A DNA stretch of 41,075 nt from an uncultured Bifidobacterium sp. Lineage in GTDB: Bacteria > Actinomycetota > Actinomycetes > S36-B12 > UBA5976. The stretch lies in the NCBI GenBank assembly GCA_964469855.1, contig CAYXYW010000001.1, positions 1 to 41,075 of the forward strand, given 5' to 3'. Of the stretch, positions 1 to 41,075 are shown piece after piece; the first letter of the stretch is position 1, and each line of letters opens with the position of its first letter. The notes beneath the pieces were generated by a model, which was not told the DNA's origin, searched no databases, and saw nothing but the letters and a program-made list of their open reading frames with translations. The position numbers and the translations under genes are program-made.

Positions 1-738
1 TCTGGTGGTCAGGTCATCAGTGAAGAAGTTGGTCTCAAGCTTGATTCAATTGGTCTAGAAATGCTAGGTCGTGCTCGCAAAGTGGTTGTTACAAAAGATG
101 AGACCACAATTGTTGAAGGTGCTGGCGATCCAGATCAAATTGCTGGTCGAGTAAATCAGATTCGCGCTGAGATTGAGAAGTCAGATTCTGATTACGATCG
201 TGAGAAACTACAAGAGCGACTAGCTAAATTAGCTGGTGGCGTTGCCGTAATTAAAGCAGGAGCCGCAACTGAAGTTGAGCTAAAAGAGCGCAAGCATCGA
301 ATTGAAGATGCGGTGCGAAATGCTAAAGCTGCAGTTGAAGAGGGAATTGTTGCTGGCGGTGGCGTAGCGATTTTGCAGGCTGCCGATAAGGCATTTGCAA
401 ATCTCAAGCTTGATGGCGATGAAGCAACTGGTGCTGCCATTGTGAAGGTTGCTGTTGAAGCACCACTAAAGCAGATTGCTATCAATGCTGGGCTAGAAGG
501 CGGCGTTGTGGTTGAGAAAGTTCGCAGCCTAACTCCAGGTGAAGGCTTGAACGCCGCAACTGGCGAATATGTCGACATGTTCAAAGCGGGCATTATCGAT
601 CCAGCCAAGGTAACTCGTTCTGCACTACAAAACGCAGCATCAATTGCTGCACTGTTCCTAACTACTGAGGTTGTGATTGCAGATAAGCCAGAGAAGGCTG
701 CTGCTGCCGCACCTGGTGGCGGAGATATGGATTTCTAA
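1..738 (+). CDS. groEL: Chaperonin GroEL (Cpn60), C-terminal part; the 5' end lies outside the window
   Basis: Frame 1 is open from nt 1 ([42 protein letters not shown]...). The apical/equatorial sequence is typical of GroEL ([33 protein letters not shown]) and the tail is Gly-rich (..PGGGDMDF). Confidence 0.97.
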
Positions 739-754
739 ATCCAACATAATTCAA

Positions 755-785
755 TTAAGGGCGACTGCTAAGCGGTCGCCCTTAA
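755..785. terminator. Bidirectional stem-loop between convergent groEL and the XPB helicase gene
   Basis: There is a perfect 11 bp stem, TTAAGGGCGAC (755-765) with GTCGCCCTTAA (775-785), and a 9 nt loop. It sits in the 51 nt gap between two convergent stop codons. No clear U-tract follows. Confidence 0.6.
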
Positions 786-789
786 TCAT

Positions 790-2424
790 TTATACATCCG
801 CTGCATCAACAATTTGGTAGGCATAGCCTTGTTCGGCTAGAAATCGCTGGCGATGTGCGGCAAATTCTGCATCTACGGTGTCGCGTGTAACTACGGTGTA
901 GAAGGTAGCTGATCTACCATCAACTTTTGGCCGAAGAATTCGACCAAGGCGCTGCGCCTCTTCTTGTCTGGAACCAAACGTGCCAGATACTTGAATTGCG
1001 ATAGTTGCCTCTGGTAAATCAATGGAGAAATTTGCAACTTTTGACACGATCAAAACATTGATCTCGCCGTTTCGAAACATTTCATAAAGCTCTTGTCGTT
1101 CTTTAACTGGTGTTTCGCCAGTTATCAGGGGCGCTTTTAGATCATCACTTAGTCGGTGAAGTTGCTCTAAATACTGACCAATAACCAGAATCTGCTCACC
1201 TTCATGTTTAGCAAGTAGTTTCTCAACGGTGTGAATCTTTGCTGGAGTTATTGCAGCCAATCGATATTTAGAATCATCTTCGCTGACGGCGTAATTCAAT
1301 CGTTCATCTTCGGTTAACGTAACTCTAACCTCTACACATTCAGCAGGTGCGATATAGCCTTGATTTTGCATTTCTTTCCACGGCACATCAAAGCGTTTAG
1401 GTCCAATCAAACTGAATACATCGCCTTCTCGGCCATCCTCGCGCACTAGCGTTGCCGTTAAACCAAGGCGACGTCTGGCCTGAATATCTGCGGTGAATCG
1501 AAAAACTGGCGCTGGCAACAGATGAACTTCGTCATAAATGATTAAGCCCCAATCGCGAGCATCAAATAAATCTAAATGCGCGTATTCACCTTTTTTCTTA
1601 GTTGTCATCACTTGGTAAGTAGCAATAGTTACTGGTTTGATTTCTTTCTTAGCACCGGAATATTCACCTATCTCTTCTTCAGTTAGTGAAGTTCGGTTAA
1701 GCAATTCATCGCGCCATTGTCGGGCAGAAACGGTATTTGTAACCAAAATTAAAGTAGTGGCTTTGGCTTTAGCCATGGCGGCAGCACCAACAATTGTTTT
1801 GCCGGCACCACAGGGGAGCACCACAACACCTGAGCCGCCATGCCAGAACGAATCGACCGCATGATTTTGATACGGCCGAATTGCCCAACCATTTTCCGCC
1901 AATTCAATGGGATGTGCTTCTCCATCAACATATCCAGCAAAATCTTCAGCTGGCCAACCTAACTTCAACAATGCTTGCTTTAGTGCGCCACGTTCGCTGG
2001 GAAACACAATCACGGTTTCATTATCAACTCGCTTACCCATCATCGGGGTGATCTTTTTGTTACGCAGCACTTCTTCTAATACTGGCTTATCGGTGGTGGT
2101 GAGAATTAGGCCATGAACTGGATGATTCTCAAGTTTGAGTCGACCATAGCGACCCATCTGATCGGCAATATCGATCAGCAACGCATTGGGCACCGCATAG
2201 CGGGCGTACTTAATTAACGCATCAACAACTTGCTCAGCATCATGACCAGCCGCTCGGGCATTCCATAGTGCAAGTGAAGTAATTCGATAAGTGTGGATAT
2301 GTTCTGGAGCTCGTTCTAGTTCAGCAAACGGTGCAATCGCTTTTCTAGCTTCATCTGCTAAAGGATGATCAATCTCAAGCAATAAAGTGCGATCGCTTTG
2401 CACAATTAGCGGTCCGTTAGTCAA
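790..2424 (-). CDS. ercc3: XPB/ERCC3-type SF2 DNA helicase
   Basis: The ORF is 544 aa. The N-terminus GPLIVQSDRTLLLEIDHPL is typical of bacterial XPB. Walker A is PCGAGKT and motif II is YDEVHLLPA, followed by a helicase C-terminal domain. The start is TTG at 2424-2422, preceded by GGGAG. Confidence 0.9.
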   Translation of the reverse strand: MTNGPLIVQSDRTLLLEIDHPLADEARKAIAPFAELERAPEHIHTYRITSLALWNARAAGHDAEQVVDALIKYARYAVPNALLIDIADQMGRYGRLKLENHPVHGLILTTTDKPVLEEVLRNKKITPMMGKRVDNETVIVFPSERGALKQALLKLGWPAEDFAGYVDGEAHPIELAENGWAIRPYQNHAVDSFWHGGSGVVVLPCGAGKTIVGAAAMAKAKATTLILVTNTVSARQWRDELLNRTSLTEEEIGEYSGAKKEIKPVTIATYQVMTTKKKGEYAHLDLFDARDWGLIIYDEVHLLPAPVFRFTADIQARRRLGLTATLVREDGREGDVFSLIGPKRFDVPWKEMQNQGYIAPAECVEVRVTLTEDERLNYAVSEDDSKYRLAAITPAKIHTVEKLLAKHEGEQILVIGQYLEQLHRLSDDLKAPLITGETPVKERQELYEMFRNGEINVLIVSKVANFSIDLPEATIAIQVSGTFGSRQEEAQRLGRILRPKVDGRSATFYTVVTRDTVDAEFAAHRQRFLAEQGYAYQIVDAADV

Positions 2425-2464
2425 GGCGCTCCCTGGTTGGCTGACCGCGTATTATCTCAAATTT

Positions 2465-3550
2465 TTAAGATTCCAGCAGGCGGGTAATCATTCCTGCTAG
2501 CAATTTCACTCTTGGCTCAATTGCCGAAACCGAAACCCACTCGGAGCGTGCATGTGAACCAGCACCCACAGCACCTAAACCATCAATAGTTGGAATACCA
2601 AGAGCTGCGGTGAAATTGCCATCGCTTGCTCCGCCAACTTCAGCATTTGCCAAGTTTTCAATTCCAACCGTTGGTGCAATTTCTTGTGCTAAACCAAAAA
2701 GCCCCATGCTCATGCTGGATTCCATTGGTGGTCGGTTAATGCCACCTTTGATCTCAATTTTGATTCCAGGAATCGAAGAAGTGATTGCGTTAATCTCACG
2801 ATCAACCCGTTGCTGTTCTGCTGCGCTCCATGCTCTGACATCAATGCTTAACTCAGCTAACGCTGGCACAGTATTTGTCGTAGTACCTGCTTTTATAACT
2901 GTAGGTGTTACTGTGGTGCCAAGTTCTATGTTGCCAATTTTGCTAACTGATAGTGCGATTTCACTAATTGCTAAACCAGCATTGATTCCTTTTTCGGGTT
3001 CTAATCCAGCATGGGCAGCTAAGCCATGCGCGACAATCTCGTAATTTGACGTGCCTTTGCGTGCGGTTTTCAATGCTTCATTTTGCGCGCATTCCAAAAC
3101 TAAAACTGCAACGGCAGATGCAGCTGCTTGTTCAATCAATTTACGGGATGTTTCAGATCCAATTTCTTCATCAGTGGTTAATAGATAAGCCACACCCGGC
3201 TGATTCGCTTCAGCAATCGCGTGAATTCCTTGCACCACACCAGATTTCATATCAACGCAACCTGGCCCAGTTAATTTATCGCCAGTGATGGCAAATGGAA
3301 TTTCGGTTAACGTACCGATAGGCCAGACTGTATCGATATGACCAAGCACTAATACTTTTGGTTTTTCTTCGCCCCACCACAGATGATCTCGCCCAGCCAC
3401 ATTAATTACCTTGCCGGGCGTGCCAAGTCGCTGAGTCAACATTTCATTGGTTACTCGAACCACTTCACTGCAAGCGGCCAGATCTACGCTGGGTGATTCG
3501 GTTTCAATCAAAGTTTGCATGTCAGCCAGCACGGATTTCAAATTCACCAT
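2465..3550 (-). CDS. M20-family metallo-amidohydrolase (carboxypeptidase G2 / N-acyl-amino-acid deacylase-like)
   Basis: The ORF is 361 aa. Metal-ligand motifs are present: GHIDTVWP, TTDEEIGS, and a C-terminal GAGSHARSEWV. Confidence 0.8.
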   Translation of the reverse strand: MVNLKSVLADMQTLIETESPSVDLAACSEVVRVTNEMLTQRLGTPGKVINVAGRDHLWWGEEKPKVLVLGHIDTVWPIGTLTEIPFAITGDKLTGPGCVDMKSGVVQGIHAIAEANQPGVAYLLTTDEEIGSETSRKLIEQAAASAVAVLVLECAQNEALKTARKGTSNYEIVAHGLAAHAGLEPEKGINAGLAISEIALSVSKIGNIELGTTVTPTVIKAGTTTNTVPALAELSIDVRAWSAAEQQRVDREINAITSSIPGIKIEIKGGINRPPMESSMSMGLFGLAQEIAPTVGIENLANAEVGGASDGNFTAALGIPTIDGLGAVGAGSHARSEWVSVSAIEPRVKLLAGMITRLLES

Positions 3551-3573
3551 GGCGACAAGATACTGTGTAGGGC

Positions 3574-4326
3574 ATGGATTGGGTGAAACATTGGCGCCAA
3601 CGCAGCGACCAGTCGAGCGCTGGCTTGGTGGTGCGCCAACTTTCCAGCGGGGAAGAACTCACTGAACTTCGTGAGCTGTTTGATCTCACCTGGCCCTCGC
3701 CCTCTAGCCAAATCACCCAGAATTTTGGCACCGCGCTGATTCACTCGGGGGCAGTGTTAACTGGCGCATATCTGGAAAATCAATTAGTTGCTGGCTCATT
3801 GGCAATTGTTAGCAATCAGGCTGGCACAGTGGGGCTGCATTCGCATATGGCAGCAACTCATCCAGATTATCGAGGTAGAGGTTACGGCGCAATTGTGAAA
3901 TATGAGCAAGCAGCGATTGCTGCGGAAAATGGAATCAACAAAATTACCTGGACCTTTGATCCGTTAGTGCTTAGAAATGCCAAACTTAATATTTTGAATC
4001 TTGGTGTCAGCATCAAGAAGTTTGTGCCCGATTTTTATGGTCAGATGGAAGATGCCATTAACGCAAATGATTTAACTGATCGACTTTGGTGCGAATGGGA
4101 GCTAGCAAAACCTCGCGCCCTTGCTGCACCACACCAACCGATGTCAGGTGACGGTTTGATAAGAGTGCCAATTGTCAAAGATATTGGTGTGGTTAAGAAT
4201 TTGGAACCAGAGCGTGCTCGCGAATTACGACTTGAGATGCGCGGTGCGTTAGCGGCTGCGCTTGATGGTAGCCGTGAGATAGTTGGAATTTCCAGTAATG
4301 ATGAATATCTGATAGGTAACTTATGA
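3574..4326 (+). CDS. GNAT-fold acyltransferase-like protein (COG3375-like); the start is uncertain
   Basis: The ORF is 250 aa. YRGRGYGAIVKYEQ resembles the acyl-CoA binding motif A (R-x-x-G-x-G) of GNAT enzymes. Its stop overlaps the next gene's start (ATGA at 4323-4326). In-frame GTG codons at 3628 and 3631 are alternative starts that would leave a more realistic divergent promoter gap. Confidence 0.55.
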   Translation: MDWVKHWRQRSDQSSAGLVVRQLSSGEELTELRELFDLTWPSPSSQITQNFGTALIHSGAVLTGAYLENQLVAGSLAIVSNQAGTVGLHSHMAATHPDYRGRGYGAIVKYEQAAIAAENGINKITWTFDPLVLRNAKLNILNLGVSIKKFVPDFYGQMEDAINANDLTDRLWCEWELAKPRALAAPHQPMSGDGLIRVPIVKDIGVVKNLEPERARELRLEMRGALAAALDGSREIVGISSNDEYLIGNL

Positions 4327-5426
4327 AAATACAAGAAATAACACTGCGCCGATTAGCAATGCCGCTGATCAGACCATTTCGAACTTCATTTGGCACACAA
4401 ACTCAGCGCGATGTGTTGTTAGTTGAAGTTCTAGCTGATGGCAATACTGGTTATGGGGAATGTGTTGCCATGAGCATTCCGTTGTATTCGGAAGAATATG
4501 TAATTGCAGCGCAAGATTTCATCACCCGATTTGTTGCACCACGGCTATTTCAAACTGAAATCGAACCAACTGAGTTTGCCGATTTAGTTTCAGATTTACT
4601 AGGTAATCGGATGGCGAAAGCCGCCGTTGAGATGGCGTTGCTAGATGCTTGGCTAAAAGGCCAAGGGATTTCTTTTGCCGATTATTTACGGGTCGAGCGA
4701 GATCGAGTTCCAGTCGGGGTTAGCATCGGTATTTCGGATAGCACTGATGCGCTTTTGAACGAAGTAAATATGTTCGTGACGCAGGGTTATCGCCGAATTA
4801 AGTTAAAGATTGAACCAGAATTCGATATTGCGCCAACTAAAGCCGTTCGAGAAGCGTTTCCAGAAATACTGCTGCAAGTAGATGCAAATCAAGCATATTC
4901 CGCAGCAGATATCGATCACCTGGTGCGATTGGATGAGTTTGATCTGTTGCTAATTGAGCAACCAATGAGTGAAACAGATATTGCAGGTCACATTAAGTTG
5001 GCTCGAATGATGAAAACCCCAGTGTGTTTAGATGAATCAATTACGTCAGCTGCAGTTGCTAAAGATTTAATTGAGTTAGGTGCTACAACTGTGGTGAATA
5101 TCAAACCTGGTCGGGTTGGCGGTTACCTTGAGGCTGTTCGAATTCATGATGTTTGCCAAAAGTTAGGCGTGCCAGTTTGGTGTGGCGGCATGTTAGAAAC
5201 TGGAATTGGCCGTGCTGCAAATTTAGCACTTGCTGGACTTGCTGGCTTTACGCTACCTGGTGATATCAGTGCCACCAATCGCTATTGGAATCGCGATATC
5301 ACGCAGGAGTTTGTGGTGGAAGACGGCGAAATTGCAATCCCAACTGGATTTGGTTTTGGCGCTGAAGTTGATTTAGAGATATTAACTAGTTATCAAACTG
5401 AATACGTGTCTCTTACTCGGCCATAA
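4323..5426 (+). CDS. Enolase-superfamily enzyme of the N-succinylamino-acid racemase / o-succinylbenzoate synthase (NSAR/OSBS) subfamily
   Basis: The ORF is 367 aa. Motifs: PLIRPFRTSFGTQTQRDVLL, KxK (RIKLKIEP), metal ligands QVDANQAY / LIEQP / CLDES, and the second catalytic Lys in VNIKPGRVGG. From memory, it closely resembles the Amycolatopsis NAAAR/NSAR sequence. Confidence 0.85.
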   Translation: MKIQEITLRRLAMPLIRPFRTSFGTQTQRDVLLVEVLADGNTGYGECVAMSIPLYSEEYVIAAQDFITRFVAPRLFQTEIEPTEFADLVSDLLGNRMAKAAVEMALLDAWLKGQGISFADYLRVERDRVPVGVSIGISDSTDALLNEVNMFVTQGYRRIKLKIEPEFDIAPTKAVREAFPEILLQVDANQAYSAADIDHLVRLDEFDLLLIEQPMSETDIAGHIKLARMMKTPVCLDESITSAAVAKDLIELGATTVVNIKPGRVGGYLEAVRIHDVCQKLGVPVWCGGMLETGIGRAANLALAGLAGFTLPGDISATNRYWNRDITQEFVVEDGEIAIPTGFGFGAEVDLEILTSYQTEYVSLTRP

Positions 5427-7677
5427 TTGCGATCATAGTGATGCGAGCAATTGCGAAATCGCCAACTTTGGCACTTCGCTGATCAAACGCACTTAACCGG
5501 CCAGCAGCAATTCGAATTGGTTGCACTACATGCTCCACTTCACGGCCAGAATCATTGGCATACCCGATCCAAACCTTACACTTTTTCTCAACTGCCTCAC
5601 GCAGCACAGCAACAGTTTCGGTAGTTGATAATCGCACCGCATTTTTTGGCCGAGCAGATGGTGCAGCGGCATCGCCTTGGCGCAGTGCTTTAACTGCCTC
5701 AGTTAAAACTTCATCGGTTGGATGCTCTAATCGGTTTTGATTGGTATCAATGCTGGCCCGGCGTGGTTGTCGTGCACGCACCAAAGTTGAACCATCAGCT
5801 GCTTCTAACGTTGGGGTGTAGCCAGATTGGCCAAGCACGGCCGCCGCATCTTCTGGATCTGCTTGAAACACCACGACCGTAGGTGCAATTCGCTGTGGCA
5901 TTAATGCCGTGACTCTGGCATCGCGCATAAGTGCATCAAGCAGCGTGACATCATCACTTCGCAAATATGCTGGGGCAGTTCCTAATCGAATTGCACCATG
6001 CTTTCGTGCCGTGTCTTCAATTAAGTAAACCAGTGGTTGTGGCAGCGGTGTTTTAGATGCTTTAGCCAGCGTGCCTTTTATTCCTTCAGCTGATTTCCCG
6101 CTATCTAAACCTCGACGGATGCTGGCTTCAGTGAATCGATAAACCGTTGCTGCGCCGCGACTTTCAATTTCAGCTAACAAATTCATCTCGCGATTTAGTT
6201 CAGCAATTAGCGGACCAGGCGCGACTGCAGTTAGATCAGCTTGCACCATGATGTAATCAATCGGAGTTGGTAAATGTTCAGAAACATAACTTGCAATTTG
6301 TTGATGATGCAATAGTTCCTTGCCAGCAGTTGTGATGCGGCCCATTCCCGATACGCCGAGTAATTCCGCTTGCGCCAATGTTGCTAACACCACTTTATGA
6401 ACCATCTTTTTATCGCGCCGGGGTCGATGCCAACTTACCCATGCTGCCATCTGTTCGGTATTAGTTGAACCAAACTGCATTGCTTCAAGCGTTAGTGTGC
6501 GCAGATCAAGCAGTGGAATTCCAAGTCGATCTAACCCGCCTTGCAGCGCATTAATCCGATCGCCTTTGTCATCTTTCTCGCCAATTAAGAACATCGCACG
6601 AGCGCTGTTCCACCAAGCGAGCACCAAACTCTCCCATTTAGTTGCGACATCTTTTATTTTCCATAGGTCATAACTTGTTGTTGGTGCCCATGTTGGTTCT
6701 TGGTGGTAATCAATTGCTAACAGACCAGCTGCATGAGCTAACTCAATTATCAAACTTGCTGCTGCTTCATCAAGATCGAGCAACTCTGCTGCCTTAGTTA
6801 AATCGCGAGCACTCAAGCCACCACTGCGCAACATGGGTGGCGGCGATGTGGACCAGGCATCCAGCAGTTGTTCAGTTTGCTTCACCAAACTAAATGCCAC
6901 CTCACCACCAACAGCATCGGGTTTTAATTTGGCGGCTTTATCTGGCACAACTTCTGGTGCGCCAGGATCAATTTCATTGACTAATCGGTCGCCTCGTAGT
7001 GCTAACGCAACTTCTCTTGGCAACATAATGGTTTCTGGTCCGGCCGGAATTAGTAAGCCGCGCGCCAGCAACCATTCAATCGGTGTCTTAGCAGAATCTA
7101 TCGTTACTTTTTTGGTGGCATCGGCAACTTTGCCAACTGGTGGACCCCATAACAATTTATCCACCACAAACTGCACATCTTCTGGTGCAGACTTAATTAA
7201 TTCAGCTAACTCAGTTGGATGTTTAGAAGCAATCAGAGAATCAAGTTGATCTTTCGCGCTGCTACCTAAACCACATGGATAAGGTCCAATCACATCAATT
7301 AGTGAATCTGGGGTAAGCAGCGCTTTATCGTCACCCCAAATAAGCGCTAACGAACGCAGATGTTGCAGCGCTTGCTTAATGCTTGCTGGAGTTGTTTTTC
7401 CAGCAACACCCATTGCCTTTGTCAGATTAGTAGTGCTCACTGGTTTTGGTAGCACCGCAAGCACTTCAATTAGTTGCAGCGCAGTTCGATTTATTCGATC
7501 TAGTGCTCGTGCCACACTAGATGGCGCTAATGCTCGTGCGGCTAATCGCTCAAAGTCAGGCGGTATTGGATGTAGCAAATCTGGACGCTCTTGCAGCAGC
7601 TTAGCTACTGCAGCATCATCAAACGCCCTGAGCGAACTAACTAAGGCGGCGCGAGCGTCGATATCCTGACTGGACAT
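5413..7677 (-). CDS. Large conserved actinobacterial XPB-associated protein (helicase-associated domain protein, Rv0862c-like)
   Basis: The track ORF (842 aa) is over-extended across the divergent HAD gene. I place the start at the ATG at 7677-7675 (MSSQDIDARAALV...), giving 754 aa. An internal segment (TVYRFTEASIRRGLDSGKSAEGI..PLPQPLVYLIED) resembles the XPB N-terminal module. The C-terminus (VWIGYANDSGREVEHVVQPIRI..FAIARI) looks WYL-like. Confidence 0.65.
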   Translation of the reverse strand: MSSQDIDARAALVSSLRAFDDAAVAKLLQERPDLLHPIPPDFERLAARALAPSSVARALDRINRTALQLIEVLAVLPKPVSTTNLTKAMGVAGKTTPASIKQALQHLRSLALIWGDDKALLTPDSLIDVIGPYPCGLGSSAKDQLDSLIASKHPTELAELIKSAPEDVQFVVDKLLWGPPVGKVADATKKVTIDSAKTPIEWLLARGLLIPAGPETIMLPREVALALRGDRLVNEIDPGAPEVVPDKAAKLKPDAVGGEVAFSLVKQTEQLLDAWSTSPPPMLRSGGLSARDLTKAAELLDLDEAAASLIIELAHAAGLLAIDYHQEPTWAPTTSYDLWKIKDVATKWESLVLAWWNSARAMFLIGEKDDKGDRINALQGGLDRLGIPLLDLRTLTLEAMQFGSTNTEQMAAWVSWHRPRRDKKMVHKVVLATLAQAELLGVSGMGRITTAGKELLHHQQIASYVSEHLPTPIDYIMVQADLTAVAPGPLIAELNREMNLLAEIESRGAATVYRFTEASIRRGLDSGKSAEGIKGTLAKASKTPLPQPLVYLIEDTARKHGAIRLGTAPAYLRSDDVTLLDALMRDARVTALMPQRIAPTVVVFQADPEDAAAVLGQSGYTPTLEAADGSTLVRARQPRRASIDTNQNRLEHPTDEVLTEAVKALRQGDAAAPSARPKNAVRLSTTETVAVLREAVEKKCKVWIGYANDSGREVEHVVQPIRIAAGRLSAFDQRSAKVGDFAIARITMIAIMAE

Positions 7678-7709
7678 TCTGCCTAATCTACAGGGCGTAG
7701 GATGCCGCG

Positions 7710-8327
7710 ATGCTAACAGTGGGTTTTGACTTAGATATGACGTTGGTGGATTCCGCGGATTCAATCGTGGAATCGTTAGTTGCCGTGGTGCGAGAGCGCG
7801 GCCATGAAATTGATGAACAGCAGGTGCGCGACACCATAGGCATGCCGTTCCCGCTGGTGCTGCCAAAGTTATTGCCGCAAGCTGATCCGGATGAACTGCT
7901 TGCGGCTTATCGAGCACATTATCGAGTGCATGGTGTACCAAAAACTAAACCACTGCCTGGTGCGCATGATGCAGTTGCCGCAATCAGAGAGATCGGTGGC
8001 AGAGTTGTCGTAGTCACCGCAAAACAAGGAATCACTGCAGTTGGTGCGCTGGCTGCCGCTGGATTTGAAATTCCTGAAACAGATGTGGTTGCTGAAGTTT
8101 TTGCCGAAGAAAAAGGTCATGCATTAAAGGGATTTAATGCCCAGATCTACGTTGGTGATCACCCGGGTGATATCACTGGCGCGAAGGTGGCAAATGCAAT
8201 TGCAGTAGGTGTGCCAACTGGCCCAACTTCAGCCGCAGATTTGCTCACTGCAGGTGCTGATGTGCTGCTTGCGGGCGGGCTGCCTGAGTTCCGGGTTTGG
8301 TTCACCACCTGGCTAGCCTCACGCTAG
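7710..8327 (+). CDS. HAD-superfamily hydrolase (phosphoglycolate-phosphatase-like)
   Basis: The ORF is 205 aa. Motif I is FDLDMTLVDS (DxDxT). Motif III/IV is KG...YVGDHPGD. Confidence 0.8.
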   Translation: MLTVGFDLDMTLVDSADSIVESLVAVVRERGHEIDEQQVRDTIGMPFPLVLPKLLPQADPDELLAAYRAHYRVHGVPKTKPLPGAHDAVAAIREIGGRVVVVTAKQGITAVGALAAAGFEIPETDVVAEVFAEEKGHALKGFNAQIYVGDHPGDITGAKVANAIAVGVPTGPTSAADLLTAGADVLLAGGLPEFRVWFTTWLASR

Positions 8328-8359
8328 ATTTAGCCCAGAACCCAGCACAAGGAGAGATC

Positions 8360-8740
8360 GTGCCTACCGGCAGACTGAAATGGTATGACCACGAACGCGG
8401 CTTCGGATTTATTACTTCCGATGACGGCGAAGATGTTTTTGTGCACACCAATGCACTTCCAGTTGGTGTGGTGGTTAAGCCTGGCATGAAGTTGGAGTTT
8501 GGTGTTGCAGATGGTCGACGTGGTCGTCAGGCACTTAATGTTTCTATTGTTGATCCAGTGCCAAGTCTGGTTGAAGGTCAGCGCAAGCCCGCCGATGACA
8601 TGGCAATAATTATTGAAGACCTAATTAAGTTATTAGATGGTGTGCACAGTGGGTTGCGTCGAGGCAGATTTCCGGAAGGAAATCATGGTGCCAAGATTGC
8701 CGCATTGCTGCGCGCTGTAGCTAACGATTTAGATAGCTAA
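8360..8740 (+). CDS. Cold-shock-domain protein, long form (CSD plus C-terminal extension)
   Basis: The sequence GRLKWYDHERGFGFITSDDGEDVFVH carries RNP1/RNP2-like motifs. I start it at the GTG at 8360, which is preceded by AAGGAGAG. The track start (TTG at 8297) overlaps the HAD gene. Confidence 0.85.
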   Translation: MPTGRLKWYDHERGFGFITSDDGEDVFVHTNALPVGVVVKPGMKLEFGVADGRRGRQALNVSIVDPVPSLVEGQRKPADDMAIIIEDLIKLLDGVHSGLRRGRFPEGNHGAKIAALLRAVANDLDS

Positions 8741-8741
8741 C

Positions 8742-9743
8742 GTGAGCAAGTTAACCAATCGCAATCGCAAAGTAAAACTGACCCCGAAATCTGATTCGGC
8801 GGCGCAGCAAGTTTTAGTTGAGCAAAAAGAAGTTGAAACTGTTGTTACCGCGGTGCCACAAGTTGAAGTTGCAAAAGTTGTTGAAACTTCGATAGCGGTA
8901 GCAACAAAAGAACAGGCACCAACTGAGCCAGTAAAAGCAATTACCTATCAAACTGCGCCAAGTAAACCGGTTAAATTAAATTTTGATATTGATTCCAGAA
9001 TTGCTAAACGTGCTCTTGCTGAAGTTACTGATGAAAGTCATATCGGAAAACATGTTTCCACCGTGCCAACGACTGACCACACCGCGATTGTCACCTTCGA
9101 ATCCAAAATGCCTGGCTATCAAAATTGGAATTGGTTGGTGATGCTTTCTTGGTTAGATCCATCGCATCTAACTATTGATGAAGTGGCAATGGTGCCAACC
9201 GATGACGCCCTAATTGCACCAGCATGGATTCCCTGGTCAGAGCGAGTTCAAGCGGGTGATTTAGGAATTGGCGACGAGCTGCCATATCGTGCTGAAGATC
9301 CGGCGTTAGCGCCTGGTTATGTAGCAGCGGACGTTGAGCTGCTTGATGATCAAGAGACCCTGCGACCGTTCTGGTGGTCAATTGGTCTTGGTCGAGAGCG
9401 CGTGCTTTCCGCAACTGGCCGCGAGTTAGCGGCAGATCGCTGGTCAACAGGAGAGTTTTCGGGCAGCGCGATTATGGCCAAAATAGCGCAAGGTAAATGC
9501 AACAGCTGCGGTTACTTCAATCCACTAGCTGGCTCACTTGGTTCCGCATTTGGCGCTTGCACCAATGCCATCTCACCTGCCGATGGCAAAGTAGTTGCAG
9601 CAACTTTTGGTTGCGGTGCGCATAGTGAAACTGATGCGGCTGAAGCACCAGCAGTGCCAACGGTCGAATTAGTTTATGACGATACTTATGATCAAGGACT
9701 TAACGATGACGACGACGATAACGTCGATGCGTCAGAAAACTAA
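8742..9743 (+). CDS. DUF3027-like protein (low-complexity N-terminal half, Cys-cluster C-terminal half, poly-Asp tail)
   Basis: The ORF is 333 aa and has a GTG start 1 nt after the csp stop. The C-terminal pattern is CNSCGYFNP...FGACTN...FGCGAHSE. A position next to a long Csp is typical for DUF3027 in Actinomycetota. Confidence 0.7.
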   Translation: MSKLTNRNRKVKLTPKSDSAAQQVLVEQKEVETVVTAVPQVEVAKVVETSIAVATKEQAPTEPVKAITYQTAPSKPVKLNFDIDSRIAKRALAEVTDESHIGKHVSTVPTTDHTAIVTFESKMPGYQNWNWLVMLSWLDPSHLTIDEVAMVPTDDALIAPAWIPWSERVQAGDLGIGDELPYRAEDPALAPGYVAADVELLDDQETLRPFWWSIGLGRERVLSATGRELAADRWSTGEFSGSAIMAKIAQGKCNSCGYFNPLAGSLGSAFGACTNAISPADGKVVAATFGCGAHSETDAAEAPAVPTVELVYDDTYDQGLNDDDDDNVDASEN

Positions 9744-9894
9744 TTATTAGCACTCCAATAACCACACCAAAACTCAGTAGATTTCGATTCCAATCAATCA
9801 CGCCAACATATTGTGCGATAAGTGCAACTGCCCACAATATGGTGAATACCCAAATAGCCCCAAGGCCATCAATCTCCAGCGGATCTTTTCTCAT
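9700..9894 (-). CDS. Small two-TM membrane protein (DUF2530-like)
   Basis: The ORF is 64 aa. It has two hydrophobic helices (GAIWVFTILWAVALIAQYV and LLSFGVVIGVLIISFL) and a basic tail. Its 3' end overlaps the convergent DUF3027 gene by 44 nt. Confidence 0.45.
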   Translation of the reverse strand: MRKDPLEIDGLGAIWVFTILWAVALIAQYVGVIDWNRNLLSFGVVIGVLIISFLTHRRYRRRHR

Positions 9895-10016
9895 TGCTGC
9901 AGTTTAGTTAAAGCCAACTAGAATTCGGCTATGACCGCTCGGACCAGACGAATAATCACCCTTGTTGTGCTGGCATCATTGATTGCCGCACCATTAATTA
10001 ATGCGGTGCTCGCTGT

Positions 10017-11129
10017 TTAAAGTTGGCCGATCACGTAATCAATTGATTGCGTTAACTTTGTAACATCAGCTGGCTCAACTGCGGGGAACATCGCCACTCG
10101 GATTTGATTTCGACCTAACTTGCGATAAGGCTCAACATCTAAGATGCCATTTGCGCGCAGTGCTTTTGTTATCTGAGTGGCATCAATGCTTTCCACAAAG
10201 TCAATTGTGGCAACTACATTTGATCGCTTTGCTGGATCAGTGACAAATGGTGTAGTTAATTCGTTTGCCTCAGCCCAGCTATAAAGTCTTGCTGCCGAAT
10301 CTGCAGTGCGGTTAGCACACCAGCTAATGCCACCGTTTTGATTCATCCAATCCAGCTGCTCTGCCATCATCACAATAGTTGCAACAGCTGGCGTGTTATA
10401 GGTTTGATTTAATCGAGAGTTTTCTAGCGCAATTGCTAGATCCAAAAATGCGGGCGTCCATCTATTGCTGCTGCTGATTTGTTCAATTCGGGCAACTGCT
10501 TTGGGTGACATAATGGCAAGCCATAACCCACCATCAGAGCCAAAAGATTTTTGTGGTGCAAAGTAATAGACATCAAATTCAGTTGGCTCAACTGCTAACC
10601 CACCAGCAGCGCTAGTTGCATCAACAACTACTAAACCATCAGCATCAGGTCGCTTTATCTCAATTGCAACGCCAGTTGAAGTTTCATTATGCGGGGTGCA
10701 GTAAGTATCGATCTCAGGCTTTGGCTGAAATGTTGGGGCATCTCCTGGTTCAGCTTTAAGGATTTCTGGATCTGCTAAATGTGGCGCCGCTTTAGCACCA
10801 GATGCAAATTTCGCACCGAATTCACCAAACGATAAGAACTGGGCTTTGTCAGCAATCAGGTGAAATGTTGCTGCATCCCAAAATGCGGTAGAGCCACCAT
10901 TGCCCAGCACAACTTCATAACCATCAGGCAAGTTATAAAGCGAAGTTATACCTTCCCGCACTCGACCAACTTGTGCTTTAACTGCGTTTTGGCGATGAGA
11001 GGTTCCCAAAATTGTTTTGCTCGCTGCTTGCAGCGCCGCCACCTGCTCCGCCCGAACTTTGCTCGGGCCTGCGCCAAATCGACCATCTGCTGGCAGCAGT
11101 TCAGTTGGAATTTTGATCTCGGCGCTCAT
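10017..11129 (-). CDS. serC: Phosphoserine aminotransferase (actinobacterial SerC type)
   Basis: The start is the ATG at 11129-11127 (MSAEIKIPTELLPADGRFGAGPSKV), preceded by AGGAGA. The PLP-Lys context is FAPQKSFGSDGGLW. Length is 370 aa. The longer track ORF only adds 20 aa upstream of the RBS. Confidence 0.9.
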   Translation of the reverse strand: MSAEIKIPTELLPADGRFGAGPSKVRAEQVAALQAASKTILGTSHRQNAVKAQVGRVREGITSLYNLPDGYEVVLGNGGSTAFWDAATFHLIADKAQFLSFGEFGAKFASGAKAAPHLADPEILKAEPGDAPTFQPKPEIDTYCTPHNETSTGVAIEIKRPDADGLVVVDATSAAGGLAVEPTEFDVYYFAPQKSFGSDGGLWLAIMSPKAVARIEQISSSNRWTPAFLDLAIALENSRLNQTYNTPAVATIVMMAEQLDWMNQNGGISWCANRTADSAARLYSWAEANELTTPFVTDPAKRSNVVATIDFVESIDATQITKALRANGILDVEPYRKLGRNQIRVAMFPAVEPADVTKLTQSIDYVIGQL

Positions 11130-11201
11130 ATCTCTCCTAAATTCAGAGCCAAACTTACCCATCACCAAGCACATTTGCGCAGCAGCCACAAGAATGCTCC
11201 C

Positions 11202-11888
11202 GTGAGCGAGCAGAATTGGTTGAACGAGCTTCGAGTTAGCTATGACGTTTCTGGCTTCACTGAGTCTGATTTGTTAGCAACGCCAATGCAGCAGTTTCAA
11301 GCCTGGCTGGCGGATGCGGTTGCTCAGCAACTGCCTGAACCAAATGCCATGGTGATTGCCACCGTTGCGGAAACTGGTGCGCCGTCAACTAGAACAGTGC
11401 TGTGCAAATTAGTTGATGAACGCGGCTTTGTTTTCTTTACGAATACCAACAGCAATAAAGCGCAGCAGTTAGCACAAAACCCACAACTTGCTGCCACCTT
11501 CCTTTGGTTGTCGCTACATCGACAAGTGCATTTAGTTGGCGATGTGGAGCAAGTTTCTCGTGCTGAAGCTGATCAATACTTTGCTACTCGGGCCCGATCT
11601 TCGCAATTAGGCGCATGGGCGAGCGAGCAATCAAAACCATTATCTTCCCGAGATGAGCTGGCAGCAGCAGTTGCTGAGTATGAAGCTAAATTCGCCGATC
11701 AAGAACAAATTCCAACGCCACCATTTTGGGGCGGCTATTTGATTCGACCTAAGTACGTTGAGTTTTGGCAAGGACAGCGTTCCCGATTGCACGATCGATT
11801 TAGATTTGAGTTGGCTGACCCTGGGTTTTATGGTCGATCAGTGTTAAATCGCGCTGATGCTTGGCGTATTTCTAGGCTATCCCCGTAG
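11202..11888 (+). CDS. pdxH: Pyridoxamine/pyridoxine 5'-phosphate oxidase
   Basis: The start is the GTG at 11202 (VSEQNWLNELRVSYD...), giving 228 aa. Motifs: PNAMVIATV, FVFFTNTNSNKAQQL, EFWQGQRSRLHDRFRF, and the end ...RLSP. The track ORF's first 114 codons lie antisense to serC and are rejected. Confidence 0.9.
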   Translation: MSEQNWLNELRVSYDVSGFTESDLLATPMQQFQAWLADAVAQQLPEPNAMVIATVAETGAPSTRTVLCKLVDERGFVFFTNTNSNKAQQLAQNPQLAATFLWLSLHRQVHLVGDVEQVSRAEADQYFATRARSSQLGAWASEQSKPLSSRDELAAAVAEYEAKFADQEQIPTPPFWGGYLIRPKYVEFWQGQRSRLHDRFRFELADPGFYGRSVLNRADAWRISRLSP

Positions 11889-11913
11889 GCTAAGCCCGGA
11901 CCGAAAGGCACAG

Positions 11914-12870
11914 ATGATCGTCACTATTACGCCAAACCCATCGCTGGATTACACCTACGAACTTCCAGCAGGTGAATTCTCGCTAGGTGGCGTAATTAGG
12001 CCGCTTGCTACCAGGTGTGATGCTGGTGGCAAAGGTGTGAACGTGGCGCGCGCGCTTTCATTAAATGGTTTTCGGTCGCGTGCGGTGTTAACGCTTGGTC
12101 AAACTGAAGGCCAGCACATTTTGGATTTACTGATGCTGGAAGATCTTGATACCAGACCACTATTGGTTAAAGGTGCTTCTCGAGTAAACGTGACGTTGGT
12201 TGATGTTGCTGGAAATACCACCAAAATAAATTCGCTTGGTTCACCTATTTCACCAGGTGAATGTCGTGGTTTAGTTGCATTAGCAATTACCGCGACTGAT
12301 GAAATTGATTGGTTAGTAACTTGCGGTTCATTACCGCCAACAGTAGATAAAGGATTTCACGCCATGGCAGTTGAAGGCGGAAAATCCATTGGCGCAAAAA
12401 CTGCAGTTGACTGCACTGGTGAGCCGTTGTTGTTGGCCTGCAAAGCAGGTGTTGATTTGATTAAACCAAACGTGCATGAACTGCGGGATATTGTGAAGCG
12501 TGAGCTAACTACGCTGGGTGAAATTATTGCTGCAGCAAAAGAAGTAATTGAGATTGGGTGCAAGTCAGTTCTAGTTTCTATGGGATCGCAAGGCGCGGTT
12601 TATGTCTCTGCAACTGATGTGCTGTATGCCACCGCACCTAAAGTAAAACCACGGAGTACTTCTGGTGCTGGTGATTCATCACTAGCTGGTTTCTTATCAA
12701 AAATTGATCAGGGCTTAGATGCAGCATTGTTGGAATCAATGGCTTGGGGTGCGGCTGCAGTTGGGTTACCTGGCTCTCAGATGCCAGTTGATGCAGATAT
12801 TGCCCCGCTGCGCGGAATTAGCAAAGTGACCCGGGAGCCTGATTTATCGCTAGTTATTGTTGGTGATTAA
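11914..12870 (+). CDS. pfkB: PfkB-family hexose-phosphate kinase (1-phosphofructokinase family)
   Basis: The start is the ATG at 11914 (MIVTITPNPSLDYTYEL), giving 318 aa. GKGVNVAR is present, as is the C-terminal GAGDSSLAGF anion-hole motif. Confidence 0.8.
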   Translation: MIVTITPNPSLDYTYELPAGEFSLGGVIRPLATRCDAGGKGVNVARALSLNGFRSRAVLTLGQTEGQHILDLLMLEDLDTRPLLVKGASRVNVTLVDVAGNTTKINSLGSPISPGECRGLVALAITATDEIDWLVTCGSLPPTVDKGFHAMAVEGGKSIGAKTAVDCTGEPLLLACKAGVDLIKPNVHELRDIVKRELTTLGEIIAAAKEVIEIGCKSVLVSMGSQGAVYVSATDVLYATAPKVKPRSTSGAGDSSLAGFLSKIDQGLDAALLESMAWGAAAVGLPGSQMPVDADIAPLRGISKVTREPDLSLVIVGD

Positions 12871-14222
12871 TTCTTTTTAGTTTTTTCGTAATCTGCTAAC
12901 GCTCTGATTCGCTCCACGGCATGATCAACTATTGGCGCTGGATAATTAAATTTGTAGCCATCAGGCGCCTTCCATGGTTCATGCGCTAACTCGCCTGGTA
13001 AGTGCGCTAACTCCGGCACATACTTTCGAACGTAATCACCGGTTGGATCAAATTTAGTTCCTTGTGTGATTGGATTGAAAACTCGATAAAACGGTGATGC
13101 ATCAGTTCCGCTGCCAGCTGTCCATTGCCAACCGTGTTGATTAGAGGCAATATCGCCATCTGCTAACCATTTCATAAACCAATCCGCACCGCGTCGCCAA
13201 TCAATATGAAGATCTTTAATTAAGAAGCTTGCCACCACCATTCGCACCCGATTGTGCATCCAACCTTCGGCAAGCAGTTGTCGCATTCCGGCATCCACAA
13301 ATGGAAAGCCAGTTCTACCTTCGCACCACGCCACAAAATTCTCATCTGCTGCTATACCGGTTTCCCATGGCATTAAGTCATATTGCTTGTTTAAGTTTTC
13401 GGTAATGGTGTGTGGATTGTGATGCAGTACATCGGCATAAAACTCTCGCCAACAAATCTCTTTTTGGTACACCTCATCCTTTGCCGTTAAATCCTGCAAA
13501 ATTGTTCGTGGATGAATTTCACCAAATCGAAGCGGAATGCTTAGCCTGGAAGTACCGTTAACAAAATCAGGACGATTTCGATCATCAGCATAATTAACTA
13601 ATGTGGTGTCGCGAAACTTCTGCCACTGCGCTAATGCCGCCGCTTCTCCAGCCGCAGGTAACTGTAAATTGCCTAGATCAGGTTCGACTGGTCTGCCCTG
13701 ACATTCCAATGGCATCCACCAATTAGTGAAGTCAGGTGTTACCGCGGGTAATCGCCAACCATGCGCTACCCACGCTTTATAAAACGGAGTGAACACTCGA
13801 TATGGTGTGCCATCATCTTTTTTCACTCGCCCTGGCGCAATCGCATATGGCGATCCAGTTCTAACTAGCGGCACTGAGATTAGTTTTTCAATTTCAGCAT
13901 CTCGGGCAAATCCAGCTGGGACATAATCCGCACTGATATGAACGCTGGTTGCGTTAGCAGCTTTAATCACTTCGGGCAGCACCTTCGCTGGTTCCCCATG
14001 TCGAATTAATAAATTGCGATTAAGTGATTTGCCCAATTCGTTCAAGCTGCGAACTAAATATGCCCCGCGAACCGCACCCAGCTCTTCCCATTCGGTTGGA
14101 TCCAGAATAAACAGCGGCACCACTCTGGGGTCAGCTGATTGCTGCGCCTCCGCTATTGCGGCCAACAAGGCTGGGTTATCGGAGAGCCGAAGATCGCGGC
14201 GAAACCAGTGAATAGTGGCCAT
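12867..14222 (-). CDS. phrB: Deoxyribodipyrimidine (CPD) photolyase, cryptochrome/photolyase family
   Basis: The start is the ATG at 14222-14220 (MATIHWFRRDLRLSDNPAL), giving 451 aa. Motifs: WREFY, TGFPFVDAGMRQL, GWMHNRVRMVVASFL, WQWTAGSG. Confidence 0.93.
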   Translation of the reverse strand: MATIHWFRRDLRLSDNPALLAAIAEAQQSADPRVVPLFILDPTEWEELGAVRGAYLVRSLNELGKSLNRNLLIRHGEPAKVLPEVIKAANATSVHISADYVPAGFARDAEIEKLISVPLVRTGSPYAIAPGRVKKDDGTPYRVFTPFYKAWVAHGWRLPAVTPDFTNWWMPLECQGRPVEPDLGNLQLPAAGEAAALAQWQKFRDTTLVNYADDRNRPDFVNGTSRLSIPLRFGEIHPRTILQDLTAKDEVYQKEICWREFYADVLHHNPHTITENLNKQYDLMPWETGIAADENFVAWCEGRTGFPFVDAGMRQLLAEGWMHNRVRMVVASFLIKDLHIDWRRGADWFMKWLADGDIASNQHGWQWTAGSGTDASPFYRVFNPITQGTKFDPTGDYVRKYVPELAHLPGELAHEPWKAPDGYKFNYPAPIVDHAVERIRALADYEKTKKN

Positions 14223-14304
14223 TGGCGCACGGTAGGGGGAAATAAATCCCGCTGCCACCTGAGTTCTCTTAAGGTATTTTTAAGGTTCTGGTAGGCTCTG
14301 CCCC

Positions 14305-14877
14305 ATGCGAAAGACTCTGATTGGCTTCCTGCTGGGCGCTGCCATGGCGTTCACTACGCTGCCCGCAGCAGCTAATGATGAGGGAATTTCGCTAGATACT
14401 CAGTTGTATCAGATCTCGCCCACTGCTGAGCAGGAGCAAGAGATGGCAGCGGAGCGGCGAGCTGCCGCAGCTGCCAAGGCAGATCGCCAATTGCGCCGGG
14501 TAATTGCTAAAGGGGAGAAAGTGGTCGGCATTGCTGCCACGCTCAAAGGAGTTCGCTATCGCTTTGGTGGCAGTTCACCAAAATCTGGCTTTGATTGCTC
14601 CGGCTACACCGCTTACGTATATAACAAAATGGGAATTGAGTTACCCAGATCATCTGGCGCAATCCGCAATGTTGCCAAAAAGATCAGCAAGGAAAATCTG
14701 CGCAAGGGCGATTTAGTGTTCTGGCATTCCAGTAGCGGCCGAGTTTTCCATGTTGGGATTTATGCTGGCAGCGGCAAGGCCTGGCATGCCCCACGGCCAG
14801 GTCGAAGCGTGACGTTGCAGTCGCTATGGCTAGCTGGTGGCCGACAAACCTCATATATAACTTACGGCCGCATTTAA
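14305..14877 (+). CDS. Secreted NlpC/P60 (C40) peptidoglycan endopeptidase
   Basis: The ORF is 190 aa with a signal peptide (MRKTLIGFLLGAAMAFTTLPAAA). The catalytic Cys is in FDCSGYTAYVY and the His in VFHVGIYAG. Confidence 0.88.
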   Translation: MRKTLIGFLLGAAMAFTTLPAAANDEGISLDTQLYQISPTAEQEQEMAAERRAAAAAKADRQLRRVIAKGEKVVGIAATLKGVRYRFGGSSPKSGFDCSGYTAYVYNKMGIELPRSSGAIRNVAKKISKENLRKGDLVFWHSSSGRVFHVGIYAGSGKAWHAPRPGRSVTLQSLWLAGGRQTSYITYGRI

Positions 14878-14916
14878 TTCGCCAGCAGAATTCTGATTTC
14901 CCGCTACGGTTAGCAA

Positions 14917-16035
14917 GTGCGAATAGCAATCCCGATAGAAACTAAACCAGGCGAAGCCCGCGTTGCCATGGTGCCTGAGCTGGCTGCCAAATTAGTTAAG
15001 CAGGGATTTGAAGTTGTGCTCGAATCAGGCGCTGGCGTTAAATCTGGTTTTCCGGATGCGGCTTATCAAACAGCAGGTGCGCAGATAGCAGCAGATGCGC
15101 TACCCACAGCAGATGTGGTGCTTAGTGTGCAGCCGTTGCTAGTTTCGCAATTAAATTCACTTAAATCTGGTGCAATCACAATTTCATTTTTGCCGATTAA
15201 TGCTGCAGCAGAACAAATTCAAGCAGCTGCATCTGCAAAAGTAACTGCGTTTTCGCTCGAGTTGATTCCTCGAATATCAAGAGCGCAATCAATGGATGCG
15301 CTCACCTCGCAGGCGTTATGCGCTGGCTACAAAGCCGCTTTAGTTGGGGCTGAGTTATCGCCTAGATTCTTCCCGCTGCTAATGACAGCGGCGGGCACCG
15401 TCACTCCAGCTCAGGTGCTGGTGCTTGGTGCTGGCGTTGCTGGTTTGCAGGCCATTGCAACTGCAAAGCGGTTAGGTGCGGTGGTTTCGGCATATGACGT
15501 TAGGCCATCAAGTAAAGATGAAGTTATTTCAATGGGCGCAACATTTATTGAACTTGAACTTGAAGCATTAGAAGGTAGTGGCGGATATGCCCGGGAGATG
15601 AGCGAAGAGCGCGCCGCAAAACAACGAGAGTTGCTAACTCCATATATCTCAAAATCTGATGTTGTGATCACAACTGCTGCTGTGCCAGGTCGCCCGGCAC
15701 CTAGGTTAATTACCAAGGAAATGATGAGCGGACTCAAGAGCGGTTCGGTTGTGATTGATTTAGCAGCTGAAACTGGTGGCAACGTGGAAGGATCAGTTGC
15801 TGGCGAAATTGTTGAAGTTAATGGCGTGAAAATTTGGGGCGGAAAAGATGTGCCAAGCTCACTACCATTTCATGCCTCTCAACTTTATGCCAAGAACGTA
15901 GTCAATTTGCTTAATTTAATGATTGATCAAACGACAAATTCGCTGAATTTAAATTTTGAAGATGAAATTATTGCGGCAGCAGCAGTAACGCATGCCGGTG
16001 AGATCCGAGTTCAGCCTGCCGGAGGAACTAAATGA
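14917..16035 (+). CDS. pntAA: NAD(P) transhydrogenase subunit alpha, part 1 (dI)
   Basis: The ORF is 372 aa with a GTG start. The sequence begins MRIAIPIETKPGEARVA, has the Rossmann motif VLVLGAGVAGLQA, and shows alanine-dehydrogenase/PNT family features. Confidence 0.93.
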   Translation: MRIAIPIETKPGEARVAMVPELAAKLVKQGFEVVLESGAGVKSGFPDAAYQTAGAQIAADALPTADVVLSVQPLLVSQLNSLKSGAITISFLPINAAAEQIQAAASAKVTAFSLELIPRISRAQSMDALTSQALCAGYKAALVGAELSPRFFPLLMTAAGTVTPAQVLVLGAGVAGLQAIATAKRLGAVVSAYDVRPSSKDEVISMGATFIELELEALEGSGGYAREMSEERAAKQRELLTPYISKSDVVITTAAVPGRPAPRLITKEMMSGLKSGSVVIDLAAETGGNVEGSVAGEIVEVNGVKIWGGKDVPSSLPFHASQLYAKNVVNLLNLMIDQTTNSLNLNFEDEIIAAAAVTHAGEIRVQPAGGTK

Positions 16036-16316
16036 GTGATTTAATGGCGTTGATCTCAATTTTCGTGCTGGCAGTATTTGTTGGTTTTGAAGTAGTTTCA
16101 AAAGTATCAACCACCTTGCACACTCCGCTGATGAGTGGTGCAAACGCTATTCACGGTGTGATTTTGGTTGGTGCAATTATCGTTGCCGATCATTCAGAAA
16201 CTACGTTAGAGCTGGTGTTATCGCTGATTGCAATCGTGCTCGCCACGATAAACATGGTGGGCGGGTTTGTGGTAACCGATCGCATGCTGGAAATGTTTAA
16301 AGGAAAGAAAAAATGA
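16032..16316 (+). CDS. pntAB: NAD(P) transhydrogenase subunit alpha, part 2 (membrane dII-alpha)
   Basis: The ORF is 94 aa and hydrophobic (HTPLMSGANAIHG). It overlaps both neighbours by ATGA. Confidence 0.9.
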   Translation: MSDLMALISIFVLAVFVGFEVVSKVSTTLHTPLMSGANAIHGVILVGAIIVADHSETTLELVLSLIAIVLATINMVGGFVVTDRMLEMFKGKKK

Positions 16317-17704
16317 GCAGAGATCTATATGACCTGCTCGGGTTAATCGCCGCTGTTGCTTTTATTCTGGCGCTAAAGGGATTGTCTTCGCCGCGAACAG
16401 CTCGCCGGGGAAATTTAATTGGTGCTGGTGGAGCGCTGCTGGCAACTGTTATTGTGTTTTTCTATGTCGAGGCACCAAATCAGCTGCCTTTAAATAATTT
16501 AGGCTTAATTCTTGCTGCGATTGCAATTGGTACGGTGATTGGTGTTCCAGCAGCGCGTAAAGTTCAGATGACTCAAATGCCACAATTGGTAGCGCTATTT
16601 AATGGTGTTGGTGGCGGCGCTGCTGCATTAGTTGCCATAGTTGAGTATCTGAATTTAGGTGCCACTGCTTCACTACCAGTATTAATTGCAACAATTTTTA
16701 CTGTTGTAGTTGGTTCAGTTTCGTTCTCTGGCTCGATTGTTACATTTTTGAAGTTACAAGAGTTAATGACTACTAGACCAGTAGTTTTCCCTGGTGGCAG
16801 ATTTGTAATTGCCGCAACATTGGCAAGCATCATTGCGGTTTCTGGTTGGGTTATCGTGGCAGGTGGCACTTTGCCGCTGTTACTGCTCGGCGGCTTGTCA
16901 TTGTTATTTGGAGTGTTGTTTGTGTTGCCGGTTGGTGGCGCAGACGTTCCAATTGTTATTTCATTGCTTAATGCATTCACTGGCTTAACAGTTGCCGCAA
17001 GTGGTTATGTGTTAGAAGCAACGCTATTGATTGTGGCGGGAACATTGGTTGGCGCATCTGGCACCATCTTGACTCGATTGATGGCAGCTGCGATGGGTCG
17101 ATCCATATTTGGAATTTTGTTTGGTGCTTTTACGGCAAAAGCTACGACCGCTGATGGCAGTGCGGACGCGCGACCAGTTAAATCTGGCTCAGCTGAAGAT
17201 GTTGCAATCTTGCTTAACTATGCCAGCAGAGTGGTTTTTGTTCCTGGCTTTGGTTTGGCGGTTGCGCAAGCACAGCACACGGTGCGCGAACTTGCTGATT
17301 TGTTGACTGCAAAAGGGATTGAAGTTGCTTATGGCATTCATCCAGTTGCTGGACGTATGCCAGGACATATGAATGTGTTGCTAGCTGAAGCGAATGTTCC
17401 GTATGAGCAATTAGCTGAGATGGAAGAAGTTAATCCAACTTTTGCCCAGACTGATGTTGCGCTAGTAATTGGCGCAAATGACGTAGTTAACCCAGCTGCT
17501 AAAACCAGCCCTGGGGCACCAATTTATGGCATGCCTATTTTGGAAGTGGCAAATGCCGCAAATGTGATTTTCCTAAAGCGCTCAATGCGTCCAGGCTTCG
17601 CTGGTATTGAGAATGAGTTGCTTTATGACCCCAAGACCACTTTGCTATTTGGTGACGCCAAGGCGTCATTAACCGCAGTGGTAAGCGCACTTAAAGCACT
17701 TTAG
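16313..17704 (+). CDS. pntB: NAD(P) transhydrogenase subunit beta
   Basis: The ORF is 463 aa. The N-terminal part is polytopic membrane and the C-terminal part is the dIII domain (GYGLAVAQAQH-like FGLAVAQAQH, HPVAGRMPGHMNVLLAEA, VIGANDVVNPAA). Confidence 0.93.
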   Translation: MSRDLYDLLGLIAAVAFILALKGLSSPRTARRGNLIGAGGALLATVIVFFYVEAPNQLPLNNLGLILAAIAIGTVIGVPAARKVQMTQMPQLVALFNGVGGGAAALVAIVEYLNLGATASLPVLIATIFTVVVGSVSFSGSIVTFLKLQELMTTRPVVFPGGRFVIAATLASIIAVSGWVIVAGGTLPLLLLGGLSLLFGVLFVLPVGGADVPIVISLLNAFTGLTVAASGYVLEATLLIVAGTLVGASGTILTRLMAAAMGRSIFGILFGAFTAKATTADGSADARPVKSGSAEDVAILLNYASRVVFVPGFGLAVAQAQHTVRELADLLTAKGIEVAYGIHPVAGRMPGHMNVLLAEANVPYEQLAEMEEVNPTFAQTDVALVIGANDVVNPAAKTSPGAPIYGMPILEVANAANVIFLKRSMRPGFAGIENELLYDPKTTLLFGDAKASLTAVVSALKAL

Positions 17705-17721
17705 GTGGGGTTTTTCTTAAA

Positions 17722-17761
17722 CTGCCCTGCCTAGTTAACAATTTCTGGCAAAACAGGGCAG
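17722..17761 (+). terminator. Interrupted stem-loop between pntB and the response-regulator gene
   Basis: CTGCCCTG (17722-17729) pairs with CAGGGCAG (17754-17761). The intervening 24 nt include a GTTAAC palindrome. It could be a pnt terminator or part of the regulator's promoter/operator, and the long loop weakens the terminator reading. Confidence 0.3.
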
Positions 17762-17770
17762 AATCTAGCC

Positions 17771-18478
17771 ATGACAGTCTTAGTAGTGGATGACGATCGA
17801 GCAATTCGTGATGCGGTAATGCGTGCTATCAAATTTGATGGCATGGAGTGTGAAGCGGTTGCTACCGCCCGAGAAGCGTTACAGCACATCAACGGTGAAA
17901 AAGGGAAGCGTCCTGATCTGGTGATTTTAGACTTAGGACTGCCAGATTTTGATGGCCTAGATGTGGTGCGCCAGGTTCGTGCCAAAGGTGATGATCTGCC
18001 GATCTTGGTTTTAACAGCGCGAACTCAAATTTCCGATCGAGTTGCTGGGCTGGATGCTGGTGCCGATGATTACTTGCCAAAACCTTTTGCATTGCCAGAG
18101 TTGTTAGCACGGGTTAGGGCATTACTACGTCGAATTCAGATCGATGCCACGCCATCTGGTGTTGTGCCATCTGGTGAGGTTTATCAGATTGAAGATTTAA
18201 TTGTTGATTGCGGTGCTTATCGTGCCTCTAGAAATGGCAGACATTGCAATTTAACTCGTACTGAATTTTCATTGCTTGAGGTGCTCGCCAAGAACGCTGG
18301 CAAAGTAGTGCCACGAGATATGTTATTAGAGAAAGTTTGGGGCTGGGCAAGTCCAACTTTAAGTAATGGCCTTGATGTTTATATTGGTTATTTGCGCAAG
18401 AAACTAGAAGAAGGTGGCGAACCGCGCTTAGTGCAGACGGTTCGTGGCGTCGGTTACGTACTGCGCCTTGAGGAGTAG
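17771..18478 (+). CDS. OmpR/PhoB-family response regulator (MprA-like)
   Basis: The ORF is 235 aa. Receiver motifs are VVDDD, LVILDLGLPDFDG and DDYLPKPF. A C-terminal winged-helix domain is present (VRGVGYVL). Confidence 0.92.
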   Translation: MTVLVVDDDRAIRDAVMRAIKFDGMECEAVATAREALQHINGEKGKRPDLVILDLGLPDFDGLDVVRQVRAKGDDLPILVLTARTQISDRVAGLDAGADDYLPKPFALPELLARVRALLRRIQIDATPSGVVPSGEVYQIEDLIVDCGAYRASRNGRHCNLTRTEFSLLEVLAKNAGKVVPRDMLLEKVWGWASPTLSNGLDVYIGYLRKKLEEGGEPRLVQTVRGVGYVLRLEE

Positions 18479-18481
18479 GTT

Positions 18482-19858
18482 GTGTCGCTCCGAAGACGCC
18501 TGGCGTTAATCGCAGGTGCGGTAACTGCAGTAGCAGTTTTATTAGTTGCCATCTTAAGCGGCTTGCTCTCAGCACGAACTATGTATGAGCAGGTAGATGC
18601 TGAACTTCGTTCCGCGCTTAAGTTTGATGTTCAGAATGAACTTGCAACCGTGCTGGAGTTATCCTCTAGAACAGAATTAAGAGCTGATTCACTGGACATT
18701 TTGGTTGATGTCTATTTTGTGGAAGGTACGGTAGAGCCGCGCGGATCTGTTACCGCTCAAGTGCCACCTGGTGATGCGGTATTTAATCAATTATTAGGCA
18801 CAAGTAATGAACCAATATTTGAAACAGTTACCACGCCATCTGATATCTCATTACGTGTTGCCGTAATTCCCTTCACAGATGGCGCAGTAATTCGCGCAAT
18901 GCGTCCAATTAATGATTTACAAGTAAGCATAAATACTTTAACTGCAGGCATTGCAGCGTTAGCAGTGTTGGCATCGTTAATCACTGCACTTATTGCCAGT
19001 GTGGTGGTTGGTTCAGCACTAAAGCCAGTTCTTAAGTTAACTGCAGCCGCTGAGCAAATTGCACAAACTCAGAAACTAGATGATTCTGGCTTGGCAGAAG
19101 CTACGGAGGGTAGAAATGATGAGATTGCCCGATTGTCGGCATCGCTGCAATCGTTAGTGACCGCACTTGCCCGAAGTCGCGAACAGCAACAACGGCTAGT
19201 TGATGATGCAGCACATGAGTTGCGCACACCGCTCACTTCAATGCGAGCTAATTTGGATTTAATGGAGCTAGCGGAAGCAACTGGGCGCGGCATCACTGAA
19301 GAGCAGCGAACTGAGATGCTTGGATCAATGCATGAAGAGCTAGTTGAACTTAGTCAATTAGTCGAAGAGTTAGTAGCGCTGGCAAGTCCAGTTCCTACCT
19401 TGCATGAAGTGTCGCAAGAATCAACTGTCGAACTTTCTGAGCTTGCTGAAAATGTGGTGAAGCGATTCTCTCGTCGATCTGGACGTGAAATTGGGCTAGA
19501 TGCAACTAAAACCATGGTGCAGGGCAGAGCTGCGTTGATTGAACGTGCAATAGCCAATTTGATTGGTAATGCAATTAAGTTCTCACCTGACGGCAGCGTA
19601 ATTCAAGTTACAGTTCGAGATGGCATGGTCTTAGTGGATGATGCCGGACCTGGCATTCCCACGGAATACCGAACCCAAGTATTAGAACGGTTTTGGCGTG
19701 CACCTGAATCTCGTGGCTTACCAGGATCAGGATTGGGACTTTCAATTGTGAGCGACATGGCGCAGTCGCATTCCGGATCTGTGATTATTGATCAATCACC
19801 ATTAGGTGGTGCTCGGGTTGGCTTTTTATTACCAGAACAAAAAGCGAGTGACATCTAA
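18482..19858 (+). CDS. Sensor histidine kinase (two TM segments, HAMP, HisKA, HATPase_c)
   Basis: The ORF is 458 aa with a GTG start 3 nt after the regulator's stop. The H-box is AAHELRTPLTSM, the N-box NLIGNAIKFSP, and the G-boxes DDAGPGIP and GSGLGLSIV. Confidence 0.92.
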   Translation: MSLRRRLALIAGAVTAVAVLLVAILSGLLSARTMYEQVDAELRSALKFDVQNELATVLELSSRTELRADSLDILVDVYFVEGTVEPRGSVTAQVPPGDAVFNQLLGTSNEPIFETVTTPSDISLRVAVIPFTDGAVIRAMRPINDLQVSINTLTAGIAALAVLASLITALIASVVVGSALKPVLKLTAAAEQIAQTQKLDDSGLAEATEGRNDEIARLSASLQSLVTALARSREQQQRLVDDAAHELRTPLTSMRANLDLMELAEATGRGITEEQRTEMLGSMHEELVELSQLVEELVALASPVPTLHEVSQESTVELSELAENVVKRFSRRSGREIGLDATKTMVQGRAALIERAIANLIGNAIKFSPDGSVIQVTVRDGMVLVDDAGPGIPTEYRTQVLERFWRAPESRGLPGSGLGLSIVSDMAQSHSGSVIIDQSPLGGARVGFLLPEQKASDI

Positions 19859-19872
19859 TTGACGTCACTCGC
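19844..19872 (+). terminator. Stem-loop overlapping the kinase stop codon
   Basis: GCGAGTGAC (19844-19852) pairs with GTCACTCGC (19864-19872), a 9 bp perfect stem with an 11 nt loop. No U-tract follows. Confidence 0.45.
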
Positions 19873-20092
19873 CTGTGAGGGTTCGATCAAATTCCTTAGG
19901 GCGATGAAATTTGATCGTCCGATCCATTCAGCGATTTAGCATCGCGAAGGATGGCTAAGCACCGTGATTGCGTTAGATAGGTAATAGAAATTACTCTCAT
20001 AAGTTCACCCCCCACGGTGATTCAGGTTCAGAATACGGGGGCGAGCAGTGAAACTAAAGCCAAATCGGTGTCTACTAAATCACAGCCTTTGC

Positions 20093-21376
20093 TTAACGCT
20101 TGGTGATTGATGTGTAGTCCCGCTCGGTTTCACCGATATATATCTGCCGTGGTCGGCCAATTCGGGTGGTTGGATCCTCAATCATTTCGCGCCATTGAGC
20201 AATCCAGCCAGGTAGTCGGCCTAGCGCGAATAGCACGGTGAACATCTTGGTTGGAAAGCCCATTGCCTTGTAAATCACACCGGTGTAGAAGTCCACATTT
20301 GGATATAGCTTGCGCTCCACAAAATAATCATCCTTAAGCGCTGCTTCCTCCAACTTAAGTGCAATATCAAGTAGTGGATCACTCACACCAAGTTCTTTTA
20401 GCACCTGATCTGCAGCATTCTTAATAATTTTCGCTCTTGGATCGTAATTCTTGTAAACCCGGTGACCAAAGCCCATTAATCGTGCGGATGAGTCTTTGGA
20501 CTTTACCTTTTCAATAAATTTCTCTACTGATTCACCAGATTGCTGAATCTCTTCTAGCATCTCCAACACTGCTTGATTTGCGCCACCATGAAGGGGTCCA
20601 AACAACGCAGAGATGCCGCCAGCAACGGAGGCAAACAAGTTTGCATGAGATGAACCAATCATTCGCACTGTTGAGGTGGAGCAGTTCTGCTCATGATCAG
20701 CATGCAAGATAAACAGCAGATCAAGTGCTTTAGCAACAACTGGATTAACTTCATATTTTTCAGCTGGAACAGAGAATGTCATCTGCAAGAAGTTAGAGAC
20801 GTAATCCAAAGTGTTATCTGGATAGGGGAATGGCTGACCTAGTGATTTACGCAGTGAATATGCTGCAATGGTCGGCAATTTTGCAAGCAATCGAATAGTA
20901 GAGATCTCAACTTGTTGCTGATCAAATGGATCTAGTGAATCTTGATAGAAAGTCGATAGGGCATTTACCGCACTTGCCAACACCGGCATTGGGTGAGCAT
21001 CTCGTGGGAAGCCGGAGAAGAATCCTTTCAACTCTTCATGCAACATAGTGTGCATTCGAATATTCTCAGTAAATGATTCAAGTTGCGCAGCAGTTGGTAG
21101 TTCGCCGTAAACCAGTAGATACGAAACTTCTAGGAATGATGACTTTTCAGCTAGTTGATCAATCGGATACCCTCGATAGCGAAGAATTCCGGCATCGCCA
21201 TCTAGGTAAGTGATAGCAGATTTGGTAGTTGCAGTATTACCAAAGCCATTGTCATAAGTAATGTGATTGGTAGAGGTCAATAATTTAGAGATATCAAGAG
21301 CGGCGGGACCTTCAGTTGCTGAGATAACAGGTAAGTCGAGTGAATTTTCCGGGGTATTAATCTGACCCTGAGACAT
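20093..21376 (-). CDS. gltA: Citrate synthase (type II)
   Basis: The start is the ATG at 21376-21374 (MSQGQINTPENS...), preceded by GGAGGAA, giving 427 aa. Signature motifs are GFGHRVYKNYDPR, LHADHEQN and GPLHGGAN. Confidence 0.95.
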   Translation of the reverse strand: MSQGQINTPENSLDLPVISATEGPAALDISKLLTSTNHITYDNGFGNTATTKSAITYLDGDAGILRYRGYPIDQLAEKSSFLEVSYLLVYGELPTAAQLESFTENIRMHTMLHEELKGFFSGFPRDAHPMPVLASAVNALSTFYQDSLDPFDQQQVEISTIRLLAKLPTIAAYSLRKSLGQPFPYPDNTLDYVSNFLQMTFSVPAEKYEVNPVVAKALDLLFILHADHEQNCSTSTVRMIGSSHANLFASVAGGISALFGPLHGGANQAVLEMLEEIQQSGESVEKFIEKVKSKDSSARLMGFGHRVYKNYDPRAKIIKNAADQVLKELGVSDPLLDIALKLEEAALKDDYFVERKLYPNVDFYTGVIYKAMGFPTKMFTVLFALGRLPGWIAQWREMIEDPTTRIGRPRQIYIGETERDYTSITKR

Positions 21377-21460
21377 TTGATGTTCCTCCACTGGTAAGCA
21401 GCGCCGCCGCACTGGGAATTCTTATCTGGGGCTAATCGTAGAGATAGCGGCCAGTTAAGG

Positions 21461-21498
21461 CACGAGGGCCACACCCCAATTGGGATGCAGCCCTCGTG
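21461..21498 (-). terminator. Stem-loop downstream of the 5'-nucleotidase gene
   Basis: CACGAGGGC (21461-21469) pairs with GCCCTCGTG (21490-21498), a 9 bp stem. The loop contains the palindrome CCCAATTGGG. It lies 12 nt past the stop of the minus-strand gene. Confidence 0.5.
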
Positions 21499-21509
21499 GT
21501 ATCGCTTGC

Positions 21510-23474
21510 TTACTTAATTACGGTAATTCGACCATCTGGTGCTGGCATTTGAGTAACTCTGCCAGCAGCTAGATCTGCTCGAAGTCCCTCAGCAAATACG
21601 TCAACCAACAAGTCACGAATTTGCTGTTTAGTTGGATCAAATTGGGTGTAGCCGTCACCGCCATAAACTAAGAAGTCAATAGTGGCAACTGAATAAACCG
21701 TGGCATCCTTTCCAATCGGATTGCCGTTGGTCCGAACTACATTTGAGATACGACTGCCAGCAGGCTTAGTGGTATCAACGGTGAATTTGAGACCAGCAAC
21801 ATGTGGGAACCTACCGTCAGTTGGCCAACGAGAAACGCCATTTTCTAATGCTGCCCATAGGTTTGCACCGGTTATGTTCACAATTGAAATGGAATTTCCA
21901 AATGGGAACACGGTGTAAGCATCACCAAGAGTTACATCGTATGGTCCGCTAGTTCCGGCACCTGGTCGCTTCAAGGTTTTGTCAGCTGGGGTGTAGGTAT
22001 TTGCTGGCAAAGTATCGCGAATACCGCCACCATTCATTAAGGCAAAGTCTGTTTTGTACTTTGCCAACAACAAATCAGCGGTATAGCTGCCAAGCGGTGT
22101 TTCGCCGGAACGCTCAACTGGTGGAGTGCCGCCGCGTGGGAATCGATCTGAAACAGTTCCGATCTTGACATCTAATTTTGCATTTAGTTGATCTTTGTAT
22201 TTCTTAACTAAATCTGCAACTGATGCATCGGTAAGTGTTGCTGGAACAGCTGCTTTCTTGACATGCTCAACAGATGCGCCAAGAACTTTGTTCGCTTCAG
22301 TATCAACGCAAACTTGAGTTCGGGTGTACTCCTGACCTGAGTTACGAGTCTGCGCAGTCAATCGATTTTTTACAACTGAGGCAAATGTTTGATGGCTGTG
22401 ACCACCGTAGACCACATCAACGCCAGTTAGTTGACCGGCATAATCAATTAGTTCGCCATTGGCTTTACCGTTTAGGTTTTGATTCCAACCCCAGTGAACC
22501 AGCGCGATCACCATGTCTGCGCCAGCAGCACGTGCTTTCTTAGCAGCAGAAACGACGCCGTTAACTTTGTTGGAAATAACAAGATCTTTTTTCTTGCCAG
22601 CAGCGGTGAAGCTCAAGTTTCCTGGGAAAACTTGATCAACTGTTTGTGAGGTGTTCATGCCCACCACGCCAATGTTGACGCCGTTTCGCTTGATGATCAC
22701 AAACGGCTTTGCCGCCTTCTTGCCACTCTTAAGTGGGCTTAGTGTGTTGTAGTTGCTTGCTACCCACTGGAAATTTGAGGCACCGATCATTTTTTGCAGA
22801 TGTGCAATATCGCGATCGTGTTCGTGATTTCCAAATACAGAAACATCAAACTTAATGGCATTCATTGCTTCAATAGTTGGAAGTTCTTCAAATTGCGATG
22901 AAATAGCTGGGGCAGCACCAATGTTGTCACCTGAAGAGAGGGTTACGGTTGGCTTAACCAATATTCGATCATTGGCCATTGCAGCTGCTAAACCAGCAGC
23001 GCCAATTGCAGAGCTGGACGCCTCAATTGCACCATGTAGGTCGCTTAGTTGCAGCACCTGCACACTCTTAATTGAGGCTGGGGCGAACTTCTTTACGTTG
23101 ATTGCAACACCATCGCTAGCCGCGGCTGACATGCCGTAGGCATTCACAGCGATTACCTCTGGCGCTAAATCATTTGTGCCTTTTAATACTGGCATGGTTG
23201 CTGAAGTTTTTCCAGCACCCACCATTACTGGACAGCTTCCTGGACCAGCTGTGACGATGTAGTTTGTCACTGGTGGATTGGCGGTAACTTTTTCCCAGCT
23301 AACTTTGATTCCACCATTGGTAGCGGCAGAACTAACAAAGACTGGAGCAGTCGGAGCTGAAAAAGTTTCAGCTGAATTTGCTGCAAGTGTGTTTACTACT
23401 AGGGAAGTAGCAGCCAGCGAAAGAGATGCCAATACTGAAATGAGCATGGCAAAACGGGATCTTTTGAATTCCAT
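21510..23474 (-). CDS. Secreted bifunctional metallophosphoesterase / 5'-nucleotidase with an N-terminal FN3-like domain
   Basis: The ORF is 654 aa with a signal peptide. An FN3-like segment (APVFVSSAATNGGIKVSWEKVTANPPVTNYIV) follows. Calcineurin-like motifs are DLHG, GDNIGA and GNHEHD. The C-terminal part is a 5'-nucleotidase substrate-binding domain. Confidence 0.85.
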   Translation of the reverse strand: MEFKRSRFAMLISVLASLSLAATSLVVNTLAANSAETFSAPTAPVFVSSAATNGGIKVSWEKVTANPPVTNYIVTAGPGSCPVMVGAGKTSATMPVLKGTNDLAPEVIAVNAYGMSAAASDGVAINVKKFAPASIKSVQVLQLSDLHGAIEASSSAIGAAGLAAAMANDRILVKPTVTLSSGDNIGAAPAISSQFEELPTIEAMNAIKFDVSVFGNHEHDRDIAHLQKMIGASNFQWVASNYNTLSPLKSGKKAAKPFVIIKRNGVNIGVVGMNTSQTVDQVFPGNLSFTAAGKKKDLVISNKVNGVVSAAKKARAAGADMVIALVHWGWNQNLNGKANGELIDYAGQLTGVDVVYGGHSHQTFASVVKNRLTAQTRNSGQEYTRTQVCVDTEANKVLGASVEHVKKAAVPATLTDASVADLVKKYKDQLNAKLDVKIGTVSDRFPRGGTPPVERSGETPLGSYTADLLLAKYKTDFALMNGGGIRDTLPANTYTPADKTLKRPGAGTSGPYDVTLGDAYTVFPFGNSISIVNITGANLWAALENGVSRWPTDGRFPHVAGLKFTVDTTKPAGSRISNVVRTNGNPIGKDATVYSVATIDFLVYGGDGYTQFDPTKQQIRDLLVDVFAEGLRADLAAGRVTQMPAPDGRITVIK

Positions 23475-23551
23475 GTCGGGATTTTCTCAGTTTGGCTTGG
23501 CCCGTGTCCAAAGATGCGTAAATTGCAGTTAAACAACGGTGAAACGTTAAG

Positions 23552-23626
23552 TGGTGCCCCCAGCAGGATTCGAACCTGCGCGCACGGTTTAGGAAACCGA
23601 TGCTCTATCCCCTGAGCTATGGGGGC
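23552..23626 (-). tRNA. tRNA-Arg (anticodon CCT), 3' CCA encoded
   Basis: The reverse complement reads GCCCCCA TA GCTC AGGGGATA GAGC A TCGGT TTCCTAA ACCGT GCGC GCAGG TTCGAAT CCTGC TGGGGGC A CCA. It forms a full cloverleaf with a T-loop TTCGAAT. There is one U:U mismatch at the top of the anticodon stem. Total length is 75 nt. Confidence 0.93.
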
Positions 23627-23729
23627 GAACGGGTTCGCCGCCGCCGTATCCTATTGGGCAGCCAAAGGATGCAATATTCCCAATAAATCCATTACCGCCC
23701 GATACAGTTGTGCCAAAAGGATTGGTGCC

Positions 23730-24497
23730 GTGTTCTATTCTGCAGCGAAAAACGTGTTGTTTCTGAAACCACGAAAAGTGGCAGGAACTAGTTTTGAAAT
23801 CGCGCTATCGGTTACTGCCAGCGCACAAGACATAATCACGCCAATTTCGCTTGATGATGAATTAATTCGAATTGATCAAAAGGGTCAATTACCAGTTAAT
23901 TGGTCAAGACAGCCAGAACTTGAGGCTTCTTATGTTTCGTTAGTGCAACAGATACATCGAATGCGTCGCGCTGGAGTTGTGTCAGAAGAGTTAAAGCACA
24001 AACGACAACAATTGAAAGATTTGCTCCACATTAAAGGACATCGGTTGTATTACAACCACATCGTTCCAGATGAGATAAAACAAAACTTTACTGAAGAAAA
24101 ATTTGATAATGCAATAAAAGTAACCATTACTAGACATCCATATGAACAGCTAATCTCTCAGGCATATTGGTTACACCAAGGAAAGCAACGAAGAGCTTTA
24201 CCGATCTCACAAATAATTGATGAGTTACTTGTTGAACCTGCTCCTAATACACCGTATTATTTTGCAAACGATAAGAAGCTCTGTGATATCTACATCAAAA
24301 TGGAATCGTTTCAAGCAGATGTTATTAATTTAGAAAACCAATTGGGACTTAAAATCTGGCAATACATGCCAATGACTAAAAAAAGTTCCACCGGATCTAG
24401 ACCAAAAGCAACAGATATTCTGACTCACGAGCAGAAACTTCAAGTGCAGCAAAGATCGAAGTTAGAATTTGAGCACTTCGATTACGATCCGAATTAG
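23730..24497 (+). CDS. Sulfotransferase (family-2 / carbohydrate-sulfotransferase-like); the start is uncertain
   Basis: The 5'-PSB-like motif is FLKPRKVAGTSFE and the 3'-PB-like motif is TITRHPYEQLISQAYW. I start it at the GTG at 23730, 8 nt after AAGGA; GTG 23754 and TTG 23757 are also possible. The track start at 23619 overlaps the tRNA and is rejected. GC is noticeably low. Confidence 0.6.
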   Translation: MFYSAAKNVLFLKPRKVAGTSFEIALSVTASAQDIITPISLDDELIRIDQKGQLPVNWSRQPELEASYVSLVQQIHRMRRAGVVSEELKHKRQQLKDLLHIKGHRLYYNHIVPDEIKQNFTEEKFDNAIKVTITRHPYEQLISQAYWLHQGKQRRALPISQIIDELLVEPAPNTPYYFANDKKLCDIYIKMESFQADVINLENQLGLKIWQYMPMTKKSSTGSRPKATDILTHEQKLQVQQRSKLEFEHFDYDPN

Positions 24498-25270
24498 TTT
24501 TCTTGCTCTGGGCTATCTATTAGTAGTTCAGTTAGATCTTCCAAGCCGCTGGTGTATTGACCCAATGTGGTGCGAGCTGTATCGATCTGGTCTCTAATTG
24601 ATAAGTAGCCAATTTCTAGTGATTTGGCAACTGCAGCTGCTTCTCTTCGAATTTTCTCAATCTTTGTTCGTTCTCGAGCCAGTTCAGCAGAGATTTTTCC
24701 GCGAACATCATCCAATTTTTTCTGAGCTTGCGCGTTGGCATCAGCAATAATTTGCTCGGCTTCTTTAGCAACGGCATAACGCTTTTGCTCTAATTCTTTT
24801 CGGAGCGATTCCATCTCCGAGGCAACTTTTCGATCTGTTTCTGCCTTTATCCGAACTGATTGCTGCTCAAGTTGGTCGCGCTTAGTCTCGGCATCTGCGA
24901 CCATTTTAGTTGCCAGCGCTTGCGCTTCTTGAACTTTTGCCTCAGCATCTTTTCGCATTCGCTCGGTCTCTTTGCGAGATTCAGTCAATCGCTTTTCTAT
25001 TTCAGTTAATGCTTTTTGTTCGGCATCTTTTGTAGCTTTCACAATTGCAAGGGTGTGCTCACCAGCAAGTGCCACGATCTCTACTTCACTTAGTGAATAT
25101 AGATCGCGTCGTTTTTTTAAGTCATTAATCTCAGCGCGTAGTGCACTTATCTGTTCGGCAGCGGCAGCATCTAAGTCTTCGTTATGTGTGATGTCTTTTG
25201 GTGTATGCGACAGCCCCAAGCTGTCGGTCATGTAATTCACTAACCGCAGTCGGCCACGATTATTTGCCAT
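24494..25270 (-). CDS. Coiled-coil protein of unknown function (Ala/Glu/Lys-rich heptads)
   Basis: The ORF is 258 aa. The ATG at 25270 is preceded by GGAG. There is a long predicted coiled coil (..EAEQIIADANAQAQKKLDDVRGKISAELARERTKIEKIRREAAA..) and no TM segment or signal peptide. Confidence 0.6.
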   Translation of the reverse strand: MANNRGRLRLVNYMTDSLGLSHTPKDITHNEDLDAAAAEQISALRAEINDLKKRRDLYSLSEVEIVALAGEHTLAIVKATKDAEQKALTEIEKRLTESRKETERMRKDAEAKVQEAQALATKMVADAETKRDQLEQQSVRIKAETDRKVASEMESLRKELEQKRYAVAKEAEQIIADANAQAQKKLDDVRGKISAELARERTKIEKIRREAAAVAKSLEIGYLSIRDQIDTARTTLGQYTSGLEDLTELLIDSPEQEN

Positions 25271-25335
25271 ATCGACTCCACATCACTAACTGGAAGCGAA
25301 AGAATACCCACCCACATCCCAAAGCCAAAATCTGG

Positions 25336-26397
25336 CTAGGGGCGAAGCGAGGACAGCATCGTTTGTAGTTCAGTGGCAATCACAGCGGATGCCTCCCGGG
25401 TCCAGTGCACACCATCTGGCTGCCGCAACAGAATTCTTTGATTGTTGATGGTGGCACGCAGGCTTGGTTTGAGATCAGAGAACAGGTCCAGATATTTAAG
25501 CTCCGGAATCTGCAGCGAAGAATCAAGCAGACTTTGGTTGATTTGCTGATAACTTAAATTTCGACTCTTGTTGGAAACCACCGGCGGACCAGCCCAAACC
25601 ACATTTTTCACCTTATTGGCTGAGAATTCAGTTGTCACTAGCTGAACGCGTCTGGAATATTCATTTAGCCACTGTTCACTGCCGCGTGGGACGAGTTCAC
25701 CACCATTAACCATATTGACCGTGTCACTACCGCCAAGAATCATGATTACTAAATCTGGTTGGTATTTTGCAGTTAAGTCTCGCGCGTACTGGCCCCAGTC
25801 CAGCACATTTGGTTTAGTTAAACCTGAGCCATTCGCCCATTCAATGCGAACTACAAATCTGTCATCGCCAGCCATGAGCTTAACTAATTCTTGTCCGGCA
25901 AAAGTTGAAAGTGAATCACCAGTTACTAAGACGCGAATGGTTTTACCAACTTGTTCTGGGGTGAACTCAGCGGGATCCAAAATTGGTATCATCGATGTAA
26001 CGATGCCATCACCAGGGCGTGATGTGGGCTTAATCTTTTCTGACTCAACCGGAATAATCTCTGTTGGTGAAACATCTTGTGCAGCGATAGTTTCATCAAC
26101 TAATGAAATACCTTCTCGATCTCGATTTCTTACTCGATCAATTACACTTTCAATTGAACCTACGCCTGCACTTTCAGACAATCGCTTTATGAAGTCAGAA
26201 ACTGGAAGTGAGAGCGACCTAATTGGTCCAGGTTCGATGGCAAGCGCTGAGGTGTAAATGGCAGAAGCATTTACAAACCAGCTAGCCATTCCTACCAGCC
26301 ACACTGTGAATATCACACTTGCGGCATTACGAGATGCGCCTCGATATTGAACAATTAATCGATGGCCGACAGTTTCGCGTTTTGGTGTTGGGTTCAT
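25336..26397 (-). CDS. Membrane-anchored SGNH/GDSL-family hydrolase/acyltransferase (PatB/AlgJ/DltD-like partner of the MBOAT)
   Basis: The ORF is 353 aa with an N-terminal TM anchor (AASVIFTVWLVGMASWFV). Block I is VTGDSLS and block V is PDGVHWT (DxxH). The start lies 2 nt after the MBOAT stop. Confidence 0.75.
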   Translation of the reverse strand: MNPTPKRETVGHRLIVQYRGASRNAASVIFTVWLVGMASWFVNASAIYTSALAIEPGPIRSLSLPVSDFIKRLSESAGVGSIESVIDRVRNRDREGISLVDETIAAQDVSPTEIIPVESEKIKPTSRPGDGIVTSMIPILDPAEFTPEQVGKTIRVLVTGDSLSTFAGQELVKLMAGDDRFVVRIEWANGSGLTKPNVLDWGQYARDLTAKYQPDLVIMILGGSDTVNMVNGGELVPRGSEQWLNEYSRRVQLVTTEFSANKVKNVVWAGPPVVSNKSRNLSYQQINQSLLDSSLQIPELKYLDLFSDLKPSLRATINNQRILLRQPDGVHWTREASAVIATELQTMLSSLRP

Positions 26398-26399
26398 AA

Positions 26400-27806
26400 T
26401 CAGAATTGAAAATAGATAAAGGGGCTAACGCCCGTGCCGGATGTCAAGAGCATAACTAGTGCGGTTGCAATACCAACACCGATAGCTGCAAGTGGAACAG
26501 GAATTGCTCCAATTAGATCATTACTTCGCTGCGTTAATTTTGCCGGAAGATACTGACCAAATAGCCCAATAGCAATTAAAAATAAAACTAATGGGGATAC
26601 GGTAAGGGTTGCTTGATTAACTGAACTGAACATTTCACTAAACATACTCAATGCATCGGTAATTGTTTCAGATCTAAAGAAAATCCAAACTAAGTTCACG
26701 AAAATAAAAGTCAAGGCAACAGAAATCACATAAGGAAGTCGGAATTTGTAAGTCATTCTTAGTTGTCGCTCAATTGCTAAACCTAGACCATGTAGTAGTC
26801 CCCAAACAATGAATGTGACACTTGCACCATGCCAGAATCCACCAATTGCCATGGTTGCGATCAAATTAAATTTAGTTCGGTTCTCGCTTTTTTGATTTCC
26901 ACCTAATGAAACATACAGGTAGTCACGTAGGAATCGCGAAAGCGTCATATGCCATCTGCGCCAGAATTCCTGCAGACTGGCTGCTCGATAGGGCCGATCA
27001 AAGTTTTGTGGGAAGCGGAAGCCGAGCAGCATAGCTATACCAATTGCCATATCGGTGTAACCAGAAAAGTCACAATAAATCTGAACCCCAAATGCAAGAA
27101 CTGCAATCAAGATGTCCCAGGTGGAATACGCTGACGGAGCTCCGAATACTTGATCAACCGATAATCGCCCCAATTGGTCAGCAATAACAACTTTTTTTAT
27201 CAGGCCAGTGGCAATTAGCACTAGTGCTGGCGAGAGCGGAATTTCTCTTGGATTCCGTGGTGATTGAAGCTGTGGAATGAATTCGGACGGCCGCACAATA
27301 GGTCCGGCAACAAGTTGTGGGAAAAAAGTCAAGAACACTGAAAAATCTAAGAAATTAGCCGGGAGCATCTGCTCTCGATAAACATCCATCACGTAAGAGA
27401 TGGCTTGGAACGTATAAAACGAGATGCCAATTGGCAAAATTATTCGCAGTGCAAGCAGATTAGAGTCGCCACCAAATCCACCAAATAAATCATTAAAGGA
27501 CTCAACAAAGAAATTGAAGTACTTAAAGATACCCAGGATCAATAGGTCAATAAAGATGATAATTGCGAGCGAAATTGTCTTTGCCCGATGATTATTTCTT
27601 ACCTGATAAATTCTTATTGCAGCAAACTGATTTGCCACCACCATAAAGACAAGTAGCGCGACAAATCTAATGTCAGCCCAACCATAAAATACCAGCGATG
27701 CTAAAACGATAAATGGCTTCCAATATTTTGGAATTGGCATTAACAGCCAGCTAACTAAAATAACGATACTAAAAAACAACGCAAAGGTGAGCGTGGGAAA
27801 TGCCAT
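26400..27806 (-). CDS. MBOAT-family membrane O-acyltransferase (AlgI/PatA/DltB-like)
   Basis: The ORF is 468 aa and polytopic. The signature is SLQEFWRRWHMTLSRFLRDYLYVSLGGN, followed by GGFWHGAS with the conserved His. Confidence 0.88.
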   Translation of the reverse strand: MAFPTLTFALFFSIVILVSWLLMPIPKYWKPFIVLASLVFYGWADIRFVALLVFMVVANQFAAIRIYQVRNNHRAKTISLAIIIFIDLLILGIFKYFNFFVESFNDLFGGFGGDSNLLALRIILPIGISFYTFQAISYVMDVYREQMLPANFLDFSVFLTFFPQLVAGPIVRPSEFIPQLQSPRNPREIPLSPALVLIATGLIKKVVIADQLGRLSVDQVFGAPSAYSTWDILIAVLAFGVQIYCDFSGYTDMAIGIAMLLGFRFPQNFDRPYRAASLQEFWRRWHMTLSRFLRDYLYVSLGGNQKSENRTKFNLIATMAIGGFWHGASVTFIVWGLLHGLGLAIERQLRMTYKFRLPYVISVALTFIFVNLVWIFFRSETITDALSMFSEMFSSVNQATLTVSPLVLFLIAIGLFGQYLPAKLTQRSNDLIGAIPVPLAAIGVGIATALVMLLTSGTGVSPFIYFQF

Positions 27807-27818
27807 TAGTCAGTTTCC

Positions 27819-28835
27819 CTACTTGCTTATCTTCTCTTTTGTGACGCTAACTTCGGCATCACTGGCATAAATGAACCAAACTTGACCAGACTTCAACGCA
27901 ACATTTTCACCTTGATATGAGAATGTCGGGAATTGATTATCTACCAACCGTTGCCATGTAACTGGCAAACTTTTACCGTCGCGAAACACGTACCCCTCGC
28001 CGGTGCCAGTCAATATTTGATCTGGCACATCTTTGCCATATGAATCCTTTAATCCAGATGCTTTAGTTTGAGTTATCTGAACTACCACTGTGGTTGGAGT
28101 GATTGATTGATTAGTTTCGGTATCCAGTGCAACTTCACCATCGAAATAAACTTCCCAGCCTCGACCTGGCAACCATTTAAATTCCGTATCACTAGCTGGA
28201 AAATCAATTAATACGCTCTCGGTTTTTTCAGCATCTGGATGGAACTTGCGGTCAAATTCAAATCCCTGAACTGCTTTGCTTACTTCACCTTTTTCTTGGG
28301 CTAATTCAATTAATCTAGTTGGATTAACCATCAAGTTATGTGGCGCATATCTAGGTGGTTCGCCTCTAAACCAACCATCCCCAGTCACTCGATTGGAAAT
28401 ATCGATAAAGGGCTCGGCATCTAACAACGGCAGTAATTTCGTTTGTGCACCTGAGTAACCAAACGCAGGCGCACCAAATTGACGTAGAATAGAAATATCA
28501 GTTGGCCGTGCTGATCTAATTGGACCAACGCTTGGTGGCAACTCAGTTGCATATACGGCAACTAAACGGGAGTAGCCACCTTCAATTTTTTCAACATAGA
28601 TTTGATCAGCTGCTGTTAAGCCTTGATGTGGACGCGCATTTTTCACATTGTCAATCTTTAGGATTAATACCGGTTTGTTCAACCCGAATTCACGCCCAGA
28701 TAGTGGACTTGGCTCAATTGGTCCAGTATCTATTGCTGGCGCCGGATCGTCACCAAATAATGAGTTAATCTGCCCAGCACACCCGGTCAATAGGGTCATT
28801 GCGATTAGGGCTACCGCCCACCGTTTGAGTGACAC
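27819..28835 (-). CDS. DUF3048-family lipoprotein
   Basis: The ORF is 338 aa with a GTG start and the lipobox LLTGC. The DUF3048-like core is KPVLILKIDNVKNARPHQGLTAADQIYVEKIEGGYSRLVAVY...VGPIRSARP. Confidence 0.7.
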   Translation of the reverse strand: MSLKRWAVALIAMTLLTGCAGQINSLFGDDPAPAIDTGPIEPSPLSGREFGLNKPVLILKIDNVKNARPHQGLTAADQIYVEKIEGGYSRLVAVYATELPPSVGPIRSARPTDISILRQFGAPAFGYSGAQTKLLPLLDAEPFIDISNRVTGDGWFRGEPPRYAPHNLMVNPTRLIELAQEKGEVSKAVQGFEFDRKFHPDAEKTESVLIDFPASDTEFKWLPGRGWEVYFDGEVALDTETNQSITPTTVVVQITQTKASGLKDSYGKDVPDQILTGTGEGYVFRDGKSLPVTWQRLVDNQFPTFSYQGENVALKSGQVWFIYASDAEVSVTKEKISK

Positions 28836-28849
28836 GAGACGGGATTAAA

Positions 28850-29992
28850 TCACACTATGTTGCGCCAGTGTCGAATCATGTAACCGAAACATGCAATACT
28901 CACTAGCAATACAGGAGCCAGCAGCATAGGTAGCACTTCGGCGCCAAATCGTTCCAATAAGAATCCGGCGGCAGGTGGCAAAATCAGCGCCCCAGTCATT
29001 GCTGCCAGTAGTAGCAGTGTGGTGGCCAGTGGATCACCAGGAGTTCGGGCCGCTATCCAGTCTGAGGCGGCAGCAAAAACTGGTCCAATCAAAAGTCCCA
29101 TTAACGCAATTCCATATGGTGCAAAATCTGGTAGCGCAATGGCAGACAGCACCACTGGAAAAGCTAAACCAACTGAGCCGAGCAACAGATTTTCAGCTGA
29201 TACTTTGTGGGAGAGCGGAGTTGCCACTATTCGACCAATGGTGAACATCAAATAAAACAACGCACCACTGATTGCGCCTGATTCAAGTGAGCCAGTTCGC
29301 TCTTGCATTAACGTTGGTAACCAAGATCCGGCAGAAACTTCTAAGCCAACATAAAACGCAATGCCAATAAAGAATATAGTTAACATCGGCTTATTACGAA
29401 CTACTTGAATTTGTTGCGAATTAACTTCCACGCCCCAATTAAGTCCACTAAGTAATAGCAAGGCAAGCGCAGCAATTACTACGGTTGTAATCATAATATT
29501 TGGTAAGTATTCAGCTGTAAGAATTGCAACTAATAGCGGTCCTAAAATTGCACCAATACCAAAAACTGCGTTTGAAAAATTGATCTTTACGCTACTTCGA
29601 TTATCTGATCTGGTAATCGCTTGAATCAGTCCAACATCTAGCACGCCAAAACCAAATCCAGCAAAAAAAGCGGCAGCTAATACGTAACCAAATTCAGGAG
29701 AAAGTACGATGCCGGAAAAACCAATTCCAAATGCAATTATCCCTAGTCGAATAAACCACAATATAGTTTTAGTTCTTACCAATAATTGAGTTAATAGGAT
29801 TCCAGATAACGCGCCAGCGTTTAGGACAAACAGTGTTATGCCAACTGTTCCAATACCAAGGTCATGCTTATCAGCAAGCCATGGCAGCACCGGACCCCAT
29901 CCGCCCGAAGTTAAGCCAAGCGAGGCGAATATTGCACTTGCGCCAACATAGCTTTTGGTTGAAACTTCCCGAGGCGAAATTACATTAGTCAT
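28850..29992 (-). CDS. MFS transporter (about 12 TM)
   Basis: The ORF is 380 aa and hydrophobic throughout. It has two six-helix halves around a central loop (ITRSDNRSSVKINF). No clear RBS precedes the ATG at 29992. Confidence 0.7.
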   Translation of the reverse strand: MTNVISPREVSTKSYVGASAIFASLGLTSGGWGPVLPWLADKHDLGIGTVGITLFVLNAGALSGILLTQLLVRTKTILWFIRLGIIAFGIGFSGIVLSPEFGYVLAAAFFAGFGFGVLDVGLIQAITRSDNRSSVKINFSNAVFGIGAILGPLLVAILTAEYLPNIMITTVVIAALALLLLSGLNWGVEVNSQQIQVVRNKPMLTIFFIGIAFYVGLEVSAGSWLPTLMQERTGSLESGAISGALFYLMFTIGRIVATPLSHKVSAENLLLGSVGLAFPVVLSAIALPDFAPYGIALMGLLIGPVFAAASDWIAARTPGDPLATTLLLLAAMTGALILPPAAGFLLERFGAEVLPMLLAPVLLVSIACFGYMIRHWRNIV

Positions 29993-30041
29993 AGCGGAGT
30001 AGTCTGCTCTAGATAGTCAAAAATTGATAACCGAATTGCGG

Positions 30042-30434
30042 TTAACTTCGATTTGATTTCCGGAGCTCTTCTAATATTTCTCGAAGTAAATTGACTTCGG
30101 CTGGTTCTAAATTATCGCTTGGGTTGACATTATCCTGTCGAATTAATGCCCGGACTCGGTTAACGGGCACAATCACAACAAAATAGAGCACAGTTGAGGT
30201 AATTAAAAATGCCATTGCAGCATTAATCACCATACCTAGATCAATCGTCTGGCCGCCACCTATTGAGATGGCAATATCTGCTGTTTCAGCACCAGCAACT
30301 CGAGCCACCAGTGGAGTTAATATGCCAGTTGATATTGCAGTAACAATCGCGGTAAAGGCTGCTCCGATAACCACACCAACAGCAAGGTCTAACACTGAAC
30401 CTCGCAGAATAAAGTCACGATAACCTTTTAGCAT
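30042..30434 (-). CDS. mscL: Large-conductance mechanosensitive channel
   Basis: The ORF is 130 aa. The N-terminus MLKGYRDFILRGSVLDLAVGVVIGAAFTAIV is diagnostic. AGGAA precedes the ATG. Confidence 0.95.
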   Translation of the reverse strand: MLKGYRDFILRGSVLDLAVGVVIGAAFTAIVTAISTGILTPLVARVAGAETADIAISIGGGQTIDLGMVINAAMAFLITSTVLYFVVIVPVNRVRALIRQDNVNPSDNLEPAEVNLLREILEELRKSNRS

Positions 30435-30452
30435 TTCATTTCCTATCTGAAG

Positions 30453-30887
30453 CTAATTAGCTGCAATCAGCAGCACCTGCAAACTCCCATCTTGGTTTGC
30501 TGTCGCAACTTTAGTTGACTCCGTTGGAGTAACGGCAATCAGAAGCTCAATCGCGCTGCCGTCTAGCCTTGATCGAGTGCCACCAATGCTGAGAATCTCG
30601 GCTCGCTGTGCGACAGTTGTGGCATAACCATCAGTGACGCTGATTAAATTAATTTGCTGTCCGGTCGAGATGGCTTGGGTAATTAACTCACTACTTAACT
30701 CAATCGCAATAGCAGTTTTTCCGGTTGGAATTTCTAATCTTGCTGCAGCCAGTTCATTTTGATTTGTTGTTAATTCAGTCAAAAGAATCAACGAAGCCAA
30801 CCCAAATAGCCCAGCTGCAATTAGTCGCCGGTTGCGACGAATTATTCGTGGCAGTTTAGTTTGACTGACTTTTAGTTGATATTTCAT
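30453..30887 (-). CDS. SAF-domain-like membrane-anchored protein (CpaB/RcpC-like)
   Basis: The ORF is 144 aa with a basic N-terminus followed by a TM segment (LIAAGLFGLASLILL) and then a beta-rich domain. The position between the FmdB-family gene and mscL matches the conserved actinobacterial arrangement. Confidence 0.5.
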   Translation of the reverse strand: MKYQLKVSQTKLPRIIRRNRRLIAAGLFGLASLILLTELTTNQNELAAARLEIPTGKTAIAIELSSELITQAISTGQQINLISVTDGYATTVAQRAEILSIGGTRSRLDGSAIELLIAVTPTESTKVATANQDGSLQVLLIAAN

Positions 30888-30946
30888 AACGCTCCGCCCA
30901 CAAGTTAAGCGGAAAATAAATCGCGCTGGTTTAGTTATACACAGGA

Positions 30947-31150
30947 TTAATCTGAAGATCCGCCGCTTGATTGCGGACGGGAGTCAGTTTTATAAAACCC
31001 AGGACCCTTAAATAGCACGCCAATACCGCCATAGATCTTTTTACTCTCACCGCTGCATTCTGGGCAAGCAGGCACTGAGTTGTCCTCAAAAGACTGAATC
31101 ACTTCAAAGCCGTGAGCACACTGGGTGCATTGGAACTGATAAGTGGGCAT
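30947..31150 (-). CDS. FmdB-family zinc-ribbon protein
   Basis: The start is the ATG at 31150-31148 (MPTYQFQCTQCAHGFEV...CPECSG), giving 67 aa with CxxC...CxxC. Confidence 0.85.
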   Translation of the reverse strand: MPTYQFQCTQCAHGFEVIQSFEDNSVPACPECSGESKKIYGGIGVLFKGPGFYKTDSRPQSSGGSSD

Positions 31151-31181
31151 GGCGTAATTATCCAGCATCTAGGCTTAGTGC

Positions 31182-31535
31182 GTGCATCGGATCTCCCTCA
31201 AACTGCTGCCTTACATCGCTTTAGGTGGAGCCCTTGGCGCAATTTTTAGGTGGCAACTAGATCTGCTGATCAATTCCCAATTAGCAAGTTTGCTGGTGAT
31301 CAATTTAAGCGGCAGCCTATTAATCGGAGTAGTTGCTGGTGCAGTTACCTCAAAAGCGATTCAAGCGTTTTTTCAAATTGGTTTTCTTGGATCATTTACC
31401 AGCATGTCCGCCGTCATCGCACTCCTCTCCCCGGAATTCACAAGTGGCAATTCAATTATGCTAGTAATTACCACTTTAGTTTTGGCACCAATATTTGCTT
31501 CGCAAGGATTTAAGTTAGCTGGTGAACGAAAGTGA
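31182..31535 (+). CDS. crcB: Fluoride channel CrcB/FluC, paralog 1
   Basis: The ORF is 117 aa with four TM segments and the motifs GGALGAIFRW and GFLGSFTSMS. Confidence 0.85.
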   Translation: MHRISLKLLPYIALGGALGAIFRWQLDLLINSQLASLLVINLSGSLLIGVVAGAVTSKAIQAFFQIGFLGSFTSMSAVIALLSPEFTSGNSIMLVITTLVLAPIFASQGFKLAGERK

Positions 31536-31843
31536 TTATCACCATAGCATTAGCCGCTGCAGCTGGTGCAATTCTTCGTTATTTGTTAACTTCAATAAAT
31601 AGTGTGTTGCCGTGGGGAACGCTATTGGCTAATAATTTGGCAACATTTAGCATTCCAATGTTTCTGCAGTTAGGTGGGGAGTTGGGTACTTTGTTAGCGA
31701 TTGGCTTCGCTGGATCACTTTCAACAGTGAGTAGTTACGCCTTAGAAATCAACAACTTACCTCGCTCATTTAAAGTACGTTATGCAATATTAACCTTAGT
31801 TAGCTGCATTACTAGTTATGAATTAGCTAATTACTTATTTTGA
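31532..31843 (+). CDS. crcB: Fluoride channel CrcB/FluC, paralog 2
   Basis: The ORF is 103 aa with motifs AGAILRYL and GFAGSLSTVSSY. It overlaps paralog 1 by GTGA. The tandem arrangement fits a heterodimeric Fluc. Confidence 0.85.
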   Translation: MIITIALAAAAGAILRYLLTSINSVLPWGTLLANNLATFSIPMFLQLGGELGTLLAIGFAGSLSTVSSYALEINNLPRSFKVRYAILTLVSCITSYELANYLF

Positions 31844-32363
31844 TTAATTGTGTTGGTGTTGCAATCACATCTATTTTCACATCATGTATTTCAGCTGGAA
31901 TTTCTGGCACAATATCTTCGTCATATACTAAAACAATCTTCAATGCATTAGTGTTTGTAAGATTTCGATCAAAATACCCAGCACCAAAACCAAGTCGATT
32001 TCCAGTTTTATCTACTGCTAGTGCTGGAATGATGACAACGGCTAACTCAGTTACTGGAATTGTGAGAGCAGGGACTGGTTCATCAATGCCAAACTTGCCT
32101 ATTTGAAAATCACCAGTGAGTTTGCGCCAACTCAAGTCATCACCAATTACTGCTGGTGCATACAATTCAAATAAATCAGCCAAGGTAGAGATGAGCAAGG
32201 CAGTGCTTACTTCGCCTGGCATATTCAAGTAACAACCAATTGCAGCATTGGCCGGAAATTCTTGCCGCAACATCTGGGTTAAGTCTGATACTGGAATAGC
32301 CCCGTTTCGGCCGAGCCGACGATCCCGCGCCTCGGCTCGAAGTTCTGATTTAGTTGGAGCCAT
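31827..32363 (-). CDS. 5-formyltetrahydrofolate cyclo-ligase
   Basis: The start is the ATG at 32363-32361 (MAPTKSELRAEARDRR), giving 178 aa. The motif is GNRLGFGAGYFDR. The 3' end overlaps crcB2 by 17 nt. Confidence 0.85.
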   Translation of the reverse strand: MAPTKSELRAEARDRRLGRNGAIPVSDLTQMLRQEFPANAAIGCYLNMPGEVSTALLISTLADLFELYAPAVIGDDLSWRKLTGDFQIGKFGIDEPVPALTIPVTELAVVIIPALAVDKTGNRLGFGAGYFDRNLTNTNALKIVLVYDEDIVPEIPAEIHDVKIDVIATPTQLIKISN

Positions 32364-32422
32364 AGCAGTATCGTGGCAGGATAGGCTCCGAATCCGGTTC
32401 AAATTGAGAAAGTAGTGTCGCG

Positions 32423-33310
32423 ATGGCGGTCCGAAAAGCAGTTTTGCCCGTAGCTGGCATGGGAACTCGGTTCTTGCCTGCTACTAAAGCAACACCAAAA
32501 GAGATGTTGCCGATTGTGGATCGTCCAGTTATTCAATACGTAGTTGAAGAGGCAGTAGCCGCTGGCATCTCAGATGTACTTTTTGTCACCGGTCGAGCGA
32601 AGCGAGCGCTTGAGGATCATTTTGATTACAACGGCGAATTAGAAAAAATGCTGCAGGATCGTCAGGATTTAGAAAAGTTGTCTGCGGTTCGAGGTCCAGC
32701 GCAATTAGCTCAAATTCATTATGCGCGACAAGGCACACCAGCAGGATTAGGTCATGCGGTGTTGTGCGCTAAAGCGCATGTTGGTGATGAAACTTTTGCT
32801 GTACTGCTTGGCGATGAAATTGTTCCAGCTGAAAATGATGTGTTAAAGCAAATGTTTTCAGTTTGGGAGAAATTTGGTGGTTCAGTCTTACTGTTAAAGC
32901 GAATGCCAAAGTCTGAAATATCTCGATATGGCGTTGCAGCAGTAAAACCAACAACTCATGACAATATTGTTGAGATTACTGATTTAGTAGAAAAGCCTGA
33001 TGCGGCAGATGCACCCAGCGATTTAGCAGTGATGGGTCGATACGTGTTAGATCCAGCAATATTTAGCATTTTAGAAAATACTAAACCTGGCAAAGGTGGC
33101 GAGATTCAATAAACTGATGCGCTTAAGGTGCTTGCAGCCGCTAAAGATTCTTCAGCAGGGAAAGTTCACGGTTTGATTTATGAAGGTGAGCGATTCGATA
33201 CTGGTGAGATTCTTGGCTATATGACAACAGTTGTTGAGATGGCAGCGCGCAGATCAGATATTGGTGCTGAGTTTAAGTCTTGGCTAACTAATTTTGTCAA
33301 AGGTCTTTAA
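32423..33310 (+). pseudogene. galU: UTP--glucose-1-phosphate uridylyltransferase interrupted by one in-frame TAA (33110-33112)
   Basis: The N-terminal ORF begins VLPVAGMGTRFLPATKATPKEMLP and ends ...KPGKGGEIQ*. The same frame then continues TDALKVLAAAK...ERFDTGEILGY...VKGL*. The stop occupies the Leu position of the conserved GGEIQLTD motif. The sequence alone cannot tell whether this is a real pseudogene, a split gene or a base-call error. Confidence 0.85.
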
Positions 33311-33930
33311 TGCAGCTGGGCAACTCAGTTGTGTTGCGGCATAAAGACTTAGAGTTGTCAGCAATTCGACTGCGTGATCGCAGAAATTATTTGGAAATTC
33401 GTGAACGAAATCGTGATTGGTTTTTGCCATGGGATGCAACTTTGCCCAATTCAAATTCAATAAAGGAAATTGAGAGACATTCAGATTTTGATCCAGCATC
33501 CAATGAGGCATTCTTTTCGCTTTACTTTTCAGCACGTAAATCAAATAAGTCAGGTAGCGGACTTACCTTGGCCATGCGAACCAAGGGAAAGCAGATCGGC
33601 TTAATTACAGCAGCCAATATGGTCTATGGCGCGGCTCGCAGTTGCCAAATTGGATATTGGATCGATCAACGATTTGCTGGTCGTGGTTACACCCCGCGGG
33701 CGGTAGCGTTGTTGATTGATCACTTGCTGCTTGAGCGAGATTTTCATCGAGTTGAGATTGCAATCAGGCCGGAAAATCAAGCAAGTTTGCGAGTTGTACA
33801 AAAGCTTGAGCTGCGTTCTGAAGGTCAACGACCTCGCTATCTACACATCGCTGGCGACTGGCGAGATCATGAAATATTTGCAATTGACAGTTCTGAAATT
33901 GGAAATGGATTAATTAGTCGCTGGGGATAA
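33310..33930 (+). CDS. rimJ: GNAT N-acetyltransferase, RimJ/RimL family
   Basis: The ORF is 206 aa. The motif A-like sequence is QRFAGRGYTPRAV. TAATG overlaps the galU stop. Its position after galU matches mycobacterial synteny. Confidence 0.75.
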   Translation: MQLGNSVVLRHKDLELSAIRLRDRRNYLEIRERNRDWFLPWDATLPNSNSIKEIERHSDFDPASNEAFFSLYFSARKSNKSGSGLTLAMRTKGKQIGLITAANMVYGAARSCQIGYWIDQRFAGRGYTPRAVALLIDHLLLERDFHRVEIAIRPENQASLRVVQKLELRSEGQRPRYLHIAGDWRDHEIFAIDSSEIGNGLISRWG

Positions 33931-33982
33931 TTTCGGCGAGCCTCACCTTTGTTTAGTTGGTTTAAATCCATACTTTGTTTCC

Positions 33983-34597
33983 GTGGGATCAGGACTTCTC
34001 TACTTATCGATTGTGGTGCTGTGGGCTGCCGTCTTGGTTCCAATGTGGCTTAAGCGATTGACTCAAAATGAGTTAGGCAGCATCGATAAATTTAATCGCT
34101 CGATGTCAAGATTAGGCACAGTTCCGAAACTAGAAGTTCCCACATATCGGGCAATGACGCCAAGACAAATAGCTGCGACAAGACGACGTCGCACAGTTTT
34201 GGTGCTGAGTGCAATTACTGTGTTTGGTTCTGTCATTTCAATTGTTACTGGCTTATGGCTCTTGATGGTTTTACCAGCAACATTATTGTTTGGTTTTTTT
34301 GCAATTGCATGGCAAGCAATTATTAAACAAGAGGTTCAACCTAAAGTTGCTACACAACCAAGGCTGCAGGTGTCACGTGCTGAATTAGCTGCTAAAGCAA
34401 AAGAATGGAATGCAACACCGACAGTATTACCAACTCGCGTTACAAGTGAAACAACATATGGTTTAACAAGTCAGCAGATGCTTGATTTAGCTGCAATGCA
34501 ATCTGCCACAGCAGAACCTGTTGAGATCCAAATTGATGAAGTAATTGAAGCGACTGAAATAACGAAAGCGCCAGATAAAAGATCTGCAGCTGGCTAA
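33983..34597 (+). CDS. Membrane protein resembling actinobacterial SepX/GlpR-type divisome proteins
   Basis: The ORF is 204 aa with a GTG start. The N-terminal TM motif is GLLYLSIVVLWAAVLVPMWLKR, followed by a second TM pair. The family assignment is from memory of that N-terminal motif only. Confidence 0.45.
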   Translation: MGSGLLYLSIVVLWAAVLVPMWLKRLTQNELGSIDKFNRSMSRLGTVPKLEVPTYRAMTPRQIAATRRRRTVLVLSAITVFGSVISIVTGLWLLMVLPATLLFGFFAIAWQAIIKQEVQPKVATQPRLQVSRAELAAKAKEWNATPTVLPTRVTSETTYGLTSQQMLDLAAMQSATAEPVEIQIDEVIEATEITKAPDKRSAAG

Positions 34598-34738
34598 TTT
34601 TGAATTGTTTTGTGTGAAAAAATTGCCTACTTTTATAAGGTTTATTTAAGAGGTATAGATTTATTAGCCACCAGTTAAAACCGGGGTTAACTTAGCTAGG
34701 TGATAATCTGCGCTAATTGATGGCGACAAGGAGTATCG

Positions 34739-35593
34739 GTGAGCGGAAGTTTAATTTTGCTCGGCATGCCGATTGGAAATATCGCCGATGCATCAGCACA
34801 TATGATTCAAGTGCTCAATCACGCTGATTTAATTGCCGCAGAAGATACTCGAAAATATTTTCGATTTGCTAAAGAACTAGGCATAACGAATAAAGCAAAA
34901 GTTATTTCATATCACGACACTAGCGAAACAAGTCGCGTTGCTGAACTATTGTCAGCACTTGATCGCGATGAGACTGTTGTGGTATTAACTGACGCCGGTA
35001 TGCCAACAATTTCTGATCCGGGCTATCGAATAGTGAGCGCTGCAGTTGCAGCCGGTCATAAAATTTCTACCGTCCCAGGTCCGTCAGCCGTGACAGCGGC
35101 ATTAGCAGTTAGTGGTTTACCAACGGACCGGTTTTGTTTTGAAGGTTTCTTAGCCCGAAAATTAGGAGAGCGGAGATCTCAACTAACCAATTTAGTTAAT
35201 GAGCAACGCACCATGGTGTTTTTTGAGGCACCTCATCGACTTCAGGCAACTTTGCAGGATATGCAGGAAATTCTTGGCGATGACCGGTTAGCTGTGATTT
35301 GCCGAGAACTTACCAAGACTTATGAAGAAGTGGTTAGGGGAAATTTGGCTGAATTAGCCAATTGGGCTGAGCGTGAGGTTCTTGGTGAGATTACGTTAGT
35401 AGTTGCTGGCTGCGACGATAAACCACAGTTAGATATCACCAACCCTGCTCATCAAGCTCAGATTTTGGATCTGGTGGCTGCTCATCCATTGGCCCAAACC
35501 GATAGGAAGTTGGCAATCGCAGCAGTGGCAAAGGAATTGAACCTTGCAAAGCGCGAGGTATACGACCTAGTGGCTAAATCACCAAAAGCATAG
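34739..35593 (+). CDS. rsmI: 16S rRNA (cytidine1402-2'-O)-methyltransferase
   Basis: The ORF is 284 aa. The GTG start is preceded by AAGGAG. Motifs: GMPIGNIADAS, IAAEDTR, DAGMPTISDPG. Confidence 0.9.
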   Translation: MSGSLILLGMPIGNIADASAHMIQVLNHADLIAAEDTRKYFRFAKELGITNKAKVISYHDTSETSRVAELLSALDRDETVVVLTDAGMPTISDPGYRIVSAAVAAGHKISTVPGPSAVTAALAVSGLPTDRFCFEGFLARKLGERRSQLTNLVNEQRTMVFFEAPHRLQATLQDMQEILGDDRLAVICRELTKTYEEVVRGNLAELANWAEREVLGEITLVVAGCDDKPQLDITNPAHQAQILDLVAAHPLAQTDRKLAIAAVAKELNLAKREVYDLVAKSPKA

Positions 35594-35602
35594 AATTTCG
35601 CA

Positions 35603-37186
35603 ATGGCCAACTCCTTTTATATAACTACGCCGATTTATTATGTGAATGATGCACCTCACATTGGGCACGCTTACACCACATGTGCGGCAGATTTGCTTTC
35701 CCGTTGGCATCGAATGCGTGGCGAAGATGTTTGGTTTTTAACTGGTACTGATGAACATGGGACCAAGGTAGAACGGGCAGCTGCCGCCAACAATGTAACA
35801 CCACAGCAATGGTGTGACAATCTGGTAACCAACGCTTGGTTGCCAGTTCTGAAAACTATTGACGCGGCAAACGATGACTTTATTAGGACAACAGATAGTC
35901 GACACAAAATAGGCGTACAAGCATTTTGGCAACGGCTAATGGATAACGGATATGTAACTCAAGGTAAGTATGAAGGTCCATATTGTGTTGGCTGCGAAGA
36001 ATTTAAATTGCCAGGCGACTTAGTTGCCGGAACTGGTGAATATCAGGGTAAAGAATGCTGCCCAGTGCATTCCCGGCCGGTTGAGATACTGCAAGAAAAT
36101 AATTATTTTTTCGCGCTCTCTAAATTTCAAAATGATTTGATTGAGCACTATCAGAAAAATCCTGATCGAATTCAGCCAGAATCTGCATACAACGAAGTCA
36201 TGTCGTTTCTAAAGCAAGGTTTACAGGATATCTCCATGTCGCGTTCTACTGTTGGCTGGGGAATTCAAGTTCCGTGGGATCAAGATCAAGTAATTTATGT
36301 TTGGTTTGATGCGTTGTTAAATTATGCGACTGCAATAAATTATGCTGGTTTCGCTGATGACAGCGATAAAGCACAATTCGAGAAGTTCTGGCCAGCTGTT
36401 CATTTAGTTGGAAAAGATATTCTGCGTTTTCATGCAGTTTATTGGCCAGCAATGTTATTGGCCGCCGGGTTACCGCTGCCAAGAACCGTTTATGCCCACG
36501 GCTGGCTGTTGGTTGGTGGGGAAAAAATGAGTAAATCCAAATTAACTGGCATCTCACCAAGTCAAATTGTTGATCACTTTGGCTCAGATGCCTTTCGATA
36601 TTACTTCATGCGCGCAATCAACTTTGGCCAAGATGGATCTTTCTCCTGGGAAGATATTTCAGCTCGCTACACGGCAGAGCTGGCAAATGGTTTAGGAAAT
36701 TTGGCATCGCGATTGACAGCAATGCTGGAGAAGTATTGCGACACTAAAGTTCCTGCGCCTAGCGAGTATTTGCCAGCAGATCAACAAATAATCGAGTTAG
36801 TTGCTGAAAATTCGAAAAAGGCCGATGCGGCAATTGATACCTTTGATATCGCTACCGCAATAACTTTCACCAAAGAAATTGTGGATGCGGTTAACTTATA
36901 TGTAACCGAACAAGCGCCTTGGGTGTTAGCCAAAGACGAGACGAATACTGCTCGATTACATACTGTTTTATACGTAATTGCCGAATCGCTGCGAGCAATT
37001 GCAGTGCTGCACCATCCGGTGATGCCAAAAGCCACAACTTTGCTCTGGGAAATGCTGGGCGGTGCGGCGCTTGGCAGCATCGAGCAACAGCGGATGAGTT
37101 CAGTTGGCAATTGGGGTCAGTTGCCTGTTGGTAGCAGCACGGTAAAGAAAGAGTCGCTTTTCCCCAGATTGGCCGAGGAAGCTTAA
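35603..37186 (+). CDS. metG: Methionine--tRNA ligase
   Basis: The ORF is 527 aa. The HIGH motif is APHIGHAYT, a Cys-rich knuckle is present (CVGCEE...CCPVH), and KMSKS is present. Confidence 0.95.
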   Translation: MANSFYITTPIYYVNDAPHIGHAYTTCAADLLSRWHRMRGEDVWFLTGTDEHGTKVERAAAANNVTPQQWCDNLVTNAWLPVLKTIDAANDDFIRTTDSRHKIGVQAFWQRLMDNGYVTQGKYEGPYCVGCEEFKLPGDLVAGTGEYQGKECCPVHSRPVEILQENNYFFALSKFQNDLIEHYQKNPDRIQPESAYNEVMSFLKQGLQDISMSRSTVGWGIQVPWDQDQVIYVWFDALLNYATAINYAGFADDSDKAQFEKFWPAVHLVGKDILRFHAVYWPAMLLAAGLPLPRTVYAHGWLLVGGEKMSKSKLTGISPSQIVDHFGSDAFRYYFMRAINFGQDGSFSWEDISARYTAELANGLGNLASRLTAMLEKYCDTKVPAPSEYLPADQQIIELVAENSKKADAAIDTFDIATAITFTKEIVDAVNLYVTEQAPWVLAKDETNTARLHTVLYVIAESLRAIAVLHHPVMPKATTLLWEMLGGAALGSIEQQRMSSVGNWGQLPVGSSTVKKESLFPRLAEEA

Positions 37187-38053
37187 GTGTCCCTGCCGCC
37201 ATTGCCACCGCGGTTGCCAGCAGCGGTTGCTGATGCTCATGTTCATATCGATATGGGCTCGGGCAAATCTCACAATGCATTGAATTTAGATCGAGATAAA
37301 GCGGAGATTGAATCCCTTATAGATTCGGCAACTGAAGTTAATGTCACGAAAATAATCAATGTTGGCTGTGAGATTCCGGGAGCAAGATTTGCTGTTGAAT
37401 TTGCCAACCGCTATCCAAATGTATTTGCTGCGGTGGCACTTCACCCTAATGAAGCACCACGCATAGCGCGTGAGGAAGGTATGTCAGCGTATCAAGCGGC
37501 GCTAGCTGAGATCGCAGATTTAGTAACGGCAGAAAAATGCGTTGCGGTGGGTGAAACTGGGTTAGATTTTTTCCGAACTACTGAGCCTGATGATCTTAAG
37601 ATTCAAGAAGAGTCGTTTCGATACCACATAAATTTAGCTAAGGAACTCGATAAAACTCTGATGATTCATGATCGCGACGCACATCAAGATATTTTGCGGG
37701 TATTAGATAGCGAAGGAATTCCTAATCGAGTAATGATGCATTGCTTTTCTGGTGATGCAAATTTTGCCAAAGAATGTATTGATCGTGGATTTTATCTATC
37801 CTTTGCCGGAACGGTAACGTTTAAGAATGCCGCAAACTTAAGAGAAGCGCTTAGCGTCACGCCACAGGATCGTATTTTAGTTGAAACTGATGCGCCATTT
37901 CTAACTCCTGATCCGTATCGAGGTGCGCCAAATGCCTCATACATGATCGGTTACACCATGAGATTTATGGCAGATCATCGTGGCGAAGATTTGCTGCAAC
38001 TATGTCAGGCCGTAATGGAAAATACCAATCGAGCATTTAAGTTGGATGCTTAA
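37187..38053 (+). CDS. tatD: TatD-family metal-dependent hydrolase/DNase
   Basis: The ORF is 288 aa with a GTG start directly after the metG stop. Motifs: DAHVH, GETGLDF, MIHDRDAH, HCFSG, VETDAPFL. Confidence 0.9.
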   Translation: MSLPPLPPRLPAAVADAHVHIDMGSGKSHNALNLDRDKAEIESLIDSATEVNVTKIINVGCEIPGARFAVEFANRYPNVFAAVALHPNEAPRIAREEGMSAYQAALAEIADLVTAEKCVAVGETGLDFFRTTEPDDLKIQEESFRYHINLAKELDKTLMIHDRDAHQDILRVLDSEGIPNRVMMHCFSGDANFAKECIDRGFYLSFAGTVTFKNAANLREALSVTPQDRILVETDAPFLTPDPYRGAPNASYMIGYTMRFMADHRGEDLLQLCQAVMENTNRAFKLDA

Positions 38054-38892
38054 TGTTGCTAGGTCCAGCTGAGATTAATCATCTGCTACAGGAATTGTCT
38101 GTTAAGCCAACAAAAAAGTTGGGCCAAAACTTTGTTCACGATGGCAATATTGTTCGAAAAATCGTCAAAGATGCCAAGTTAGAGCCGAATGACGTGGTGC
38201 TCGAAGTGGGTCCGGGCCTGGGTTCATTGACACTTGGTTTGCTGCCACATTGCAGCAGAGTGATTGCGGTAGATATTGACCAGCGATTTGTGGCGCAACT
38301 GCCAAAAACCGTCAATAAATATGAACCAGAATTTCTAAATCGATTAGAAGTGCAGCACAAGGATGCGTTGGAGTTGGTGCCTAGTGATCTAAGTATTTTG
38401 CCAACTGCGTTAGTTGCCAATCTGCCTTATAACGTTTCAGTTCCAGTGATTATCACGCTGCTAACTAAATTGCCCAGCATCAAGAAAATGTTAGTGATGG
38501 TGCAGGCAGAGGTGGCAGATCGATTAGCGGCAAAACCAGGCGATCAGGCTTATGGCGCACCGAGCGCAAAACTGCAGTGGTTCATGCAAGTAAGTCGCGG
38601 TGCAAATATTCCTCGCCCAGTTTTTATACCGGTTCCTAATGTGGATTCTGGATTGGTGTTTGGCGAGCGCACCGAACCATTAGTTACTGAAGTAACCCAG
38701 CAGCAAGTTTTCTCGGTTATTGATGCCGCATTCAACCAACGTCGAAAAATGCTGCGCAGTGCGCTAAGTGGGATAGCTGGAAGTTCAGCAGCAGCGGAGA
38801 AGGCATTGATCGAGGCTGGCATTGACCCAACCTTACGCGGTGAAATGCTCGATATTCACCAGTATCTGCGATTAACTGAAGCACTAAATTAA
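38053..38892 (+). CDS. rsmA: 16S rRNA (adenine1518/1519-N6)-dimethyltransferase
   Basis: The ORF is 279 aa and overlaps tatD by TAATG. Motifs: LGQNFV, VLEVGPGLGSLT, NLPYN. Confidence 0.93.
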   Translation: MLLGPAEINHLLQELSVKPTKKLGQNFVHDGNIVRKIVKDAKLEPNDVVLEVGPGLGSLTLGLLPHCSRVIAVDIDQRFVAQLPKTVNKYEPEFLNRLEVQHKDALELVPSDLSILPTALVANLPYNVSVPVIITLLTKLPSIKKMLVMVQAEVADRLAAKPGDQAYGAPSAKLQWFMQVSRGANIPRPVFIPVPNVDSGLVFGERTEPLVTEVTQQQVFSVIDAAFNQRRKMLRSALSGIAGSSAAAEKALIEAGIDPTLRGEMLDIHQYLRLTEALN

Positions 38893-38901
38893 GGTTTGGC
38901 T

Positions 38902-39819
38902 GTGAAAGTAACGGCATCAGCACCAGCAAAAATCAACCTGCAACTAAGCGTGGGTGCACTACGCGCTGATGGTTACCATGATTTAGTAACAATTTATCAG
39001 GCATTAGAACTTAGAGATCAAGTAAGCATCACCGAACGCGCTGAGGGAATGGGCGTTCAGTGCACAATTACAGGAGAGTTTGCTGATGGGGTACCTGCTG
39101 ATGAAACAAATCTTGCGGTTCGTGCAGTTAAGTTAGTTGCGGAGCAAGTAGGCACGAGCTGCGATCTAACGATTCAAATTTCTAAGCACATTCCGGTTGC
39201 AGCAGGACTTGCAGGTGGCTCTGCTGATGCAGCAGCTGCATTAGTTGCTGCTGCTGAACTCTATGGCTACGGCGGTGATCTGCAGTTATTTGCGGCAGAG
39301 CTTGGTTCAGATATTGGTTTTTCACTGCTAGGCGGAACAGCACTTGGTACCTCTCGTGGTGAAGTAGTTGTGCCAGTTATGTCGCGTGGTGAGTATTGCT
39401 GGGTAATTATGAGCTCATCAAATGGATTATCAACGCCACGGGTATATCAGAAACTTGATCAGTTACGTGATGAAGGAACGGTGCGCGCACCAATGCAATT
39501 ACAGCCTAAACCAGAGCTGCTGCAGGCATTATTGGCTGCTTCGCCAACTGAGTTAGCTAAACATTTAAGTAATGATCTGCAACCTGCCGCATTGGCAATT
39601 GCGCCTAAGCTGCAGCAACTGCTGGAATCAGCACGAGAAGATGGTGCGTTAGCAGCACTAGTAGCCGGATCTGGTCCAACTTGTGTTGCGCTAGCAAAAG
39701 ATTATGACCACGCCCTTGATGTTGCCGCCCGCATCACTGCTTCCAATTTAGCTAATCGAGTGTTAGTTGCTAAAGCACCAGCAGGTGGCACTGAGTTGAT
39801 CTCCGTGGAGCGAAGTTAA
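38902..39819 (+). CDS. ispE: 4-diphosphocytidyl-2-C-methyl-D-erythritol kinase
   Basis: Motifs are APAKINL and PVAAGLAGGSADAAA (GHMP kinase). I prefer the GTG at 38902, 7 nt after AAGG, over the track's TTG at 38896, which is 1 nt after AAGG. Confidence 0.9.
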   Translation: MKVTASAPAKINLQLSVGALRADGYHDLVTIYQALELRDQVSITERAEGMGVQCTITGEFADGVPADETNLAVRAVKLVAEQVGTSCDLTIQISKHIPVAAGLAGGSADAAAALVAAAELYGYGGDLQLFAAELGSDIGFSLLGGTALGTSRGEVVVPVMSRGEYCWVIMSSSNGLSTPRVYQKLDQLRDEGTVRAPMQLQPKPELLQALLAASPTELAKHLSNDLQPAALAIAPKLQQLLESAREDGALAALVAGSGPTCVALAKDYDHALDVAARITASNLANRVLVAKAPAGGTELISVERS

Positions 39820-40307
39820 TTATTAAATTGTGCAGTTAATTCACTTAACAAGCTAGCTAACAGCGCTTGTTGCGCTTCGGATAAATCTTCTAGCAGTTCT
39901 GCTTCAAGTTTCAGCAGCTCAGTGAAGGCCGCATCCACCATAGTTTTTCCAGTTTCAGTTAGCGAAACAATTATGCTTCTACCATCTGCTGGGTCGGGTC
40001 GTCTTGACACTAAGCCACGCTTTTCCAATCGATCAATTCGATTGGTCATAGTGCCTGAGGTAACTAAATTTTCTTTAATTAATTGTCTAGGTGGTAAGGC
40101 GTATGGTTTACCAGCCCGCCGTAATGACGCGAGCACATCAAATTCCCACGGTTCAAGATCAGATTTAGCGAAAGCAGTTTTTCGGCCAGCATCTAAATGA
40201 TGGGCTAACCTAGAAACCCGAGATAACACTTGCAGTGCCGTTAAATCTAAATCCGGTCGCTCGCGCTGCCAAGCAGTAACAATTTTGTCGACTTCGTCCA
40301 TTTTCAA
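39816..40307 (-). CDS. MarR-family transcriptional regulator
   Basis: The ORF is 163 aa with a winged-helix core (LASLRRAGKPYALPPRQLIKENLVTSGTMTNRIDRLEKRGLVSR). It overlaps the upstream TetR gene by 4 nt. Confidence 0.85.
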   Translation of the reverse strand: MKMDEVDKIVTAWQRERPDLDLTALQVLSRVSRLAHHLDAGRKTAFAKSDLEPWEFDVLASLRRAGKPYALPPRQLIKENLVTSGTMTNRIDRLEKRGLVSRRPDPADGRSIIVSLTETGKTMVDAAFTELLKLEAELLEDLSEAQQALLASLLSELTAQFNN

Positions 40308-40987
40308 TATTTAGGTTGCGGCTCTAAATGCTTCAGCCCATTCCAGGACAGGTTAACTAAGTGCGCAACCACAACTTCACGATTTGGTCGCTTCGGTGCA
40401 TCCAACCACCATTGCCCAGTAAGAGATACCAAGCCAACTAAGGCATGCGCATATAGCGGTGCGGTGCCTTTATCGAATCCATTCTTGGTTAGCTCAATTG
40501 CTAGCAATGATTCTGCTTGACTAGCAAAATCTCTAATTAACCCGGCATATCGTGATTCATCCGTACTGCTTGGTGCATCACGTACCAAAATTCGAAACCC
40601 ATCTTCGGATTCTTCAATGTATTGGAAAAATGCTTCAGCAGCTCGTTGCACCACTTTTCGCGCGCCACCACCATCAAATGCGGCCGAGACCAAACTGATC
40701 AGGCGATTCATTTCGCGATCTACGATCACGGCATACACGCCATCTTTGCCGCCAAAGTGTTCATAGATAACTGGTTTTGAGACACCTGCGCTATGCGCGA
40801 TTTCTTCTACCGTGACCGCTTCATAGCCTTTTTCCGCAAACAACTTTCGGGAAATGCCGATTAGCTGTTCCCGTCGCTGCACCGCGGTCATCCGCGATTT
40901 AGCCCCATTTTTCCCATTATTAGTTGGGTCAGAATCGATAAGTGCCATGATCTCCGAAGGTAGTGCAACGACAGGGCTTAGGTCCAT
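40304..40987 (-). CDS. TetR/AcrR-family transcriptional regulator; the start is uncertain
   Basis: The HTH is RKLFAEKGYEAVTVEEIAHSAGVSKPVIYEHFGGKDGVY. Internal Met codons (MALIDSD.., MTAVQRR..) are alternative starts. Confidence 0.85.
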   Translation of the reverse strand: MDLSPVVALPSEIMALIDSDPTNNGKNGAKSRMTAVQRREQLIGISRKLFAEKGYEAVTVEEIAHSAGVSKPVIYEHFGGKDGVYAVIVDREMNRLISLVSAAFDGGGARKVVQRAAEAFFQYIEESEDGFRILVRDAPSSTDESRYAGLIRDFASQAESLLAIELTKNGFDKGTAPLYAHALVGLVSLTGQWWLDAPKRPNREVVVAHLVNLSWNGLKHLEPQPKY

Positions 40988-41042
40988 CGGGGCGGTTAGA
41001 TACCCTTACCCCTTGGGTTAGGTCAACCGACCGATAACCAAT

Positions 41043-41075
41043 TCCGGGATAGTGTAATGGCAGCACTCAGGTCTT
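41043..41075 (+). tRNA. 5' part of a tRNA truncated by the window edge (anticodon begins with T; Gln-like)
   Basis: The sequence reads TCCGGGA TA GTGT AATGGCA GCAC T CAGGT CTT|. It has an acceptor arm, a D-arm with A14/GG/A21, and the 5' half of the anticodon stem, ending at the first anticodon base. U1 and the short D-loop fit tRNA-Gln(TTG), but the anticodon is incomplete. Confidence 0.6.

Follow-up and report, generated by a model that had tools for sequence, protein, structure and literature searches.

Do the four closely packed minus-strand genes at positions 25,336 to 29,992 of this DNA make up a single undescribed system for extracytoplasmic O-acylation, as an initial annotation had proposed, or does the run place a relay of a known type beside neighbors with another role? 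The genes lie in a 41,075-nt window (the whole stretch of DNA that was analyzed) from a streamlined, densely packed genome of freshwater acI Actinobacteria (Ca. Nanopelagicales). We favor, with a probability of roughly 0.65, a reading with two separable modules: a self-sufficient O-acetyl relay of the PatA/PatB type, formed by the MBOAT and the DUF459 protein, and an independent pair of MFS and DUF3048 proteins. The genes of the run, and a candidate boundary upstream of them, are the following.

28850..29992, minus strand: MFS transporter, 380 aa, which heads the run; Pfam MFS_1
27819..28835, minus strand: DUF3048 (YerB-family) lipoprotein, 338 aa, GTG start; Pfam PF11258 and PF17479
26400..27806, minus strand: MBOAT acyltransferase, PatA-like, 468 aa; Pfam PF03062
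25336..26397, minus strand: SGNH protein, DUF459/PatB family, 353 aa, predicted to be membrane anchored; Pfam PF04311
30028..30044, minus strand: hairpin resembling a terminator, T-rich at its tail, in the gap that separates the mscL stop from the MFS start; from a consensus scan

The coordinates of this run and its intergenic gaps of 14, 12, and 2 nt agree with the ORF list, as the initial annotation had claimed. Gaps of this size are the norm in this genome: the same-strand neighbor pairs of the window (n = 26) have a median gap of 13 nt, with 15 of the 26 at 20 nt or less, the coding density is ca. 96%, and mscL and its neighbor, which are unrelated to the acyl genes, are separated by 18 nt. 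The spacing thus backs a probable co-transcription of the four genes, which the 12 nt between the DUF3048 and MBOAT genes also makes likely, but says little about a common function. The hairpin probably bounds the transcription unit on its upstream side, although such hairpins come from a consensus scan only and are as numerous as expected by chance.

The assignment of the two acyl genes depends on a few short motifs and residues.

26403..26420, minus strand: FIYFQF hexapeptide at the MBOAT C terminus, an FxYxxF acyl-shuttle motif; Tyr465 at 26412-26414
25912-25914, minus strand: Ser162 of the SGNH triad, in GDS160-162, conserved in the alignment
25414-25416, minus strand: Asp328 of the SGNH triad, in D328-G-V-H331, conserved in the alignment
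25405-25407, minus strand: His331 of the SGNH triad, in D328-G-V-H331, conserved in the alignment

The MBOAT protein matches its Pfam family (PF03062) with 111.7 bits and is homologous to the solved DltB (E value of 1e-31), with its catalytic His326 (26829-26831) aligned to the catalytic His336 of DltB. Outside the DltB-aligned core, the TM scan places two additional C-terminal helices within residues ca. 399-455 (segments 399-417 and 437-455), and the protein finishes in the hexapeptide, which as F[IL]Y..F is the C-terminal end of all the MBOAT relatives compared (124/124). In PatA, the FxYxxF motif is an acetyl-tyrosine shuttle that is auto-acetylated from acetyl-CoA (bioRxiv 10.1101/2024.09.17.613324). 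Judged by its sequence, the protein is a PatA-type MBOAT in its profile, catalytic His, C-terminal hexapeptide, and adjoining SGNH gene.

In the SGNH protein, a linker joins an N-terminal helix (ca. 25-52) to the SGNH domain (155-344). The helix is moderately hydrophobic, with a Kyte-Doolittle peak of 1.59, just under the set threshold of 1.6, and it appears at ca. 25-52 in the AlphaFold model as well. Residues 155-344 reach 115.5 bits with PF04311 (DUF459), for which the gathering score is 27.2, and the Pfam match to Lipase_GDSL is sub-threshold; DUF459 is the PatB family (PMC9487903). The only solved sequence relatives found with phmmer against the PDB, at ca. 2e-8, are PatB and Cj0610c/8gr2, and the identity to solved PatB proteins is 22 to 23%. 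Foldseek gave the same picture with an AF2 model of moderate quality (pLDDT of ca. 80 to 87 in the domain and 66 overall), as the best five matches were all PatB (7tjb, 8tlb, 7trr, 8gr2, and 7tlv; E values of 6e-10 to 6e-9, TM scores of 0.65 to 0.74 on the target), and the next match beyond PatB was found at 2.6e-4, a step in E value of ca. 10^5 to other SGNH folds. The modeled fold is thus closer to solved PatB than to other SGNH families, and the partner families AlgX and DHHW are absent from the Pfam matches, the PDB sequence matches, and the 50 Foldseek matches listed. The NCBIfam PatB equivalog NF045704 is matched with just 39.6 bits (cut-off of 580), and the motif of block III carries a Ser in place of Asn (GGSD). 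On these comparisons, we class the protein as a member of the PatB/DUF459 family and not as an orthologue of the Gram-negative PatB. The system can hardly be called undescribed, as the SGNH protein belongs to DUF459/PatB by Pfam, by its match to solved sequences, and by the fold search, and the MBOAT carries the PatA-type FxYxxF motif.

The proposal that an MBOAT and a membrane-anchored extracytoplasmic SGNH protein act together as a trans-membrane acyl relay is supported by the catalytic residues, the hexapeptide, and the DUF459 assignment. In such a relay, the MBOAT would pick up acetyl from cytoplasmic acetyl-CoA via His326, and Tyr465 in the hexapeptide would then be auto-acetylated at the outer face of the membrane. 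The acetyl would pass to Ser162 of the membrane-tethered SGNH protein, within the triad Ser162/Asp328/His331 of SGNH blocks I and V, which would hand it to a hydroxyl on an extracytoplasmic glycan. The family memberships, the catalytic residues and motif, and the gene order with its phylogenetic distribution are observations, whereas we infer the donor, the acceptor, and the sequence of transfers, with the transfer steps modeled on the PatAB mechanism. Analogy with the family points to peptidoglycan, at O-6 of MurNAc, as the most probable acceptor, and another wall glycan is possible because a second MBOAT-DUF459 pair exists elsewhere in the Nanopelagicales.

As the initial annotation had noted, neither DltA/DltC nor an alginate or cellulose synthase is found among the genes scanned in the 41-kb window (all but three short or overlapping ORFs), and the same scan detected no Ape-like esterase. 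The missing carrier pair DltA/DltC would be explained by an acetyl-CoA/acetyl-tyrosine mechanism as in PatAB (bioRxiv 10.1101/2024.09.17.613324). By the same analogy, the relay should need no carrier protein or additional relay protein, and no donor transporter either, because the MBOAT itself would use acetyl-CoA on the cytoplasmic side. The MFS and DUF3048 genes may be co-transcribed with the relay genes and would not be required for the relay.

The separation into modules is best seen by comparing the locus among relatives, where two further genes come into play.

24494..25270, minus strand: coiled-coil protein, 258 aa, with neither a family nor a TM segment, 65 nt downstream of the SGNH gene
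23754..24497, plus strand: ORF247, possible sulfotransferase, 247 aa, convergent; the longest ORF starts at 23619

In 8/8 fetched loci of the clade (L001, L002, L007, and L092-L096), the genes keep the order MFS-DUF3048-MBOAT-DUF459, but the co-occurrence of the four genes is limited to these close relatives within one narrow clade of Nanopelagicales, with DUF3048 identities of at least 62%. The two loci of a sister lineage (L003 and L097; DUF3048 identity of 53%) have the same synteny as the window from mscL to citrate synthase and keep MFS-DUF3048, and what they are missing, as a block, is the MBOAT, DUF459, coiled-coil, and ORF247 genes. On the other side, none of the MBOAT-DUF459 pairs at L008, L010, and L099 is accompanied by a neighboring DUF3048, MFS, coiled-coil, or ORF247 gene. 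These pairs resemble that of the window in consisting of two genes and in their C-terminal motif, but the MBOAT is ca. 45 to 60% identical, the SGNH protein 26 to 37%, and the chromosomal context is different. Two of them represent a second, more widespread Nanopelagicales pair in a conserved context, the etfAB-MBOAT-DUF459-iscS-mnmA-ligA locus (L008 and L010). The pair in the window is an accessory, clade-restricted copy.

The joint gain or loss of the MBOAT, DUF459, coiled-coil, and ORF247 genes could also be read as marking these four as the unit, one that decorates a lineage-specific wall glycan or glycolipid other than peptidoglycan and leaves any peptidoglycan O-acetylation to the etf-linked pair. 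The conserved context of the latter and its low SGNH identity to the window type speak in favor of this, as do the PAPS-loop-like motifs of ORF247 and its weak match to Sulfotransfer_2 (E value of 0.03). The coiled-coil gene and ORF247 are found together at L001, L002, L007, and L093-L096, and orthologues of ORF247 start as MLFLKPRKVAGTSF. However, the sulfotransferase score is 14.9 bits, under the cut-off of 22, the profile search with ORF247 against the PDB gave no match, and ORF247 is encoded on the opposite strand. The Pfam and NCBIfam matches of the coiled-coil protein are of low complexity only, and the scan of window genes turned up neither a glycan synthase nor a glycosyltransferase. 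We consider this alternative unlikely, although it is the most probable of the rival readings.

A little less probable is the four-component system of the initial annotation, in which the DUF3048 lipoprotein would bind the acceptor or serve in the relay, and the substrate or the donor would be moved by the MFS protein. The identity of the lipoprotein itself is clear: it has both domains (97.3 bits for the N domain and 63.1 for the C domain in Pfam), a lipobox (L-T-G-C, Cys19 at 28779-28781), and the fold of YerB, as its sequence matches PDB 2psb with an E value of 9.7e-12 and its AF2 model (pLDDT of 91.6) matched 2psb alone in Foldseek (E value of 6.5e-24, TM score of 0.87 on the target). It shares its Pfam domains, fold, and lipoprotein nature with the Bacillus subtilis YerB, but the identity between them is 19%. 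The family was still without an assigned function as of 2026 (PMC13068155). The extracytoplasmic location implied by the lipobox, the putative site PIRSAR (residues 105 to 110, invariant across the alignment), and the constant gene order and gaps in the eight clade loci all fit a role in acylation. Accessory periplasmic proteins are part of the alginate and cellulose acetylation relays, and AlgF and WssF/G are known extracytoplasmic accessories of such MBOAT-SGNH systems. Against a four-component system, the co-occurrence does not reach beyond one shallow clade, the window DUF459 type makes up a single cluster at 50% identity when 2,550 representative relatives are grouped, and unrelated flanking genes are equally syntenic and equally tight. 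A donor transporter would also be superfluous, acetyl-CoA being cytoplasmic.

The survey of DUF3048 neighborhoods weighs most here. An association with MBOAT/SGNH genes beyond this genome was borne out in the close relatives, but it did not extend further, as 80 other DUF3048 loci from actinobacteria, a sample biased towards Streptomyces, contain neither MBOAT nor DUF459 genes nor related MFS genes within 8 kb, and the genes found there are assorted housekeeping ones; at DUF3048 loci L004, L005, and L100, the MBOAT, DUF459, and related MFS genes are again missing. With the sister lineage that carries MFS-DUF3048 alone and 0/3 associations in the other MBOAT-DUF459 loci, the claim that the two genes are locked to the pair is not supported. 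DUF3048 and MFS thus behave as incidental neighbors, as the initial annotation had foreseen for the case of its idea failing, but the other half of that scenario, a pair grouping firmly with characterized PatA/PatB, applies only in the sense of a distant kinship to the Gram-negative PatB. There is a slim chance, slighter again than that of the four-component system, that DUF3048, with or without the MFS protein, was recruited in one acI lineage to assist the PatAB-like relay, maybe presenting the acceptor glycan like AlgF or WssF/G. Such a recruitment would define a Gram-positive variant of MBOAT-SGNH acylation and offer the first clue to what the widespread YerB/DUF3048 family does, with its unique fold and conserved PIRSAR site.

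That the SGNH protein is instead a hydrolase (an O-acetyl esterase or lipase), or that the acyl group of the pair is not acetyl, is very improbable: the SGNH fold is for the most part hydrolytic, the depositors of PDB 8gr2, which is the same C. jejuni protein, named it a GDSL-family esterase, and block III has Ser in place of Asn, but the gene lies 2 nt from an MBOAT with an acyl-shuttle motif and the characterized members of DUF459 are transferases.

The locus provides neither a new acylation mechanism nor a function for DUF3048. If the two-module reading is right, abundant freshwater acI Actinobacteria would O-acetylate a wall polymer by a split PatA/PatB machinery of the Gram-negative type, which would add to or replace the OatA-type fusion, and some acI lineages would have an additional, divergent MBOAT-DUF459 copy. 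This would matter for how a dominant group of lake bacterioplankton resists lysozyme and grazers and for how phages adsorb to it, and would correct the impression given by a 2022 review that DUF459/PatB is only Gram negative (PMC9487903).

Among known systems, the MFS-DUF3048 pair recalls LprG-Rv1410 of mycobacteria, likewise a two-gene unit of an actinobacterial lipoprotein and an MFS protein (PMC6519032, PMC10576003). The analogy is architectural only, as the gene order is reversed and homology is not detectable; the window MFS protein (61.8 bits to MFS_1) matched no solved MFS structure at an E value of ≤1. The D-alanylation of teichoic acids by Dlt shares with the window a homologous MBOAT core and the acyl-tyrosine shuttle, but its motif is on the microprotein DltX and is fused to the MBOAT here. 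A Dlt system was rejected for this locus, as the DltB equivalog TIGR04091 gives 174.8 bits, under the cut-off of 375, and DltA, DltC, DltD, and DltX are absent among the window genes scanned. The AlgI/AlgJ/AlgF/AlgX, WssH/WssI, and PatA1/PatB1 systems have the same MBOAT-SGNH relay logic and C-terminal FxYxxF, some with additional extracytoplasmic accessory proteins, but the SGNH proteins they pair with come from other families (AlgX and DHHW), and the window has no polymer synthase genes nearby. The differences from the PatA/PatB of Neisseria gonorrhoeae and Campylobacter jejuni include the actinobacterial host and the block III Ser, and the ape1 of the Gram-negative OAP cluster (patA-patB-ape1), a second SGNH, or an esterase was not found among the window genes scanned. 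Both systems have in common adjoining genes, the MBOAT catalytic His, the C-terminal FxYxxF, and no carrier protein, and PatB, the closest solved structure, has the layout that we predict for the SGNH protein of the window, in which a TM helix at the N terminus is followed by a linker and by a DUF459 domain that carries the Ser-His-Asp triad.

The MBOAT and SGNH genes of this region probably encode a self-sufficient O-acetyl relay of the PatA/PatB type, with the MFS and DUF3048 genes as a separable neighbour pair, a reading to which we assign a probability of roughly 0.65. The initial annotation described four tightly packed minus-strand genes, and the ORF listing confirms their coordinates as well as the gaps of 14, 12 and 2 nt between the MFS, DUF3048, MBOAT and SGNH ORFs.

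Genes of the four-gene run, in order of transcription
28850-29992, (-), MFS gene, 380 aa; Pfam MFS_1
27819-28835, (-), DUF3048 lipoprotein gene, 338 aa; Pfam DUF3048 N and C domains
26400-27806, (-), MBOAT gene, 468 aa; Pfam MBOAT
25336-26397, (-), SGNH gene, 353 aa; Pfam DUF459

As the gaps are tight and the interval between mscL and the MFS gene holds a terminator-like hairpin, the run is probably one transcription unit. The same gaps are weak evidence of shared function, since the genome is compact (coding share of the window about 96%) and such spacing is not special in the window, where same-strand neighbours have a median gap of 13 nt and 15 of 26 pairs lie within 20 nt. The host belongs to Candidatus Nanopelagicales, the acI Actinomycetota of fresh water, going by the source names that accompany close homologues. 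The flanking genes are of the housekeeping type, with mscL, an RcpC-like gene, a zinc-ribbon gene, two crcB, 5-FTHF cyclo-ligase, galU, metG, tatD and ksgA on one side and 5'-nucleotidase, citrate synthase, a two-component system and transhydrogenase on the other. Of the genes scanned in the window, none was identified as a polymer synthase, a Dlt gene, a further SGNH gene or an esterase. The galU-like UTP-glucose-1-phosphate uridylyltransferase gene, 32423-33310 (+), has an in-frame TAA stop at 33110-33112 (GEIQ*TDALK, versus GEIQLTDALK, with Leu, in L001, an 85%-related locus); the frame 3' of it still matches the L001 relative up to the normal stop codon, and the TAA reflects either a nonsense mutation or an error in sequencing.

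The SGNH domain belongs to PF04311 (DUF459, 115.5 bits in Pfam), which a 2022 review of the SGNH family equates with the PatB peptidoglycan O-acetyltransferase family (PMC9487903), and the only solved relatives in the PDB sequence search are PatB of N. gonorrhoeae and C. jejuni (about 2e-8). When the AlphaFold model (SGNH domain pLDDT about 80-87) served as Foldseek query, five PatB entries ranked first, with E values of 6e-10 to 6e-9 and TM-scores of 0.65-0.74 on the target, with other SGNH folds trailing by about five orders of magnitude in E value. AlgJ/AlgX, PatB1, DltD and OatA domains were absent from the Pfam matches, the PDB sequence matches and the 50 Foldseek matches listed. The protein begins with a single moderately hydrophobic helix (approximately residues 25-52) and a linker of about 100 residues, and it has the conserved catalytic blocks, GDS in block I (Ser162) and Asp328 plus His331 in block V. 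As the NCBIfam PatB profile gives 39.6 bits against a cut-off of 580, the SGNH/MBOAT pair is, judged by sequence, not orthologous to characterised PatB. Among 2,550 relatives found at E 1e-3 or better in 1.84 billion representatives, the DUF459 type of the window makes up a single 50%-identity cluster, and the nearest relative outside that cluster is only 27-40% identical.

The MBOAT protein aligns to solved DltB (1e-31), with His326 in the column of DltB His336, and its DltB equivalog score of 175 bits is well under the cut-off of 375. Beyond the DltB-aligned core it has two more TM segments and ends exactly in FIYFQF; an F[IL]Y..F terminus is present in all 124 related MBOATs aligned. PatA has been described to auto-acetylate the Tyr of an FxYxxF motif from acetyl-CoA, which requires a conserved His, while PatB, in which a dispensable linker joins an N-terminal TM helix to the DUF459 domain, takes the acetyl group from the acetylated hexapeptide and hands it to a peptidoglycan mimic (preprint 10.1101/2024.09.17.613324, 2024). 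By this scheme, acetyl would move from acetyl-CoA to Tyr465 of the MBOAT protein in a His326-dependent step, then to Ser162 of the SGNH protein, and finally to a hydroxyl of a glycan, the acceptor most likely being peptidoglycan or another wall glycan. Action on a non-peptidoglycan acceptor, by a variable block in which these two genes are joined by a coiled-coil gene and by ORF247, a convergent gene of 247 aa, is an unlikely alternative.

The initial annotation had proposed a candidate undescribed system with DUF3048 and the MFS as parts, and the neighbourhood survey that it suggested does not support this. The order MFS-DUF3048-MBOAT-DUF459 was found in eight fetched loci of one clade (L001, L002, L007 and L092-L096), in which DUF3048 is 62-96% identical to that of the window and the coiled-coil gene and ORF247 then follow wherever the contig is long enough; six further short contigs, matched by their lengths, appear to carry DUF3048 together with a homologue of MBOAT or DUF459. 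The sister lineage is represented by L003 and L097 (DUF3048 53% identical), which share the mscL...5'-nucleotidase/citrate synthase synteny of the window and retain MFS-DUF3048 without MBOAT, DUF459, coiled-coil gene or ORF247, and no MBOAT or DUF459 remnants were detected in them by tblastn. Within 8 kb of DUF3048 (36-43% identity), 80 genome loci contain neither MBOAT nor DUF459 nor a related MFS; these loci, the 80 best among at least 569, sample few independent lineages, as about 66 of them are from Streptomyces. This set, obtained with the narrower DUF3048 alignment A2 as seed because A1 (24 sequences) was too diverse, spans Streptomyces, Nonomuraea, Streptosporangium, Actinopolymorpha, a Bifidobacterium MAG, and Nanopelagicales and other MAGs; the DUF3048 neighbours checked were NIF3, PdxS, ArgRS, LysA, TrmB, PurA and P450. 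The metagenome scan yielded only six loci. MBOAT, DUF459 and a related MFS are likewise absent from three more DUF3048 contexts (L004, L005/L006 and L100/L101), and neither DUF3048 nor MFS lies beside the MBOAT-DUF459 pairs of three other loci (L008, L010 and L099).

In the loci surveyed, DUF3048 co-occurs with MBOAT/SGNH in close relatives only. A true four-component MFS/DUF3048/MBOAT/SGNH system would fit the constant gene order inside the clade, but the link of DUF3048 to the pair vanishes beyond it, and we consider such a system quite unlikely; recruitment of DUF3048 as an accessory to the relay in this clade appears very unlikely. The simplest reading is one of two modules, a resident MFS-DUF3048 pair and the variable four-gene block, gained or lost once beside it. 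GC and GC3 of the block fall inside the range of the window, with no compositional sign of horizontal transfer, and as remnants are also lacking in the sister lineage, gain versus loss is not polarised.

Within the block, the coiled-coil gene, 24494-25270 (-), follows the SGNH gene after 65 nt and codes for a cytoplasmic protein of 258 aa with no family. ORF247, 23619-24497 (+), with GTG 23754 as the likely true start, converges on it with a 4-nt overlap of the 3' ends; its 247-aa product has no family, no PDB relative in a profile search, PAPS-loop-like motifs (KPRKVAGTSF and RHPYEQLISQAYW) and a sub-threshold Sulfotransfer_2 match (E 0.03). Both genes co-vary with MBOAT-DUF459 across related loci. 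A secreted 654-aa 5'-nucleotidase/metallophosphoesterase, 21510-23474 (-), extended at its N terminus by about 130 residues, adjoins the block position in the window, L095, L003 and L097. As it is absent in L001 and L007, gene content varies at this position, which makes it a small hotspot.

The DUF3048 protein has an LTGC lipobox (Cys19) and a confident model (pLDDT 91.6), whose sole PDB fold match is B. subtilis YerB (2psb), so the fold search gave no lead to function; a whole-word literature search found no published function for the YerB/DUF3048 family. P-I-R-S-A-R (residues 105-110, window 28506-28523 (-)) is invariant down to 22% identity, and D77, R90, W294 and R296 are conserved alongside it. 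The invariant motif and the few charged or aromatic invariant residues outside it suggest a putative binding or active site. In L005 (6282-8786), a DUF3048 gene (product 35% identical to that of the window) immediately follows the gene for a LytR-CpsA-Psr (LCP) ligase and precedes an SsgA-like gene, a cell-wall-related setting not seen at the other loci checked. The MFS protein matches the generic MFS_1 profile only, and the PDB search returned no solved MFS relative, just one spurious carboxypeptidase match.

A second, more widespread MBOAT-DUF459 pair occurs in Nanopelagicales and related MAGs, between etfAB and iscS-mnmA-ligA (L008 6479-9137, L010 5100-7872), which suggests that PatAB-type pairs occupy a conserved locus in some Actinomycetota; the 2022 review lists DUF459 as Gram-negative-only (PMC9487903). 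In a neighbour-joining tree of the 124 MBOATs, the branch of the window clade is long (distance about 0.48) and the clade has no clear sister, so the tree cannot show that it arose when the etf-linked pair was duplicated. An unrelated metagenomic locus (L099, 3682-8424) has another layout of the module, in which MBOAT is followed by an ORF of 108 aa and a short DUF459 protein of 230 aa, with a second DUF459 gene (395 aa) upstream.

We give hardly any weight to a hydrolase role of the SGNH protein or to transfer of a different acyl group by the pair. Among known systems, the actinobacterial lipoprotein and MFS operon LprG-Rv1410 (PMC6519032, PMC10576003) resembles the MFS-DUF3048 pair in architecture only. 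For the proposed O-acetyl relay the closest comparison is PatA/PatB, as the sequence features described in the preprint (10.1101/2024.09.17.613324) are also present in the window pair, the N-terminal TM helix as a putative one, which would account for the absence of a DltA/DltC carrier and make a donor transporter unnecessary. The difference is that the window pair is divergent, actinobacterial and non-orthologous to characterised PatB; by its sequence it is a newcomer to the known MBOAT-SGNH (PatAB) kind, with a putative acceptor.
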